A DNA stretch of 64,000 nucleotides from Maridesulfovibrio sp. (GCF_965230075.1 NZ_OZ245945.1:2959462-3023461), one strand, 5' to 3'; positions 1-64,000 are shown, counted from the first letter of the stretch. Numbers and translations: made by a program. Notes: a model not told the origin generated them from the sequence alone.

Positions 1-870
1 GTGGTGGTTATCCTGCTGGCGGTAATCAACGCAGGCGGCGGCATGGAAAGCTGTATTCAGTCCCTCAAAGCCATTGACCCCGGACTGATCACCCCCACCG
101 GACCAAAAGATGCAGTACCGCAGCCATTCACCCTTTCCTTCTGGGTGCTGGTCGGTATCGGTATCCTCGGCCTGCCCCAGACCACCCAGCGCTGCATGGG
201 CTATCGCGACTCCAAAGCCATGCATGACGCCATGATCATCGGAACCCTACTTATCGGCTTCATGATCCTTTGCGCCCATCTTGCCGGAACACTGGGCCGG
301 GCAATCCTCCCCGAACTCCCGGCAGGCGATCTGGCTATGCCCTCACTCATCGTGGAACTGCTCTCCCCGGTATGGGCCGGAGTATTCATTGCCGGACCGC
401 TGGCAGCCATCATGTCCACCGTGGACTCCATGCTCCTGCTGGTCTCCGCAGCCATCATCAAGGACCTCTACATCCACTACCGCCTCAAGGGAGATGCCTC
501 ACGCATGACTCTGGTCAGCATCAAAAAGATGAGCCTGATCTGTACCGTGGTTGTGGGACTGATGGTCTTTGTTGCTGCTATTGAGCCGCCGGATCTGCTG
601 GTCTGGATCAACCTTTTCGCTTTCGGCGGATTGGAAGCAGCATTCCTCTGCCCCATTGTGATCGGGCTGTATTGGGATAAAGCCAATTCCACCGGAGCCA
701 TATCCTCTATCGTCATCGGCGTGGGAACCTTCATTGTGCTGACCATCATGAAGCCTGCCATGGGCGGGGTACATGCGATTGTGCCCACGACTCTGGCTTC
801 CCTGACAGCCTTTGTGCTCGGTTCATATGCCGGGTCTGGCAAGGCGAGAAATCAGCAGGTAGCTGGATAA
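1..870 (+). CDS. Sodium:solute symporter (SSS family, PanF/PutP-like), C-terminal part; 5' end lies outside the window
   Basis: The ORF is open at the window edge. The translation is strongly hydrophobic and multi-TM (e.g. GLPQTTQRCMGYRDSKAM, AGPLAAIMSTVDSMLL), as in SSS-family transporters. Confidence 0.7.
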   Translation: MVVILLAVINAGGGMESCIQSLKAIDPGLITPTGPKDAVPQPFTLSFWVLVGIGILGLPQTTQRCMGYRDSKAMHDAMIIGTLLIGFMILCAHLAGTLGRAILPELPAGDLAMPSLIVELLSPVWAGVFIAGPLAAIMSTVDSMLLLVSAAIIKDLYIHYRLKGDASRMTLVSIKKMSLICTVVVGLMVFVAAIEPPDLLVWINLFAFGGLEAAFLCPIVIGLYWDKANSTGAISSIVIGVGTFIVLTIMKPAMGGVHAIVPTTLASLTAFVLGSYAGSGKARNQQVAG

Positions 871-1011
871 CATCCACATATCCACTCCCCCGCAACACGG
901 ACGACATGTTTTTGTAACAAAGATAACGTATTCGCTATCAGCTATGCATGTTTGAAAAGACTGCACTTAAATCAAGAACAGCCCTCCAGTCCGGGCACAG
1001 GAGTGAATGAT

Positions 1012-1680
1012 ATGGATATGCACCACCCTCTAAAAGTATATGAAGAGGAACTTGCCGACCTTCAGGGACTTGTCCTTGAACTTGGAAATCTCGCACTCGA
1101 GCAGTTGAACAAGGCTATTAAGACTTTTGAGGACAATGACCCCGAAAAAGCTGAAGCCATCATTAAAATGGACGAAAAGATCAACGACCTTGAACATGAA
1201 GTAGACAAAATGTCCCTCATGATCATTACCAAGATGGAACCCAAAGCCGCGGATCTTCGTTACGTCCTGACTGCCAGCAAAATCGCCTCTGACCTTGAGC
1301 GCATTGCCGACTATGCCAAAAGCATTGCCAAGAAGGGAAAGCGCGGATTTGCCGAAGAACACGCCCAACATCTGGGCTATGTCCAGCACATGGGACAGGA
1401 ACTGACTGCCATGCTGACAAGCATCCTTGAAGCATTCAAGGAACTGAGCGTAGAGAAAGCCCTCGACGTCTGGCACAGCGACAGCAATGTCGATGCCCTG
1501 TTCAAGGAAGGTGTAACCGGAATGAAAGACTGCGTGGAAGCTGAAGACCTCGAAGGAAAGGGCTTCATCTCCCTGCTCTTCACCATGCGCTGCCTTGAAC
1601 GTGTCGGCGACCATATCACCAACATTGCCGAGCATATCTACTTTATCAAATATGCCGAGTACTTTGCCGGGAAAAAATAA
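1012..1680 (+). CDS. phoU: Phosphate signalling/transport regulator PhoU
   Basis: Two PhoU repeats carry the characteristic acidic motifs (LERIADYAKSIA; LERVGDHITNIAEHIYF). The in-frame ATG at 1012 follows GGAG (1000-1003) and is preferred over the TTG at 952 used by the ORF track. Confidence 0.85.
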   Translation: MDMHHPLKVYEEELADLQGLVLELGNLALEQLNKAIKTFEDNDPEKAEAIIKMDEKINDLEHEVDKMSLMIITKMEPKAADLRYVLTASKIASDLERIADYAKSIAKKGKRGFAEEHAQHLGYVQHMGQELTAMLTSILEAFKELSVEKALDVWHSDSNVDALFKEGVTGMKDCVEAEDLEGKGFISLLFTMRCLERVGDHITNIAEHIYFIKYAEYFAGKK

Positions 1681-1704
1681 ATCCGGCTAACGTAAAATCA
1701 TCAC

Positions 1705-1742
1705 AAAGGGGAGCGCTGATGCGTTCCCCTTTTTCTTTTTCT
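1705..1742 (+). terminator. Rho-independent terminator after phoU
   Basis: GGGGAGCGC / GCGTTCCCC stem with a TGAT loop, followed by the TTTTTCTTTTT run. Confidence 0.6.
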
Positions 1743-1774
1743 CTTTACACGGACATCGCTTTTGAATAACCTTT

Positions 1775-1868
1775 TCCGCAGCTGGGGGTGCCTTATCTGG
1801 CTGAGATGGCGTAATAGCCTGTCCCTTCGAACCTGATGCGGGTAATCCCGCCGTAGGGAAGCTGCATA
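1775..1868 (+). promoter_or_regulatory. TPP (THI-box) riboswitch leader of the thiS operon
   Basis: Contains the conserved THI-element core CTGGGGGTGCC...GCTGAGA...CCCTTCGAACCTGATGCGGGTAATCCCGCCGTAGGGAAGC. It lies about 70 nt upstream of thiS. Confidence 0.85.
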
Positions 1869-1934
1869 GATTCTGTTGTTATATCTATTGTTGCGCTCGC
1901 CCTACGTGGTGAGCTTTTTTTTTACGGAGTGAAA

Positions 1935-2135
1935 ATGATCGTAAAATTGAACGGTAAAGAAGCTGAACTGGCCGAAAACATCACCATCCTCGAACTGCTG
2001 GAATCCAAAAATCTCACACCGGAAACCGTGGTTGTTGAAATCAATATGGAAATCATCCCGGCTGAAAACTACGGCTCCACACAAATAAATGACGGGGACC
2101 ACCTCGAAATACTGCGCTTTGTAGGCGGAGGTTGA
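1935..2135 (+). CDS. thiS: Sulfur-carrier protein ThiS
   Basis: A ~66-aa ubiquitin-like product ends in ...RFVGGG (C-terminal Gly-Gly). The ATG at 1935 follows ACGGAG. It is the first gene after the TPP riboswitch. Confidence 0.85.
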
Positions 2136-2140
2136 TTACA

Positions 2141-2917
2141 ATGAACAACGATATTTTCAAACTGGGCGGCCTCGAATTCAAAAGCCGCCTGCTGACCGGA
2201 ACAGGCAAATACGCCGACGATTCCGTAATCCCGGATGTCTGTGAAGCTTCCGGCTCCCAGATCATCACTGTGGCACTGCGCCGCGTTGACCTTGAATCCG
2301 ACACCGGAAACGTCATGGACTTCATTCCCAAGCACATGCAACTGCTGCCCAACACCTCCGGCGCACGCACGGCTGAGGAAGCGGTCCGCATCGCCCGCCT
2401 TGCCAAGGCCATGGGCTGCGGTAACTGGATCAAGATCGAAGTAATTTCCGACAACAAATACCTGCTCCCCGACGGCTACGAGACCGCCAAGGCAACCGAA
2501 ATCCTCGCCAAGGAAGGATTCGTGGTCCTGCCCTACGTGAACGCAGACCTGTACATCGCCCGTTCACTGGTTGATGCCGGGGCTGCTGCAGTCATGCCGC
2601 TTGGCGCGCCCATCGGAACCAACCGGGGACTCAAGACCCGCGAAATGGTCCGCATTCTGATTGATGAAATCGACCTGCCGATCATTGTTGATGCCGGAAT
2701 CGGACGCCCTTCTGAAGCCTGCGAAGCCATGGAAATGGGTGCTGATGCCTGTCTGGTCAACACCGCCATCGCCACAGCATCCGATCCCAAGATGATGGCT
2801 AAGGCTTTCGGTCGGGCCGTAAAAGCCGGACGCGAAGCCTGCCTCTCCGGTCCCGGAGCAAAACACAGCCATGCCAAGGCTTCCTCACCCCTTACCGGAT
2901 TCCTGCACGAAGGATAA
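2141..2917 (+). CDS. thiG: Thiazole synthase ThiG
   Basis: N-terminus [19 protein letters not shown] and a TIM-barrel-like sequence ([33 protein letters not shown]) are typical of ThiG. It overlaps the thiS stop region. Confidence 0.9.
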
Positions 2918-2923
2918 AATAAA

Positions 2924-4045
2924 ATGAGCTTCTATCCCATCTGCGCCGAATACAACGACGCCCCCCTTGCCGAGCAATTCGGCTCTGTAACTGAACACGA
3001 TGTCAGGCGCGCTCTTAACAAGACAACTTTAAGCCCCGAAGACTTTCTTGCCCTGTTAAGCCCCGCAGCAGTTCCCTTTATCGAGGAAATGGCCGCAAAA
3101 GCCAGCCAGCTGACTTTGCAGCACTTCGGCAGAACCATTCAGCTGTTCACCCCGCTGTACATGGCTAACTTCTGCACCAATAAGTGCGTATATTGCGGCT
3201 TCAACACCAAGAACAAAATCCCCCGTTCCCAGCTGGGACCGGAAGAACTGGAAAAAGAAGCCAAGGCCATTGCGGCCACCGGGCTGAAACACCTGCTCAT
3301 CCTCACCGGGGACGCCCGGGCCAAATCATCCCCGGAATACATAGAATCCGCCGTGCAAATCCTGCGTAAGCATTTTCCGTCCGTATCCATTGAGATCTAC
3401 GCCATGACAGAGGAAGAATACGCCCGTCAGGTGGAAGCAGGCGTGGACGGCATGACTATGTTTCAGGAAACCTACAACGAAGAGCTTTACCCGGAACTGC
3501 ATCCCGCAGGCCCCAAGCACGACTACCGCTTCCGCCTCGATGCCCCTGAACGAGCCTGCAAGGCCGGCATGCGCGTGGTCAACATCGGTGCCCTGCTCGG
3601 CCTTGATGAATGGCGTCACGATGCCCTGAAAACAGGCATCCACGCCGCCTACCTGCAGAACAAATATCCAGAAGTGGACATTGCCGTGTCACTGCCGCGC
3701 ATCCGCACCCATGTGGGCGATGCTTTCACTCCCAAATCTATCGTCAGCGACACCGCCCTTGTACAAAACATGCTGGCCCTACGCATTTTCCTGCCACGCT
3801 GCGGAATCACCATTTCCACCCGCGAGGCACCTGATTTCCGCGAGAATATCCTCCCGCTGGGCGTAACCCGCATGTCCGCAGGAGTATCCACCGAAGTAGG
3901 CGGACACACTTGTGACGAAGAGGAGAAAGTAGGCCAGTTCGACATCAGCGATGAGCGCAGCGTAGACGAAATGTGCGCAGTACTCCGCAAACATGGCTAC
4001 CAGCCCGTTTTCAAGGACTGGCATCCCTTGCAGGAAGCATCGTGA
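2924..4045 (+). CDS. thiH: 2-iminoacetate synthase ThiH (radical SAM)
   Basis: Radical-SAM CxxxCxxC motif CTNKCVYCGF, a ThiH-like length (373 aa), and a position between thiG and thiF. Confidence 0.9.
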   Translation: MSFYPICAEYNDAPLAEQFGSVTEHDVRRALNKTTLSPEDFLALLSPAAVPFIEEMAAKASQLTLQHFGRTIQLFTPLYMANFCTNKCVYCGFNTKNKIPRSQLGPEELEKEAKAIAATGLKHLLILTGDARAKSSPEYIESAVQILRKHFPSVSIEIYAMTEEEYARQVEAGVDGMTMFQETYNEELYPELHPAGPKHDYRFRLDAPERACKAGMRVVNIGALLGLDEWRHDALKTGIHAAYLQNKYPEVDIAVSLPRIRTHVGDAFTPKSIVSDTALVQNMLALRIFLPRCGITISTREAPDFRENILPLGVTRMSAGVSTEVGGHTCDEEEKVGQFDISDERSVDEMCAVLRKHGYQPVFKDWHPLQEAS

Positions 4046-4665
4046 ACCGCGCGGAACAAGGCATAAGCAAATATCTCGGTGAGGACTGTCTGCGCTACCT
4101 GCAAACGGTCCGCATCGGCATTGCCGGGACCGGGGGATTGGGGTCAAACTGCGCCATGCACCTTGTGCGCAGCGGATTCAAGCAATTCACCATTGCCGAC
4201 TTTGACACCATTGAGGAATCAAACCTCAACCGCCAATTCTATTTCATGGAACAACTAGGCAAAAGCAAGGTCGAAGCTCTCTGCGAAAACCTGAAATCCA
4301 TCAACCCGGACCTCGACATCACTGCCCATAAGGCCGCAGTAAGCCGCGAGAACGTGCATGAACTTTTCGACAGCTGCGATGTCATCATTGAAGCCTTTGA
4401 TGATCCCACAGCCAAAAAAGCAATGGTGGAAGCCTTTCTGTCCACGGGCAAGCTGCTGGTCACTGCCTCAGGCATGGGCGGCGCGGGCAACACGGATGAG
4501 ATCAAAACTCGCAAGATCCGTGACAGCTTCTACATTGTCGGGGACATGAAAACCGAGTGCAACGAAGAGACCCCGCCCTTTTCACCGAGAGTGGCAATCT
4601 GCGCCGCCAAACAGTCCGACATTGTACTCAGCCATTACATGAACAAATTCCAAGAAGACAAATAG
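4042..4665 (+). CDS. thiF: ThiS adenylyltransferase ThiF (short E1-like form)
   Basis: Rossmann/E1 motif IGIAGTGGLGSNCAMHLVRSG. The likely start is the GTG at 4042, which overlaps the thiH TGA (GTGA). The ORF track's ATG at 3973 would overlap thiH by 73 nt. Confidence 0.8.
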   Translation: MNRAEQGISKYLGEDCLRYLQTVRIGIAGTGGLGSNCAMHLVRSGFKQFTIADFDTIEESNLNRQFYFMEQLGKSKVEALCENLKSINPDLDITAHKAAVSRENVHELFDSCDVIIEAFDDPTAKKAMVEAFLSTGKLLVTASGMGGAGNTDEIKTRKIRDSFYIVGDMKTECNEETPPFSPRVAICAAKQSDIVLSHYMNKFQEDK

Positions 4666-4674
4666 GGATAACTA

Positions 4675-5325
4675 ATGAGCACCAGAAAAATCACCCGCCA
4701 GAACATCCTTGATACCGATATCTACTGCCTGACCGCCCTGAAATTTTCCAAGGGCCGCTCCAATATCGAAGTTGTCCGCGAGATGCTGGACAGCGGAATC
4801 AAGCTGATCCAGTACCGTGAGAAGGAGATCAAGTCCGGTCAGAAATACGAAGAATGCATGGAAATCCGCCGCATGACCCGCGAAGCCGGAGCCGCCTTCA
4901 TCGTCAATGACGACATCGACCTCGCCATGATGGTTGAAGCGGACGGCATCCACATCGGGCAGGAGGATTTCCCGGTACATGCAGTGCGTAAGCTCATTGG
5001 TGATGAAATGGCTATCGGCCTCTCCACCCACGCTCCCGAAGAAGCCCTCGCTGCCGTGGAAGCTGGTGTGGATTACATCGGCGTAGGTCCGATCTTCAAA
5101 ACCTATACCAAAGACGATGTAGTTGATCCGGTAGGCTTTGAATACCTCGACTGGGTAGTCAAAAATATAGATATCCCCTTCGTAGCCATCGGCGGCATCA
5201 AAGAGCACAACATTGCCGAAGTCATGAACCGGGGCGCAAAATGCGTGGCTCTCGTTACCGAAATTGTCGGCGCAGAGAATATCGGCGGCATGGTCAACGA
5301 CCTGCGTGCTGCAATGCCTAAATAA
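4675..5325 (+). CDS. thiE: Thiamine-phosphate synthase ThiE
   Basis: ThiE-like motifs (IQYREK, FIVNDDIDLA, DGIHIGQED, GLSTH, YIGVGPIF.T.TK, VAIGGI) and its position as the last gene of the thi operon. Confidence 0.9.
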   Translation: MSTRKITRQNILDTDIYCLTALKFSKGRSNIEVVREMLDSGIKLIQYREKEIKSGQKYEECMEIRRMTREAGAAFIVNDDIDLAMMVEADGIHIGQEDFPVHAVRKLIGDEMAIGLSTHAPEEALAAVEAGVDYIGVGPIFKTYTKDDVVDPVGFEYLDWVVKNIDIPFVAIGGIKEHNIAEVMNRGAKCVALVTEIVGAENIGGMVNDLRAAMPK

Positions 5326-5354
5326 ATTTCAAATCGGAACCACTCACAAGACAA

Positions 5355-5396
5355 CACCCCTGAACCGAAATGTAAGTAAGCTCCGGTTCAGGGGTG
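5355..5396. terminator. Bidirectional hairpin terminator between thiE and the convergent secreted-protein gene
   Basis: Perfect 13-bp stem: CACCCCTGAACCG (5355-5367) pairs with CGGTTCAGGGGTG (5384-5396). Confidence 0.55.
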
Positions 5397-5423
5397 CGGG
5401 GTTGGTTAGATTATTAAATCTGA

Positions 5424-5930
5424 CTAGAAAGGCTGGGAATTGTTCAGAGGGTCATTAACATCTGTACCGCCACCAGTCCAAGAGCGAACTCTCCAAATCG
5501 ATCCGATCAAAGCTTTACGTAGTTTCGAATCATCCGCAGACCACTCAATGGTAGCATATCCTGCTGTCCTTTTAATTCCGGAGCAAGGCATCATCCAGTA
5601 CAAACGTGTACTGTGAGCCGGAATTTCAAAATCCCCAGTTCCAGAGACTACTGTCGGGAAACTACCCTGTCCGCCTTTAACAACTTTACTAAGATGAGTG
5701 AGATCAACATCGTCATGGTCATACACTCTTACTTTGCACTTAATTGTCTCACCCGTAATGTTGGTTAATATAATTCTGGGCAACATCTGATTAGTTGAAC
5801 TTATGTTCATATAGACAATTCCCGGAACGGTTATACCGCCCTGCGGCACAAAAGTACCCTGCGCCATCGCCCCGCCGCTCATCAGCAGAACCATTGCCAG
5901 TGCCTGTACAATCTTCATTGCTTTTTTCAT
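5424..5930 (-). CDS. Secreted hypothetical protein (168 aa)
   Basis: Sec signal peptide MKKAMKIVQALAMVLLMSGGAMAQG, with GGAGA upstream of the ATG. I recognise no family motif. The local sequence is lower in GC. Confidence 0.6.
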   Translation of the reverse strand: MKKAMKIVQALAMVLLMSGGAMAQGTFVPQGGITVPGIVYMNISSTNQMLPRIILTNITGETIKCKVRVYDHDDVDLTHLSKVVKGGQGSFPTVVSGTGDFEIPAHSTRLYWMMPCSGIKRTAGYATIEWSADDSKLRKALIGSIWRVRSWTGGGTDVNDPLNNSQPF

Positions 5931-6062
5931 TGTTTCTCCTTAACAATTTCATTGTGTAAAATGAGACACATTAACCGACACAAATATAATCGGAATAAAA
6001 GGCACTATCTTTAGATAAAATCTAAACTTTTTCACAAAATACCCACGTAGAAGCGCTGAAAC

Positions 6063-6392
6063 ATGTTCAAACAAAAAGAATGGCTATTCTCCGGCAAATC
6101 CGGCGAAAAACACCACTTCGGCATATTCGCCAAAACCCGCCCTATTCCTGAATACGGCGGAATCTACATCCTCGCCTATACGCACCCACGGGGGCACCGG
6201 GCCGGGTTCAAGGTCAATATGCTTTATGTCGGCGAGACGGATAACTTCCGCAAAAGACTTGCCGATCCGCCACAAGCTGACTGCTTGTGGGATGGCTGTT
6301 GGAATTGCATTTACCTGCTGAAACTTGATGATACGGATGGGAGAAAAGTAACTCTTGCGGATTTGATTGCGGGGAATGAAATTGCATGTTGA
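6063..6392 (+). CDS. Small hypothetical protein with a GIY-YIG-like motif pair
   Basis: GGIYILAY ... LYVGETDNFRKRL resembles the GIY / YIG / Arg core of GIY-YIG nucleases, but the spacer is longer than usual. The assignment is weak. Confidence 0.4.
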   Translation: MFKQKEWLFSGKSGEKHHFGIFAKTRPIPEYGGIYILAYTHPRGHRAGFKVNMLYVGETDNFRKRLADPPQADCLWDGCWNCIYLLKLDDTDGRKVTLADLIAGNEIAC

Positions 6393-6454
6393 ACCACCAA
6401 TCTTGACCGTTTAATATATCTCTAAACTATCGTTTTCCAGTGAAAGGACGTTCC

Positions 6455-7213
6455 ATGCGCAAAAAAATTCTCATCTTTACCCTAGTACTGCTCATAGCCA
6501 TGACTGGTTCTGCAGCCGCGCACTCGCTACGTAATACAATTTTCATCACCGAAGAGCTCCCTCCATATAACTATACTGAAAACGGTAAGCTGACAGGCGC
6601 CAGCGTCCAAATTTTAGATGCAGCCCTTGATGCTGTCGGAATTGAACAACCTGCAAACACAATTCGTGTCTACCCATGGGCAAGAGGCTTCAAAACGACT
6701 CTTAAAATTCCAAACACATGTCTCTTCAGTACGGTAAGAACCGACGTACGCGAAAAAAATTTTAAATGGGTAGGTCCAATCGCAGACGTTAATCTGATCT
6801 TCATATCTAACAAAAATGGATTTAAAATCGACAATCTGGAAGAAATAAAGAAATACTCCGTAACAACAATCAGAGAAGGCATTGGCCATCAAATCCTAAA
6901 ACGGGAAGGATTTTCCGATAAACATATAGACCTATCTGCCGACATCTCAACCATGGTTGAAAAAATAAAAAGAAACAGAGTTGATTTCCTCCTGGAGAGT
7001 GACAATGTAATTTATCAAGTATTGGAAAACAAAAAAATTAACAGCTCAACATTCAATAAATACTACACCCTTAATTTCGGACAACTATACTTTGCTTTTA
7101 ACAAAGAAACAGATGACTCTGTCGTATCCAGACTTCAGGAAGGGCTGAATATTATCCGGAAAAATGGAAAGCTCGATAAGATTCTCAGCAAATTACCAGC
7201 AAGAAGCAACTGA
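6455..7213 (+). CDS. Periplasmic solute-binding protein, family 3 (amino-acid ABC type), orphan copy 1
   Basis: Signal peptide MRKKILIFTLVLLIAMTGSAAA. An SBP_bac_3-like body (PPYNY, YPWARG, FKWVGP, LYFAFNK). The ATG at 6455 follows AAAGGA. Confidence 0.75.
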   Translation: MRKKILIFTLVLLIAMTGSAAAHSLRNTIFITEELPPYNYTENGKLTGASVQILDAALDAVGIEQPANTIRVYPWARGFKTTLKIPNTCLFSTVRTDVREKNFKWVGPIADVNLIFISNKNGFKIDNLEEIKKYSVTTIREGIGHQILKREGFSDKHIDLSADISTMVEKIKRNRVDFLLESDNVIYQVLENKKINSSTFNKYYTLNFGQLYFAFNKETDDSVVSRLQEGLNIIRKNGKLDKILSKLPARSN

Positions 7214-7307
7214 CGGCACACACAAAACCTCCCCCATATTGAACCCTAAAAAGAGCCTATTCAATTTATTAAGAATCTGCGCTACAATTCAGCATATGAG
7301 GGCTAAC

Positions 7308-8066
7308 ATGCTGAAAAAGATATTTACCTGCACAATACTGCTTTTTACTTTTCTATCCGGGACAGCAATGTCTCAATCTTTGGAAAACACTTTCTTTATT
7401 ACAGAGCACCTTCCGCCATATAACTATAAAGAAAACAATATGCTAAAAGGAATTAGCGTCAGAGTGTTATTAGAAGCCCTTAATGCCGTAGGGATAAAAT
7501 ATTCACCAGAAAAAATAAAACTATACCCTTGGGCAAGGGGATATAAAACAGCACTGAGAACACCGAATACATGCCTTTTCAGTACAGTCAGGAATGAATT
7601 TAGGGAAAATAAATTCAAATGGGCAGGACCGATAACAAATGCCACTCTGACATTCTACTCAGATAATCATGGGATAGAGATTAATAGTATGGAAGACCTC
7701 AAAAGATATTCCATAACAACAGCAAGACAAGGCATTGGACACCAAATACTTAAGCAGGAAGGATTTCCAGAAAACAAGTTGGACACATCTAACGAAGCTT
7801 CTTCGATGCTTGAAAAATTGGAAAGAAAAAGAGTTGATATAGTACTGGAAAACGAGAATGTAGTTTACCATACTCTGAAAGGCAAAAAAAGGGTCTGGAA
7901 AAGCTTAAAAGAGCTATATGTACTGGACTTAGGTGAAATTTACTTTGCCTTTAATAATGACACAGAAGATCATGTAGTAGCCAAGCTTCAAAAGGGCATC
8001 GATATAATCCGGAAAAATGGCAAGCTAGAGAAAATAGTACAAACGATCCCTAAAAATAAAAATTAA
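7308..8066 (+). CDS. Periplasmic solute-binding protein, family 3, orphan copy 2 (tandem paralogue)
   Basis: Collinear with the previous gene over its whole length (FITE.LPPYNY, YPWARG.KT.L..PNTCLFSTVR, GIGHQILK.EGF, IIRKNGKL.KI). Signal peptide MLKKIFTCTILLFTFLSGTAMS. The ATG at 7308 follows GAGGG. Confidence 0.75.
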   Translation: MLKKIFTCTILLFTFLSGTAMSQSLENTFFITEHLPPYNYKENNMLKGISVRVLLEALNAVGIKYSPEKIKLYPWARGYKTALRTPNTCLFSTVRNEFRENKFKWAGPITNATLTFYSDNHGIEINSMEDLKRYSITTARQGIGHQILKQEGFPENKLDTSNEASSMLEKLERKRVDIVLENENVVYHTLKGKKRVWKSLKELYVLDLGEIYFAFNNDTEDHVVAKLQKGIDIIRKNGKLEKIVQTIPKNKN

Positions 8067-8075
8067 CACACGACA

Positions 8076-8108
8076 AAGCCGCCGCAACCTTACAGGATGC
8101 GGCGGCTT
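8076..8108. terminator. Bidirectional hairpin terminator between the SBP gene and fdhE
   Basis: 11-bp stem: AAGCCGCCGCA (8076-8086) pairs with TGCGGCGGCTT (8098-8108). Confidence 0.55.
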
Positions 8109-8131
8109 CTCATTTCATTTTCCGACAAAGT

Positions 8132-9052
8132 CTACAACACATTCCAAGGAGTCTCAGCCAAAGGTTGGTAATCCTTTTCCTGCGCGTGAATATCAAGATG
8201 AACAAGCCCCAGCGGTGCCACACGCGGGTCTGGCTGGTCCGTGAGTTCACGGGTGTCGATGGTTACGAAGTAATGCTTGCAGGATTCACAGACATCCACA
8301 CGCTCGTTATTACGCTCCTCGGCCTGCAGATATCTAAGTTTCTCAATATCCTCATTTTCACACCATGGACAAGTATTGCGCTTGAAACGCCATTCGTGCC
8401 CGCAACAGGAACAGTGCAGCCAGCGCTGACCGCCGTGTGACTTGAGATAGGCATTGTCATCACCTGATTTCTTGAGCAGGGCCAAATCGGGGAAAGTGCC
8501 GCAGACCGGACAATATCCCTTATGCCAAGCCATATTCTCAATGGCCTTGGCTGCATCAGGCTCCATGCGGGTCATGAACGGTTTAAGGGCCATGGTTCCG
8601 ATAAAGGCCAAAGTCTGATCATCAATCTTCCACTCTTCAATCAAGGAACGCAGCAGCTTGCCGTCCTCATCCCAAAGAGCCTTGGCAAGATCATTAAAAT
8701 TTTCAACTTCACCCACTGCGACGACGATCTCATCCACCTGCTTGGAAATAGCAGGCAGTCCTTCTGAAACTGCCCCAGCAACCAGCATAAACACTTCTCG
8801 GTACTTATCGCCAAGCTCCGGCAGTTCCATATCTGCCAGCAGCGCAACCCCCTGCTCAAAGCGCGGGGCATATGCTTCCGGGATTTTATAGCCATTCCAA
8901 TCCGCCAAAAGATTATCTGCTTTTCCCAGAGCAATAACCAACGGCCCGAAAGCATCAAAAATATTTTCTAAGGCAGGCATTTTCTTACGCAAAGCAAGAA
9001 GCCCAGCCTGAACGTCACGTTTTTTCTTATTGGACTTGGTCATTATATTCAT
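8132..9052 (-). CDS. fdhE: Formate dehydrogenase accessory protein FdhE
   Basis: Paired CxxC motifs (CPVCG, CSCCGHEW, CPWC, CESC) in an FdhE-like arrangement. It lies directly downstream of fdhAB. Confidence 0.85.
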   Translation of the reverse strand: MNIMTKSNKKKRDVQAGLLALRKKMPALENIFDAFGPLVIALGKADNLLADWNGYKIPEAYAPRFEQGVALLADMELPELGDKYREVFMLVAGAVSEGLPAISKQVDEIVVAVGEVENFNDLAKALWDEDGKLLRSLIEEWKIDDQTLAFIGTMALKPFMTRMEPDAAKAIENMAWHKGYCPVCGTFPDLALLKKSGDDNAYLKSHGGQRWLHCSCCGHEWRFKRNTCPWCENEDIEKLRYLQAEERNNERVDVCESCKHYFVTIDTRELTDQPDPRVAPLGLVHLDIHAQEKDYQPLAETPWNVL

Positions 9053-9102
9053 GCTCCTGAAAATCGAAATTTATCTGAAAATTACCGTCAAAACGGCAAA
9101 GC

Positions 9103-9176
9103 CCTAATAAAATATTTTGGGATTCTTAAACCCTTTTTCAAAAGGGTTTAAGGCCCCCGGCAGGGCCGCCGGAGGC
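9103..9176 (-). repeat. REP-like double-hairpin intergenic element, copy A (inverted relative to copy C at 62398-62472)
   Basis: Its reverse complement reads GCCTCCGGCGGCCCTGCCGGGGGCCTTAAACCCTTTTGAAAAAGGGTTTAAGAATCCCAAAATATTTTATTAGG. This is nearly identical to 62398-62472. Confidence 0.6.
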
Positions 9177-9191
9177 CTATTGTGCTACTAA

Positions 9192-9926
9192 TTATCCAAA
9201 CATGCGTTTTGCAGGCTTGGCGAGATTAGCGAGAAACTCTTTGCGAGTTACGCCGTTGCCGACGCCGGAAGCGTCTGCGGTAACATACTCGTAATAGAGT
9301 TCAGGTTTATCCTGCACCAGATAGATGACATTAACTTCGTCAGCGTCAATAACTTCTGCATTAGGATAGTCTTTCTTGACCCGCTCAAGAGCTTTTTCAG
9401 CCAGAGCGACCATTTCTTCACGTTCACCGAAGTTCATGGTGCCGGTAGGACAGGTCTTGACACAAACAGGTACGAGTCCGGCCTGCTGGCGGTCAATACA
9501 CATATCGCACTTGGTCAGCATTCCGGTACCGGTATTACGGCGCGGAATGTTGTAGGGACACGCTTCGGTTATTTCCTGACACTCATCAGCAGCAAGACGC
9601 TTGGTCTGGTCGGTAAAGATAACCGCTCCGGTATCTTCATCCTTAATGACCGCACCAGTGACGTATGCATCGGCAATGTCCTTGCAGGGAGGCACATCGC
9701 AGTGGCGGCACTGGTCAGGGAAGAAGTACCACTCGACCTTACCGTTGATGCGATGCTCGCTGAAACGGACCAATTTGTAGTTAAAGGGGTTCAAGTCCGG
9801 CGGGTTCTGATGAGAACCGCGCTGCTTGGTTTCTACTGCGGGCAGATCGTGCCATTCCTTACAGGCAACCTGGCAACCGCGGCAAGCCGTACATCTGGAG
9901 GTATCTACAAAGAATGCTTTAGGCAT
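9192..9926 (-). CDS. fdhB: Formate dehydrogenase iron-sulfur (beta) subunit
   Basis: Multiple 4Fe-4S ferredoxin motifs (CTACRGCQVACKEWH, CRHCDVPPC, CDMCIDR, CVKTCPTG). It lies immediately downstream of fdhA. Confidence 0.85.
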   Translation of the reverse strand: MPKAFFVDTSRCTACRGCQVACKEWHDLPAVETKQRGSHQNPPDLNPFNYKLVRFSEHRINGKVEWYFFPDQCRHCDVPPCKDIADAYVTGAVIKDEDTGAVIFTDQTKRLAADECQEITEACPYNIPRRNTGTGMLTKCDMCIDRQQAGLVPVCVKTCPTGTMNFGEREEMVALAEKALERVKKDYPNAEVIDADEVNVIYLVQDKPELYYEYVTADASGVGNGVTRKEFLANLAKPAKRMFG

Positions 9927-9947
9927 GTTTTACTCCTTGGTTGCAGG

Positions 9948-12900
9948 TTACTCTTCAATCTCGGTGAGCTTTTTCGCTTTGCGAACGTTCACCAGACAGG
10001 CCTTGTACTCGGGAATGGTGGTGTTGGGGTCACCGACAGCCGGGGTGAGGCGGTTGGTGGCATCACCGCAACCTTTACTGGTCCAGCCGAAGCAGAAAGG
10101 CATACCGACTTCGTGGACGGTATCGCCCTTGATTTCAAACGGAGTCATACGCACAGTAACCATGGCGATGGCTTCAACCTTTCCGCGGATACTTTCAACG
10201 ATAACCGGATCGCCGTTTTCAATGCCCTTTTCCTTGGCTAGTTCAGGACTCATTTCCACGTAGAGCTGAGGTTCAGCTTCCAGTAATACCGGGGTGTTTC
10301 TAGTATCACCGCCACCGCACCAGTGCTCGGTCAGACTGTAAGTGGTGAGTACGATGGGGAAACGATCATCAGCAGGCTTAGCAAGCTTGTCCATGTCACT
10401 GAACACACGCTTGTAAACCGGGCTGCTGAGCTGACGAGAGAAAGGATGGCTCTTAATGGGAGTTTCCACCGGCTCGTAATGCTCGGGGAAAGGACCATCC
10501 TGACGACCGGGACCGTAAAGCTGCCCGTGACCTTCCTTACGCATGATGAAGGGATAGCGGCCCTTACCGGTCGCGTTCGGCGGCCATCCGCCATCAGGAA
10601 TATCGCCTTCCCACTTGGAACCGTTCCATTCGATAACAGCCTTTTCAGGAGCATAAGGCTTACCGTTAAGGTCTACGGATGCACGGTTGTAAAGGATACG
10701 GCGGTTAACCGGCCAGCACCATGCATAGTTGGGGTAGAGATTGATCTTGGCCTGCATGGGAGTCTGTTCCAGACTGCGGCGCTTGGCTTTGTTTCCGCCT
10801 TCCTCAGTGTAACTGCCTGCGTAGAGCCAGTTAAAGGAAGATGTGGAACCATCGTCTGCCAGAGCAACGAAGGAAGGTACCTGCTGGCCTTTTTTGTACT
10901 TCTTGCCCTTGAATTCCACATCCTTGGTGAAACGGCCGTTGATGCGCTGGGCCATATCTTCGGCATCGTAATAGGCAGGCCAGTCAAGGGAAAGCAAAGG
11001 TTCGGGGTAGGTTCCGTTCTCTTTATTATAGAGACGGCGTACGTGGTTGATGATATCCACATACATTTCACCCATGCTCTTGGATTCGCCCATGGGACGG
11101 CAGGCTTCATAGTGCCAGAGCAGCCAGCGGCCACTGTTGGAGATGGAGCCGGCTTTTTCCGCACGCTGGGCGGAAGGCAACAGGAAGACCTCAGTCTTGT
11201 TCTGGGTAGGATCAACGCCGGGGCGGTGCCAGTTCTCGGAAGTCTCGGTGTGGTGGATTTCACCCACAACCAGCCAATCGAGATTATCAAGAGCCTTACG
11301 GGTCTTGTTGGAGTTAGGCACACTCATGGCCGGGTTGGTTCCGAAAGCAAAACCACCCTTGATCTCACCTTTGTACATGCGGTCAAAGATGTAGATGTAG
11401 GAGTAATCTTCACCGTCGTCTGCCTTGGGCAGCATCTGGTAACCGAAGCCGTTATCTACGGAAGCATTATCACCGCGCCAGGCCTTGAGCAGGGATGCCA
11501 TGTACTTGGGCTTATGCTGCCACCAGTTGGCACTTTGAGGATCGTGGGAAATCGGGGTGGTTTTCTCCACGTATTCTTCATAAGAACCCATACTGGCTTT
11601 TGGCATAGGCAGGTATCCGGGCAGAATATGCCAAAGGATACAATGGTCAGTGGACCCCTGTACGTTAGGCTCACCGCGCAGGGCGTTGATACCGCCACCT
11701 GCTACACCGATGTTACCAAGCAGGAGCTGCAGGATGGCACTGGAACGGATGTTCTGTACACCAACTGTATGCTGGGTCCAGCCCAGTGCGTACATGATGG
11801 TACCGGACTTATCTTTCTTACCTGTGGAAGCGAATTCCTTGTAGACTTTGATCAGGTTATCCTTGGAAACACCTGTGGTCTTGGATACGTTGGACAGGGA
11901 GTAACGTGAGTAGTGCTTCTTAAGCAGCTGGAATACACAGCGGGAATCCTTCAAGGATTCATCGCGCTTGGGTACACCGTCTTTATCCAGCTCAAAAGCC
12001 CATTTGGATTTGTCATATTTACGCGACTTCTTGTCGTAACCGGAGAAAAGTCCTTTAGTGAACTTGAAATCCTTACCGACGATGAAGGCTGCGTTGGTAT
12101 AATTGGCAACGTATTCCTTGAAGAACAGATTGTTATTCAGGACATAGTTGATCATACCGCCCATGAAGGCAATATCGGTTCCCGATCTCAAGGGGACGTG
12201 GAAATCACACCTTGCGGAAGTTCGGGAGAATTTGGGGTCAACATGCATAACCGAGGCACCTTTGTCCTTGGCCCGCAATACCCATTTGAAGGAGATAGGA
12301 TGGTGCTCTGCGGCGTTACTACCGATAATCAGGATAGAGTCCGCATTTTCAATATCGCACCAGTGGTTGGTCATCGCACCGCGCCCGAACGACTCTGCCA
12401 GAGCCGCAACTGTTGCGCTGTGTCAGATACGTGCCTGGTGATCAAAATGCACCAGGCCGAGGCCGCGTACACCCTGATGGACGACTGCACACTCCTCGTT
12501 ATCCATCTGTGATGTACCAAGATGGAAAATTGATTCTACACGGTTGACTTCCTGGCCCTTGGCGTTGAACCGTTTGAAGTCCGCATCACGTGTTTCCTTT
12601 ACGCGCCGGGCAATGCGGTCAAGCACGAAATCCCAGCTCTTTTCTTCCCATTTAGTGCTGTAAGGAGCACGGTACAGGGGTTTCTCAATGCGGTGGTGAC
12701 TGTTATGCATGGCGAGCATAGCCGCACCCTTAGCACAGAGAGCACCTTCACTGACCGGATAATCCGGGTCACCTTCAGTGCTGACAATCTTTCCGTCCTT
12801 GACATGGGCGATAAAGTGACAGCTGACCGAACAGAACGGACAGATGGAGATCACTTCCTTCGCACCCTTGATCTTCAACCCGGCAGCATAAGCCTGCGTC

Positions 12901-12989
12901 GGGGAGAGATCGAGTCCCAGCTGGCTCATACCGATACTTGCGACACCAACGCCCGCAAGTTTCATGAACCCTCGCCGTGAAATGTTCAT
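9948..12989 (-). CDS. fdhA: Periplasmic formate dehydrogenase catalytic (alpha) subunit, selenocysteine-containing (two track ORFs joined through the in-frame UGA at 12423-12425)
   Basis: Twin-arginine signal MNISRRGFMKLAGVG. ORFs 12423..12989 and 9948..12374 share one frame. Read-through gives HQARI-U-HSATVAALAESFGRGAMTNHW, the conserved FDH Sec active-site context. An AGGAGG RBS precedes the ATG at 12989. Confidence 0.9.
12370..12425 (-). promoter_or_regulatory. UGA selenocysteine codon (12423-12425) plus the downstream region where a SECIS hairpin is expected
   Basis: The TGA is flanked by conserved FDH residues. A short imperfect hairpin, AGCGCA-ACAGU-UGCG(G)CU, begins a few nt after the UGA. 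The SECIS fold was not verified. Confidence 0.65.
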
Positions 12990-13177
12990 GGGATCCTCCT
13001 CAGTTTACATCAGGCTTACAAAACCGACCCGAAGAGCCGCCTAGACCTGACAATTACTTTGATGATCCCATAGAATCTCAACTAAAAAATAAAGTCAATA
13101 AATCGAATATGTTAGAAAAAACACATATGAACACTATTTGTTATCCCAAAGTTCCTGATTCAATTATATTCTTAGCT

Positions 13178-14002
13178 TTAACTACCTGTAGATACTGCTT
13201 GACACCTAGGTGACTTCTTGAAATCCAATTTAAGATTTTTATGCCAAAATGACGGGTGCTTCTTAGCTATACAAACAGGCCCTTCATAAAAACTGTCCAA
13301 TTTATCAGACACATAACCTCTAAGACTGAATGTACACGCATTAACTATTGCGATAGCTTTATATTCTTTAATTAGCGCACAAAATTCATCTTCCACCTCA
13401 GGCCATAAAATTTTCCATATCTTGTCCCGCATTGTTCTAACACCCGGAACATTTAACTCCTTTTTATGAAGAGAATATAATGATGTTTGGTATGGTACAG
13501 GATTGGAAAGAATGACTTGAAATTCTTTGAATCTACGATCCATCTTTTTAATTAAATTTGATTTGTTAAGCAGATCTTCAAGCAGCGATTCAATTTTATC
13601 TCCAGTTTCTTTTTGCGCAGGAGCCTTTGGCCACACTTCATCATTTTCACTCATCCCATACTCATACTTGTGAGGCGACTCAAGGATGATTACAAGTGAT
13701 GGTTTTTCAAATATAGGAGCAATATCATTGAAAGAACTTTTGTTGAAGATATCATCCTTTGTTTCATTTTTATGCAAAACAAATTTATTTGCACAAACTT
13801 TAACTGTATATCTACAAACATCGTCAACTTTCATGCTTACATCAAACAAAAAATCTAAATCAACAACACCATTTTCTGCATATCCTTTAAGTAATTCAAT
13901 TTGACGATGAGCATGCTTCTCAACTCCATACTTATGTTCACGAATTTTGATATACTGCACAGTTTTACTCATAAGCCTATCCGCCTCTAACAGCATGCCC
14001 AA
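13178..14002 (-). CDS. Hypothetical protein, AT-rich orphan (possible uracil-DNA-glycosylase-superfamily fold)
   Basis: A long ORF in a visibly AT-rich segment. The motif order VIILESPH ... ETGDKIESLL ... VILSNPVPYQTS ... AIVNAC ... KKHPSFW resembles UDG-superfamily motifs A and B. The start may instead be M11 at 13972. Confidence 0.5.
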   Translation of the reverse strand: MGMLLEADRLMSKTVQYIKIREHKYGVEKHAHRQIELLKGYAENGVVDLDFLFDVSMKVDDVCRYTVKVCANKFVLHKNETKDDIFNKSSFNDIAPIFEKPSLVIILESPHKYEYGMSENDEVWPKAPAQKETGDKIESLLEDLLNKSNLIKKMDRRFKEFQVILSNPVPYQTSLYSLHKKELNVPGVRTMRDKIWKILWPEVEDEFCALIKEYKAIAIVNACTFSLRGYVSDKLDSFYEGPVCIAKKHPSFWHKNLKLDFKKSPRCQAVSTGS

Positions 14003-14011
14003 TGCCGTTTT

Positions 14012-14680
14012 TTATTTATTCTCATGCAACTCCATCAGCCGATCAACCTCATCAATGGAAATAATTTCTATTTCCTTGTTCGGAGCCAGAATATTCTTAT
14101 CCTGCAACCCCTTAAAGATACGGTTGATACTGCGCAGGCTGGTGCCCAGATAATTAGCGATTTCCTCTTTTGATATCTGCAAAACCCGCGAGCCGTGCTC
14201 CTCAAACTGCATCTTGATCATCTTCAGTACTGAGTATTCAAGGGGGTAACTCAGGTTCACTGCCGCCCTTCTGGTGAATGACTGCAAACGAAATGAAAGA
14301 ATGCGGTTGACCAGCAAGGCGAAGCGATGATCTTCCGCCAGCCATGTTTCATAATCAGCAGGCAGCACCGTAGCCACCCTACACTCTTCCAAAGCAGTAA
14401 CCGAACAGGCCGCCAGACTTCCGGTCAAAGCCTCAACCTCGCCAAGCAGCTTGCCCGGACCTTCCAAGGCCACAAGGTACTCACTGCCCTTGGCCATATT
14501 CAGATGCACCTTCATGCTTCCACTGAGGATAATGAAAACCGCATCCGGCACCTGCCCTTCCACTATAATTGATTCACCGGGACGAACTTCCATTTCACGT
14601 TGTTTTTCCGGACTGCTGCTTTTCCTTTCCCCGTAAATTTCAAGAAGCTCTTGGGCCAATCCGTTCTCAATTTCCTTCAT
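14012..14680 (-). CDS. Crp/Fnr-family transcriptional regulator
   Basis: An N-terminal cNMP-binding-like beta-barrel (GESIIVEGQVPDAVFIILSGSMKV ... LLGEVEAL) and a C-terminal HTH (SKEEIANYLGTSLRSINRIFKGL). Confidence 0.85.
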   Translation of the reverse strand: MKEIENGLAQELLEIYGERKSSSPEKQREMEVRPGESIIVEGQVPDAVFIILSGSMKVHLNMAKGSEYLVALEGPGKLLGEVEALTGSLAACSVTALEECRVATVLPADYETWLAEDHRFALLVNRILSFRLQSFTRRAAVNLSYPLEYSVLKMIKMQFEEHGSRVLQISKEEIANYLGTSLRSINRIFKGLQDKNILAPNKEIEIISIDEVDRLMELHENK

Positions 14681-14761
14681 AATTATCCGCTGAGGACAAA
14701 TGTCCTTTTTAATTTTTTCGCCTTACCGTATCCCCATGCAGAACCAAACAGGAGAATACCA

Positions 14762-15463
14762 ATGTTCAAGAATAATATAAATGTAGTGGCCTTTGACGCT
14801 GACGACACCCTCTGGATCAACGAACCCATATTTCAGGAAGTCACAGCCGAATTCTGCAATATGTTTCTCACATACAATGAGCCGGGAGCAATCGGCAAGA
14901 TGCTGGAGGAAACCCAGTCACGCATTATCCCGGTCATGGGCTACGGCTCAAAACCTTTTACAATCGCCATGATCGAAACCGCTGTGCAAATCACCGGAGG
15001 CAAGAACTGCGCCAAGGAGATCAACAGAATTATCGAGCTGGGCAAGAAAATGCAAAGCCATCCTGTGGAACTGCTGGACGGTGTCGAAGACGTGCTGGAT
15101 AAGCTCGCCGCAGATTTCAAGCTAATGCTCATCACCAAGGGCGACCTCATGGAGCAGGAACGGAAAATCCAACGTTCCGGTCTGGCCGACTATTTTTCCT
15201 GCATCGAGATAGTAAGTGAAAAAGACGAGCGGACCTACAAGAAATGCCTAGACTTCCACGACATCTGCAAAGATGAATTCTTGATGGTCGGAAATTCCGT
15301 AAAATCCGACATTCTCCCGGTAGTAAATATCGGTTCCAATGCAGTGCATATCCCCTTCCACACCACATGGTGCCACGAATGCGTGGATGAGGCTGCACTT
15401 GAGGGCAAAGAGTTTGTAACCGTGGAGCACTTCGGGGAGCTGCTGCCCATTTTGAGCGCCTAG
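14762..15463 (+). CDS. HAD-superfamily hydrolase
   Basis: HAD motif I (VAFDADDTLW) and later motifs (ITKGD; MVGNSVKSDI). The ATG at 14762 follows AGGAG. The track ORF start at 14600 would overlap the crp-like gene. Confidence 0.8.
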   Translation: MFKNNINVVAFDADDTLWINEPIFQEVTAEFCNMFLTYNEPGAIGKMLEETQSRIIPVMGYGSKPFTIAMIETAVQITGGKNCAKEINRIIELGKKMQSHPVELLDGVEDVLDKLAADFKLMLITKGDLMEQERKIQRSGLADYFSCIEIVSEKDERTYKKCLDFHDICKDEFLMVGNSVKSDILPVVNIGSNAVHIPFHTTWCHECVDEAALEGKEFVTVEHFGELLPILSA

Positions 15464-15475
15464 CAAGGAGCAAAG

Positions 15476-16072
15476 ATGTTTAGAACTGACGACAATTCCA
15501 TATACAACCTGCTGGATTTCCTGCGCCGTGCAGAGGGCTTAAAGTCCACCCTGCGTACTACTTGGACCCGCAACGGCAGGCAGGAAAGCACAGCCGAACA
15601 CAGCTGGAGGCTCTGCCTGCTCGCCATGCTGGTCAGCCACAACTACCCGGAACTTGATGCCCTGAAAATCCTGCAACTGTGCATCATCCATGACTTGGGC
15701 GAAACCATAAACGGTGACATTCCCGCGCCGGAACAGGTCGGGGCAAGTAAGGAAAAAGAAGAGCAGGAACGAACAGACATGCTAGACCTGCTCCGTCCCC
15801 TGCCTGCTGAGCTACAGCAGGAGTTAATGGGACTATGGGAAGAGTACGAGTACGCCAAAACACCGGAAGCACGGATAGTGAAGGCACTTGATAAGCTGGA
15901 GACCTTATTACAGCAGACCCAAGGTTTGAATCCCCCTGATTTCGATTACAAATTCAATCTTGGGTATGGGGTGAAGTATACTAGAGTTGATGAGTTTATA
16001 TCTGGTTTGCGGGATATTATTGATGAGGAGACTGAGGGATGTGTTTTGGCGCGGGGAGATGATTTGGGTTGA
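15476..16072 (+). CDS. HD-domain phosphohydrolase (YfbR-like 5'-nucleotidase type)
   Basis: H...HD...D signature (STAEHSWRL ... IIHDLGETINGDIP ... KALDKLE). Confidence 0.8.
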   Translation: MFRTDDNSIYNLLDFLRRAEGLKSTLRTTWTRNGRQESTAEHSWRLCLLAMLVSHNYPELDALKILQLCIIHDLGETINGDIPAPEQVGASKEKEEQERTDMLDLLRPLPAELQQELMGLWEEYEYAKTPEARIVKALDKLETLLQQTQGLNPPDFDYKFNLGYGVKYTRVDEFISGLRDIIDEETEGCVLARGDDLG

Positions 16073-16105
16073 TGGGATCGTATTTTTTCGCGATATTTTT
16101 TTAAG

Positions 16106-16139
16106 GCGGACCTGAGTGGGTAACTCAGGTTCGCTTTTG
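16106..16139 (+). terminator. Rho-independent terminator after the HD gene; left edge of the AT-rich island
   Basis: 11-bp stem GCGGACCTGAG / CTCAGGTTCGC, followed by TTTTGT. Confidence 0.55.
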
Positions 16140-16196
16140 TTGGCTCTTAATTTAATAACGTACGCAATAAATAGATTCATAATTAACAAAACAACG

Positions 16197-17792
16197 CTAA
16201 GAGTACATTTTTTTCAAGGACTTATACACATTATCTTTATACGAACTTCTCTGTTGATGTGAGCTAAAATTCGAATCTACAATATGCATCATTAAGTCAA
16301 CCTGAATTTTGATCATGCTTTCCTTGTTGTGTTTAGAATATTCATCCTTATACAAAAGGCACACAACACATATTTTATGGAAAAGTATTTCTATAAGATG
16401 ATCATTCTTAACACTATTCACAAAATCACTTAGCTGACTTATATACCGAGAGTTATTAGGAGACATACCATGTAAAATAAACAGAAATGCAAAGATTTCG
16501 TAATCGTCTTTAAGATCTGATACATCTATTTTATCAAAAACCTTCTCTAATTTCTTTGAGTTGATAATTTGAAAAAAGACATCCGTCCTTATAACGGGCA
16601 TTAAGACTAAGGAAAAATATTCAAGATCGCTCGATATTTTATCCCAAAACTCATCGGAATTAGCCAACTCTCTCATTTGCTCATCATCAGACTCATTTTT
16701 TATTTTTTCAATAATCTCCGGCAATCTCGGCAATAATTCCCCAAACTGAATCGACATAACTTCTATCATTGCCATATTGTACGAAAGAATTTTTCTAAAA
16801 GCATCAATCTTAAAATTTACTTTTGGTAAAAGGTCTGTATTTTTGAGGACAATTGCAGCTGTATCCAAAACAATTTGAAAGTGTATCCCTGCATCTTCTT
16901 CATTAAAACCTTCGGAACTTTGCTCCAATGCATAATTAGAATTATCTTCACTGAGCAAGTTATCAATCATCAAGTCATCTATTTCACTTGTATCATCTCT
17001 TTCATCTCTAGAAACTACTTCTGTATCTATAACATCGCCCCCCTCTTCTTCTACTGAGTTAAAATCAATTCTACGGCATCTAGACTTAGCTTTAGTGAAC
17101 ACCATTTTTTTGCCATTACGTAAAATTGGATCAATTTGCTCATCATATTCGTTAGCCAATTGCGCGAGAAGACTATTCAGCAAAGCTTCTGCTCCACACT
17201 CTCTATCAAAACCTGCAACTAACTTTATGGCTTTAGGTGAAATATCTACCTCAGGAATAGTCTGAATTCTTTGTAACAACTTAGGATCACTAATCGCTTT
17301 TTTAGCTAAAAAATAATCATAGAAACACTTTAAAAACAAATAGACTTCATTATCTTTTTCATCAATCAACTTAGAATTTATGAGATAATTATAGAAGCTG
17401 GGCCCACTCACAGATTGACTTCTTTCTCCAAAATATTCTTCGATCTGCTTCATAAAATCACTCACCTTCAGAGACATTCTCCCTTGCGCATACATCTCTC
17501 CTGCAAAATCAGAAAGAAACCCCTCTCTCAAGCGATAATCAGCTAATCCACCTGAAGACAAATCATCTTGATCCTTTTTCAATAATGTCTCGACAAACTT
17601 TTCTAACAAAGAAGCTTCGTTTGCCGGTATATAGTCAGGTTGACTCTCAAAAACATATAAACACAAAGAAAGAACATAAGGCGTCATATGCAAATCAAGA
17701 TTAGCTGAGAATTCAGCTATCTTCTTCACGATTGAATCTGTATCTCCCTCTTTGTTCACAAACCATTTTTCTACTAAGCTTCGTACATGCAC
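16197..17792 (-). CDS. C-terminal continuation of the STAND/NACHT-like module: post-ATPase helical/winged-helix segment, acidic linker and unassigned helical tail
   Basis: Opens with VRSLVEKWF ... TPYVLSLCLYVF ... IPANEASLLEKFVETLL, the kind of segment that follows a NACHT ATPase core. It has a GTG start and overlaps the upstream ORF by 19 nt in another frame. The sequence is AT-rich. Confidence 0.6.
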   Translation of the reverse strand: MHVRSLVEKWFVNKEGDTDSIVKKIAEFSANLDLHMTPYVLSLCLYVFESQPDYIPANEASLLEKFVETLLKKDQDDLSSGGLADYRLREGFLSDFAGEMYAQGRMSLKVSDFMKQIEEYFGERSQSVSGPSFYNYLINSKLIDEKDNEVYLFLKCFYDYFLAKKAISDPKLLQRIQTIPEVDISPKAIKLVAGFDRECGAEALLNSLLAQLANEYDEQIDPILRNGKKMVFTKAKSRCRRIDFNSVEEEGGDVIDTEVVSRDERDDTSEIDDLMIDNLLSEDNSNYALEQSSEGFNEEDAGIHFQIVLDTAAIVLKNTDLLPKVNFKIDAFRKILSYNMAMIEVMSIQFGELLPRLPEIIEKIKNESDDEQMRELANSDEFWDKISSDLEYFSLVLMPVIRTDVFFQIINSKKLEKVFDKIDVSDLKDDYEIFAFLFILHGMSPNNSRYISQLSDFVNSVKNDHLIEILFHKICVVCLLYKDEYSKHNKESMIKIQVDLMMHIVDSNFSSHQQRSSYKDNVYKSLKKMYS

Positions 17793-19402
17793 GCTTTGAA
17801 TGGGTGTATATAGAGTTTCACAAAATTAAATGAGCTGATTCTCTTCGCTAACTCATCCAGCGCCTTCTCGTAATCTTCTTGGAGTGAAACGATGACACGC
17901 ACTCCAAATTCTTTTTTTATTTTTGCTAATTCCTCAATCAATCGTTTGGAAAAGATAAAATTATCCAACAACAAAACTACATTGGCCGACTTCAGCAACT
18001 TCTTAGTTTCAATTTTATTCTTACCAACTAAATATGAAAGTGATTTAATTATTTTCTCCTTGTCTTTAGGCAAGGAATTGACATCAACATAAAACGCCAT
18101 TTTTCTCGAAATATTAAATCGGTACTGCAAATATGATAAAAATGACGTCTTCCCTGAATTTTGTTTACCAACAACGATATAGTTATCGTCTGAATTCAAA
18201 ATGCCATCTTCAGTATAGATTTTGTCTCCCGAACCAGACTTAGCCAAAGAATCTGCACGCATTAAACTCGGTGACACGGATCTAATTTCAGGAAAAACGT
18301 ATATCTCTTCAACTCTCTGTGGTGCAAAATCACTTATCTCTGAAACTAAGGCTGGATAATTTAACTCAAGTTGTTCGAAAACCTTCAAATCGACAGGGCA
18401 GCTATTCGCTGTCAACTCAGTCTCGACAGTCCAGATACCACCCTTACCCATATCATTGTTTGAATCAAAAGACTTCCGTAATTCAAAATATTTTCTATGA
18501 ATACAATTTAAATCATTATTGTGGAGAGCCAAAGCGGTATAACCATGATACGCATTCGCATAATCGTCATTGCAAAGGGCACCAGCTTGCAAATTCACAC
18601 ATGCCCCTTGGGGTTTAGATAATTTTGATGAATCATGCTCATGCATATGCCCACACAGGAACATCGCTTTGTCCCACAATAACTGGTTTTGAATATATTG
18701 CTTATCGAAATCAGATAACCACTCCAAAGGATGGTGTGCTAAAACAATTTTCACATCTGCTTCACACGATTTTACGTAATCATTATACTGTTTTTTACCA
18801 ATCAACATTTTACCTTCATCTTCATCGCCACCATAAGCAATCCATGAAGAACATAGCGAACTAACACTAATAGTATTGTTCTTAATCATATATTCTTTAC
18901 AAAAGGATATTTGACCTTTGAATTCTTGAAGGCTCGTATTTGAATAAAAATCATCTCGTGCTTCCACAAAATTTTTCAAGGTAGAGTATATGACATCATT
19001 ACTGAAACCGACCTTAGTTTGATATGATTCAAGTTTTTCTACATCATTATTTAAAAAACTAATCCCTGCTACTTTTTCAGCATCAAAACAACTACGGTCG
19101 ACCTCATGATTTCCAGGGCAAATAATAAATTTATCTCTTTCAAGCCCAACTGTTTGCAAAATATCTACAGCAATATCGTCAAAGAAATTAATAATAGAAA
19201 CAGGATCTCCGCCGTCAAAAACAGCATCACCAGTAAAAAATATTAAATCAGGGCTCCAGTTAAGTTCCTCTCTCAACTCGACTAAATCTTTTTTAAGTGC
19301 CTTAAGATTATCTTCAATCTTACCCAAATTTCTATCGGCCAAATGCAAATCAGAAAGATGCAACATATTCAGTGAGTTAGTAAAATCAAAATCGCCCATC
19401 AA
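17774..19402 (-). CDS. Calcineurin-like metallophosphoesterase fused to a P-loop NTPase (STAND/NACHT-like)
   Basis: All five metallophosphoesterase motifs occur in order (LHLSDLHL, FTGDAVFDG, CPGNHE, LAHHP, CGHMHE). Walker A VVGKQNSGKTS and Walker B-like VVLLLDNF follow. Confidence 0.75.
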   Translation of the reverse strand: MMGDFDFTNSLNMLHLSDLHLADRNLGKIEDNLKALKKDLVELREELNWSPDLIFFTGDAVFDGGDPVSIINFFDDIAVDILQTVGLERDKFIICPGNHEVDRSCFDAEKVAGISFLNNDVEKLESYQTKVGFSNDVIYSTLKNFVEARDDFYSNTSLQEFKGQISFCKEYMIKNNTISVSSLCSSWIAYGGDEDEGKMLIGKKQYNDYVKSCEADVKIVLAHHPLEWLSDFDKQYIQNQLLWDKAMFLCGHMHEHDSSKLSKPQGACVNLQAGALCNDDYANAYHGYTALALHNNDLNCIHRKYFELRKSFDSNNDMGKGGIWTVETELTANSCPVDLKVFEQLELNYPALVSEISDFAPQRVEEIYVFPEIRSVSPSLMRADSLAKSGSGDKIYTEDGILNSDDNYIVVGKQNSGKTSFLSYLQYRFNISRKMAFYVDVNSLPKDKEKIIKSLSYLVGKNKIETKKLLKSANVVLLLDNFIFSKRLIEELAKIKKEFGVRVIVSLQEDYEKALDELAKRISSFNFVKLYIHPFKACMYEA

Positions 19403-19615
19403 TAAATCTCCAAACTCTTACAGATTTTTTATAATAATGTAACTGCACGAAATTTACACAACATTATTTATTTAGACCAGCGTTTTATAGATAAAATGAT
19501 AAATATCAATACTACCCACCCACTTCCAATCCCCCATAGACACAAATCCCCCACAATGGCAGAATGGCAACTAAAACCATACTACCTGCCACCTTAACCA
19601 ATAGGGGGGATACCC

Positions 19616-21271
19616 ATGGCCCAGACAGTTATCCAGCATCTGCTTGAGCGTCTTAAAGAAATCGGAATCACGGATGTTTTCGGTGTTCCGGGCGATTATG
19701 CCTTCCCGGTTAATGATGCCTTCTGCACTGATTCAGACTTCAACTGGATCGGCTGCTGCAACGAACTCAACGCAGCATATGCCGCAGACGGCTACGCCCG
19801 CATAAAGGGTAAGGCCGCTGTCTGCACTACTTACGGCGTGGGCGAACTGAGCGCCATTAACGGCATTGCCGGATGCTATGCTGAAAACCTGCCTGTCTTC
19901 CATATTGTGGGCATCCCCAAATGCTCGGTGCAACGCAACGGCAACCTCATCCACCATTCACTTGGTAACGGCGAATTCGACCTTTTTTATAAAATGACCC
20001 AGCCTGTGGTTAGCGCCAGAACCATCCTTACTGCTGAGAATACCGTGGCAGAGGTGGAACGCTGCATCAACGCCGCGTTGATCCAAAAACAGCCCGTCTA
20101 TATTGCCGTGCCTGCTGATGAAGCACTCAAGGAACTGGGCTGTACCAAACCGCATACCCCGTCCTCGCCTGTCAGCGATCAGGACACCCTCGATACAGTC
20201 ATTCCTTTGATCATCAAAAGGTTAAAAAAGGCAGAAAACGCCATCGCCATGGTCGGTGCGCTGATCGGGCGCTATGAACTGCATGAACCAATGCTGGAAT
20301 TCATCGATAAATCGGGCATTCCGTTCACTTCAATGTTCATGGCCAAGGGTACGCTCTCCGAAACGCATCCCAATTTTATCGGGGTATATAATGGGCGTAT
20401 CCTTGACGAGGAAGTACGGAAAACCGTTGAATCCGCGGATCTGGTGGTCAGCTTCGGGACCATCCGCTCCGACATCAACACCGGGGCCTTTACCGTAAAT
20501 CTTGACCCCAATCATGAAATAAAAATACACCCCGACCGGGTCTGCATCGGCCATGCGGTTTACCATAATGTGCTGCTGGAAGACGTGCTGCGCGAACTCT
20601 GCAAACGTATCGACAATCTTTCCCTACCTATCCCCATGACTCCGCAGGGACTTGGCGAGCCTGTGGGCAGAGCTGATGATGAGATCACAGCGGCATCCCT
20701 CTACCCGCGCATTGAAAGCTTTTTCGCAGCGAATGACATTATCATGGGCGAGACCGGGACCACCTCCATGGGGCTGGTGAACTCCCGGCTACCTGAGGAT
20801 GCGGTCTTCTTTAACCAGACTTTGTGGGGTTCCATCGGCTGGGCTACCCCTGCAGCTTTCGGGGCAGCTCTTGCCGCTCCCGACCGCCGCACCCTGCTGC
20901 TGACCGGGGAAGGCGCACACCAGATGAGCGCTCAGGAAATCTGCCAATTTGCACGATTCAAGCTCAAGCCCATAATTATCTGCGTGAATAACGACGGCTA
21001 CCTCATTGAGCGGCTGCTCTGCGAAGATCCCTACATATATTATAATGATCTGGCCCAATGGAATTACAATAAATTACCCGAAGCACTCGGCATGGACGAG
21101 TGGTTCAGCGCAAAGGTGACCACCAACCGCGAACTGGACGAAGCACTGCAAAAAGCCGCAGCAGCGGACAGCGGTTGTTATATCGAAGTGGTGACCGGAA
21201 TGATGGAAACACCGGAAATGGGCCGGGTATTGAATGAGATTGTAGTGAAAGGACCGGGCTGGAAGGCTTAA
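19616..21271 (+). CDS. Thiamine-diphosphate-dependent 2-keto-acid decarboxylase (indolepyruvate/phenylpyruvate/pyruvate decarboxylase family)
   Basis: N-terminus VFGVPGDYAFPVND, the NELNAAYAADGYAR motif and a C-terminal TPP-binding region (LTGEGAHQM ... NNDGYLIE). Length 551 aa. Confidence 0.85.
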   Translation: MAQTVIQHLLERLKEIGITDVFGVPGDYAFPVNDAFCTDSDFNWIGCCNELNAAYAADGYARIKGKAAVCTTYGVGELSAINGIAGCYAENLPVFHIVGIPKCSVQRNGNLIHHSLGNGEFDLFYKMTQPVVSARTILTAENTVAEVERCINAALIQKQPVYIAVPADEALKELGCTKPHTPSSPVSDQDTLDTVIPLIIKRLKKAENAIAMVGALIGRYELHEPMLEFIDKSGIPFTSMFMAKGTLSETHPNFIGVYNGRILDEEVRKTVESADLVVSFGTIRSDINTGAFTVNLDPNHEIKIHPDRVCIGHAVYHNVLLEDVLRELCKRIDNLSLPIPMTPQGLGEPVGRADDEITAASLYPRIESFFAANDIIMGETGTTSMGLVNSRLPEDAVFFNQTLWGSIGWATPAAFGAALAAPDRRTLLLTGEGAHQMSAQEICQFARFKLKPIIICVNNDGYLIERLLCEDPYIYYNDLAQWNYNKLPEALGMDEWFSAKVTTNRELDEALQKAAAADSGCYIEVVTGMMETPEMGRVLNEIVVKGPGWKA

Positions 21272-21298
21272 TCGAAGGAAATATCTCCCAACCATAAG

Positions 21299-21336
21299 AA
21301 AAGGCCGTACATGTTGATCCATGTACGGCCCTTTTT
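21299..21336. terminator. Bidirectional hairpin terminator between the decarboxylase gene and the ModE-like gene
   Basis: 11-bp stem GGCCGTACATG / CATGTACGGCC, flanked by AAAA and TTTTT. Confidence 0.6.
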
Positions 21337-21350
21337 AATTCTCAGAACTC

Positions 21351-21770
21351 TTAACTTTCCCCGAAACTCTTGGACTTCCAAGGGAAAATTTCCTCCGCCC
21401 TTGAGCGGGCATCCTGCTCAACCTTGTTGAACCACTCCAGATACTTATCGCGCACTAGACGTCCGGCTTCGGTCAGGCGATAACCGCTACGTCTACTGCC
21501 TGCCCGCTCCATGAGCTGGAACCCGAGCACCTGTTCGGTTTGTTTAATCTTACCCCATGCGGCGCGGTAGGACATGCCCAGCTCTTCGGATGCTTTTTTG
21601 AGCGATCCACAGGTTTCAATTTTATCCAGCAGAAGCAATCTGCCGTAGCCAAAGAATACCCCCTCGCCTCCCTCCAGCCAGAGATGCAGCCGGATTGTTG
21701 GATTGTGGGTATCCATCTGGACCAGTGCCGCGGTTGAACCCAGTTCGGGCGGGTCGATATTCTTGTTCAT
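21351..21770 (-). CDS. ModE-N-terminal-like (LysR-type) winged-HTH regulator, stand-alone DNA-binding domain
   Basis: LLLLDKIETCGSLKKASEELGMSYRAAWGKIKQTEQVLGFQLMER matches the ModE/LysR-type HTH pattern. No Mop (molybdate-binding) domain follows (139 aa). Confidence 0.7.
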   Translation of the reverse strand: MNKNIDPPELGSTAALVQMDTHNPTIRLHLWLEGGEGVFFGYGRLLLLDKIETCGSLKKASEELGMSYRAAWGKIKQTEQVLGFQLMERAGSRRSGYRLTEAGRLVRDKYLEWFNKVEQDARSRAEEIFPWKSKSFGES

Positions 21771-21779
21771 ACTCGCCTC

Positions 21780-23465
21780 CTATTTTCCAAAAGGACATTT
21801 GGGGAAAGTGCAGACCTTGCATTCCATGCAGTATCCGCCGTCAGCAAGTGAGGCCAGATCACTGCGGGTGATTTCCTGTCCGGCGATCACCTTGGGCAGT
21901 ACAAGGTCCAGACTTGTGGTCTTGAAAAAGAGTGCGCAGGCCGGGACACCGATGACTCGTACATTGCCGGCCCTAGCCAGTAGCAGCATGGTGCCGGGGA
22001 GTACCGGAGCACCATACAGGAGGTCGGATACTCCGGCATCCACCAGGCCGTGGCGGGTCACGTCATCAGGATCAACAGACATTCCGGCGGTTGTGATGAG
22101 CAGGTCACAACCCTCTTTCATGAGTGAGACGGCTGCGTCGCGGATTTCATCACGGTTGTCCGGCTTAATGACAGAGCGGACAACTTCGCAGCCCAATGCC
22201 TGCACCTTTGCGGTGATGACAGACTCAAATTTATCGTCAATCAGGCCGTTGAAGACTTCATCCCCGGTAATAAGGATACCGACCTTCTTGCGTTGTAAGG
22301 GAAGCACCTTGAAAAGCGGATCGCCGTTCAGTGCGGATACAGCTCGGGAAAAATTATCACGGGAAAGATAGAGGGGGATAGCCCTTGTTCCGGCAATGCG
22401 CGCCCCTTCTTTAACCAAGGTACCGTTCTTACGGGCTGCAACCATCACATCAGGAACAAGGTTGAAGCGGTTCATCATTTCAAGGTCACTGACCAGAAGG
22501 CCGTCATGTTCGGCGAGCAGGGTAACCTTACCTTCCTTCGGCTCGCCGTCGGTACAGATTCCATCACCGGCCATGATCCTGCCAAAGGTCCGGGCAGCCT
22601 CGTTCTCATGCACCCACTCCCCTTCAGGGATATCCCCTTCATCCACATAGATATGGTTCTTGCCGATCATCTGTAATCTACAGATATCATGGGCAGTGAA
22701 GTCGTGATCCTTGCGGAATTCAGGCCCCTTGCTCTCACCGGGGACAATACGGGTCATGTCGTGGACTGCGGTCTTGCCTTCAGCATTATCCACCGGGACG
22801 ACCTTAAGTCCTTCAGGCAACTTTGCTGTAGAAGCCTTTAGTCCTGCATCGCGGCTGGCGTAGGGGCTTTCACCCTGACAGCTTCTACAGATAGCGCCGA
22901 ATGAACCGGGATAGGCATCCCCGCAGATGGGACAGGTTGTGATTCCGCCTTTACTGCGCTTGATCATTGCTTCGGGTTTGATCTGCACAGACTCGATGGA
23001 ACAAAAAGATGCTCCGGCTTCACGAATCTCTGCATGCAGCTTAACGGAATCCTGTTCATGCTTGGGACGTCTTTTAAAAAACCATGATTCGGTTTCAGGC
23101 CAGTCTATAAGCTTCTCGGGGTCAACCCGGATACGCACACCCTCGCCAGTGTACTTATCGTAGAGAGAAAGGGCATAGACCCCGAGATTCCTAACTCGCA
23201 ACCAGCCGTTACCTGTACTGCACACAGTCAGCATCTGCACGGCATCCGGCAGGCACCATGAAGTCTCGGAAATGGCATCGAAAATTGTACCTTCAGGAAG
23301 ATGCCTGCGGGCCTCCTCCATCATATAGCCACCGAGAATAAGACCCGGCGCAGGGCTACCGTGAAATCTGCGGGCAGCTTCGATAAATTCATCATATGTA
23401 TACGGACCGATGGAATCATCACGGACCGGGGTATTTTCCTGAGTAATAGCGGCTTCAAGATTCAT
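21780..23465 (-). CDS. FmdE-domain / zinc-ribbon / molybdopterin-binding (MoCF-biosynthesis-like) fusion protein
   Basis: An N-terminal FmdE-like segment (FHGSPAPGLILGGYMMEEA), cysteine pairs CPICGD...CRSCQG, and a C-terminal MoaB/MoeA-type fold (VGILITGDEV ... DLLITTAGMSVDPDD). Confidence 0.75.
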   Translation of the reverse strand: MNLEAAITQENTPVRDDSIGPYTYDEFIEAARRFHGSPAPGLILGGYMMEEARRHLPEGTIFDAISETSWCLPDAVQMLTVCSTGNGWLRVRNLGVYALSLYDKYTGEGVRIRVDPEKLIDWPETESWFFKRRPKHEQDSVKLHAEIREAGASFCSIESVQIKPEAMIKRSKGGITTCPICGDAYPGSFGAICRSCQGESPYASRDAGLKASTAKLPEGLKVVPVDNAEGKTAVHDMTRIVPGESKGPEFRKDHDFTAHDICRLQMIGKNHIYVDEGDIPEGEWVHENEAARTFGRIMAGDGICTDGEPKEGKVTLLAEHDGLLVSDLEMMNRFNLVPDVMVAARKNGTLVKEGARIAGTRAIPLYLSRDNFSRAVSALNGDPLFKVLPLQRKKVGILITGDEVFNGLIDDKFESVITAKVQALGCEVVRSVIKPDNRDEIRDAAVSLMKEGCDLLITTAGMSVDPDDVTRHGLVDAGVSDLLYGAPVLPGTMLLLARAGNVRVIGVPACALFFKTTSLDLVLPKVIAGQEITRSDLASLADGGYCMECKVCTFPKCPFGK

Positions 23466-23971
23466 GTTCTCTCCATATTCTTAAAACTTTAATTATGCCG
23501 TATGAGGCACAATTAAGAAAAGCGTGACCGAACTTCAAAAGACACGGGATTGTGTACGGTTTGGAACAAAATAATTTTAGGCATTAAAATTGAACACTTA
23601 AAGCACAAACATCTCACACTGCGGAGGTATGGATTCAGAACAATCCATAAACCAAACCAATAAACAATCAAAGCACACATAGAACTAACACATTAATCAC
23701 AAAGGATTTTCCGGTGCAAAAGGCTGGAACAACCATATATGTTAAAATAAACAACTAACTATTTTCGTAAAAAACCTGCACCGAACATAACCTTCTCCCA
23801 TCTTCAAATGTAGTCACAGCTAATCATAATCACAAAAGCTGATCCCAACCAACTCAAATCATTCTAAGAACCAATTGGACGCAACAATGGTTCTGTGCTC
23901 ATTTACTATCGAAATTTTTGATACAGATATATCGACAACGATCCATCTATAAATACAATAAGGACAAAGCC

Positions 23972-25105
23972 GTGAACTTGAAGCCGTTCATTTCGTTTTC
24001 CGAATACAGTCTGGCGGACCTTGAGGAATGGAAAGACAAGGGGAACAAGGTCGCCGGGGTTTACTGTATATACGCCCCCAATGAACTTATCCGCGCCGCC
24101 GGGATTGCCCCGGTAAGCCTTTGCGGGAAAAAACAGGCTCCCATCAAGGAGGCCGAACGGGAACTCCCGGCCAGCCTCTGCCCGCTGATCAAATCCAGCT
24201 ACGGCTACGCTATTACAGACACCTGTCCCTTTTTCAGCTTCTCGGACATCATCATTGCCGAAACCACCTGTGACGGTAAAAAGAAAATGTATGAGCTGAT
24301 GGAAACCATCAAGCCGCTTCATCTCATGCAGCTGCCCCATACCCAGAAAGGTGATGCTCCCTTCCACTACTGGCTTGCAGGCTTGCATGAGCTCGAAAAA
24401 TTTCTCATTCAGCACTCAGGCGTAGAAGTAACTGAAGAAGCCCTGCACGCTGAAATCATCCTGCAAAATAACATCCGCAAGGAACTCTACGAATTGATGG
24501 TTCTTTGCGCGGATAAGCGTTCCCCCCTAACCGCCCGCGACATGCTCGCAGTGCAGGAAAGCAAAAGCTTCTCAGTTAACCCGGAAAACTACCTGCAGAA
24601 ACTACAGACCCTGCGAACTGAAATTGATGAATATCTGAGCCGCCCGGACCTTGAGGAAAAGAAAGGTGTCCGCATAATGCTGACCGGATGTCCGGTAGGC
24701 AAAGGATCGGAAAAAGCAATCACCATCACTGAAGATTTGGGCGCCCATGTCGTATGTATGGAAAACTGTTCCGGACTCAAAGGGCTGACCCTCCCGGTGG
24801 ATGAGACAGGCGATCCATACGAAGCTATTGCCCGCCGCTACCTGCAGGTGTCCTGCTCCTGCATGAGCCCCAATCCCGGCAGGCTTGATTCCATCCGTGA
24901 AATGATCACGACCTTTCAAGTAGACGCAATTATCGATCTCACATGGCTGGGCTGCCATACCTACAATGCAGAATCCACCATTCTGCGTAATTTTGTGGAG
25001 GACGAAATAGGCCTGCCCTTCCTGCACATTGAGACCGACTATTCCGAATCAGACATTGAGCAACTACGGACCCGCATTGAGGCGTTTGTAGAGCTTGCTG
25101 AATAA
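23972..25105 (+). CDS. 2-hydroxyacyl-CoA dehydratase D-component / BcrC-BadD / double-cubane-cluster family protein (solitary)
   Basis: HGD-D-like pattern (NKVAGVYCIYAPNELIRAAGIAPV ... LCPLIKSSYG ... AETTCDGKKKMYELM ... TGCPVG). The proposed GTG start at 23972 follows AAGGA. The track ORF starts at 23918. Confidence 0.75.
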   Translation: MNLKPFISFSEYSLADLEEWKDKGNKVAGVYCIYAPNELIRAAGIAPVSLCGKKQAPIKEAERELPASLCPLIKSSYGYAITDTCPFFSFSDIIIAETTCDGKKKMYELMETIKPLHLMQLPHTQKGDAPFHYWLAGLHELEKFLIQHSGVEVTEEALHAEIILQNNIRKELYELMVLCADKRSPLTARDMLAVQESKSFSVNPENYLQKLQTLRTEIDEYLSRPDLEEKKGVRIMLTGCPVGKGSEKAITITEDLGAHVVCMENCSGLKGLTLPVDETGDPYEAIARRYLQVSCSCMSPNPGRLDSIREMITTFQVDAIIDLTWLGCHTYNAESTILRNFVEDEIGLPFLHIETDYSESDIEQLRTRIEAFVELAE

Positions 25106-25125
25106 TACAACTTAAGGAGATAAGG

Positions 25126-26253
25126 ATGAACTTTAGAGGTGTTTTCAACAAAGGATTTGTAATCCTCGCCACACTGCTGCTTGCATGCAGTTTTACCTGC
25201 GGTGCGGCAAAGGCTGCCAAACTTCCCAGCCTGTACATGGGTTACGTTTTCACCACCCACCATACCCCGGTTATGGTGGCAGCGATCAAGGGCAAGGAAT
25301 TCCAGCAGAAGGGTGCCTATCTGGAGGAAATGGTCCCCAAGCAGAAATTCAAACTGTTTAACGCTGAAGGCAAGCCGCTGGCTGTTATCAACCTGATTGT
25401 TTCCAAGAGCGGCTCCGAAACCGCCACCCTGTTCGCCATGAACCGCATGGACCTCGGCCTTGCGTCCAGCACTGCTTTCATGAGCGGTATCGACAAGGGC
25501 ACAAAAATGAAAATCCTCTGTCCCCTGCATGTGGACGGCATGAGCATGGTTTTCCCGGAAGACAGCAAGATTAACGGCTATGAAGATGTTGCCGCTGCAA
25601 TCAAGGCCTCCAAGACACCTTTCAAAATCGGCTACCACTCCCCCACCAGCGCACCGCGTATCGCTTTTGAAGGTGCACTGCACAAGGCCGGATTCAAAAT
25701 CACCGGAAATCCTAACGACATGGACGCAGACATCCTCATGGTTGACCTTAAGTCTACTTCCAACCTTATTCCCGCCCTGCTCAGCAAGCAGGTTGACTGC
25801 TGGGTCGGCCCTGCACCGCATCCAGTTGTAGCTGAACACAAGCACGTTGGTCACATCGGTCTGGATTCCCGCGACCTGCCTCCTGCCGGAGCATGGACTG
25901 ACTTCCCCTGCTGCGTAATGGGTGCCAGCGAACAGATCATTGCTGATCAGCCCGAGGTAGTACAGGCCATGACAGATCTCATGACCGCAGCCTCCAAGTG
26001 GAGCAACACCCACAAAGAAGAAGCCGCCGACATCTCCGCCAAATGGATCGGGGTTCCGGCTGAAGCAGTGGAAAAATCCACCATCATCTACACCACCGAT
26101 CCCACTGAAAACTGGATCAAAGGTGAAGCTGAATTCATCGCCATGCTCAACAGCATGAATAAATTCAAAGGCAAAATGAAAGGCGCAGACATCACTGCTG
26201 CTAAACCCATTTTGTTCGACTTCTCTTTTGTAGAAAAAAGCTTGAAGAAATAA
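25126..26253 (+). CDS. ABC transporter substrate-binding protein (NitT/TauT / NMT1-like)
   Basis: A signal peptide (ILATLLLACSFTCGAAKA), a periplasmic-binding-protein-like body, and a matching permease and ATPase immediately downstream. Confidence 0.8.
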   Translation: MNFRGVFNKGFVILATLLLACSFTCGAAKAAKLPSLYMGYVFTTHHTPVMVAAIKGKEFQQKGAYLEEMVPKQKFKLFNAEGKPLAVINLIVSKSGSETATLFAMNRMDLGLASSTAFMSGIDKGTKMKILCPLHVDGMSMVFPEDSKINGYEDVAAAIKASKTPFKIGYHSPTSAPRIAFEGALHKAGFKITGNPNDMDADILMVDLKSTSNLIPALLSKQVDCWVGPAPHPVVAEHKHVGHIGLDSRDLPPAGAWTDFPCCVMGASEQIIADQPEVVQAMTDLMTAASKWSNTHKEEAADISAKWIGVPAEAVEKSTIIYTTDPTENWIKGEAEFIAMLNSMNKFKGKMKGADITAAKPILFDFSFVEKSLKK

Positions 26254-26256
26254 GAT

Positions 26257-26335
26257 GCCTCCGGCGGCTGGGGAAGGGAAAACTTTTGCAAAAGTTTTCC
26301 CTTCCCCAGACCCCATCCTTTTCAAAACCTTTTAG
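26257..26335 (+). repeat. REP-like element, variant copy B
   Basis: The GCCTCCGGCGGC head is followed by a 20-bp perfect hairpin, CTGGGGAAGGGAAAACTTTT-GC-AAAAGTTTTCCCTTCCCCAG. The tail ...AAAACCTTTTAG is shared with copy C. Confidence 0.5.
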
Positions 26336-26372
26336 TATGCTTCGCATGTAGCGCGCTAAGACGGTCTTTCGT

Positions 26373-27209
26373 ATGAAAACACGTGCCTTATCATATACAC
26401 TTCCCATTATGGCTCCGGCTTTGCTGGCCGTAATCTGGATCGGACTTGCCCGCGAGATCGGCAATCAGGTCATTTTGCCCGGTATAGAACAGGTCGGTCA
26501 TATTGTATTTAATCCCACCAAAGATTTGATCAGCATGGGATCACTGGCCGGCAATGTACTGGTCAGCCTTGTACGGGTGATCATGGGCTATACGCTGGCG
26601 GCAATTGTTGCCATTCCTTTAGGGGTGGTCATGGGCTATTACGGGGTGGTCTTTAAATTTTTCAACGGCTTCCTGAACCTGTTCCGCCCTATCCCTCCAC
26701 TGGCGTGGGTTCCGCTGGTAATGGCCTGGTTCGGTATTTCCAGCCTTGCCACTGTAAGCGGTATGGAAACAGGACAGCTGTATATCTATCTGGACAACAT
26801 CAAATTTTCCATGCTGTTCATTATCTTCATCGGCGCATTCTACCCCATCCTGACTTCGACCATTCACGGGGTACGCAATGTAAATAAAACTCTCATTGAC
26901 TCTGCGCGAGTGCTCGGCGCAAACGAACGGCAGATTTTCCGCAAAGTGCTGCTTCCGGCGGCAATGCCTTCCATCATCACCGGCATGCGTATCGGACTGG
27001 GCATTGCTTGGATGTGCCTTGTTTCCGCTGAAATGCTCCCCGGCTCCCTTTCCGGTATCGGCTATATGATCACCCACGCTTTTACACTGGCCTCAACGGA
27101 TATTGTCATAGCCGGTATGATCTCCATTGGCGCGGTAGGGGCAGCAATGGACGCGGTATTCCGCCACATTGAACATAAACATTTCTCATGGCGCAGGCAG
27201 GCGGGCTAG
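26373..27209 (+). CDS. ABC transporter permease (NitT/TauT family)
   Basis: Six-TM-type sequence with an EAA-loop region, IDSARVLGANERQIFRKVLLPAAMPSIITG. Confidence 0.85.
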   Translation: MKTRALSYTLPIMAPALLAVIWIGLAREIGNQVILPGIEQVGHIVFNPTKDLISMGSLAGNVLVSLVRVIMGYTLAAIVAIPLGVVMGYYGVVFKFFNGFLNLFRPIPPLAWVPLVMAWFGISSLATVSGMETGQLYIYLDNIKFSMLFIIFIGAFYPILTSTIHGVRNVNKTLIDSARVLGANERQIFRKVLLPAAMPSIITGMRIGLGIAWMCLVSAEMLPGSLSGIGYMITHAFTLASTDIVIAGMISIGAVGAAMDAVFRHIEHKHFSWRRQAG

Positions 27210-27971
27210 ATGAACCAAGAATTAAAACAAGTCATAGAAATCAACAGACTGAGCAAAGAATACACCACTGGAACAGGAAATACTGTTCTTGCTGTTGACG
27301 GCATCAGCCTGCAAATTCCCCGCAATTCCTTTACCTGCATTGTCGGGCCTTCGGGGTGTGGTAAATCCACCATTCTGCGTATTGCTGCAGGGCTGGAAGA
27401 AAGTTCTGCAGGTACTGTCCATTACAATGGAAATCCGGTCAGCAAACCTTGCGCGGAGATCGGCCTTGTTTTTCAGGAATACTCACTGTTCCCGTGGTTG
27501 AGCGTACTCGACAATGTTGCAGCCGGACCTGAATTTGCCAGGGTGACTAAAGAAAAGCGTTATAAAGACGCAAAACATTACATCCGCATGGTCAACATGA
27601 TTGATTTCAAGGATGCCTATCCCCACGAACTTTCGGGAGGCATGCGCCAAAGGGTTGCCATTGCCCGCGCTCTTGCCAATGAACCGGATGTACTGCTTAT
27701 GGATGAGCCCTTCGGAGCACTGGATGCCCACACCCGCATCCTGCTGCAAAAGGAACTGCTTAAAGTCTGGGAGATGACCCGCAAAACCATCGTATTGGTG
27801 ACCCACTCCGTTGATGAAGCTGTTTACCTTGCTGACCGCATAGTGATCATGTCCAGCCGACCGGGCCGTATCCACAAAGTGCTTGATGTGGAGATGGAAC
27901 GGCCCCGCAGCAGGGCCATGCCCGAATTCGGGGAGCTGACAGATTATATTTTGAAAGAGCTGGAGCATTAA
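27210..27971 (+). CDS. ABC transporter ATP-binding protein
   Basis: Walker A GPSGCGKST, ABC signature LSGGMRQRV, Walker B LLMDEPFGALD. The start abuts the permease stop. Confidence 0.9.
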   Translation: MNQELKQVIEINRLSKEYTTGTGNTVLAVDGISLQIPRNSFTCIVGPSGCGKSTILRIAAGLEESSAGTVHYNGNPVSKPCAEIGLVFQEYSLFPWLSVLDNVAAGPEFARVTKEKRYKDAKHYIRMVNMIDFKDAYPHELSGGMRQRVAIARALANEPDVLLMDEPFGALDAHTRILLQKELLKVWEMTRKTIVLVTHSVDEAVYLADRIVIMSSRPGRIHKVLDVEMERPRSRAMPEFGELTDYILKELEH

Positions 27972-28052
27972 ACTTTAATATTGATTTTTATCCCCTGCCC
28001 CCATAGTAAGGCCGGAAAGCGAACCAAACTTCTGATCATAGGGATAAACAAC

Positions 28053-28508
28053 ATGCAAATCTGGGTTGATGCCGATGCCTGCCCCAAGGCCGTAAAAGAA
28101 ATTCTGTTCAAGACCGCCATGCGCCGGGAAGTGAAGCTTACCCTCGTGGCCAATCAATACATGAATATTCCCACATCCCCTTTCATTGACATGCTCAAGG
28201 TCGGTGCCGGATTCGATGTGGCGGACAATGAAATCGTAAAGCAGTGCAGCCCCGGAGATCTGGTCATCACCGCAGATATTCCGCTGGCGGACAAGGTTGT
28301 CGAAAAAGGCGCAACAGGCCTTAACCCGCGCGGAGAGCTGTACACAGAAGACAACATCAAGGGGATTTTAAGCATGCGCAACCTTATAGAAGAACTGCGT
28401 AGCGCGGGCACGGTTTCCGGCGGTCCGGCCGCTTTCAGCCCCAAGGACAAACAGAATTTCACCAACCAGCTGGATAAATTCCTGACCCGCAACCTGAACC
28501 GTATTTAA
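28053..28508 (+). CDS. YaiI/YqxD-family protein (UPF0178/DUF188)
   Basis: [19 protein letters not shown]... is the characteristic N-terminus of this family. The ATG at 28053 is preferred over the track start at 27981. Confidence 0.8.
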
Positions 28509-28613
28509 CAAAGCATAAAAATCTTCCCGTAAATATATACATCTCCTCCCTAAATCTGCTAAGCTTAGTCTGAAAACCATGCTCTGACGATCAAATAAGC
28601 ACGGGAGGCCAGC

Positions 28614-29891
28614 ATGACAGATCTCCATTTCTCAGACCCGAAGACTGCTGAAAGACACCAACTGGAAAAGCTGAACCAGATTCTGGGCATTGCCGTTCAG
28701 GCCCCTTTTTATAAAAGACTATACCAAGGCATTGAACTGCCCCTGAAGAGTCTGGATGAACTCAAGCAAATTCCGATTATCGACAAGCAGACCCTCTGTA
28801 CTGAAGGGGAAACATGCAAGAAGTCCCTCTATACTCGCACCACAGGTGGGTTCTACAAGTTTTCCACCGGAGGCACTTCCGGCAGGATGAGTTTTGCCCG
28901 CTATGGACTGGATGAATTTCAGGAAGTATGCAACGGCGCGGCCTATGGCCTCACAGCCTGCGGGATCACCCCTGAAGACCTTGTAGCCAACTGCATCCGG
29001 GCCGGGGCTTTCTGGACCGGTTTTCTAATCAGCTACCGCGCACTTGAAATGATCGGCTGTAACATCTTGCCCATCACTGATAACCAGCCCGTGGAACGGA
29101 CCCTTGATTATCTGGAAATGATGGGCCCCAACACCCTTTTCGGTATCTCACCCACGCTGGTCCAGATTGCGCAGGCAGCTACACGGCGTGGCCTTAAGCT
29201 TGATATAGAAAAAGTGGCCTTTGCCTCGACTCCCCTGACCACGGAACAGGAAAGTTATCTTGCGTCAATCTGGCCCAACGCCACCTTCCACTCTGCCGGA
29301 TACGGTGCAGCAGAAGTCGGTCCCATCGGCTTCCAATGTGAACACTGTACCGGAACAGAACACCACATCCTGCAACCGCACTGCATTGTGGAACAGGATG
29401 ATGACGGCGGAATCATCGCCACTTCACTGATCCGTTCCCTGCAACCAGCCATCCGCATGAAGGTGGGCGACAACATTGAATGGATGGACGGCGAATGCCC
29501 CTGCGGCAGGACCAGCCCGCGCTTCAGGTTGCTGCAACGATCCGATGAAATCATCGAATTCCAATATGACACTATGTCACTGGAACAGATCAGTTCCTGC
29601 CTCGGCAATTTCCGGGAACTGGCCCCGGTATTTCAGATTCGGCTGGACCTCAACGGCGAGGAAACAGACATCATCATCCGGGTGGAAGCAGCGGATGCGG
29701 ATGCTGTGGACGACTACCAGCTGAGTTCAAAAGTCTATGAATGCCTGACTGACGACATCCCAGCAGTCGGCGTCAACCGCAAGAAAAACAGCATCCGCGC
29801 CTTTAAGATTCTGGTTGTCCCCTCCGGCGGCATACAGAGGGTGGAAACCACGGGTAAGATCAGGCGGGTCATTGATAAGCGGTTCATGTAA
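28614..29891 (+). CDS. Phenylacetate-CoA-ligase-like adenylate-forming enzyme (PaaK / F390-synthetase family)
   Basis: P-loop-like AMP motif FSTGGTSGRMSF, and a length and layout typical of the PaaK family (425 aa). Confidence 0.8.
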   Translation: MTDLHFSDPKTAERHQLEKLNQILGIAVQAPFYKRLYQGIELPLKSLDELKQIPIIDKQTLCTEGETCKKSLYTRTTGGFYKFSTGGTSGRMSFARYGLDEFQEVCNGAAYGLTACGITPEDLVANCIRAGAFWTGFLISYRALEMIGCNILPITDNQPVERTLDYLEMMGPNTLFGISPTLVQIAQAATRRGLKLDIEKVAFASTPLTTEQESYLASIWPNATFHSAGYGAAEVGPIGFQCEHCTGTEHHILQPHCIVEQDDDGGIIATSLIRSLQPAIRMKVGDNIEWMDGECPCGRTSPRFRLLQRSDEIIEFQYDTMSLEQISSCLGNFRELAPVFQIRLDLNGEETDIIIRVEAADADAVDDYQLSSKVYECLTDDIPAVGVNRKKNSIRAFKILVVPSGGIQRVETTGKIRRVIDKRFM

Positions 29892-29953
29892 ATTAAAACA
29901 TAAACCCAAAGCTCCTCTTTGCCGGAAAGGTAAGGAGGGGCTTTGTTTTTGGG

Positions 29954-29975
29954 AAAATTACACCCGTGTAATTTT
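29954..29975 (+). promoter_or_regulatory. Candidate OmpR/CusR-type response-regulator box upstream of the 4Fe-4S/RR/HK operon
   Basis: AAAATTACACCCGTGTAATTTT is an inverted repeat (ATTAC-N6-GTAAT, flanked by A4/T4). It is repeated with its downstream flank at 32933-32972. Confidence 0.5.
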
Positions 29976-30050
29976 CAGGTAATCAGCAGGCAAGAGTACT
30001 CACCCACTATTCCCCTCAGATGAACATTTATTTCAAAACAAGGGGAAAAC

Positions 30051-30833
30051 ATGAAACTTTATAAAAAAGACACACCATTTACCTTTTCAAGGGACGCCAT
30101 ACGCTTTTTCTTTGCTGCAAACTTTTACTTTCTGGGAAAGCTCATGGGCATCGATTTTGAGCTGGAAAGCGAATACCTCGTACTTGGTTCCATAATTCTT
30201 TTCGGACCGTTTTTCTGTAGCTGGGCCTGCCCGTTCGGAAGTGCTTCCTATTTTGTAACCCGCATCGGCAACAAGCTCTTCCCGAAGCTGCAATTCAACA
30301 TCCCCCAGCCCTATGATAAGTGGCTGCGCATGCTGCGTTACCCGCTGCTGGGATTCTTCCTTTACCTGTTCTTCATCAAAGGGGTCAGCTATTTCGGTGA
30401 CCATATCGAGATGTACAAATCCACCGCATTTTCGTGGAACTTCATTAAGGTGAAACATTTTGCGGTCCTGCTTATTCCCTTGTTTATTCCTCAGTTTTTC
30501 TGCAAATACATGTGCTTTCAGAAAGCTGGTTACAACCTGATCAATAAGGCGATTAAAATCTGCAAAATTAAACGAGACACAGAGACCTGCATCGACTGCA
30601 AAAAATGTGACCGGGTCTGCCCCATGCAGGTCAATCCTTCATCCAAAAAGGAAATCTGCGGAGACGACTGCCTGAGCTGCTACAATTGTCTGGATAATGC
30701 CTGCCCGCCCAAAGCAAACGCCCTTTCACTGGAATTCCTCGGCCTCAAAGTCAATCCGGGAGTATTCTCAGTTACGATCATGACTGTTTATCTGGCCGCG
30801 ACCTATCTGGTCTTGTTTGTATATCAATGGTAA
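30051..30833 (+). CDS. Membrane-bound 4Fe-4S-binding protein (NapH/MauN-like)
   Basis: Several TM segments plus ferredoxin motifs (CIDCKKCDRVCP; CLSCYNCLDNACP). Confidence 0.7.
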   Translation: MKLYKKDTPFTFSRDAIRFFFAANFYFLGKLMGIDFELESEYLVLGSIILFGPFFCSWACPFGSASYFVTRIGNKLFPKLQFNIPQPYDKWLRMLRYPLLGFFLYLFFIKGVSYFGDHIEMYKSTAFSWNFIKVKHFAVLLIPLFIPQFFCKYMCFQKAGYNLINKAIKICKIKRDTETCIDCKKCDRVCPMQVNPSSKKEICGDDCLSCYNCLDNACPPKANALSLEFLGLKVNPGVFSVTIMTVYLAATYLVLFVYQW

Positions 30834-30887
30834 TAATAGAGCTGTGCGGTCAAACAAGGCCGCACAGCCTTTCAAAGGAGACAGACT

Positions 30888-31568
30888 TTGCGGATACTGA
30901 TTGTTGAAGATGATACGACTATTGCCGAATACATTGCAAAAGGACTGCGCGAATCCGGCTTTACCGTAGATCATGCTGCGGACGGAAATGATGGACTGAA
31001 CTTTGCCCTGAACACTGAATATGACGCAGCCATAATAGATCTCATGCTTCCGGGACGCGACGGATTGAGCATCATTGCCGAGATGCGGAGCCGCACAATC
31101 GAAACCCCGGTGCTCATTCTCAGTGCCCGCCAAAGTGTTGATGACAAGGTCTCCGGACTTCAAGCCGGGGGCGATGATTACCTGACCAAACCATTTTCCT
31201 TTGCCGAATTGCAAGCCCGTTTGCAGGCCCTTATCCGCAGGTCATCCCGCACCCCGTCAGAATCAAAACTACAGGTCGGCAATCTGGTTCTAGACCGTTT
31301 TACCCGTGAAGTGACCCGTGAGGGCACACCAATTATCCTTCACGCAAGGGAGTACGGGCTGCTGGAATACATGATGAACAATGCCGGACGGGTCATCACC
31401 AAAACAATGATCCTTGAACATATCTGGGATTACAGCTTCAATCCGCAAACGAATGTGGTGGAAGTGCTCATGCACCGTCTGCGTTCCAAGGTGGACAAGC
31501 CTTTTGCGGACAACCTGATTTCCACAATCCGCGGAGTCGGCTATGTGCTCACTGACCAGAAAAATTAA
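30888..31568 (+). CDS. OmpR-family response regulator (CusR/CopR-like)
   Basis: A receiver domain (MRILIVEDD ... DLMLPGRDG ... LSARQ) and a winged-helix output domain (TREGTPIILHAREYGLLEYMM ... IRGVGYVL). The TTG start follows AGGAG. Confidence 0.9.
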   Translation: MRILIVEDDTTIAEYIAKGLRESGFTVDHAADGNDGLNFALNTEYDAAIIDLMLPGRDGLSIIAEMRSRTIETPVLILSARQSVDDKVSGLQAGGDDYLTKPFSFAELQARLQALIRRSSRTPSESKLQVGNLVLDRFTREVTREGTPIILHAREYGLLEYMMNNAGRVITKTMILEHIWDYSFNPQTNVVEVLMHRLRSKVDKPFADNLISTIRGVGYVLTDQKN

Positions 31569-32934
31569 AAAAAATTTTAATTCCTACCGGATTATATCAG
31601 CTTACTTCCTACTCTTTGTCACCAGCGCGCTCTGCTTATTCGCGCTGAGCACTTTTATGCTTGATTTCTATCTTACGCAGATGGAACGGGAGCGCATAAC
31701 CGAAAGGGTGCAAACATATAAAAACATCCATGATGAAAAGGGCTTTGAGTCACTACTGAAAACAATACGAACCCAGCATCAAGCCAACAGATTCAGCAAT
31801 ATTTTTATTTATATTACTGATGCAAACGGAAAAACAGTCTGGCTGACCATACCGCAGGAACTCGATGAGCTGGAATGGACTCCGCTCCAACTGAAAGCCA
31901 TACCGAAACAGTCAGGGTGGCACCCGCTGGACCTGCCCATACTAAATGATCTGGATATTCTGGTAACCCCGCTTGAGAATGGATACGCCCTGCATACCGG
32001 ACGCACCACCGAACGACAGGAGTTCATGGTTGAAGGCCTACAAAGCATATTTATGATCGTCCTTGGCGGGATGATCATCCTAGGACTCATCGGCGGGATA
32101 ATGTTTTCCCGCCATGTTTTGCGCCCGGTTCGGAAACTGGCCGCAACAGCAAAAAAAGTATCTTCCGGCGATATGAAAAGCAGAGTTCCGGTCTTTGAAA
32201 AAAGCGGGGAACTGCGCGAACTGGCTGAATTGTTCAACCACATGCTGGAACGGATAGAAATCCTGATCACAGCCATGCGCGACACCCTGGGCAATGTCAG
32301 CCACGACCTGAAAACCCCGCTAGCGCGCATGAAAGCCCGTATTGAGCAAACACTGCTATCAGAAGCTTGCGTGGAGGAACAGCGGGAAATACTCATGGAT
32401 TGCGCAGAGGATGTGGAACGCATCGACAAGCTTATCAATATGCTCATGGATATTACCGAGGCGGAAACCGGACAGGTGCACCTTTCTCCCGAGCCTCTCT
32501 CTTGCTCAGAACTGGTCTCTGAAACAATTGACCTCTATGAAATAATTGCTGAAGAACGCAGCATCACCATAGATGACCAAGCCAATAACTTCATGATTTC
32601 AGCGGACCGACAACGCACCCTGCAGGTCCTCGGCAACCTGACCGACAACGGGCTGAAATACACCCCTGAAGGTGGTAGGATTGTTTTCAAAACCAAACTT
32701 GAAGACAAATTCACGGTGATTTCCATACAGGACACCGGACCGGGAATACCGGAAGAAGAACGGGAACGCATTTTTGAAAAACTATACCGTGAAGATAAAA
32801 GCCGCTCTACCAAAGGCGTAGGATTGGGATTAAGCCTTGTACGCGCAGTAATGCAAGCCCATGGCGGAACAGTTACTGTCCGAGAAGCCCCGCAAGGCGG
32901 CAGTATTTTTGAAATCCGTTTTCCAAGAAATTAA
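31543..32934 (+). CDS. Sensor histidine kinase (two TM segments, HAMP, HisKA, HATPase_c)
   Basis: H-box LGNVSHDLKTPLA, N-box GNLTDNGLKYTP, and G-boxes QDTGPGIP / GVGLGLSL. It overlaps the RR gene by 26 nt. Confidence 0.85.
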   Translation: MCSLTRKIKKNFNSYRIISAYFLLFVTSALCLFALSTFMLDFYLTQMERERITERVQTYKNIHDEKGFESLLKTIRTQHQANRFSNIFIYITDANGKTVWLTIPQELDELEWTPLQLKAIPKQSGWHPLDLPILNDLDILVTPLENGYALHTGRTTERQEFMVEGLQSIFMIVLGGMIILGLIGGIMFSRHVLRPVRKLAATAKKVSSGDMKSRVPVFEKSGELRELAELFNHMLERIEILITAMRDTLGNVSHDLKTPLARMKARIEQTLLSEACVEEQREILMDCAEDVERIDKLINMLMDITEAETGQVHLSPEPLSCSELVSETIDLYEIIAEERSITIDDQANNFMISADRQRTLQVLGNLTDNGLKYTPEGGRIVFKTKLEDKFTVISIQDTGPGIPEEERERIFEKLYREDKSRSTKGVGLGLSLVRAVMQAHGGTVTVREAPQGGSIFEIRFPRN

Positions 32935-32954
32935 AATTACGTGGCTGTAATTTT
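32933..32954 (+). promoter_or_regulatory. Second copy of the RR box, upstream of the PepSY gene
   Basis: AAAATTACGTGGCTGTAATTTT. The 8-nt left arm and 10-nt right arm are identical to those of the box at 29954. The following ...GTAA.CA...GGCAA is also conserved. The box overlaps the kinase stop codon. Confidence 0.5.
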
Positions 32955-33018
32955 CGAGTAAGCAACGGGCAATCACCATTTTCCATGATGGTCTCAACAA
33001 ACAAAAAGGAGATCCACC

Positions 33019-33618
33019 ATGGATAAAGCAATCATTAAAGAACTGTTCATAGTTTTCTGTGCCGCCATTACCGTAACCTTCGGGGCAATCTCAGCCATTG
33101 CCGATGATTTTTACAGCGATGACTATATCAAAAGCGCTGACTACATCATGAAATCTGCTCAGCACAGCAATTGCACCCTTGCCGCTCTGGTTGGAAAAGC
33201 TGAAAAAGCAGCTCAGGGAATTGCTATTGAAGTAGAGATCGAAGATGAAGACGGCCAACAATATGTTGAAGTAGACATCCTCCGTCAAAAGGACATTGTA
33301 CAGGTTAAATGTTCACTCATGACCGGAAAAATCCTGAACATCAGTGAACCGGAGTTCCTGTCCAGCCTGATTGAAAAATTGTGCAGCCAATACCAATCAA
33401 CACAGGACAAAAAGTTAAGTATGGAAGAAGCCATCCGTCAGGCTGAAATCAACACCTGCAGCACTGCCTACAGGGCGGAAATAGAAAATATTGACGGCCT
33501 GCTCTGCTATCAAATCCACCTTTTCACCCCGCAGAGAACCATCATGGTTATGCTTGACCCTGAAAGCGGAAGAGTCCTCAGCCACCGGGATATTGAACGC
33601 CGGGATGACGATCACTAA
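33019..33618 (+). CDS. Secreted PepSY-domain protein
   Basis: N-terminal hydrophobic signal. Two PepSY-like units (AAQGIAIEVEIEDEDGQQYVEVDIL ... KCSLMTGKIL; STAYRAEIENIDGLLCYQIHLF ... LDPESGRVL). Confidence 0.65.
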   Translation: MDKAIIKELFIVFCAAITVTFGAISAIADDFYSDDYIKSADYIMKSAQHSNCTLAALVGKAEKAAQGIAIEVEIEDEDGQQYVEVDILRQKDIVQVKCSLMTGKILNISEPEFLSSLIEKLCSQYQSTQDKKLSMEEAIRQAEINTCSTAYRAEIENIDGLLCYQIHLFTPQRTIMVMLDPESGRVLSHRDIERRDDDH

Positions 33619-33626
33619 AAGAAAAA

Positions 33627-33653
33627 GGGCGGAATGTTTATGACATTCCGCCC
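33627..33653. terminator. Hairpin between the convergent PepSY and phosphatase genes
   Basis: 11-bp stem GGGCGGAATGT / ACATTCCGCCC with a 5-nt loop. Confidence 0.5.
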
Positions 33654-33662
33654 TGAAACGAT

Positions 33663-34745
33663 CTATGTTTCATCAAGCCCCTGCGCCATCATCAACTTGA
33701 ACAGAAGCTCAATAAACTTGCCGGAAACCACGTCCGGCAGAGCAAAAAGCGGCAGCGTCTCATCCTGCATGGTTCCAGTGCAGGCAAACCATATTTCTTT
33801 GGAAATTTTATCCAGACCGGGAATAAGCTCCTCGCGCCACAACTGCCCGTTTTCTGACGTATCCAATCCGAAAGCACGGCATTGCAAGGGGCGAAAATCG
33901 AAAAGCCGACACTTGCCATCCTCCAGCAATGGACAAATGGAATCAACACCGGAAAGGCAGAACCCGGCTTCGTTATCACTGGATATTTCGCGCATGGCCA
34001 GCCGTTCAGCACGAGCTGTAACAACGGCTTTTTCAATAACCGCCAAGCGATCCTCATGGGTCAATTCAAGGTTGATGCAATGACTCAGATGAAGGGCCTC
34101 GGCAAGAGTCATCCTTAGCGGAGTCCGGCAACAACGGTCATGGTCCAGACCACATTGTTTGAGATCTTTAAACCTCACGGCCCGCTGTTCAACCTTGCCT
34201 GCCAACTCCAGATAGTCATTAAAAAACGGAGATAAATCTACTTTCCGTTTAAATTCCACACAGGGAGTACGCGCGGTTAATTTACCACTTCTGCGACCAT
34301 ACTTGCGAATAGTCCACCACTGGGAGAAATTAGCAGGTTTGGAACGCAAGGACTTCATTTTCCGTCCGGCCAGCTTATGCCCCAGCCCACGCCGCAAAAG
34401 ATAGGCATTGAGCACAGTCCCGGTCCTGCCGATGCCGTGACGGCAGTGAATAAGAACTTTCTTGCCCAGATAAATGGACTCATCCAGCCACTCAAGCGCA
34501 TTCTCCAGTTCCACCAGTCCCGGGGCTTCTTCGTCTTCAAGTGGCAGGTAATAGACTTCAAATCCGGCATCCTGCTCAATCTCATGCAGATCGCAGAATT
34601 CACCGCAAAGATTGATGATTCCATCAACACCTTGTGCTTTGAGGGAATCCAGCTGAGCATGACTCATGGGAGCGCATCCGACAGCAAGTTGATCGGTCAC
34701 CCAACTAGGTCTATAGGCATGTCCGCTATTCTGCTCAGACATCAA
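33663..34745 (-). CDS. Dual-specificity (Cys-based) phosphatase fused to a YkgJ/UPF0153-type Cys-rich metal-binding domain
   Basis: Catalytic P-loop VLIHCRHGIGRTGT (HCxxGxxR[S/T]). The C-terminal part has CGLDHDRCCRTP and ICPLLEDGKCRLFDFRPLQCRAF, the YkgJ (CxxCxxCC-family) pattern. Confidence 0.75.
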   Translation of the reverse strand: MMSEQNSGHAYRPSWVTDQLAVGCAPMSHAQLDSLKAQGVDGIINLCGEFCDLHEIEQDAGFEVYYLPLEDEEAPGLVELENALEWLDESIYLGKKVLIHCRHGIGRTGTVLNAYLLRRGLGHKLAGRKMKSLRSKPANFSQWWTIRKYGRRSGKLTARTPCVEFKRKVDLSPFFNDYLELAGKVEQRAVRFKDLKQCGLDHDRCCRTPLRMTLAEALHLSHCINLELTHEDRLAVIEKAVVTARAERLAMREISSDNEAGFCLSGVDSICPLLEDGKCRLFDFRPLQCRAFGLDTSENGQLWREELIPGLDKISKEIWFACTGTMQDETLPLFALPDVVSGKFIELLFKLMMAQGLDET

Positions 34746-37182
34746 TTCCCTCCGCTGCGGATATAAATTTCGCCAGTTCCGCTTTAACCTGCCCGGAACT
34801 TTCCAACCGCATATCCATCATCCGGGTTGCAGCCATTAGATATCCCAGAACAGCAAGCTGATTTGCTGTATCCTTTGAATCAAGACGGGAACTGAAGGCT
34901 AGAAGCATATCCCCGCGTATTTCAGTTTCAAATCCATAATGTTCAAGGGCCTTGCCGATAAATTCCAGCCTTAAAACCCGGTTATCAAATCCGGCCCCGC
35001 CACCCTTGAAACGGAACTTGATATAATTATGACCGGGCACAGGTCCGCACAGGGAATCAACTTCGGAAAAATGGTAACCAAAGCGGACCAGCAAATGCAT
35101 ATAATCTTCTGCAAGCAACCCGTAACTGGCAAGCAATTTGGAGTCCTTGTTAAAAATTCCCGCAGACATCCGGTCAAACTCTTCCCAATCCACATGGGTC
35201 ATCTTTTCAGGCCAAGCCACCCGCTTATCGGACAAGCCCTTCCAGAAAACCTGCATGGGAAAGCTCTTGATATCATCAGACTGAACCTCTTTCTTCTGTT
35301 CAGCTCCCGACACAAGCCCCCGCTCCAAGTCCATCAGATACACAACCAGCGGCAGGGAGGTTGCCAGCCGCTTTGAACTGCCCATGCCCAGCCCGCGCTT
35401 ATCTACCAGTGAGAACATTTCTTGTACTGCCATTTCATGACAATAACGAACTAAATCATGCATGGATTCACACCCGGACGGGCTGAAATTTTCAGCGTGC
35501 GGATCAACTAAATTCAGATGAACCATCGATGGGACCATACCCTTATATAAGTCAAGTATACGTTGCGAAACCTGAGAATCACTGCAACTACGGGTCAGCA
35601 CACCTTCTACGCAACCGTCATAAACAGCTCCGGCAGTTCCATCCACAGTAATCAGTTGACCGGGTTCAAATCGATCCAACACATCACCAACCAGCACAGG
35701 AATTCCCATCTCCCTTGCAACCGAACCGAAATGACTGGCCCTGCTTCCGGCAGCAGAAAGGACACCATTCATCTTTGCGGAAAAAGTCAGCAGGGAAGGT
35801 TTCAAAGCCGGAGTAACAACAATAGCTCCTTCAGGAATACGGGCTATTTCCTCCCCACTGCGTGCAAAATAGACTTTTCCGCACCCAGCTCCCCCGGCAG
35901 CCCGCTCCAAACCTTCAATAAGTGGCATGGCTGCTATGGGAGCAATCTCGCCCACCTGACCTGCGACTTCCTGCTGCAAAGGCCGAGTCTGCAAAATATG
36001 GTATTGCCCATCATGGTCAACAGCCCACTCCATATCCTGCGGACAACCAAACTGTTCTTCCAGCTTCAAGGCACATTTAGCCAGTTGAATAAGCATTTGT
36101 TCATCAGGTAGTGCTGCGCGATCAAAAGCGCACTCGCTGACCAACCGTGGTTCCTTGCCGCGGTATAGCGAACCTTTGACAGGAACAACACTTCCATCCA
36201 CAAGGGAAGCGCCCAATCCGGAAACGCCATAAACCCCTACACTATCCCGACTGAGGCAATCCGGGTCCAAGGAATAAACAACCCCGGAACTGCACGCATC
36301 AATCATAGGAACAATGAGTACAGCCATGGCAGTATCATTATCAGTCAATCCATTGGTAATACGGTAGGAAACAGCACGCGGACAATACTTCCCGGCCAAA
36401 ACACGCTTGTAAGCCTCAAGGACATCATCGGGATGCACATCAAGCTCGCTGGCATATTGTCCGGCAAATGAAATTTCACTGTCCTCGGCCATGGCACTGG
36501 AACGCACCGCGAGCCTGCCGGTACCGTCGAGATAGGTAACAAGACCACGCTCCACCTCCGCAATAACTCCAGGCGGCACCTCTCCAGCCAAAAACAGTTC
36601 CTGAAGCTCAAGAGTTAGAGACGAAAGCAAGCGCACATTACCCACTTCCATTCGGCAAAGCCTCTTATTCACAGCTTCACGAAGATTGTTATGGTCCAGA
36701 TAGGCTTGAAAAGCATTGGCTGTGACCACAAAACCGGGAAGCGCTTCAACATGCCCAAGACTATGCACCCGTCCAAGATTAGCTCCCTTTCCTCCGGCCA
36801 AATCAGGACATTCACCCGCAGCAGCCAAAGGAACCGTATACGGCGGCCCGGAATCAACAACAGGCAGGGCAACGGCGTTACGGACTTTTAAATCAATCCG
36901 CTTAAATTCTGTCAATAAATCGGTAAACTTGCGAGGGTGCATTTCCTGCAGTTCACCGATCATTCCATAAACAGTCTGCGACATCTGGATTTGCAAACAA
37001 TTGGCCTGCATGCGGTCTGAAAGATTCCTGCCGTAAAACAATTCTTCAAGGTCAGCCACAAGATCAAGAGCCTGCGAATCGTATTCCAGCAGGATTTTAA
37101 ATGCTTCATACTTCCGTTGCAGCAAAGCTCGCGGGGCCAGCATAGTCTCAGCCCAATATTTTAAACTTTTTAATGGAAGCAT
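34735..37182 (-). CDS. PEP-utilising-enzyme-family 'dikinase-like' protein: PPDK_N ATP-grasp, phosphohistidine swivel domain and a non-canonical C-terminal domain
   Basis: GGKGANLGRV and LAVRSSAMAEDSEISFAGQY (PPDK_N). Swivel motif GSRASHFGSVAREMGIPVLVGD, with the His codon at 35731-35733. The last ~270 aa lack the PEP/pyruvate TIM-barrel motifs. Confidence 0.8.
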   Translation of the reverse strand: MLPLKSLKYWAETMLAPRALLQRKYEAFKILLEYDSQALDLVADLEELFYGRNLSDRMQANCLQIQMSQTVYGMIGELQEMHPRKFTDLLTEFKRIDLKVRNAVALPVVDSGPPYTVPLAAAGECPDLAGGKGANLGRVHSLGHVEALPGFVVTANAFQAYLDHNNLREAVNKRLCRMEVGNVRLLSSLTLELQELFLAGEVPPGVIAEVERGLVTYLDGTGRLAVRSSAMAEDSEISFAGQYASELDVHPDDVLEAYKRVLAGKYCPRAVSYRITNGLTDNDTAMAVLIVPMIDACSSGVVYSLDPDCLSRDSVGVYGVSGLGASLVDGSVVPVKGSLYRGKEPRLVSECAFDRAALPDEQMLIQLAKCALKLEEQFGCPQDMEWAVDHDGQYHILQTRPLQQEVAGQVGEIAPIAAMPLIEGLERAAGGAGCGKVYFARSGEEIARIPEGAIVVTPALKPSLLTFSAKMNGVLSAAGSRASHFGSVAREMGIPVLVGDVLDRFEPGQLITVDGTAGAVYDGCVEGVLTRSCSDSQVSQRILDLYKGMVPSMVHLNLVDPHAENFSPSGCESMHDLVRYCHEMAVQEMFSLVDKRGLGMGSSKRLATSLPLVVYLMDLERGLVSGAEQKKEVQSDDIKSFPMQVFWKGLSDKRVAWPEKMTHVDWEEFDRMSAGIFNKDSKLLASYGLLAEDYMHLLVRFGYHFSEVDSLCGPVPGHNYIKFRFKGGGAGFDNRVLRLEFIGKALEHYGFETEIRGDMLLAFSSRLDSKDTANQLAVLGYLMAATRMMDMRLESSGQVKAELAKFISAAEGIDV

Positions 37183-37445
37183 TAACTCTCCGGGACGTAG
37201 TGGGGGTACAATAAATTTCTGCCTTACAGACAGGTTATCTTATTACAATGAAAAATCACAGTCCGGAAATTACCTATTAATAACAGACGTTATTCCTTGC
37301 TCCGCACATCGGCAACACATCTTTTTTCCACCACATATTGATTTTATCTCCCCGGCAAGCTAAATATGAAACAGTGCCCTTTGCGCATTAGTAATTAAAT
37401 TCAGGGATAACCACCCGGTAAAGTATTGGGAGAGATTTTCAGACA

Positions 37446-39713
37446 ATGAGCTATTTAAAAAAATGGTGGCTGGCTATCTGCTTCATTTCGCTGACAGTCA
37501 TCCTGACTGCGATAATTATCATCCCCCACTCCACCACCTCCCGCGAGGCTCTGACCGGACTGGCCCATGATATTATGCTGAACATATCCTCATACACGCT
37601 GGATAAATCAGAAAGCTACTTACGTCCGGCGGAAAATGCCGCTGAACTGACCCGTTTTCTCGCAGACAGCAACATTGTAAGCAGTGCTAATCACGAAAAA
37701 ATGATCCGCTACTTCAGCGAACAGCTTTCTCTCTACAGGCAGCTTTCCGGTATCTATTACGGAACCACCAAGGGAGAATTCTTCATGGTTGCCCGCTCCG
37801 ATAACAAAATAAAAAATGGTTTACTCTCTAAAACGATCCTCTTTGAAAACGGGGAACGCAAAACAACGATGACCTGGACCACTGCTGAAAATAAGGTGCT
37901 GCAAAGTGATCTGGTGCCGCTGGACAAATATGATCCCCGGAAACGCCCATGGTTTATCGATGCACTGATGGCTAACGATGTGATCTGGACCGAACCTTAC
38001 ATCTTTTTTACCAGCCAAAAACCGGGGATAACCACTGCCAGCCCAGTCTACGATGATAGCGGTAAGCTGCAAGGAGTTGTCGGCGTAGACATAACAATCG
38101 CTGAACTTTCCACCTTTTTGAGCACACTGACCATTGGTCAAAACGGTAAAGCCTTTATCGTGGACACAAATGGAAATGTTGTTGCATTCCCGGATCTTGA
38201 AGCTCTTAAACAAACCTCGCAGAACAACAAAGTACGCTTAAGCAAAATCAACGAATTGTCAGATGCAGTCTGTCGAAAGGCCTATAAATCCTTAAGTGTT
38301 CACCCCGAACAGCTCCCCCAAGAACCTGTATTTACGACATTTGAACATCATGGCGCACGCTATAATGCAGTATTTACACCTTTTAAAAACACTCACTGGC
38401 CTTGGATTATCGGGCTCTATATCCCCGAGAACGATTATCTGGGCGAAATCAAAGAAGACTACAAATTCAGTCTTATCACGGCCGCTCTGGCTGTCCTTCT
38501 CTCCGGCCTGATCGGTTGGGCTGTGGCCCGGAAACTCAATGCAGTCAAAGAAGATGCAATTGCGGCAAACCACGCCAAGAGCCAGTTTCTGGCGGTCATG
38601 AGCCATGAAATCAGGACCCCCATGAATGTAATTCTCGGCACAACCGACCTGCTTAAGGATTCCAAACCGCGTGATGACCAGAAAAAATATATTAAACTAC
38701 TTGATAATGCCGGTGAAGGTCTGCTTTCCCTGATAAACGACATACTCGACATGTCCAAAGTAGAAGCAGGCTTATTGGACCTTGAAAGCATAGATTTCAA
38801 TCCCTCGAAGATTATGCGCCAGAGTTGCAATGTCTTTGAGCACTCTGCCGCCCAGAAGGGAATTGAGTTGGCCTGCCGCATTGACGGTAAACTGCCCGAT
38901 CTTGTCAAAGGCGATCCGGTCCGGGTCAAGCAGATTCTGCTAAATCTCATCGGTAACGCGGTAAAATTTACTGACACAGGCGGAGTTTATGTTCAGGCCG
39001 GATACAAACCGCTTAGTAGTGGCAACGTTGAATTGAAATTTGAAATTCAGGACACAGGGCCGGGTATCCCTAAAAACAGGCAACATGCTATTTTTGAACA
39101 CTTTACTCAGGCCGACAGTTCCATCACACGCGAATATCAGGGAACAGGACTGGGGCTTTCGATCAGCAAAAAACTGTGTGAAATGATGAATGGAAAAATA
39201 TCAGTATCCAGTTCACCGGGTAGCGGGAGCACATTTACCTTCACCATCACCATGAAAGAAGTGAAAGATTCCAGTGCTGAAGGAGACAGTCACAAAAATC
39301 TGCCTGAGAACCGCACCCTTCCCCGCAAGGTGCTGCTCATCGAAGACAATAAAAGCAACCGTCTTCTTTTCAAACACTTCATTTCCGATTCACCGCACGT
39401 AATGAAATGTGCCTCAAACGGTGAAGAAGGGATCGAAATATACAAAGAATTCCAGCCTGATATTATTTTCATGGATATCGAAATGCCGGTCATGGACGGT
39501 TACAAGGCAACAGAAGAAATCCGCGACTGGGAAAGAATCATAGGCCTGTCCCCAGTTCCGATCATTGCCCTATCCGCACATGCCATTAAGGGAACCGCCG
39601 AGTCAGCACGGGAAGCAGGATGTTCAAGTTACATGACCAAGCCTATAACCAAACTGCAATTCCTTGAACGCATTGAGCGGGACAGTCAAACAAATAACAG
39701 GAACCATTATTGA
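37446..39713 (+). CDS. Hybrid sensor histidine kinase (TM, Cache-like periplasmic domain, HisKA, HATPase_c, receiver)
   Basis: dCache-like segment (RPWF ... VIWTEPYIF ... ITTASPVYD ... GVVGVDI). H-box MSHEIRTPMN. N/G boxes NLIGNAVKFT, DTGPGIP, GTGLGLSI. A C-terminal receiver (VLLIEDN ... IFMDIEMPVMDG). Confidence 0.85.
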   Translation: MSYLKKWWLAICFISLTVILTAIIIIPHSTTSREALTGLAHDIMLNISSYTLDKSESYLRPAENAAELTRFLADSNIVSSANHEKMIRYFSEQLSLYRQLSGIYYGTTKGEFFMVARSDNKIKNGLLSKTILFENGERKTTMTWTTAENKVLQSDLVPLDKYDPRKRPWFIDALMANDVIWTEPYIFFTSQKPGITTASPVYDDSGKLQGVVGVDITIAELSTFLSTLTIGQNGKAFIVDTNGNVVAFPDLEALKQTSQNNKVRLSKINELSDAVCRKAYKSLSVHPEQLPQEPVFTTFEHHGARYNAVFTPFKNTHWPWIIGLYIPENDYLGEIKEDYKFSLITAALAVLLSGLIGWAVARKLNAVKEDAIAANHAKSQFLAVMSHEIRTPMNVILGTTDLLKDSKPRDDQKKYIKLLDNAGEGLLSLINDILDMSKVEAGLLDLESIDFNPSKIMRQSCNVFEHSAAQKGIELACRIDGKLPDLVKGDPVRVKQILLNLIGNAVKFTDTGGVYVQAGYKPLSSGNVELKFEIQDTGPGIPKNRQHAIFEHFTQADSSITREYQGTGLGLSISKKLCEMMNGKISVSSSPGSGSTFTFTITMKEVKDSSAEGDSHKNLPENRTLPRKVLLIEDNKSNRLLFKHFISDSPHVMKCASNGEEGIEIYKEFQPDIIFMDIEMPVMDGYKATEEIRDWERIIGLSPVPIIALSAHAIKGTAESAREAGCSSYMTKPITKLQFLERIERDSQTNNRNHY

Positions 39714-39808
39714 CTATAAGAATATATAGGCATAGATTACTTAAAGCCAACAGCGAGCTCTATCTCTCATGCTCTGAAACTGAATCCAGTAAAAAGGAGA
39801 ACGCATAA

Positions 39809-41188
39809 ATGTATTTCAAACAACTTACCACTGAAGGACTGGGCTGCTATTCTTATGTTATCGGCTGTCCGGCCGCCGGTGAAATGGTTATTGTGGACCC
39901 GCGCAGGGATGTTCAGGAATATCTGGATATTTCCCGCGAGGAAGGCATGAAAATCACTAAAGTCATCAACACCCATGTACATGCCGACCATGTGGGTGGC
40001 GAACAGGAGCTTAAATCCATCGTCGGTGCAGAACTGTTTATCCACGAAAATGCTGAAGTAGGCTACGAACACACTCCCATCAAGGAAGGAGACACCTTCA
40101 CTGTGGGAGCGGCAAAACTCGATTTTCTATTCACTCCCGGACACACCCCCAACGCCATATCCATTCTGGTTACCGATATCATGCGCGGTAATGAGCCGTG
40201 GATGATCCTTACCGGGGACCTGTTGTTTGTAGGAGACATCGGACGCCCGGATCTTCCCGGTGATGAAATCCTCGATGAGCAGGTGACCAACCTCTATGAC
40301 AGCCTGTATATAAAGCTTGGCAAGCTCCCGGACTATCTGGAAGTCTACCCGGCCCACGGTCAGGGTTCCCTCTGCGGCAAGGGCATGAGCGCCAAACCTA
40401 GCAGTACCCTTGGCTATGAAAGGCGCTACAACCCCATGCTTCAGTTTGAAACATTTGAAGACTTCAAGGCAAAGGTTCTTGAATCTTTCCCCAGCCGCCC
40501 GAAATCTTTCACCCACATCATCAATACCAACTTTGATGGCGCTCCACTGCTTGAACGCTGCCCCCTTGACCGGGCTATGAACCCGGAAAAATTCAAACAG
40601 ATGATCGATCAAGGCTGTACGGTGATTGATGCTCGCGATGCAGCCGGATTCGGTGGTTTCCATATTCCGGGAAGCATCAACATCGGCCTTGAAAAACAAC
40701 TCGCCAACTGGGTGGGTATGGCTATTGAGCCGGACTCCGATCTGCTGCTGGTTGTCAATTCCAAGGAAGATTATGACCGTATGTGCACTGAACTGCACCG
40801 CATCGGTTACGACAGGATTTTCGGCTACCTGCACGGCGGAATTGCCGCTTGGCTCATGGCTGGATATCCGGTTGAAAATCTGGCCCAGAAATCAACTAAG
40901 CAACTGCATGATGCCATGGCTGAAGGCAAAGAGTTCACCCTCCTCGACGTACGCACCCCTGCGGAGCTTGCCGGGGGCCGTATTAAAGGTTCTATCCACA
41001 AACCCTTTGCCAAGGTTCTTGATGAGGGAGTCGACGTGGACAAGGACAGTCCGGTCATCGTTATGTGCGGATCGGGGTATCGGTCAAATATTGTCGGCAG
41101 CTACCTGCAAAGCAACGGCTTCACACAGGTCTGCTCACTTGCAGGCGGCGCAATAGCCTGGACACGTTCAGGATATGAACTGGAATAA
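39809..41188 (+). CDS. Metallo-beta-lactamase-fold (persulfide-dioxygenase-like) protein fused to two rhodanese domains
   Basis: MBL motif NTHVHADHVGG, then two rhodanese-like modules (VIDARD...FHIPGSINI; LLDVRTPAE...GRIKGSIH ... VMCGSGYRS active-site loop). Confidence 0.85.
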   Translation: MYFKQLTTEGLGCYSYVIGCPAAGEMVIVDPRRDVQEYLDISREEGMKITKVINTHVHADHVGGEQELKSIVGAELFIHENAEVGYEHTPIKEGDTFTVGAAKLDFLFTPGHTPNAISILVTDIMRGNEPWMILTGDLLFVGDIGRPDLPGDEILDEQVTNLYDSLYIKLGKLPDYLEVYPAHGQGSLCGKGMSAKPSSTLGYERRYNPMLQFETFEDFKAKVLESFPSRPKSFTHIINTNFDGAPLLERCPLDRAMNPEKFKQMIDQGCTVIDARDAAGFGGFHIPGSINIGLEKQLANWVGMAIEPDSDLLLVVNSKEDYDRMCTELHRIGYDRIFGYLHGGIAAWLMAGYPVENLAQKSTKQLHDAMAEGKEFTLLDVRTPAELAGGRIKGSIHKPFAKVLDEGVDVDKDSPVIVMCGSGYRSNIVGSYLQSNGFTQVCSLAGGAIAWTRSGYELE

Positions 41189-41196
41189 ACAATAAT

Positions 41197-41229
41197 AAAA
41201 ACCCCGGAGTGCCACATTCCGGGGTTTTT
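41197..41229. terminator. Bidirectional terminator between the MBL-rhodanese gene and the end of the pel/HDOD operon
   Basis: 12-bp stem AAAAACCCCGGA / TCCGGGGTTTTT with A/T-run flanks. Confidence 0.6.
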
Positions 41230-41231
41230 AA

Positions 41232-42290
41232 TTACTTTTCTAAAATCAAAAAAACATCATCAATTAATCTTCTTATATCAGGCAGTAATTCTATAACCTG
41301 TTCAGCCGTGATACCAATCTTTTCCCACGCAGTACGGTCAATAAATCCGATCACCGGAGAAATTCCAAGCTCATATCCAAGAGCCTGAGCAATAAAATCC
41401 GCCACATGAATGACCATTGCATCAGGATCAGTTTTGACCTTCCGCGGGTTATGGTGTCCCCATGCCGCAGCAATCAACTGCCGGGGGAATTTCCATTCCT
41501 TAAGGAGAAAACCACCAAGGGATGCATGGTTAAAACCAAGCATTTCCTGCTCTGCTTTATAAAGACTGTATCCATCACTGCGGGCCAACTTATAAAGCTC
41601 TACAGCCATGCTGTAATCACTTTCAAATATTACGTGCAGACCGACATCATGTATCAATCCACCGGCAAAAAAACGCTCCGGATCACCAAGCCCGGCTGTT
41701 ACAGCGATTTCCTGCGCCACAACCCCGCAGGCAATTGAATGTTTCCAAAATTTTTCCAGATCAAGAACAGCCTCATCACTGCGTTTAAATAAACTCAAAG
41801 ACGCAGTGCCTAGGGCAAGTCCCCCGGCCTTCTCAAAACCGAGCAGTTCCACAGCCTTAGAAGGTGTTTCAATTTTTCCTTTAACTTTGTAGAGGCCGCT
41901 ATTTGCAAGCCTCAGTACGGCAGTCGCCAGTTTAGGTTCCCTGCTGATTATCTCTGCAAGATCATTGATGGTGCTTTCAGGATTATCTATGATTTCCTGC
42001 AACTGGGTCTGCACCTGCGGCAAAGAAGGCAGCACAAGCGACTCGGCAAGGAAATCTCCGGGACCTTTAGGCTTCTCACCGCTCCACGGCTCAATATCCG
42101 AAGGAAATGTCAGGGGCAAAAAAGAATCTGGAGCAGCAAGCATCTCTTTATAAACACGCTTGAATGACTCTTTTTTGAGCAACTTGACCAGATCAGAATT
42201 CCCGGCTTGCGCAAAAAGGTTATGCACATAGCGAGCCGCCGCCTCCTTGAGGTCAGGCCTTAACTTATATGCCTTCCCGGTTTTAACCAC
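41232..42290 (-). CDS. HDOD-domain protein, paralogue 2 (last gene of the pel-strand cluster)
   Basis: HDOD pattern LPSLPQVQTQLQEII...DLAEIISREPKLATAVLRLANSGLY...AVELLGF ... HDVG. Shares a ~100-aa N-terminal extension with the neighbouring paralogue. Confidence 0.8.
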   Translation of the reverse strand: MVKTGKAYKLRPDLKEAAARYVHNLFAQAGNSDLVKLLKKESFKRVYKEMLAAPDSFLPLTFPSDIEPWSGEKPKGPGDFLAESLVLPSLPQVQTQLQEIIDNPESTINDLAEIISREPKLATAVLRLANSGLYKVKGKIETPSKAVELLGFEKAGGLALGTASLSLFKRSDEAVLDLEKFWKHSIACGVVAQEIAVTAGLGDPERFFAGGLIHDVGLHVIFESDYSMAVELYKLARSDGYSLYKAEQEMLGFNHASLGGFLLKEWKFPRQLIAAAWGHHNPRKVKTDPDAMVIHVADFIAQALGYELGISPVIGFIDRTAWEKIGITAEQVIELLPDIRRLIDDVFLILEK

Positions 42291-42313
42291 TATTTATCCC
42301 TACTGAAACAATC

Positions 42314-43378
42314 TTATGCAGGATTTAATATCTCGAAAATTTCTTCAATCAACACCTGAACTTCAGGAATCATATCAACAAACATTTCTCCACTGACTCC
42401 GAAGCTTTCGTAAATCTCCTGATCCAGCACACCAAGCACAGGAGACAAGCCAAGGTGGTAGCCCAAGGCTCTGGAAATAAAATCGGCCACATGAATGATT
42501 CCTGCATCGGGATCTTTCTTGGCTTTCTTCGGGTTATGATGAGCCGCAGCTGAGACCACCAAGGATTTAGGAAAACTCCAGTCCTTTAGAATAACCCCGC
42601 CTAAAGCAGCATGGCTGAAACCAAGCAACTCCATCTCGGCATCATACAGGCAGTTCCCATTCTTACGGGCTAACTCAGACAGCTCAAGTCCAAGGCTCTT
42701 ATTACTTTCAAAAATAACATACAGGCCAATATCGTGGAGCATTCCGGCAACAAAAAAACGCTCCGAATCCTGAATTCCAGCCAGCTTTGCTATTTCCTGC
42801 GCTATTACCCCGCAAGCTATGGCATGTTTCCAGAACTTCTCCACCTGTAGAACCTGTACGCCATCACTTCGTTTAAACAGGCTAAGTGAAACGGTTCCAA
42901 GGGCAAGAGAACTGGCTTGCTTAAAACCCAACAGAGCCACCGCTCTGGAGGTAGTATCCACCTCTGTACGAAAACTGAACATTGCGCTGTTAGCCAGCCG
43001 CAGAATAGCAGCCACCAACTTGGGGTCTTTGTTGATCACCTCAGCAAGGTCATCTGCAGAACTGTCCGGATCATTAATGACCTTCTGAATTTCCAACAAA
43101 ACCTGCGGCAAAGAAGGCAGTACTACCTTTGATTTAAGAAAATCCTTCGGGCTTTCAGGCTTAGGACCCTCCCATGGTCCGACATCGGCTGGACGGGGCT
43201 GAGGCAAAAACTCGTCCGGGTCCACGATCATCTTCTTATAAACATTCTTAAATGCTTCCTTTTTTAGAAGACGGATAAAATCTGAATCATCAGCCTGACT
43301 AAAAAGATGTTTTACATATTTTACCGCCGCATCTTTAACCTGCGGATTAAGCGTAGTAGTTTGTTCAACTTCCTGCAT
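42314..43378 (-). CDS. HDOD-domain protein, paralogue 1
   Basis: LPSLPQVLLEIQKVI...DLAEVINKDPKLVAAILRLANSAMF...AVALLGF ... HDIG. Collinear with 41232..42290 along its whole length. Confidence 0.8.
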   Translation of the reverse strand: MQEVEQTTTLNPQVKDAAVKYVKHLFSQADDSDFIRLLKKEAFKNVYKKMIVDPDEFLPQPRPADVGPWEGPKPESPKDFLKSKVVLPSLPQVLLEIQKVINDPDSSADDLAEVINKDPKLVAAILRLANSAMFSFRTEVDTTSRAVALLGFKQASSLALGTVSLSLFKRSDGVQVLQVEKFWKHAIACGVIAQEIAKLAGIQDSERFFVAGMLHDIGLYVIFESNKSLGLELSELARKNGNCLYDAEMELLGFSHAALGGVILKDWSFPKSLVVSAAAHHNPKKAKKDPDAGIIHVADFISRALGYHLGLSPVLGVLDQEIYESFGVSGEMFVDMIPEVQVLIEEIFEILNPA

Positions 43379-43397
43379 ATCTACCCTTTATAAAAAA

Positions 43398-44354
43398 TTA
43401 GGACTGAGATTTTTCGGCCCACTCAACAGTATGCGCCAAGCCGTCCTCAAAAGAAACTTCGGCTTTAAAGCCTTCAGCTGAAATTTTACTCACATCTGCA
43501 CGGGAATGCTTGATGTCCCCGGCACGCTCAGGTTTAAAATCAATATCTTCCGGCGCAGAAGTCAAGCCCGCAATAACCGTGGCAAGCTCACGCACCGACC
43601 TACCGCTTCCGGTTCCGACATTATAAATCCCGGTCAACGGGCCACGTCCCAGCTCATCAAGCCCGGCGGCAATTAAATATGAAGTGACCACATCGGAAAC
43701 ATAAAGAAAATCCCTAGTCTGCTCCCCGTCTCCAAAAATGACCATATTTTTCCCAGCCAACCCGAAATCAACAAATCGAGAAATAACTCCGCTGTACTGG
43801 CTGGTCGGGTCCTGACGCGGACCGAAGATATTAAAAAAGCGCAGGGAGCAGCCGTAACCGGACTTTTCGATATAAACAGAAGACTTGTATTTAGCTACGC
43901 CGTAAGGACTCAGCTGTTCAGCCTCTTCGGCATACTCTTCTTTCACCGGAAGCCGGTCTTCATTTCCGTACTCTGCTGCAGAACCGGCAAATACAAAGCG
44001 AGAAATCCCCATTTCCCTTGCAGCATCAAGCATATCCCGGTTGGCTTCAAAGTTGACCTGCATGGTCAGTTCAGGATGCTCCACTGAATACGGAACACTG
44101 ACTACAGCCGCCAATTGAAAAATTACATCCAGTTCGGGATGAGACTGCTTCAGTTCCGTCAGTAAACCTTCTTCAGCTATAGATCTTTCGTAAAAAGTAA
44201 AACCTGCATGGTCATTGAAATTTTCCATATTATGGGCATATCCACTGGCAAAATTATCCACTCCCACAACAAAATTACCTGCGTCCAGCAAGCTCTGCGT
44301 CAAATGGCTCCCTATGAATCCGGCACATCCGGTAACAAGACAGGTCTTTGTCAT
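43398..44354 (-). CDS. NAD-dependent sugar-nucleotide epimerase (SDR; PelX-like UDP-hexose/HexNAc 4-epimerase)
   Basis: Rossmann motif TGCAGFIGSH and catalytic YxxxK (YGVAKYK). It lies directly downstream of pelG. Confidence 0.8.
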   Translation of the reverse strand: MTKTCLVTGCAGFIGSHLTQSLLDAGNFVVGVDNFASGYAHNMENFNDHAGFTFYERSIAEEGLLTELKQSHPELDVIFQLAAVVSVPYSVEHPELTMQVNFEANRDMLDAAREMGISRFVFAGSAAEYGNEDRLPVKEEYAEEAEQLSPYGVAKYKSSVYIEKSGYGCSLRFFNIFGPRQDPTSQYSGVISRFVDFGLAGKNMVIFGDGEQTRDFLYVSDVVTSYLIAAGLDELGRGPLTGIYNVGTGSGRSVRELATVIAGLTSAPEDIDFKPERAGDIKHSRADVSKISAEGFKAEVSFEDGLAHTVEWAEKSQS

Positions 44355-44373
44355 CTACCCTCCCAGCATTGCA

Positions 44374-45744
44374 TTAGAACAACGGCTGACTTGAAAAAGT
44401 TATATACTCCAGATCACGAACACTTTTTGAGACAAGGTAATAAGAGAACATCAAGGCGATGAAGCATGAATAGCAATAGCCATAACCATAAAAAGTGAAA
44501 CCAAGCTGCATGCTCAGCCATGTCAGCCCCACATTGCTCAGCAGAAAAACAATGGTCACAGCCAGCACTTCTTTACGCAGATCAAAATAAAACAGGATGA
44601 TTACGGCCACAGAAAGCATGACCTGCAACAGGGAGCCAACTAAGGCTATCTGTAAAAGAGGTTGCTGCAATGGAGAAAGACCTACCAGATCTACAAACTC
44701 AGGAGCCATGAAAATGCACAGCATGGTCAATGCCCCCTGCACAATCAGAATCTCACGCAAGCTTTCCTTAAGCATTCTGATCATGCCTTTCTTTTCCTGC
44801 AAAATACTGGAAAGGTCTTCCTTGGATATTATTTTCGCGAAATAGTCATGATAATGCTCATAGAACTTGGTTTCAATTTTAACCAAGAATATGGCCAATG
44901 TTGGAACAATAGTCAGATAAGCGAAGAAAATCGGCCCTTCATACATGTCATGGGTACGCAGGTAGGGCACCACCATTCTGGAATCCGGAGCAAACCAGAA
45001 CATGATTTTATCCACCCAGATAGCGAGGTTGAAGAACATGCCGATCAGTGCCAGCTCCCAGTATTTGAGAAAATATGAAAACATCTCTGAATCCCAGACC
45101 CTGCCCGGGGGAAACTCCGCAAGCAAGCGGGCCAAGAGCCAGAAAAAAATAACCGCCTGCCCACAGGTGTATCCCAGCAAATACCCCTCAAGACCAGCCA
45201 GAGGGTAAAGCAGAAATGCCCCGCCGACACTGCACGAAGTACCAACTGCGAAAGCCTGCACAATGGAACGGAAGTCTTTTACTGCGGAAAGAAAAATCAT
45301 GGTCAGCCAGATCATGGCCACAATAAGGAAAAGAATCACCGCAATGATCTTATAGGTGAAGGTCAACTCAAAGAACCAGATTCCGCCAACACCTATGATC
45401 CCCCCGGCAACCAGCACAATAACCGCACTGGTAAAAAAAGCAGTCAGGGTTATCTTCTCGTCCCCCAAATAAAAACGGTCCGCCAGATAGCGGGTCACCA
45501 CCAGTTGGATATAGCCCACGTAAATAAGGGTGAAGGCATAGACGTAAACAATGGTGGTCCGGAAAATATCCTGATCCATGCGGGAAAAACCGGAATAGGA
45601 ATAAAGCCCCAGCACAGCAAGGCAGAGCACACTCATCAACCACGGACCGGATGAAACCATTGCCGCGTAAAGGTAAGCTGAGACATCAGAAAGGAAGCTG
45701 TCCCCACGCAGCATTTTTCTCAGTTCAAATCCTATTCCAGCCAT
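44374..45744 (-). CDS. pelG: Pel polysaccharide export protein PelG (12-TM, MATE-like)
   Basis: The N-terminus MAGIGFELRKMLRGDSF... is characteristic of PelG. The protein is polytopic (456 aa) and follows pelF. Confidence 0.85.
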   Translation of the reverse strand: MAGIGFELRKMLRGDSFLSDVSAYLYAAMVSSGPWLMSVLCLAVLGLYSYSGFSRMDQDIFRTTIVYVYAFTLIYVGYIQLVVTRYLADRFYLGDEKITLTAFFTSAVIVLVAGGIIGVGGIWFFELTFTYKIIAVILFLIVAMIWLTMIFLSAVKDFRSIVQAFAVGTSCSVGGAFLLYPLAGLEGYLLGYTCGQAVIFFWLLARLLAEFPPGRVWDSEMFSYFLKYWELALIGMFFNLAIWVDKIMFWFAPDSRMVVPYLRTHDMYEGPIFFAYLTIVPTLAIFLVKIETKFYEHYHDYFAKIISKEDLSSILQEKKGMIRMLKESLREILIVQGALTMLCIFMAPEFVDLVGLSPLQQPLLQIALVGSLLQVMLSVAVIILFYFDLRKEVLAVTIVFLLSNVGLTWLSMQLGFTFYGYGYCYSCFIALMFSYYLVSKSVRDLEYITFSSQPLF

Positions 45745-45747
45745 ACT

Positions 45748-47265
45748 CTACTCCAGATCATCCATTGCCATGTAATCTTTGTAAATATTCAAATAAGTCT
45801 CATTAAGATCCGACTCTTTGTAAAAAGTCTTCACCCGCTCAATTCCCGCTTTAGACATCTTACTGCGCAGGATCGGACTGGTCAGAATTTTCAGGATAGC
45901 CTCCCCGGTGCTGACCGGGTCCGCAACCTTGGTCACAATTCCGGACGGACCAAGAGCCTGATCCGCCACAGTACGACCTTCCAGAAGTTCCCGGCAGGAC
46001 CCGACATCCGAAGCTACCGCGGGAACCCCGGCACAGTTTGCCTCCATAATGACCAAAGGCTGAGCCTCGCTGATACTGGTCAGCACAATAACATCAAGCT
46101 TGGGCAGGTAATCCGTAACCCGGACCTTTCCGGTAAATTCCACCACATCCTCAAGATGCAGAAGCCGCACAAGGTTTACGCACTCTTCGTAATACTCCTC
46201 ATCCTCTTCCGTAGGCCCCATGATGTAGACCTTGAGCTTATCGACCTTGATAGACACAATCTTGATGGCCCGCAGAAAAGTCTTCACATCCTTGATAGGC
46301 ACCACGCGACCCACAAAACCTACTGCAAATTCAGTCTGATTCATGTAGTCATGGTCTTCAGGTTTAAGTCCCAGAAAATTATCAAGACTGATGCCGTTGG
46401 GAATAATCCTGATCTTGTCCGGATCAGCCCCTTCCTGAATCTCAAGCTGGCGGTTCCCTTCGTAAAGGGTGTAGATCGCTGAAGAATAATCATAGCACAA
46501 CCGGGCCAGCTGCTCGAACATCCTGATCCAGAAAGTCTGGAACGCACCAAGCTTGCTCTCAATACGCATTCGCTCATCTTCCTTGCGGTAAACCCACTCG
46601 GCCTGCGAAATCTCGATTTTGCGTTCCTTAACATAAATGCCGTGCTCTGTGAGCAGCAGCGGGCGCCCGGTCATCACCCGGGCCACAACTCCAAGTAACC
46701 CCGCATAACCGGTAGAAATAGTATGATAAACCCGAGCCTTAGGCAGATCAATTGGGAGCATTTTAAAAATAGGCAGATGGGTAAAACGAAAAGTCCAGAA
46801 ATAATCGATAAATGACTCTTCATTACCCTCGGGCTTATAGCGCTCCACCAGCAAGTCCCAAGGCCTCTTGCCGTGCATAAGCTCAGAAATGGGGAACTTA
46901 CCATCGCGGAACAGCTCAACCATCTCCCTCATCATACTGATATCATTACGATCCATACGGTAATGAAATCTCCTGAGCTTCTCCATATCCTTTGCGGAAA
47001 TCCTCTTGAAGATGCTCCGGGACATTTCAATCGGGTCATGAAGGTAAACAATCTTAGGATCAACAAAATTTTCCGGTACTTCGTAACGGTATTCAGCCTT
47101 TTCCTTGGAAGAAGCCAGAATGCAGACCGCTGTAAAAGTCAACTCCGGCATACCTTTGATCAGGTTATGAATCCATGTGGAAACACCTCCGGCCACAAAG
47201 GGATAGGTACCTTCAAGAAGCAGGCAGACATCATATTGCTTATCCAAACTCATGGCCCACCTCAC
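45748..47265 (-). CDS. pelF: Pel glycosyltransferase PelF (GT4)
   Basis: YDVCLLLEGTYPFVAGGVSTWIHNLI is the PelF-type N-terminus. A GT4 C-terminal half is present (LTSISEAQPLVIMEA). Confidence 0.9.
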   Translation of the reverse strand: MRWAMSLDKQYDVCLLLEGTYPFVAGGVSTWIHNLIKGMPELTFTAVCILASSKEKAEYRYEVPENFVDPKIVYLHDPIEMSRSIFKRISAKDMEKLRRFHYRMDRNDISMMREMVELFRDGKFPISELMHGKRPWDLLVERYKPEGNEESFIDYFWTFRFTHLPIFKMLPIDLPKARVYHTISTGYAGLLGVVARVMTGRPLLLTEHGIYVKERKIEISQAEWVYRKEDERMRIESKLGAFQTFWIRMFEQLARLCYDYSSAIYTLYEGNRQLEIQEGADPDKIRIIPNGISLDNFLGLKPEDHDYMNQTEFAVGFVGRVVPIKDVKTFLRAIKIVSIKVDKLKVYIMGPTEEDEEYYEECVNLVRLLHLEDVVEFTGKVRVTDYLPKLDVIVLTSISEAQPLVIMEANCAGVPAVASDVGSCRELLEGRTVADQALGPSGIVTKVADPVSTGEAILKILTSPILRSKMSKAGIERVKTFYKESDLNETYLNIYKDYMAMDDLE

Positions 47266-48349
47266 TGAAATCCGCTTCTTTCCCTTCTTCGCCGGACAAG
47301 TTTTTTTCCTTCCAGAAATTGTAGATCAAAGACTTAAAAGGATCGGAAGACTGCAAGTCCGGACGTGCCCGCAACTGCTCAACTTCTTGAAACAATGCTA
47401 TAAAATTACCCATTTCAAAAAAAGTCCTACAAATCCCGAGACGTGATTCCATTTCAAGCTCCGGATCCTTCATTGTCTCACGGTAAATATGCAGCGCTTC
47501 ACTGAAGCTTTTGCTCTCAACGTATGATTCTGCAAGCCGCATCAGGTAATCCTTATTCTCCTGATCCTTTTCAACCGCTTTTCGCCAATGCTCACAGGAA
47601 AAGCCCATGGAACGTTCCTGCATATTAACTTCCGGCAATCCGCTGCGGGCATAGTTGCGATAGACGGAGGCAAGTTCAGCATGAGACTGTGCACTGTCAT
47701 ATTTGTCCGCACGGAAGCGGGCCTTTTCCACAGCGTCCGCATAATCCTCTTCAAGCCTGGTCAAAGCTGTATGGGCATAAAAGCGAACCTCAGCACTTTC
47801 ATCGGAAAGGCTTTTGCGCAGCAACTTTACGGCCTCAGCAGAGCCGATACGGCGCAACAAATTAACCGCCCCCCGCTTCATCTCCATATCATCCCCGGTC
47901 AAAATATCCGCAATGGGATGTACATCTACTTCATCATATAAAAATTCAGTAATATCAGTGGGCAGGTCCACATCAACCCCGACGCCCTCGTAAGCCTTTT
48001 CTTTATAATCCTCGGCCAGCCCGAAACTTTTCATGAAAACACGGGACATAAGCAAAGTCAGAGTTATCCCCAGCAAACCGATCAAGGGCATGAAAATGCT
48101 AAAGAGGGCCGCCACACGCGGATAATAAAAAGCCATTCCGGGCAGGGCACGCGGTTTGGGTGTGGTAAGAACAATAAAGGACAAGCCGGAGAAAATATGA
48201 GCAGCAATTGCAGCGTAGACGTACCAGGAGACGGCTTCCCTGTTCAGGTAAAACCAGACAGCTCCACCTTCAAACATATAGGAAACAGCAAAGGCTCCCA
48301 GCAGACGCAATCGCGCCAGTTTGATTACTTTACTCCGCAAAAAGTACAC
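47240..48349 (-). CDS. pelE: PelE-like inner-membrane TPR/HEAT protein
   Basis: N-terminal TM helices followed by HEAT/TPR-like repeats (AVKLLRKSLSDESAEVRFYA ...). It sits between pelD and pelF and overlaps both neighbours. Confidence 0.7.
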   Translation of the reverse strand: MYFLRSKVIKLARLRLLGAFAVSYMFEGGAVWFYLNREAVSWYVYAAIAAHIFSGLSFIVLTTPKPRALPGMAFYYPRVAALFSIFMPLIGLLGITLTLLMSRVFMKSFGLAEDYKEKAYEGVGVDVDLPTDITEFLYDEVDVHPIADILTGDDMEMKRGAVNLLRRIGSAEAVKLLRKSLSDESAEVRFYAHTALTRLEEDYADAVEKARFRADKYDSAQSHAELASVYRNYARSGLPEVNMQERSMGFSCEHWRKAVEKDQENKDYLMRLAESYVESKSFSEALHIYRETMKDPELEMESRLGICRTFFEMGNFIALFQEVEQLRARPDLQSSDPFKSLIYNFWKEKNLSGEEGKEADFSEVGHEFG

Positions 48350-49769
48350 TAACCATGTCCTCTTTTACATTCTTGACCAGTTCCTCAGGGTCTTCCATGC
48401 CCAGAGTATATCCGGCCACCCCGGCACGAAGTTCAACAAGGTTCTGGTCTGTTTCAAAAGCCATGACGCTGAGTGCCTTGAAAGAACTCAACAGGTTATT
48501 AACTACTACCCGCGCTCCTGCTGCAGGTGTAGTCGGGAGAATTAAGTAAAAAGACCCCGGTTCATCACTTATAAACAGGATATCAATTTCACGAATCTGA
48601 TTTTTAAGGATCATACTGAAAGCCATAAGAACTTCATCACGGCCTTCGTCTGAAGCATTGGAAAGGCCCGGAAATTCGAGCATGATCAACGACAGGTCCA
48701 GCTCATATCGACGTGCTCTTACAAACTCTTCGCGCAGCCTGCGCAAAAAATAATCAAAAGTGTAAGCATCAGTAATTTCATCAGCGATAAGCTTATCTTT
48801 GGTTTCCGCAAAAACAGTGGCATTCTCAACACTGCTACCGCACCAGTCTGCAACCAGTCCGGCTACACGCACGGAATCGCTGGTGAATTTAAGGAAAGGC
48901 ATCTTCTCAACATTTAAGACCCCGACCACATGCTGGTGGTTATCAGCCATAATGGGGGCGGAGATGACAATACCGCTGGGCATGCTCTCGGTGCTGGCAA
49001 TATCCCTGATGGAAACAGCTTTCTTCTGAGCAGCAGCAATGCTCATCAGGCTTTCGCCCCAAGGGACCACTTCGGGCAGATAACTCTTGCCCTGCCGCAA
49101 AGCGGTATCAAGCCTGAACTCAGTTCCGTCCAGCAAATAAATGGAACATTCCTCCACATCCATAAACTCGCGCAAAATTTCCAGTACTGCCGGATAAATG
49201 CTGTCCATGCTCAAAGTACGCAGTCCCTGCGCGGCTTCATAAAGAGTACCCAAGGTACTTTCCTGCGAAAGAATCTTGCTGTCCAATTCCTGCTTGGCTT
49301 CGCTCAGGATGTCATACTTGACTTTGATCTTGTCAAAAGCATCGTGAAAGGCGTCCCTTTCTTCGCAGACACCATTGTATTCCTTAATATGCAGCTGACG
49401 AGTCTCGCCGAGCACAATCCCCACCAGAAAAAAAAGGATGGGTTTACCCCACATGGCAAGACTCCTGAAATCAATCAGTTCAATATCAGGAATGGACAGG
49501 CTTTTGAAAACTACGAAAAAGATTGCAGCCATAATTCCGGAAAAAAGCCCTCCGGCAAATCCATAGCGGGAAGCTGTCAGCAACACCACGATCCAGTATG
49601 GATGTGGTGAAACAGAAATGAATCCCGGATCCTGCCGAAAAAAAATAAGGTTGGCCGCAGTTATAGCGATCAATCCGAGCATGACTTCATAATACTTTGA
49701 AAGCTTATATTTCTTGGCTGCTGCTTTGACTTTAAACATATTCACCGGCCTGAATATTTTCAATTGCAT
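48330..49769 (-). CDS. pelD: PelD-like c-di-GMP receptor (TM, GAF, degenerate GGDEF)
   Basis: Four N-terminal TM helices, a GAF-like middle and a GGDEF-fold-like C-terminus without a GGDEF motif. Its ATG overlaps the upstream stop (TAATG). Confidence 0.75.
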   Translation of the reverse strand: MQLKIFRPVNMFKVKAAAKKYKLSKYYEVMLGLIAITAANLIFFRQDPGFISVSPHPYWIVVLLTASRYGFAGGLFSGIMAAIFFVVFKSLSIPDIELIDFRSLAMWGKPILFFLVGIVLGETRQLHIKEYNGVCEERDAFHDAFDKIKVKYDILSEAKQELDSKILSQESTLGTLYEAAQGLRTLSMDSIYPAVLEILREFMDVEECSIYLLDGTEFRLDTALRQGKSYLPEVVPWGESLMSIAAAQKKAVSIRDIASTESMPSGIVISAPIMADNHQHVVGVLNVEKMPFLKFTSDSVRVAGLVADWCGSSVENATVFAETKDKLIADEITDAYTFDYFLRRLREEFVRARRYELDLSLIMLEFPGLSNASDEGRDEVLMAFSMILKNQIREIDILFISDEPGSFYLILPTTPAAGARVVVNNLLSSFKALSVMAFETDQNLVELRAGVAGYTLGMEDPEELVKNVKEDMVSVLFAE

Positions 49770-51643
49770 TAGAAAACATAACCGATCCCCCCGCTGAACA
49801 ACTGGGTTTCCCCGCCTCCGGCAAGGCCGGAATCACTGCTGTATTCATAACTGAGATCCAATTCGATCCTACCCAGCCTGATAGCCAGTGAAGGACTGCC
49901 AAAATAGCTCGGACTGTTCTTGAATTCATCAAGCCTGATCCCACCCGCAGCCTGAAAGACAATAGTGTCACAAATTGACTTACTGAAACTTGCACTCAAG
50001 GTGTGGATGCTCTCATCTTCAACAACAACGAAGGGCTGATAATTTTCATCATCATACTTGAACAGGGAACGATAAAATGAATACGAGATGAACAGATCAG
50101 GGTCGGCAAGAAGCCTGCGAGTGAGGATAATATTGTAAATTCCCTTGTTTCCGAAATCTCGGTCACCAAGCTGATACTGACGCAATTGACCGTTGAGGAA
50201 CAATCCCCAAGTATCATCGTAAAAACCATCATAGGTCAGGGAAAGCTGATTGTAGTGCCCTTCGTAGTTGGCAGCGGAAGGCTCATCAAGCCACGGATTG
50301 TTGTAATCAATCATGGCAGAAAATGTTCCGGGATCATGAATCCGCCAATCAAAGCCAAGAGCACCGGAGACTCCCGAAGCAGTTCCCTCAAAAGCACCCA
50401 CCCCCACAATACCGGTGAAGGTACGGGTAAAATCGCGCTTCAGCAGAAGTGCAGCCTGATTCACATTCTTATCGATCTTCTCAATTCCATCCCCTTCAGG
50501 TCGATAGATGCGAGTGTTGGCGTAATAAATTTCCCCTCTGGTCTGATCAGTAATCTGCATAGAGAAAAGACCACCCAGAGTGGTCGTTATAGATTCATCT
50601 GATTGCAGGTAAACACTGGGGGTAAGCACCAGACGCGGTCTGCGTTGCATAAGGAGATTGGAAAGAGCCTGCCGTGCTTCGTAATTGTACGGCTCAGCAT
50701 CGATAAGCTGGGAAAAGCTCTCAATGGCTCCCAACCAATCCCCACCCTGCTGGGTGCTGTAAGCCTTGGCAGATATAGAGTCCGTATCACCGGGCCGCAG
50801 CCGCAACAGATAATCAAGGGTATCAATCTGTACAGAATAATCCCCGGCCAGCAAGCGCAGTCTTGCTTCCTGCCTTAAAGCACGTGGGGACTGAGGATCA
50901 AGGTAAAGCCAGCGACGCAGCAAGGCCTCGGCCTTTTCCGTCTCATTATTATCGATAAGTGCGCCGATATACTCTTCGCGCAGCTCCAGATCATCAGGGT
51001 AAATCTTAAGCAGCTTGGCATAAAGCCTGATTCCGTCTTCCACATAACCGCGGCGGATCATGATCCGGGCAAGAATTACATTCTGCTGCCTATGGCCTGT
51101 GGCACGCAGCACATCGCGCTGGCCCAGTTCATAAAAAAGTGATTCCGGAGCACCAAGCAACTTGGCCTTGGGTGTCAGGGTCTCCTCTGCATCTGCTGTA
51201 GTCGGCTCAGCAACCTTTCCTGCCAGATCTGTGGGCCGTGGCGGCAGCGGAGTTCTGCGGGAATCCAAAGTCCGCTCTTCCAACATAGCCAAAGGCATGG
51301 AACGGATCATATAATCAAGTTTGACTTTCTTCTTGAAAAGACGTCCGGCAACCCGGGCCTGACTCCGGGTGGGGTAATCACCTATCTGGACCACCCTCCA
51401 GCCCTTACCCTGACCATCGTAAAGATAAACCATGACCGGGGAATAGCCTTCGCTTTTCAGGTAAGACATGAAATTCCATGCTGCATCAGCTTCCTGAAAA
51501 GAACTGACCCTGACCGTCCAGATAAGTTCATTCTTCTCTTCAACAGGCACAGCAGTAGTGTCCTCCGCCCGGAGCGGAGTTCCATGCATGACCGGTAGCA
51601 GTACCGTCATCAAAAGAAAAAACAAAACAACTGTCTTCTTCAA
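49769..51643 (-). CDS. SPOR-domain / TPR / C-terminal beta-barrel outer-membrane protein (PelB porin-half equivalent)
   Basis: Signal peptide. A SPOR-like unit (WTVRVSSFQEADAAWNFMSYLKSEGY...GWRVVQIGDYPTRSQARVAGRL), then TPRs and an alternating-residue beta-rich C-terminus ending ...GGIGYVF. Confidence 0.65.
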   Translation of the reverse strand: MKKTVVLFFLLMTVLLPVMHGTPLRAEDTTAVPVEEKNELIWTVRVSSFQEADAAWNFMSYLKSEGYSPVMVYLYDGQGKGWRVVQIGDYPTRSQARVAGRLFKKKVKLDYMIRSMPLAMLEERTLDSRRTPLPPRPTDLAGKVAEPTTADAEETLTPKAKLLGAPESLFYELGQRDVLRATGHRQQNVILARIMIRRGYVEDGIRLYAKLLKIYPDDLELREEYIGALIDNNETEKAEALLRRWLYLDPQSPRALRQEARLRLLAGDYSVQIDTLDYLLRLRPGDTDSISAKAYSTQQGGDWLGAIESFSQLIDAEPYNYEARQALSNLLMQRRPRLVLTPSVYLQSDESITTTLGGLFSMQITDQTRGEIYYANTRIYRPEGDGIEKIDKNVNQAALLLKRDFTRTFTGIVGVGAFEGTASGVSGALGFDWRIHDPGTFSAMIDYNNPWLDEPSAANYEGHYNQLSLTYDGFYDDTWGLFLNGQLRQYQLGDRDFGNKGIYNIILTRRLLADPDLFISYSFYRSLFKYDDENYQPFVVVEDESIHTLSASFSKSICDTIVFQAAGGIRLDEFKNSPSYFGSPSLAIRLGRIELDLSYEYSSDSGLAGGGETQLFSGGIGYVF

Positions 51644-51647
51644 ATCA

Positions 51648-54476
51648 TTACCTGTTGATCTTCTTTAAATCTTTATTTTCAACATTTTTCCGGCCTTCCC
51701 TGCGGATAACACGAGCCGCGCGCTTGAATTCACGGGCAGCATCATTTTCCCGGCCCATAAGCTGGTATATTTCACCCAGCTGGTAACGTCCTTCAGCATC
51801 ATTGGGAACTAACCTTAAGTATTTTCGCAACTTCGCTGCTGCACGTTTGTATTGTTCCCGTTCCCCAAGAATAATACCAAGTCCCTTAAGAGAGGTATGA
51901 TTTTCAGGGTTAATCTTGAGGGCGGCCTGAAAAAGGTCATAGGCATCGGTCTGGAAATTATTAAACAAGGCTTCCGCACCCAGCCGAGCCAAAAAGACTT
52001 CGTCTTTATTGTACTCTTTTTTCAACCTTTTATAAACATCGGAAGCCTCAGTTCCACGCCCGGCCATCTGCAATGCAGAAGTAAGTAAAAACCCTTCAAA
52101 ACGGGGCATTTTTTCCAAACGTTCATAGGGTTCCAAAATCCGCAGGGCAGCTTCCGGTTCACGCGCATCAAGATATGCCCGGGCCAGCTCTACCCGCTCA
52201 GCTTCAGGCAGCTTTCCAGCAGCCTGCAATTCTTTAAAAATCCTGATCTGTTCAGCAGAATTTCCCGCAAATCCGTAAACCTTTGCGAGGTCCAGTTTCA
52301 GCTCATAATCACGGGGCTTAAGACTAATGGCCCGTTCATAGTAGTCCGCTGATTTTTGATACTCCCCGGCATCAGACCAAGCCTTGCCCGCCCGTTTAGC
52401 AAAATCAAAATTGCCCGGTGATTCATCAGAAATTTCTGCATAAAGCTTTGCGGCCACAGCAGGACGCGCGGTCCACTCAGCCAGTCTTGCGAGAGTTTCC
52501 CGGATTTCCTTGCGCTTGTAATCACGCGAATACAGTTCATCGTAAATACGGTAAGCTTCTTCGCTGAGCCCGGCCTGATCAGCGAAATCCGCCCACTTAT
52601 ACAAAATATCAAGATTCTTCGCGCTCTGACCTGCAAATTGGGCTATGAGCAACTCAGCTTTTACACTGTCCCCGGCAGCAGCCCAGACCGCCGCAGCCAA
52701 CAAGGCAACCTGTTCATCATCCGGACGCAGCCTGATGGCAGTCTCAGCAGCATCACGAAAAATAGTTTTATCTCCGGTGTAGGATGCAATCTGGATAAGA
52801 TTCATGACATATTCACGATTGCCCCCGGTCATGATCGCAGCCTTTTTGTAATAAGGATAACCGTCTTTGGGTGAATTCAGCCAAAGCATGATTTCCCCGG
52901 CCTGAGCGATGACCAGCACATCCTTTGGAGCGATCTTTTCCGCATACTTTGCAGCCTGCTTCGCCAGCTTCAAATCCTGAGTTTCCGAAGCAGCCAGCAA
53001 CATATCAAGAATATCCTGCTGCTCCTGCTCACGTTTCAGCAACTGGCGATAAATGCGGTAAGCTTTGTAAGGCTGATTAACATTTCGATACGCAGCCCCG
53101 GCAGTTCGCATGATGTTTATATCATTAGGAAAGACCTTAAGGGCGAGCCCCACGGTCTCAGCCAGTAACTTGTTATCTGCTGTGGTTGCGGCAGCATCAA
53201 TAAGCCGCTGATAGTCATCCAGAGTAGCATCGGGACTATCTACCACCCTGCGTAAGGCATCATAGGCTTCGCGCGGACGTTCAAGGGTCAGCAGTAATGC
53301 CCCGCGGGTACGCAGGTAATCAGGCTCGGAAAGATCAACATCCTTGGTATCTTCAACAACCTCGGCCATAAGTGCCCGGTCTTCACTAAACAAGGCCGCC
53401 CGAAGCATATCATGGGCATAAACAAGCCAATTGCCGACCCGCTCCGCCAGCCTGCGGAACAGATTTACAGCTTTGCGATGATTTCCGGTTTCCATATAAA
53501 CTGCGCCCAAAGCCTGCTGGTGGGCTTGGTTGTCCGGTTCAACTTCAACCAGTTTTTCCAGAACCAATTGCGCAAGGTCCTGCCTATCAGCAGCTCGGGC
53601 CATCCAAGCGGTTTCAGTCAGTAAAGCAATATTTTCCGGACTTTCTTTCAGCAATCTTTCAGCAATACTCAGAGCCTTATCATAATTACCTGACCAGCCC
53701 AGTACTTTGACCAACTGCACCCTGCTGTCCACATCCAACCCGGCTTTGCTGTCCATGCGCTCAGCATACTCATACCCTTCTTCAACCCGGTTTACAGCAG
53801 TGAAATATTCGAGGACATAAAGCACATACTGCAGCACATCGGCTTCATCACCATCTGAAACTGCCACTTTGAAACGCTCGCCAACTATGAAGATACGCTG
53901 GATCAGAAAATTGAGATACGGATCATCCATATTTTGAGCATGCTCACGACCCAACCGCTCGATTTCATCATTAAGCACTGACATGAAGTCACCGATGAAC
54001 GGCCTTTTACTCTGCTGTTTATTAAGCTTAATTACGGCATCCACTTCCTGCGGAATCATATTGAAATAGCGGTAATACATTACCATTTGCTCCAGAGGCT
54101 TCATCTTCTCCGGTTCAAGCATCGAAAGTTTCTCCCAAGTATGCAGGGCTTCACGGGGCATGACATTCCACTCGTAGACCTGTACCAGCTTCCGCAATTC
54201 AGGAATGCGATTCGGTTTCTGCTTTAAAATTTCCTCAAGACTGGCAATGGCCTTATCCGGCATCCCCCTCTTAAGATAAACATCCGCCGCGATGTCTAAT
54301 AATCTTAAATCATAAGGGTCTTCTTCAAGAAGCTCACTAAGCAGGTCCGCAGCTTTGGATATTTCACCGCTCCGCAAGTACAACGGGACCATATCCCTCG
54401 GAAAGGGATAGATAAGTACGGTCGTCCCGATTATGATGAGTACGAAAACGAGTACCCGCCAGAGCTTTATGTTCAA
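51648..54476 (-). CDS. pelB: PelB-like TPR scaffold protein (N-terminal TM anchor plus ~900 aa of TPR repeats)
   Basis: A single N-terminal TM segment and TPR-type A/L/Y periodicity throughout. It lies in the pel operon, and a 4-nt overlap (ATGA) links it to the upstream gene. Confidence 0.7.
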   Translation of the reverse strand: MNIKLWRVLVFVLIIIGTTVLIYPFPRDMVPLYLRSGEISKAADLLSELLEEDPYDLRLLDIAADVYLKRGMPDKAIASLEEILKQKPNRIPELRKLVQVYEWNVMPREALHTWEKLSMLEPEKMKPLEQMVMYYRYFNMIPQEVDAVIKLNKQQSKRPFIGDFMSVLNDEIERLGREHAQNMDDPYLNFLIQRIFIVGERFKVAVSDGDEADVLQYVLYVLEYFTAVNRVEEGYEYAERMDSKAGLDVDSRVQLVKVLGWSGNYDKALSIAERLLKESPENIALLTETAWMARAADRQDLAQLVLEKLVEVEPDNQAHQQALGAVYMETGNHRKAVNLFRRLAERVGNWLVYAHDMLRAALFSEDRALMAEVVEDTKDVDLSEPDYLRTRGALLLTLERPREAYDALRRVVDSPDATLDDYQRLIDAAATTADNKLLAETVGLALKVFPNDINIMRTAGAAYRNVNQPYKAYRIYRQLLKREQEQQDILDMLLAASETQDLKLAKQAAKYAEKIAPKDVLVIAQAGEIMLWLNSPKDGYPYYKKAAIMTGGNREYVMNLIQIASYTGDKTIFRDAAETAIRLRPDDEQVALLAAAVWAAAGDSVKAELLIAQFAGQSAKNLDILYKWADFADQAGLSEEAYRIYDELYSRDYKRKEIRETLARLAEWTARPAVAAKLYAEISDESPGNFDFAKRAGKAWSDAGEYQKSADYYERAISLKPRDYELKLDLAKVYGFAGNSAEQIRIFKELQAAGKLPEAERVELARAYLDAREPEAALRILEPYERLEKMPRFEGFLLTSALQMAGRGTEASDVYKRLKKEYNKDEVFLARLGAEALFNNFQTDAYDLFQAALKINPENHTSLKGLGIILGEREQYKRAAAKLRKYLRLVPNDAEGRYQLGEIYQLMGRENDAAREFKRAARVIRREGRKNVENKDLKKINR

Positions 54477-56572
54477 ATCAGATCAATCTCCACGGGACCG
54501 GAAACAACTTCCTTGATCAGTAAAATTCCCTCCCCATTAGTGACGAATTCCTGCGGCGGTGCATCCTTACGGATGAACTTGTATTTCCTGTTCGGAATCA
54601 GACCTGCCAGTTCAAACTTACCTTTACTGAAACATTCAAAATCAAAACGCATCCCCTTGGCTGTTCGCTCGAAATTACGCACCCAGCCGGAACCTTTTTT
54701 AAGATGCGGCAAGCTATCGTTAACTGCTTTATCTAGAGTCAAAACCAACTCTGCCCGCGCAGTTCCGGGCCGGAGATGCACAAAAATTCCTTCGGGTTGG
54801 GTATCGTAACCAAGTATATTTTTGCATTTTGCCAGATCAGGAATCTTTTCCATACCGTCCAGCCGCACGGAAAGGCAGTCGGCATAATTGCTGAAGACAA
54901 AGTGATCCAGGGATATCTTCTCCATTTTCGCAGCAAGGCAGCCGTTAACCATTTTGATGTAAGCTGAAGCATAGACCCGTGCTGCATCCTGACTGAGAGC
55001 CCATTCGTAAACATCTTCAAGAGCCTTAAGGGATGCAAATTTTTCACCGCTATAGAAATGGTAGTAAATATCGATGGGCATGATCCGGCGCGGGGAACCG
55101 GTCCGTTTCATGGTGTCCACAATATTGCGGAACCCGAAGTAAGGCCCGGTCCAAAGATTGGTCAGGATATTCTCGTTAGCCTGCCCGGTATAAATCTGGT
55201 TGTACCTGCCCAAAGCGCGATAAAGCGGGGAAACCCCGAAATATGAATTACGGCTGGCGTCAAAAACAGTATCCCCGCCGTTCATGTTCAGAATTCCAGC
55301 CTTATCGGCAATGGCAACCTGCTCTTCAGTGGGATCACACATACCGGACCAGAAAAGAACTTTACACGGCTTTTCAATGGGAGACAGATTTTCACTGATA
55401 TAGTCACACGAACCTACGATTTCATATTGAGCATTGAACTTATAGCCCGCAATTTCGTACTGTCCGATGACAAAATCTTCAGCATACTCCTTAGATTCAC
55501 GAAGTTCTGCATTCCATGCGTAAGGGTGAGTATAGGAATGGGAGGAGGTTTCCACATTCTCCATCTCAAAAAGAGTTTTTGCCAACTCAACATTTTCTAT
55601 ACTGCCCTTAACGTCAGGATTAATCTCACCGGCAATAACAGAAGCGGAGTTAGGGAAGTCATAGCGCTCAAAAATACGCTCCATGACGATTTCCCCGCAG
55701 ACCTTTCGCTTATCTACTTCTGTGAATCCGGCAAAACCGTCACCATCAATATGAGCAAAAGCCACACGCTTCCCATTCAAAGTTGTGGGAGTCAGTGCCG
55801 GAATTCCTTCAAGACCAAGGTTTATTCGCAAAAATTCAAAAGGATCAAGATACCATTGTTTCTGAAAATTAAGCGGGTCCTGCCAGCGCATAAAACCATT
55901 CAAAGCAAAGCCGCCCTGAGGTCCCAAGCCCACAGTAGTGGCAACAGAACCAGGTTTTCCTTTGACTGCCACACTAACCCAGGTCTTGGCCTTCGCACTC
56001 TGCGGGGTTATCTGGATATATCTTTCCGGAAACAACGGGAGCTTACGCTCAAAATTCATATTTTTCGGATCAACATACTCATATTTAAGACGATATTGAT
56101 CGTTCGTAGCGTTGCCCTGATAGGAAAATCCGAGATTCGAGAAAACTTTCTTAATCAAACCGGAATCGGCCGGCTCCTTATCCACTCCTGTATAAGCCCC
56201 CAAAGATCCTGCAATGAGGACCTTTTTCCCCATCTTCTGCTGATTGATCAACCAGGAAAGGTACTCATTCGGCTTGTCCATTAGGTCTTCAGAAAATGTT
56301 GTAAAAACGGCCCCATATTCATTCATTTCCTTACCAGAAGGTAAAGGACGCTGTGCAACGTCACGAACCCTGTACAAAAAACCGAGATAGTTCAAAGGTG
56401 CGGCAAACCCCTCCATAAAACTATTACCTCTGGCGGAACGGCCTTCGGCACTATTATAGAGCACCAAAACTTTGCGCTTGACCGACTCAGCATAAGCGCA
56501 AGGCAAAGCAAAAAGAACAATCAGAAATGCGACAACAAACCTATTCACCAGACGCATGAATAAATACCTCAT
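54473..56572 (-). CDS. PelA-like polysaccharide deacetylase (CE4) protein
   Basis: Signal peptide. CE4-type metal/catalytic motifs (FAHIDGDGF; SSHSYTHPY). Follows the PelA-hydrolase-like gene. Confidence 0.7.
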   Translation of the reverse strand: MRYLFMRLVNRFVVAFLIVLFALPCAYAESVKRKVLVLYNSAEGRSARGNSFMEGFAAPLNYLGFLYRVRDVAQRPLPSGKEMNEYGAVFTTFSEDLMDKPNEYLSWLINQQKMGKKVLIAGSLGAYTGVDKEPADSGLIKKVFSNLGFSYQGNATNDQYRLKYEYVDPKNMNFERKLPLFPERYIQITPQSAKAKTWVSVAVKGKPGSVATTVGLGPQGGFALNGFMRWQDPLNFQKQWYLDPFEFLRINLGLEGIPALTPTTLNGKRVAFAHIDGDGFAGFTEVDKRKVCGEIVMERIFERYDFPNSASVIAGEINPDVKGSIENVELAKTLFEMENVETSSHSYTHPYAWNAELRESKEYAEDFVIGQYEIAGYKFNAQYEIVGSCDYISENLSPIEKPCKVLFWSGMCDPTEEQVAIADKAGILNMNGGDTVFDASRNSYFGVSPLYRALGRYNQIYTGQANENILTNLWTGPYFGFRNIVDTMKRTGSPRRIMPIDIYYHFYSGEKFASLKALEDVYEWALSQDAARVYASAYIKMVNGCLAAKMEKISLDHFVFSNYADCLSVRLDGMEKIPDLAKCKNILGYDTQPEGIFVHLRPGTARAELVLTLDKAVNDSLPHLKKGSGWVRNFERTAKGMRFDFECFSKGKFELAGLIPNRKYKFIRKDAPPQEFVTNGEGILLIKEVVSGPVEIDLI

Positions 56573-57497
56573 TTAATGCCGGAGTGCTGACATAAGGAAC
56601 AAAACCCAGCTTACGGGAGAAAGCGTAAGCTTTCTCAATCTCCTGCTTATCTTCGACAGGTACGTAATCAAGACTAAGGACCACCAGCTTGGGATTGGCC
56701 TTTAAAGCTGCTTCCGCCTTAGCGATGAGAAAATTGCGATCCGCTTCCGATACGTCAGTACGGGTAGAAGTGGCCAAATCCATGGAACTGCTCAGCCCCT
56801 CAATCAGCAAATAATTAAGATAGGGAGCCGTGCGCCGTACTATCTCAAATCCCCTGTTCTGGCAGAGCAACTTCTTGGGATATTTTTCCCTGATAGCCCG
56901 AACCAAATCTACACAGGCCCGCTCGATCCCTTTGTAGGTATCCGGGTCCCTGCGCTGCATATCAATGGGAGAATCCAGCGTATCAAAAAAAAGCCCGTCA
57001 TATCCGGTCGAAAGGGCATCGGGGATAATCCGGGTAAAGAGCAACTCACTCCACTCTGGACGGCGCACATCCACCACCCATGAATCCCAATTCTCATTGT
57101 GACGCACAAGCAGGCCAAGACGCTTGGCCTCCTCATAATACTGACCATTCCCGGCCACCTCGCCAAGACTTACGTAAGCCAGCACCTTCACCCCTTTTGC
57201 GCGCAAAGGATCCGGGTCCTGCCCTCCGGGGGCAGAGACCAACAGGTCAAAACCGGACAGTCGCTCCGTCCGGTCCTCATGTCCGTAATAGCAAGCCCAC
57301 GATTCGACTTTATGACTTCCACCAAAGGCAAAAGTCCTGCCGAACAAGGAAAAGGTAACCACAAGCAGTGCGACTATTGCACAGAGACGGAAGACATCGC
57401 TGCTACCATTTCCGCAAGGGTTTCCTGTGCTACGCTGTTCAGGGATTCCGTACATCCGAAAAAGCACCCCCCGCTCTTGGAAGAAGATGAAGCCCAA
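56541..57497 (-). CDS. PelA-hydrolase-like TIM-barrel glycoside hydrolase (GH114/GH166-related)
   Basis: SWACYYG...FDLLV...VLAYVSLGE...W...GYDGLFFDTLDS has the same pattern as the GH114-like gene at 58227. The start is uncertain: the ATGs at 57497 and 57452 both overlap pelC. Confidence 0.6.
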   Translation of the reverse strand: MGFIFFQERGVLFRMYGIPEQRSTGNPCGNGSSDVFRLCAIVALLVVTFSLFGRTFAFGGSHKVESWACYYGHEDRTERLSGFDLLVSAPGGQDPDPLRAKGVKVLAYVSLGEVAGNGQYYEEAKRLGLLVRHNENWDSWVVDVRRPEWSELLFTRIIPDALSTGYDGLFFDTLDSPIDMQRRDPDTYKGIERACVDLVRAIREKYPKKLLCQNRGFEIVRRTAPYLNYLLIEGLSSSMDLATSTRTDVSEADRNFLIAKAEAALKANPKLVVLSLDYVPVEDKQEIEKAYAFSRKLGFVPYVSTPALNEVFIHASGE

Positions 57498-57934
57498 AGC
57501 ACATTACCGGAAGAAACATCAATCATACGCAGATTGATACCCACAGTGGGACTCTGGTTGACCCCGCGCTTGTACTGGTACTCGGTCACAGAACCGTAGA
57601 TGACGGTATCAACACCGAGCTTGCTGCCCAGCCTCTGGGCCACAACGTCTTCCATGACAAATTCAAGGTCATCCTCATCACCCTTGATACGCTTAAGCAT
57701 TTCAGTGGATTCCATGAGGTCGAACTTGGTGGAAGCATAGAGTTCGGTAGTCAGCAGATCACCGACCATGCGTCCGGCATTGGGGGTGTTGGTAAGATTC
57801 ACCAATGGCAAAACAGCCGCATGACGGGCTTCACTGGCAATCCCGTTGGGCTGGACATAATCTTTCATGTAGGTACCGGAGCAACCGGCAAGAAAGAGAA
57901 TAAAAATCAAAGTAGTGAAAAAGCTTTTTTTCAC
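57374..57934 (-). CDS. pelC: PelC-like outer-membrane lipoprotein
   Basis: Lipobox FLAGCSG, a PelC-like size (186 aa) and its position as first gene of the pel operon. Confidence 0.7.
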   Translation of the reverse strand: MKKSFFTTLIFILFLAGCSGTYMKDYVQPNGIASEARHAAVLPLVNLTNTPNAGRMVGDLLTTELYASTKFDLMESTEMLKRIKGDEDDLEFVMEDVVAQRLGSKLGVDTVIYGSVTEYQYKRGVNQSPTVGINLRMIDVSSGNVLWASSSSKSGGCFFGCTESLNSVAQETLAEMVAAMSSVSVQ

Positions 57935-58226
57935 AGCACCCTCCTTATTTTATCGAAAAATTTAAGTTTTAACCCATCTTTAAGAATACGTGTAGAAGCG
58001 TAAAATCATCCCTCCCCAAAGAGTACGATTTTTACTGTGCAGCTAAAATATCCATTAATTTAGAACACTATAATCCTATTCCCTACCCATGCAAAGTATT
58101 ATTTATTTATAACATTTAACAATCACATTATTTTTTGCACTGCAACCATAGCCGGTACTCTTTAATTTTCTCTTCCACCATGCTATTCATCCAAAATACA
58201 AAATATTAATCGGGGAAATTACAGTT

Positions 58227-59186
58227 ATGAGAATACACAGCATAATAATTCTGACCTTCTTATCCCTTGTTGCCGCCTGCGCATCAACAACAGCCACCTC
58301 TCCCGCAAACAAAATATCAGAGCAACCGCAACAGGAGACACGAATGACTCCGCAGCATAAGAAAATAAACAGCTGGGCTTACCTACTGCAAGGCCCGAAA
58401 GTGGCAACACTGGCTGAATCTCCCTACGATCTACTGGTCGTTGACTATTCAAAAGACGGTTCAGACAAGAACAGATTTTCCGCCAAGGAAATCTCTGTGC
58501 TCCACAGATTCAATAAAACCGTGCTCTGCTATTTTTCCATCGGCGAGGCAGAAGAATACCGCTTTTACTGGCAGAAAGAATGGAAGGAAAATCCACCTCG
58601 TTTTCTGGGCCCGGAAAACCCTGACTGGGCCAAAAACTACAAAGTAAAATACTGGCGTGAAGACTGGTGGGAAACTGGACTGCGCCCCTATCTGGACCGT
58701 ATTCTGGAAGCAGGTTTTGACGGCGTATATCTGGATATTGTCGATGCATACTGGTTCTGGCACCAACAGGACATGGACGTGCAGAACACTGCCGATGACA
58801 TGGTCAAACTAATCAAAAGAATAGCCGACTACACCCGCAGGAAAGCCGGGAAAAACTTCATCATCTGCCCCCAGAACGGCATGGGCGTATTTAATGACTG
58901 CTCCCCCGAATACAAGGGAGTCTACTTCAAGACAATTGATATGGTCGGTCTTGAAAGCCTGCTTTTCAATATATACAGCGAGAATGATCGCAACTATCGC
59001 TTAAAGCTGGCAAAAGAGCTTGCCGATGCAGGCAAGACCATCCTCGACGTGGAATACATTGATGAGTCGCAATACACCGATTACCTAAAGCAGGTAAAAG
59101 CACTCGACTTCAAACTTATCCCCTACGGTTCTACTCCGGACGCCGAACTGGATAGAATTACTAATTTCTGGAAATTTAGAAAGTAA
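58227..59186 (+). CDS. GH114-like endo-alpha-1,4-polygalactosaminidase-type lipoprotein
   Basis: Lipobox LVAACAS. SWAYLLQG...YDLLVVDY...VLCYFSIGEAEEYRFYW...GFDGVYLDIVDAYW is typical of the GH114/TM1410 family. Divergent from pelC. Confidence 0.75.
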   Translation: MRIHSIIILTFLSLVAACASTTATSPANKISEQPQQETRMTPQHKKINSWAYLLQGPKVATLAESPYDLLVVDYSKDGSDKNRFSAKEISVLHRFNKTVLCYFSIGEAEEYRFYWQKEWKENPPRFLGPENPDWAKNYKVKYWREDWWETGLRPYLDRILEAGFDGVYLDIVDAYWFWHQQDMDVQNTADDMVKLIKRIADYTRRKAGKNFIICPQNGMGVFNDCSPEYKGVYFKTIDMVGLESLLFNIYSENDRNYRLKLAKELADAGKTILDVEYIDESQYTDYLKQVKALDFKLIPYGSTPDAELDRITNFWKFRK

Positions 59187-60564
59187 ATTTCAATATCCCT
59201 CCGGCATGCAAGGCATTGAGTGCGATAGCGATCCCGGCCAGCATGACCAGTCCGGCACTCAGCACGGGCAGGTTCTCAATCCACTTGCGTGAACCGGAGA
59301 ACCTTTCGGTAAGTTTCGAGGCCCGCACGGTCAGAATACCAATAATGATCAGCACTGCGGCAAGTCCGAGACTAAAAGCGAGGATAAGCAATAAACCAAA
59401 AACAATCCGCCCGAAAGCCACAGAAGCCAGCAGGACAACCAAGGCTGTAGGACAAGGCACCATTCCCCCTGCTATACCGAGACTGAGCATGGACCACCAC
59501 GAAACAGGTTCGGATTCATGGTCATGGTCATGAGAATGATCGTGGGAATGTCCGTGGTTATGGTGATGCGAATGCCCATGGCTATGCACAGCCCTGCGAG
59601 CCAACATCATGTAGCCCACCATAAAGACCAGGGCACCGGAAAACGCACCCAGCCACGGGTATAGATCACCGGGCAGGAAGTAGCGTGAAAGCAGCAAAGC
59701 TGCGATACCAAGAACGATTACGCTGGCAACATGCGTAATGGTCACAATAGTGCCGAGAGTGAAAGCATCGCTGATTCGCCCGCTGCGGCCTATAAGATAC
59801 GCAGCCACCATAGCCTTGCCGTGGCCGGGACTGAGCGCATGCCCCATACCGAGAAAAAAGGCCAAACCGAGGGCGAACAGAATCGTTCCCGGACCAAGAT
59901 TTTCCTGTGCAAGGTAATCCTTAAGTGCAGCCTGACTGGAATCTTCCTGTGGGCTCGGCTTAAGACCGCTGCCGTCTACGGTCGGAGTCTGAGTTGGGAA
60001 AGACGTACTTTCGCCATCAACTTTCTTGGCAAAAAATTGGTAGTTCAATTCCCGAGAATCAGGTGAAGTCTTAACAACGCTGAATTGCGGGTCAGCCTGA
60101 ACCTTCCACTTCAGCCACTTCAGTTCCCCGGTTTGGAAATTATTGTCCGAAAATTTCAGGTAATGTTTGCCGAAATCTTCCTCCGGCAAAGGAATGGCGT
60201 AGACCAGATTTGAACGCAGACCGTTATTATACCCACCCGGAGCAGGAGCAACGGAATCATAATAAAGCTCCAGAGTTACGGGCTTATCATCTAAATATAC
60301 TTCAAGATTCGGCAACAAAAGAGCGTTGATATCCCGCGAAAGCTTCCTCTCCTCTACCCCTGAGACCGTACCGTCATAGTCGGCATCAGGAATGAGCGTG
60401 GCAGTGATGGATGGGCCTATGGAAGTATCATAAACGATGAGCAACCGCGCCCCTTCGTTCATGACTGTGGTTTCCTGCACCACTTCCCCTAAAGGATGAG
60501 CATAAACAGCAGCCCCATTCAAGCAACAGATCAGAACAATAATTATAGGTAACAGCTTGCGCAC
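59176..60564 (-). CDS. NicO/RcnA-family nickel/cobalt transporter with an N-terminal periplasmic domain and a His-rich loop
   Basis: GMGHALSPGHGK signature and a HSHGHSHHHNHGHSHDHSHDHDH loop. The proposed GTG start at 60564 gives a signal-like (M)RKLLPIIIVLICCLNGAAVYA. The track ORF extends to 60657, with another ATG at 60615. Confidence 0.7.
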   Translation of the reverse strand: MRKLLPIIIVLICCLNGAAVYAHPLGEVVQETTVMNEGARLLIVYDTSIGPSITATLIPDADYDGTVSGVEERKLSRDINALLLPNLEVYLDDKPVTLELYYDSVAPAPGGYNNGLRSNLVYAIPLPEEDFGKHYLKFSDNNFQTGELKWLKWKVQADPQFSVVKTSPDSRELNYQFFAKKVDGESTSFPTQTPTVDGSGLKPSPQEDSSQAALKDYLAQENLGPGTILFALGLAFFLGMGHALSPGHGKAMVAAYLIGRSGRISDAFTLGTIVTITHVASVIVLGIAALLLSRYFLPGDLYPWLGAFSGALVFMVGYMMLARRAVHSHGHSHHHNHGHSHDHSHDHDHESEPVSWWSMLSLGIAGGMVPCPTALVVLLASVAFGRIVFGLLLILAFSLGLAAVLIIIGILTVRASKLTERFSGSRKWIENLPVLSAGLVMLAGIAIALNALHAGGILKFTF

Positions 60565-60624
60565 TTCGGATAGTTCCTTTTGATAATAATGAATTTGTTG
60601 ATCCCAAATTGTCATAGATAGAAG

Positions 60625-60653
60625 TTGACAGCAATAGTGCTCAAAGCTATACA
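60625..60653 (+). promoter_or_regulatory. Sigma-70-like promoter of the TetR gene
   Basis: TTGACA (60625-60630), N17, TATACA (60648-60653). The operator palindrome starts 7 nt downstream. Confidence 0.4.
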
Positions 60654-60659
60654 CCATAA

Positions 60660-60680
60660 AAAGTGACCAGCGGTCACTTT
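60660..60680. promoter_or_regulatory. Perfect 9-3-9 palindrome, candidate TetR operator
   Basis: AAAGTGACC-AGC-GGTCACTTT lies between the -10 element and the tetR start codon (60720). Confidence 0.5.
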
Positions 60681-60719
60681 ATGACCGCAGGTCGCAAAAA
60701 CAGCTAACCAGAAGACCAA

Positions 60720-61349
60720 ATGGCTAGAAAACAACAGGAAAAATCGCTCCAGACCAAGAAAGAGCTCATGGAAGCAGCCAACGAACTTTTCGGCAAAAAA
60801 GGTTTTGTAGAAACCACAGTGGCTGAAATCACCAAGTATGCCGGATATGCCAAAGGCAGCTTTTACCGCCACTGGGTGAGCAAGGACAAACTTTTTCTGG
60901 AAATCGTGGAAGAAAAGCTAACCGAGTACCGCAATTCCCGCGATGACAGGCTGGATAAAGCCCAGTCACTTGAAGAAGTCATGAACATCATCTGGGATTT
61001 TCTGGAAAACATCGTCCGCGACCAGAACTGGGCCAAGGTATTTCTGGAGTTTACCATCTACGCCTCACGGGTACCGGAACTGCGCGAAGACCTAAGTCTC
61101 AGCCAGTACCGCCTTTCCGAAGAAGTCTTTGCCGACCTTGTCCGCAATTTTGTGGAGACTGACTATCCACCTGAAAAGATCGGAGCCTTCAACACCGTAC
61201 TCTTTGAAGGATATATGGTAAGAAGTTCCATTGAAACCGGATTCATGATTCAAGGCAGCAACGGGGCCGGACTGATTGGATTTGAAGATGTCCGCGAGGC
61301 AGCGGTCACTTTGGCTTTAACAAATGGACTCAAGAAAAGTGAACAATAA
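60720..61349 (+). CDS. TetR/AcrR-family transcriptional regulator
   Basis: N-terminal TetR HTH (LMEAANELFGKKGFVETTVAEITKYAGYAKGSFYRHW). Confidence 0.85.
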   Translation: MARKQQEKSLQTKKELMEAANELFGKKGFVETTVAEITKYAGYAKGSFYRHWVSKDKLFLEIVEEKLTEYRNSRDDRLDKAQSLEEVMNIIWDFLENIVRDQNWAKVFLEFTIYASRVPELREDLSLSQYRLSEEVFADLVRNFVETDYPPEKIGAFNTVLFEGYMVRSSIETGFMIQGSNGAGLIGFEDVREAAVTLALTNGLKKSEQ

Positions 61350-61358
61350 GTCACTTTA
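61335..61358. promoter_or_regulatory. Second, imperfect copy of the operator half-sites, upstream of dctP
   Basis: AAAAGTGA-ACAATAA-GTCACTTTA. The outer half-sites match the site at 60660, and the spacer is 1 nt longer. It overlaps the tetR stop codon. Confidence 0.4.
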
Positions 61359-61379
61359 CATAAATAAACCGGAGGGAAC

Positions 61380-62390
61380 ATGAAAAAACTTTTGATTACA
61401 GTAGTGGCCACAGCCATGTGCATGTGCACCCTGCCGCTTACAGCAGGAGCAAAATCCATTAACCTGAGCTACTCCAACTTCTTCCCGCCCACTCATATCC
61501 AGTCCAAACTGGCCGAGCAGTGGAGCGATGAAGTCACCAAACGCACCGAAGGCCGTGTAAACATCGCCTATTTCCCCGGCGGTACCCTGACCAAGGCCAA
61601 GCAGTGCTATGACGGAGTGGTGGAAGGAATTTCCGATATCGGCATGTCCGCACTGGCCTATTCACGTGGCCGTTTCCCGACCATGGCCGCCGTTGACCTG
61701 CCGCTCGGCTACAAATCCGGCGTTGCCGCTACCAAGGTTGCCAATGCAGTTTACGATAAGTTCCAGCCTAAAGAACTGCGCGATGTAAAAGTACTTTTCT
61801 TCCATGCCCACGGTCCTGGCCTGCTCTTCACCGCTAAAAAGCCGGTTAAGACCCTTGAAGACCTCAAAGGCATGAAACTTCGCGGAACCGGGAACTCCGC
61901 CCAGCTGCTCAAGGCTCTCGACGCAGCTCCGGTGGCCATGTCCATGCCTGACACCTATCAGGCCATCCGCAAAGGGGTTGTGGACGGAGGTGTCTACCCC
62001 ATGGAAACCAACAAGGGTTGGAAAATGGGCGAAGTTGTTGATTACTGCACCCTCGATTACCCTGTTGGCTACACCACCACTTTCTTCGCAGTCATGAACA
62101 AGGACAAGTGGGATATGATTTCCGAACAGGACCAGAAAACCATCACGGAAATAAGCAAAGAATTTGCCACCAAGCACGGTCAGGCATGGGATGAAAGCGA
62201 CAAGGAAGGCCGCGATTTCCTGACCAAGAAAGGCGGACAGTTCATCGAACTGAGCGAAGCCGAAGGCAAGCGCTGGAAAGAAAAAGCCGCTCCCATGATG
62301 GACGATTACATAAAAAAAGCAGGTAAGAAAAAACTCGACGGCAAAGCAATTCTCGACTTCACCGTAGAAACTTTGAATAAATTACAGTAA
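61380..62390 (+). CDS. dctP: TRAP transporter substrate-binding protein DctP
   Basis: Signal peptide and a DctP-family body (YSNFFPPTH..., LKGMKLRG...). DctQ and DctM follow. Confidence 0.85.
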   Translation: MKKLLITVVATAMCMCTLPLTAGAKSINLSYSNFFPPTHIQSKLAEQWSDEVTKRTEGRVNIAYFPGGTLTKAKQCYDGVVEGISDIGMSALAYSRGRFPTMAAVDLPLGYKSGVAATKVANAVYDKFQPKELRDVKVLFFHAHGPGLLFTAKKPVKTLEDLKGMKLRGTGNSAQLLKALDAAPVAMSMPDTYQAIRKGVVDGGVYPMETNKGWKMGEVVDYCTLDYPVGYTTTFFAVMNKDKWDMISEQDQKTITEISKEFATKHGQAWDESDKEGRDFLTKKGGQFIELSEAEGKRWKEKAAPMMDDYIKKAGKKKLDGKAILDFTVETLNKLQ

Positions 62391-62397
62391 CCCAAAT

Positions 62398-62472
62398 GCC
62401 TCCGGCGGCCCTGCCGGGGGCATTAAACCCTTTTGCAAAAGGGTTTAAGAATCCCAAAACCTTTTATTTAGG
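62398..62472 (+). repeat. REP-like double-hairpin intergenic element, copy C
   Basis: GCCTCCGGCGGCCCTGCCGGGGGCATTAAACCCTTTTGCAAAAGGGTTTAAGAATCCCAAAACCTTTTATTTAGG. It contains two consecutive hairpins and is nearly identical to the reverse complement of 9103-9176. Confidence 0.6.
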
Positions 62473-62507
62473 CTTCGCCGATAGTTATTTGATCTTGGAG
62501 TAGTAAA

Positions 62508-62993
62508 TTGGGTAATCAGATTATCGGCCTCATCAACAAATTTGAGGCATTGTTAAAAAACATCGCTGCCATCTGTTTAATTGGCATGGCCCTTTTGACC
62601 GGGGCGGATATTATTTCACGCGGCGTGCTTGATACCCCCATTTTCGGGGTTGAAGATATTGTGGCCGTGCTGGCAGTACTGACCACCGGGCTGGCCCTTG
62701 GCTATGCTGAAAGCCAGAAGGCCAACATCGGCGTGGAATTTCTGTACAGCAAAATGAACGGACGCACCCGTCGCATTGTTAAGATCGTAACCACTTCCAT
62801 GAGCGTTGCCTTATTCGGGCTGGTTACTTGGAGGCTCTACCTTTACGGATGTTCCATGCGTGAAGCCGAGGAAGTCTCCATGACCCTTGAATTACCCACA
62901 GATATAGTCATTTTCGCACTCACTTTCGGTTTCGGCTGCTTTACCCTGACCCTGCTGAAAGAACTCATCATGCTTTTCAAAGGGGAAAAATAA
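62508..62993 (+). CDS. dctQ: TRAP transporter small permease DctQ
   Basis: A four-TM, ~160-aa protein between dctP and dctM. The TTG start is as in the track and is uncertain. Confidence 0.8.
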   Translation: MGNQIIGLINKFEALLKNIAAICLIGMALLTGADIISRGVLDTPIFGVEDIVAVLAVLTTGLALGYAESQKANIGVEFLYSKMNGRTRRIVKIVTTSMSVALFGLVTWRLYLYGCSMREAEEVSMTLELPTDIVIFALTFGFGCFTLTLLKELIMLFKGEK

Positions 62994-64000
62994 ATGGAAC
63001 CGACCACCCTTGGTATTATCGGCATATTTGTAATGCTGGCCTTACTCATGACCCGCATGCCCGTGGCCTACGTCATGACCCTCGTGGGGTTCGGCGGGTT
63101 CTCCATGCTCATTTCCGTAAAAGGCGGCATGAACCTGCTTTCACGCAGCTTTTACGATACTTTTTCATCCTACAGCCTCTCCACCATTCCGCTGTTCATC
63201 CTCATGGGGCAGTTGGCCTTCAACAGTGGAATCAGCCGCAGGCTCTACTCCACAGCCTACCATTTCTTAGGCCACATTCAGGGAGGCCTAGCCATGGCTA
63301 CTGTTGCTGCCTGCACCGCCTTCGGTTCTGTCTGCGGTTCCAGCCCGGCTACCGCAGCCACCATGGCGACTGTGGGTATCCCGGAAATGAAACGCTACGG
63401 CTACTCCAACTCCCTTGCAGCGGGCTCTGTAGCATCCGGTGGTGGACTGGGCATGATCATGCCACCCAGTATCGTACTCATTGTCTATGGCATCCTAACC
63501 GAGCAATCCATTGGTGAACTTTTCATGGCAGGAATCCTGCCCTCAGTGGTGCTGACCATCCTGTTCATCATCGCTATTGCCATAGTCTGCCATCGCGATC
63601 CCAGCTTAGGCCCAAAAGGTGAAACCTTCCCCATGAGCGCCAAACTTAAATCACTCATGGGACTGATCGACACCATCGCCGTATTCGCCCTTGTCATCGG
63701 CGGTATGTTTTTCGGATTCTTCACCCCTAACGAATCCGCGGCCGTGGGTGTACTGGGAATTCTCGCACTGGGTATCATCAAACGTCAGCTGACATGGCAG
63801 GCATTTGTTAATTCACTTTATGAAACCCTGCGTACTTCAGTGATGGTGCTCTTTCTCGTTGCCGGGGCGCTGATTTTCGGTAAATTCCTCGCAGTAACCC
63901 GCATCCCCTTTAATGTAGCCGCATGGACTGCATCATTCGACCTGCATCCGCTGATCATCGTTTCCATGATCCTCATAGTCTACTTCATCGGCGGTTGCAT
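62994..64000 (+). CDS. dctM: TRAP transporter large permease DctM (3' end outside the window; absent from the supplied ORF track)
   Basis: The ATG at 62994 follows the dctQ TAA directly (TAAATG). The open frame runs to the window end and translates MEPTTLGIIGIFVMLALLMTRMPVAYVMTLVGFGG...GSSPATAATMATVGIPEMKRYGY, which is typical of DctM. Confidence 0.85.
   Translation, partial: MEPTTLGIIGIFVMLALLMTRMPVAYVMTLVGFGGFSMLISVKGGMNLLSRSFYDTFSSYSLSTIPLFILMGQLAFNSGISRRLYSTAYHFLGHIQGGLAMATVAACTAFGSVCGSSPATAATMATVGIPEMKRYGYSNSLAAGSVASGGGLGMIMPPSIVLIVYGILTEQSIGELFMAGILPSVVLTILFIIAIAIVCHRDPSLGPKGETFPMSAKLKSLMGLIDTIAVFALVIGGMFFGFFTPNESAAVGVLGILALGIIKRQLTWQAFVNSLYETLRTSVMVLFLVAGALIFGKFLAVTRIPFNVAAWTASFDLHPLIIVSMILIVYFIGGC

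What the first reader, a model, noticed from the sequence alone, without database searches (positions are those of the whole stretch)
16197..19402. Low-GC island encoding a metallophosphoesterase-STAND/NACHT-like NTPase with a long unassigned helical tail: candidate undescribed conflict/defence module
Two overlapping minus-strand ORFs fill a conspicuously AT-rich insert. Spot counts of single 60-nt lines give 18/60 G+C at 16201-16260 and 30/60 at 15481-15540. The insert lies between the HD-gene terminator (16106-16139) and the decarboxylase gene.

The 542-aa product has all five calcineurin-like phosphoesterase motifs in order (LHLSDLHL, FTGDAVFDG, CPGNHE, LAHHP, CGHMHE). A P-loop NTPase follows (Walker A GKQNSGKT, Walker B-like VVLLLDNF).

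The next ORF opens with the segment that normally follows a NACHT core (VRSLVEKWF, TPYVLSLCLYVF, IPANEASLLEKFVETLL). It continues with an acidic linker and ~300 aa of helical sequence carrying no motif I recognise.

Effector head, STAND ATPase, then helical sensor is the layout of Avs/bNACHT-type antiphage proteins. I do not recognise a named system with this head and tail. No integrase, tRNA or flanking direct repeats were seen.
Basis: partly seen in the sequence, partly recalled or inferred. Interest (0 to 1): 0.8.

Follow-up and report, generated by a model that had tools for sequence, protein, structure and literature searches.

The report
Frameshifted DS-8-like anti-phage gene
The two overlapping ORFs are one ~1,067-codon gene of the already described DS-8 / PDC-S60 family of single-protein, NLR-like anti-phage enzymes, split here by a one-base deletion and sitting in a variable cargo hotspot of a Maridesulfovibrio genome, so it is a divergent and probably inactivated member of a known kind, not a new system.

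Summary
The sequence observation is accurate: ORFs, GC drop, spot counts, all motifs and the terminator check out. The "undescribed module" reading does not hold. Both ORFs match one PADLOC profile end to end (PDC-S60: ORF1 on positions 2-524, ORF2 on 528-1012). The repaired protein matches NCBIfam DS8_antiphage over its full length (1e-45, but 156 bits against an equivalog cut-off of 790). DS-8 is an E. coli metallophosphatase-NACHT protein shown in 2025/26 to block phage; its D52, N84 and K375 are required and align with window D59, N98 and K418. An intact 1067-aa homologue (77% identity, no gaps) shows the split is a 1-nt deletion at 17790|17789, with no homopolymer or slippery site. dN/dS is 0.04-0.09 in both halves, so the break is very recent or a sequencing error. 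AlphaFold and Foldseek confirm an NLRC4/NOD2-like NACHT core. The "tail" is NACHT helical subdomains, an acidic disordered linker and a 234-aa helical bundle. That bundle is shared family-wide (HHalign 95%) but has no structural neighbour. Relatives show the variable segment is really 13130-19500, a hotspot between fdhA and the decarboxylase gene with different cargo in each genome. Verdict: a new, divergent, disrupted member of a known kind.

The parts
16197..19402 (-). One DS-8 / PDC-S60-like gene (about 1067 codons when repaired), split into two ORFs. The likely true start is ATG at 19399.
   Evidence: PADLOC PDC-S60 6.7e-81, residues 12-1049 on model 2-1011/1027. NCBIfam DS8_antiphage 1e-45, residues 15-1030 on model 1-988/994. 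77% identity with no gaps to intact P0001.
18503..19366 (-). Calcineurin-like metallophosphoesterase (effector) domain, ORF1 residues about 13-300, with all metal-binding motifs intact.
   Evidence: Pfam PF00149 1.2e-11. Metal-binding residues are nearly invariant in the family alignment. D59 and N98 align with DS-8 D52 and N84. PDB profile hits to Lmo2642, Mre11/SbcD and Rv0805.
18146..18169 (-). Walker A / P-loop GKQNSGKT (K418) of the NACHT-type NTPase. Walker B LLLDN follows at ORF1 residues 477-481.
   Evidence: G411, G416, K417 and D479 (P0001 numbering) are nearly invariant. K418 aligns with DS-8 K375. NLRC4 NACHT hit at 8.7e-11.
17789..17790 (-). Site of the 1-nt deletion (GCGTG|CATGTA here, GCGTGTCATGTT in the intact homologue). 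It breaks the gene inside the NACHT module, after the strand that follows Walker B.
   Evidence: DNA alignment with L001. Frame analysis. No slippery heptamer and no homopolymer run of 5 or more in the overlap.
17774..19402 (-). ORF1: metallophosphoesterase, linker, and the P-loop core of the NTPase. It ends at a premature stop created by the frameshift.
   Evidence: (PDC-S60 positions 2-524).
16197..17792 (-). ORF2: the remainder of the NACHT module (helical and winged-helix subdomains), an acidic linker and the C-terminal bundle. Its GTG start has no Shine-Dalgarno sequence.
   Evidence: PDC-S60 positions 528-1012, 7.8e-16. Upstream sequence CCCATTCAAAGC|GTG.
17307..17471 (-). Match to Pfam nSTAND_NTPase4 (PF24406), ORF2 residues 108-162.
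   Evidence: 8.3e-06, 26.2 bits against a gathering score of 27. The same Pfam family is precomputed on many family members and on DS-8-clade fragments.
16899..17099 (-). Acidic, predicted-disordered linker (ORF2 residues about 232-298).
   Evidence: pLDDT below 50 for P0001 residues 768-834. This is the segment with the lowest identity to P0001 (65%).
16200..16901 (-). C-terminal 234-aa all-helical bundle, the presumed sensor or regulatory domain.
   Evidence: AlphaFold2 pLDDT 91.3, pTM 0.86. Homologous to the tails of 20 other family members (HHalign 95.3%, E 2.2e-8, 167 columns). No structural neighbour: PDB best E 0.052 and BFVD best E 0.1, TM at most 0.33.
19403..19514 (-). 5' untranslated / promoter region that travels with the gene, including the GGAG ribosome-binding site.
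   Evidence: DNA homology with the unrelated contig L001 runs from 19514 to exactly the stop codon at 16197.
13131..19493 (.). Variable cargo hotspot between fdhA and the TPP-dependent decarboxylase gene. It holds a 274-aa orphan ORF, a Crp-like regulator, a HAD hydrolase, an HD_3 hydrolase and the DS-8-like gene.
   Evidence: Synteny with five Maridesulfovibrio/Desulfovibrio genomes stops at about 13130 and resumes at 19494-19535. The relatives hold 0.9-2.9 kb of different low-GC cargo there.

Best explanation
The locus is a single horizontally acquired gene of the DS-8 / PDC-S60 family, carried in a variable hotspot of a Maridesulfovibrio chromosome. When intact, the encoded protein of about 1067 aa is a bacterial NLR-like (STAND) immune protein. 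It has an N-terminal metallophosphoesterase effector, a central NACHT-type ATPase switch, a disordered acidic linker and a C-terminal helical bundle.

Proposed mechanism, by analogy with DS-8 and other STAND defence proteins: the C-terminal region detects an infection cue, most likely a phage protein. NTP-dependent oligomerisation of the NACHT module then activates the phosphoesterase heads. These hydrolyse a phosphodiester substrate (a nucleotide messenger or nucleic acid; not yet known even for DS-8), which stops phage propagation.

In this window the gene carries a 1-nt deletion at 17790|17789. It separates the P-loop core from the rest of the NACHT module and the sensor. The downstream ORF has no ribosome-binding site, so this copy is most likely a very recently inactivated allele.

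Shown here: homology, architecture, conserved catalytic residues, the frameshift, purifying selection and the hotspot. Shown in the literature for E. coli DS-8: phage protection that needs the phosphatase residues and the Walker A lysine. Inferred: the sensor role of the tail, oligomerisation, the substrate, and loss of function of this allele.
For: One profile covers both ORFs colinearly (PDC-S60). The repaired protein matches DS8_antiphage over the full length. ORF1 against DS-8 residues 1-399 gives BLASTP E 6e-17, with D52/N84/K375 aligned to D59/N98/K418. DS-8 is a validated single-protein metallophosphatase + NACHT system in which those three mutants lose defence (PMC13092281). The intact 1067-aa homologue P0001 is 77% identical with no gaps. 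The 1-nt deletion is seen directly at the DNA level. dN/dS is 0.092 upstream and 0.038 downstream of the break, with no further indel or stop. The NACHT fold is supported by NLRC4 at 8.7e-11 by profile and by Foldseek hits to NLRC4, NOD2, NLRP3, NAIP5, Avs4 and EfAvs5. Catalytic and P-loop residues are nearly invariant in 25 family members. The tail is conserved family-wide. The family is large and uniform in length (top 150 representatives 840-1120 aa, nearly all matching end to end; 7526 representatives at E<=1e-30). Members occur as stand-alone genes on chromosomes and plasmids. Low GC of 0.34, against 0.52 in the flanks, and different cargo at this site in each relative indicate horizontal acquisition.
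Against: The score against the NCBIfam DS-8 equivalog model is far below its cut-off (156 against 790 bits), and identity to DS-8 is only about 21%. Function is therefore extrapolated across a large distance. ORF2 alone gave no NCBIfam hit. Full-length DS-8 was not available, so the tail could not be compared with DS-8's own tail directly. PDC-S60 itself is only a 'candidate' in PADLOC. Whether the deletion is real cannot be decided without reads. No phage data exist for this clade or this host.
Confidence: 0.82

Rival explanations
1. The same gene family, but the frameshift is a sequencing or assembly error. The organism would then carry an intact, functional 1067-aa DS-8-like protein.
For: The frameshift is the only lesion in 3.2 kb. 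Both halves show strong purifying selection (dN/dS 0.04-0.09) and align without gaps to the intact homologue. Neither ORF product is on record elsewhere, so there is no independent confirmation of the broken allele.
Against: The missing base is not in a homopolymer (GCGTG|CATG; no run of 5 or more in the overlap), which is where indel errors concentrate. A very recent real mutation would leave exactly the same signature.
Confidence: 0.28
2. The split is functional. Either it is a two-polypeptide version (phosphoesterase plus P-loop core, and helical/winged-helix subdomains plus sensor, reassembling), or expression of the full-length protein is regulated by a -1 ribosomal frameshift in the 19-nt overlap.
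For: The ORFs overlap, which could allow translational coupling, and ORF2 is in the -1 frame. Both halves are otherwise pristine.
Against: There is no X XXY YYZ heptamer or slippage-prone run in the permitted zone 17828-17774. There is no Shine-Dalgarno sequence before the ORF2 GTG. The closest homologue and all top 150 family representatives are single ORFs. The break cuts inside the NACHT module rather than between domains.
Confidence: 0.04
3. An undescribed defence system, with a head and tail combination not found in any named family.
For: The window/P0001 clade is at most 27% identical to everything else found. Its C-terminal bundle has no structural neighbour in PDB or BFVD. It falls below the DS-8 equivalog cut-off.
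Against: There are end-to-end colinear matches to PDC-S60 and DS8_antiphage. The tail is homologous to the tails of other family members. The same Pfam pair PF00149 + PF24406 appears across the family and in DS-8-clade fragments.
Confidence: 0.04
4. A housekeeping repair or metabolic phosphoesterase-ATPase (SbcCD/Mre11-Rad50-like, or a nucleotide phosphodiesterase) rather than an immune protein.
For: The N-terminal approximately 90 residues match Mre11/SbcD and Rv0805/Icc in PDB profile searches. There is a weak NCBIfam sbcD hit (0.044).
Against: The ATPase is NACHT/STAND, not SMC/Rad50. There is no SbcC-like partner gene. The gene is absent from this site in five related genomes. It has foreign GC. 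It sits in a cargo hotspot and elsewhere on plasmids.
Confidence: 0.02

Closest known systems
DS-8 (E. coli WP_032203427.1, 1014 aa; DefensePredictor, bioRxiv 2025 / Science 2026, PMC13092281)
   Same: A single protein with an N-terminal metallophosphatase, a NACHT NTPase and a C-terminal region of similar length. The repaired protein aligns over NF053861 positions 1-988/994. The validated residues D52, N84 and K375 are conserved as D59, N98 and K418. It is a stand-alone gene.
   Different: Identity is only about 21% in the N-terminal 400 aa. It scores 156 bits against an equivalog cut-off of 790. The host phylum is different (Desulfobacterota rather than Enterobacterales). This copy is frameshifted. 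The tail could not be compared directly because only 399 aa of DS-8 were retrievable.
PADLOC PDC-S60 (phage defence candidate, PADLOC-DB 2.0.0)
   Same: This is the best profile match: 270.8 bits, E 6.7e-81, covering residues 12-1049 on model positions 2-1011/1027. Family members such as P0003 score 1e-121.
   Different: PDC-S60 is a computational candidate without its own published validation (no paper mentions it; the PDC definition is). The window clade is a divergent branch of it.
Bacterial NLR-like proteins: bNACHT (Kibby et al. 2023, from my own knowledge) and Avs/AVAST
   Same: The logic is the same: effector, STAND NTPase, then C-terminal sensor. Foldseek matches Avs4 (8dgf, 1.5e-5), EfAvs5 (9jap, 1.1e-5) and eukaryotic NLRs. 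The DS-8 authors' HHblits links DS-8 to NLR_like_bNACHT01 at 99.8%.
   Different: No PADLOC Avs or bNACHT model was matched at E<=1. Pfam NACHT PF05729 was not matched; nSTAND_NTPase4 was matched instead. There is no TPR, LRR or WD40 sensor, and the tail is a compact 234-aa helical bundle.
DS-9A (metallophosphatase of the two-gene DS-9 system, which pairs it with a HAD phosphatase)
   Same: The metallophosphatase domain is homologous (NF053862, 9.3e-10). A HAD hydrolase gene happens to lie 1.3 kb away in the same hotspot.
   Different: DS-9A has no NACHT domain. Here the HAD gene is on the opposite strand, has host-like GC (0.49) and forms its own operon with an HD_3 hydrolase, so the proximity is probably coincidental.
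B. subtilis YydB (PDB 9a6c_B, integrative YydD-YydB model) and SMPDL3A/3B, Lmo2642, Rv0805, Mre11/SbcD
   Same: These are the closest structural or sequence relatives of the phosphoesterase head: YydB by Foldseek at 1.8e-14, and Lmo2642 at 1.7e-10, Mre11 at 2.3e-8 and Rv0805 at 1.6e-6. The DS-8 authors report similarity to SMPDL3A/3B.
   Different: None of these is fused to a NACHT NTPase. They span both nuclease and cyclic-nucleotide or lipid phosphodiesterase activities, so they do not fix the substrate.

Membership tests
DS-8 / PDC-S60 (metallophosphoesterase-NACHT single-protein anti-phage family) | N-terminal calcineurin-like metallophosphoesterase with a complete metal-binding motif set, including the residues shown to be essential in DS-8 (D52, N84) | tested here: met
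   PF00149 1.2e-11. The DxH, GD, GNH, HH and GHxH motifs are present and nearly invariant in the family. D59 and N98 align with DS-8 D52 and N84.
DS-8 / PDC-S60 (metallophosphoesterase-NACHT single-protein anti-phage family) | Central NACHT/STAND P-loop NTPase with a Walker A lysine (DS-8 K375) and a Walker B aspartate | tested here: met
   K418 aligns with K375. NLRC4 NACHT at 8.7e-11. Foldseek NLR hits. nSTAND_NTPase4 at 8.3e-6, just under the gathering score.
DS-8 / PDC-S60 (metallophosphoesterase-NACHT single-protein anti-phage family) | Colinear full-length match to the family profiles, including the C-terminal domain | tested here: met
   PDC-S60 residues 12-1049 on model 2-1011/1027, 6.7e-81. 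DS8_antiphage residues 15-1030 on model 1-988/994, 1e-45. The tail against other members' tails gives HHalign 95.3%.
DS-8 / PDC-S60 (metallophosphoesterase-NACHT single-protein anti-phage family) | Score above NCBIfam's equivalog cut-off for DS8_antiphage (790 bits), i.e. the same protein in the narrow sense | tested here: not met
   155.9 bits for the repaired protein and 165.9 for intact P0001. It is a distant homologue, not a DS-8 equivalog.
DS-8 / PDC-S60 (metallophosphoesterase-NACHT single-protein anti-phage family) | One uninterrupted ORF of about 1000-1100 aa | tested here: not met
   The window copy is split by a 1-nt deletion at 17790|17789. The closest homologue and the top 150 representatives are single ORFs.
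DS-8 / PDC-S60 (metallophosphoesterase-NACHT single-protein anti-phage family) | Protection against phage that depends on phosphatase and ATPase residues | not testable with these tools
   Demonstrated only for E. coli DS-8 (PMC13092281).
Avs / AVAST | Match to Avs family profiles, with a large TPR-like C-terminal sensor that recognises terminase or portal | tested here: not met
   No Avs model at E<=1 in PADLOC. The tail is a 234-aa bundle with no TPR/Avs structural match. The only similarity is at NTPase level to Avs4 and Avs5.
bNACHT (bacterial NACHT, NLR-related) | Canonical NACHT module (Pfam PF05729 or bNACHT profiles) | tested here: inconclusive
   PF05729 was not hit for the window protein, though related metallophosphoesterase fusions carry it. 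The structure and profile are NACHT-like. The DS-8 authors report a bNACHT01 HHblits probability of 99.8% for DS-8.
SbcCD / Mre11-Rad50 repair nuclease | An SbcD-type nuclease above the family cut-off, with an SMC-like SbcC/Rad50 ATPase partner and conserved genomic presence | tested here: not met
   sbcD 13.6 bits against a cut-off of 77.65. The ATPase is STAND, not SMC. The gene is absent at this site in relatives.

The most novel reading that the evidence does not exclude
The window/P0001 pair may represent a deep, very rare branch of the family. Only two sequences were found among 5.8 billion clusters, and none in the JGI metagenome scan. Its structurally orphan C-terminal bundle may recognise a new class of trigger in phages of sulfate reducers. 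Alternatively, the split may be a working two-polypeptide NLR (effector plus P-loop core, and helical subdomains plus sensor) rather than a pseudogene.
Probability: 0.06. Interest if true: 0.5.

Novelty: new member of a known kind. Interest (0 to 1): 0.22.

Why it matters
The value is mainly curatorial. The two "hypothetical" ORFs should be annotated as one disrupted DS-8/PDC-S60-like anti-phage gene, not chased as a new system.

There are modest positive points. The result extends a recently validated E. coli defence protein to a very distant branch (about 21% identity) in marine sulfate-reducing bacteria. It shows that the catalytic residues and the C-terminal helical bundle are conserved family-wide. 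It shows the family is large (thousands of clusters at 50% identity). It also identifies the fdhA-decarboxylase interval as a cargo hotspot in Maridesulfovibrio that could be mined for other systems.

The substrate of the phosphoesterase head and the trigger sensed by the tail remain open for the whole family. An intact relative such as P0001 could serve as a second, divergent test case.

Tried and rejected
- **Exact-sequence look-ups:** neither ORF1 nor the decarboxylase is on record, so the broken allele has no independent confirmation.
- **Metagenome scan with the window+P0001 alignment:** it returned only distant relatives, 23-29% identical in the phosphoesterase domain.
- **Viral-contig scan with the family alignment:** it failed because no conserved stretch was long enough.
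- **tblastn against phage records:** no match.
- **Literature on "PDC-S60" and on "metallophosphoesterase + NACHT + anti-phage":** no papers found.
- **Full-length DS-8:** only the first 399 aa were held in the supplement. A database search with that fragment returned only partial proteins, 226-688 aa. The tail comparison with DS-8 itself therefore rests on the NCBIfam model alone.
- **A two-sequence HMM of the tail:** it found only marginal, though positionally consistent, hits (E 0.03-0.09). The profile-profile comparison was needed to show homology.
- **Foldseek of the tail alone against PDB and BFVD:** nothing significant.
- **Mobility signatures:** I found no flanking repeats, tRNA or integrase.
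- **Programmed frameshift:** rejected for lack of a slippery site or homopolymer run, and because the closest homologue is unshifted.
- **Functional link to the neighbouring HAD/HD/Crp genes (by analogy with DS-9):** rejected as unsupported, given the opposite strand, host-like GC and absence of defence-profile hits beyond generic cNMP-domain similarity.
- **YydB/YydD literature:** nothing useful.


Full report
**1. Observation.** The two minus-strand ORFs exist exactly as described: 17774..19402 (542 aa) and 16197..17792 (531 aa), overlapping by 19 nt. GC falls to 0.32-0.39 across 16000-19500 and is 0.51-0.53 in the conserved flanks. All five phosphoesterase motifs, the Walker A and B motifs and the three ORF2 motifs are present. 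The HD-gene terminator is a 15-bp hairpin (dG -24.4) at about 16104-16138. There is no tRNA in the window, no convincing flanking repeat and no integrase among the ORFs of the segment.

**2. One gene, not two.** ORF2 lies in the -1 frame relative to ORF1, and the frame switch must fall between 17828 and 17774. A single PADLOC profile, PDC-S60 (1027 positions), covers ORF1 on positions 2-524 and ORF2 on 528-1012. A database search with the repaired protein found P0001, an uninterrupted 1067-aa protein from a 3.7-kb Logan contig. It is 77% identical over 1066 residues with no gaps. The DNA alignment shows the lesion directly: the window reads GCGTG-CATGTA where L001 reads GCGTGTCATGTT. One base of a Cys codon is missing between 17790 and 17789.

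The context is not a homopolymer, and the overlap contains no X XXY YYZ heptamer. ORF2's GTG has no Shine-Dalgarno sequence. ORF1's real start is probably ATG 19399, 8 nt after GGAG and aligned with Met1 of P0001. dN/dS between the window and L001 is 0.092 upstream and 0.038 downstream of the break, and there is no other indel or stop. The disruption is therefore very recent, or a sequencing error. The data here cannot separate these. I favour a real mutation, roughly 2:1, because the context is not error-prone.

**3. What the gene is.**
- **Pfam:** Metallophos on ORF1 residues 13-255 (1.2e-11) and nSTAND_NTPase4 on ORF2 residues 108-162 (8.3e-6, just below the gathering score).
- **PADLOC:** the repaired protein scores 6.7e-81 against PDC-S60 over residues 12-1049.
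- **NCBIfam:** it scores 1e-45 (155.9 bits) against NF053861 "DS8_antiphage" over residues 15-1030, matching model positions 1-988/994. This is far below the equivalog cut-off of 790 bits.

DS-8 is one of the systems validated in the DefensePredictor study (bioRxiv January 2025; Science 2026; PMC13092281). It is a single E. coli protein (WP_032203427.1, 1014 aa) with a metallophosphatase domain resembling SMPDL3A/3B and a NACHT domain. It protects against phage, and D52A, N84A or K375A abolish protection.

The first 399 residues of DS-8 were recovered from the supplement. BLASTP against ORF1 gives 21% identity and E 6e-17. D52, N84 and K375 align with window D59 (TGD), N98 (GNH) and K418 (GKT). 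In an alignment of 25 family members, the metal-binding residues, the Walker A glycines and lysine, and the Walker B aspartate are nearly invariant.

**4. Structure.** AlphaFold2 on intact P0001 with the family alignment gave pLDDT 77 and pTM 0.60. The model resolves into:
- a phosphoesterase sandwich, up to about residue 326;
- a flexible linker;
- a P-loop alpha/beta core, about 400-531;
- helical and winged-helix subdomains, up to about 765;
- a disordered acidic linker, 768-834;
- a confident helical bundle, 835-1067.

Foldseek against PDB gives B. subtilis YydB (1.8e-14) for the head. For the NTPase it gives NLRC4, NOD2, NLRP3, NAIP5, ORC/Cdc6, Avs4 and EfAvs5. A profile search of PDB sequences gives NLRC4 NACHT at 8.7e-11, and Lmo2642, Mre11/SbcD and Rv0805 for the head. 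The frameshift falls right after the strand that follows Walker B, so it is inside the NACHT module and not at a domain boundary.

**5. The "unassigned tail".** About 230 residues of ORF2 belong to the NACHT module, so the true tail is the 234-aa bundle encoded at 16200-16901. Modelled alone from the window sequence, it is very confident (pLDDT 91.3, pTM 0.86). It has no significant neighbour in PDB (best E 0.052; designed helical repeats and 14-3-3; TM at most 0.33) or in BFVD (best E 0.1). It is not clade-specific, however. A profile of the window and P0001 tails aligns with an independently built profile of 20 other members' tails at HHalign probability 95.3%, E 2.2e-8, over 167 columns. 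A simple HMM search had been only marginal. The tail is therefore a fast-evolving, family-wide domain. This is the pattern expected of a sensor or regulatory module, but that role is an inference.

**6. Family size and context.** An exhaustive HMMER search found 41,330 representatives (clusters at 50% identity) at E<=1e-3 and 7,526 at E<=1e-30. The top 150 are 840-1120 aa and nearly all match end to end. The counts at weaker thresholds will include other metallophosphoesterase-STAND architectures (LRR, TPR and FGE-sulfatase fusions seen).

Homologues occur on 21 plasmid records (Bacillus, Sphingomonas and others) and in no phage record. Two sampled neighbourhoods show a stand-alone gene without a conserved partner. 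One lies among metabolic genes in Paenibacillus. The other sits next to a recombinase and a restriction-modification cluster on a Sphingomonas plasmid. The window/P0001 clade itself is rare: the next-best hit is 27% identical, and a metagenome scan found no closer relative.

**7. Genomic setting.** The decarboxylase next door is 81-93% identical to those of Maridesulfovibrio genomes. Nucleotide synteny with five relatives ends at about 13130, just upstream of the formate dehydrogenase alpha gene, and resumes at 19494-19535. None of the six window ORFs in between occurs in the loci fetched from the relatives (±10 kb around the decarboxylase gene).

| Relative | Cargo at this site |
|---|---|
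| L002 | a 542-aa protein with no family match |
| L003 | a zeta-toxin-like P-loop protein |
| L004 | a radical-SAM/SPASM protein with weak pVip-model similarity, plus a 195-aa secreted protein |
| L005 | the 195-aa protein alone |

Homology between the window and the unrelated contig L001 starts 112 nt upstream of the start codon and ends exactly at the stop codon. The transferable unit is therefore the gene with its own promoter region. This is a recombination hotspot without recognisable mobility genes, and the finding's coordinates cover only the right-hand cargo block.

**8. Mechanism (committed).** For the intact protein, I propose that the C-terminal bundle, possibly together with the winged-helix region, senses a phage-derived cue. 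NTP-dependent oligomerisation of the NACHT module then activates the N-terminal phosphoesterase. Hydrolysis of a phosphodiester substrate halts infection.

The substrate is open. The DS-8 authors favour a cyclic nucleotide, by analogy with SMPDL3A. The head also resembles Mre11/SbcD nucleases, and ORF1 alone also matched a PADLOC effector model annotated "Endonuclease" (PDLC00736, 1.2e-17). I regard a nucleotide and a nucleic-acid substrate as about equally likely.

For this window's allele, the P-loop core is cut off from the rest of the switch and from the sensor, and ORF2 lacks a ribosome-binding site. The copy is most likely non-functional if the deletion is real.

**9. Comparison and novelty.** It works like, and is homologous over its full length to, DS-8/PDC-S60. 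It is not a DS-8 equivalog by NCBI's cut-off, and it is not an Avs or a profile-defined bNACHT member. The finding is therefore a new, divergent and disrupted member of a known kind.

Noticed in passing
window 9948-12989 (-), in-frame TGA at 12423-12425: The formate dehydrogenase alpha subunit appears as two ORFs (188 aa with a TAT signal, plus 808 aa). They are one 1013-codon gene with a single in-frame TGA in the context ...HQARI*HSATV.... That fits a selenocysteine codon rather than a frameshift. No SECIS element was sought.
   Followed up: partly
window 13178-14002 (-): A 274-aa ORF sits in a separate low-GC block (0.34) at the left edge of the same hotspot. It has no Pfam, PADLOC or NCBIfam match. 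It is orphan cargo of unknown function.
   Followed up: partly
window 14012-16072: A Crp/Fnr-like cNMP-binding regulator (-), a HAD hydrolase (YjjG-like pyrimidine nucleotidase similarity) and an HD_3/YfbR-like 5'-deoxynucleotidase (+) have host-like GC (0.49). They are nevertheless absent from this site in relatives L002-L005. The nucleotide-phosphatase pair next to a defence gene recalls DS-9's metallophosphatase + HAD pairing, but nothing here links them.
   Followed up: partly
L002:8197-9825, L003:2645-3202, L004:7099-8592 and 9208-9795, L005:9211-9798: The fdhA-decarboxylase interval carries different low-GC cargo in each Maridesulfovibrio/Desulfovibrio relative: a 542-aa protein with no family match, a zeta-toxin-like P-loop protein, a radical-SAM/SPASM protein with weak similarity to prokaryotic viperin models (1.3e-16), and a 195-aa secreted protein. 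The site looks like a hotspot worth mining.
   Followed up: partly
window 23500-24000: A third GC dip (0.36-0.40) occurs here. Synteny with L004 and L005 ends at about 23757-23759, while L002 continues to 26000. This may be another variable boundary.
   Followed up: no
window 9105-9181: A 77-nt stretch matches L002 at 91% on the opposite strand at 16648-16724 and, partly (56 nt, 87.5%), at 3882-3934, away from the syntenic position. It may be a small dispersed repeat. ARAGORN found no tRNA here.
   Followed up: no
window 14241-14261 and 16115-16135: A 21-nt direct repeat (90% identical) links the inside of the Crp-like gene with the stem of the HD-gene terminator hairpin. It is possibly a chance match.
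   Followed up: no
plasmid hits H2 (Bacillus cereus NZ_CP072770.1) and H3 (Klebsiella grimontii CP079755.1): The two records give identical tblastn statistics for the family member (27.5% identity, 3e-51, same query range). This suggests near-identical DNA in a Bacillus plasmid and a 'Klebsiella' plasmid, either by recent transfer or through a mis-assigned or contaminated record.
   Followed up: no
PDB 9a6c_B (B. subtilis YydB): The best structural match of the full-length model is YydB, from an integrative YydD-YydB model (E 1.8e-14, TM 0.52 on the target). This suggests that the yydB phosphoesterase and its partner may be a related conflict module. The literature search gave nothing useful.
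   Followed up: partly
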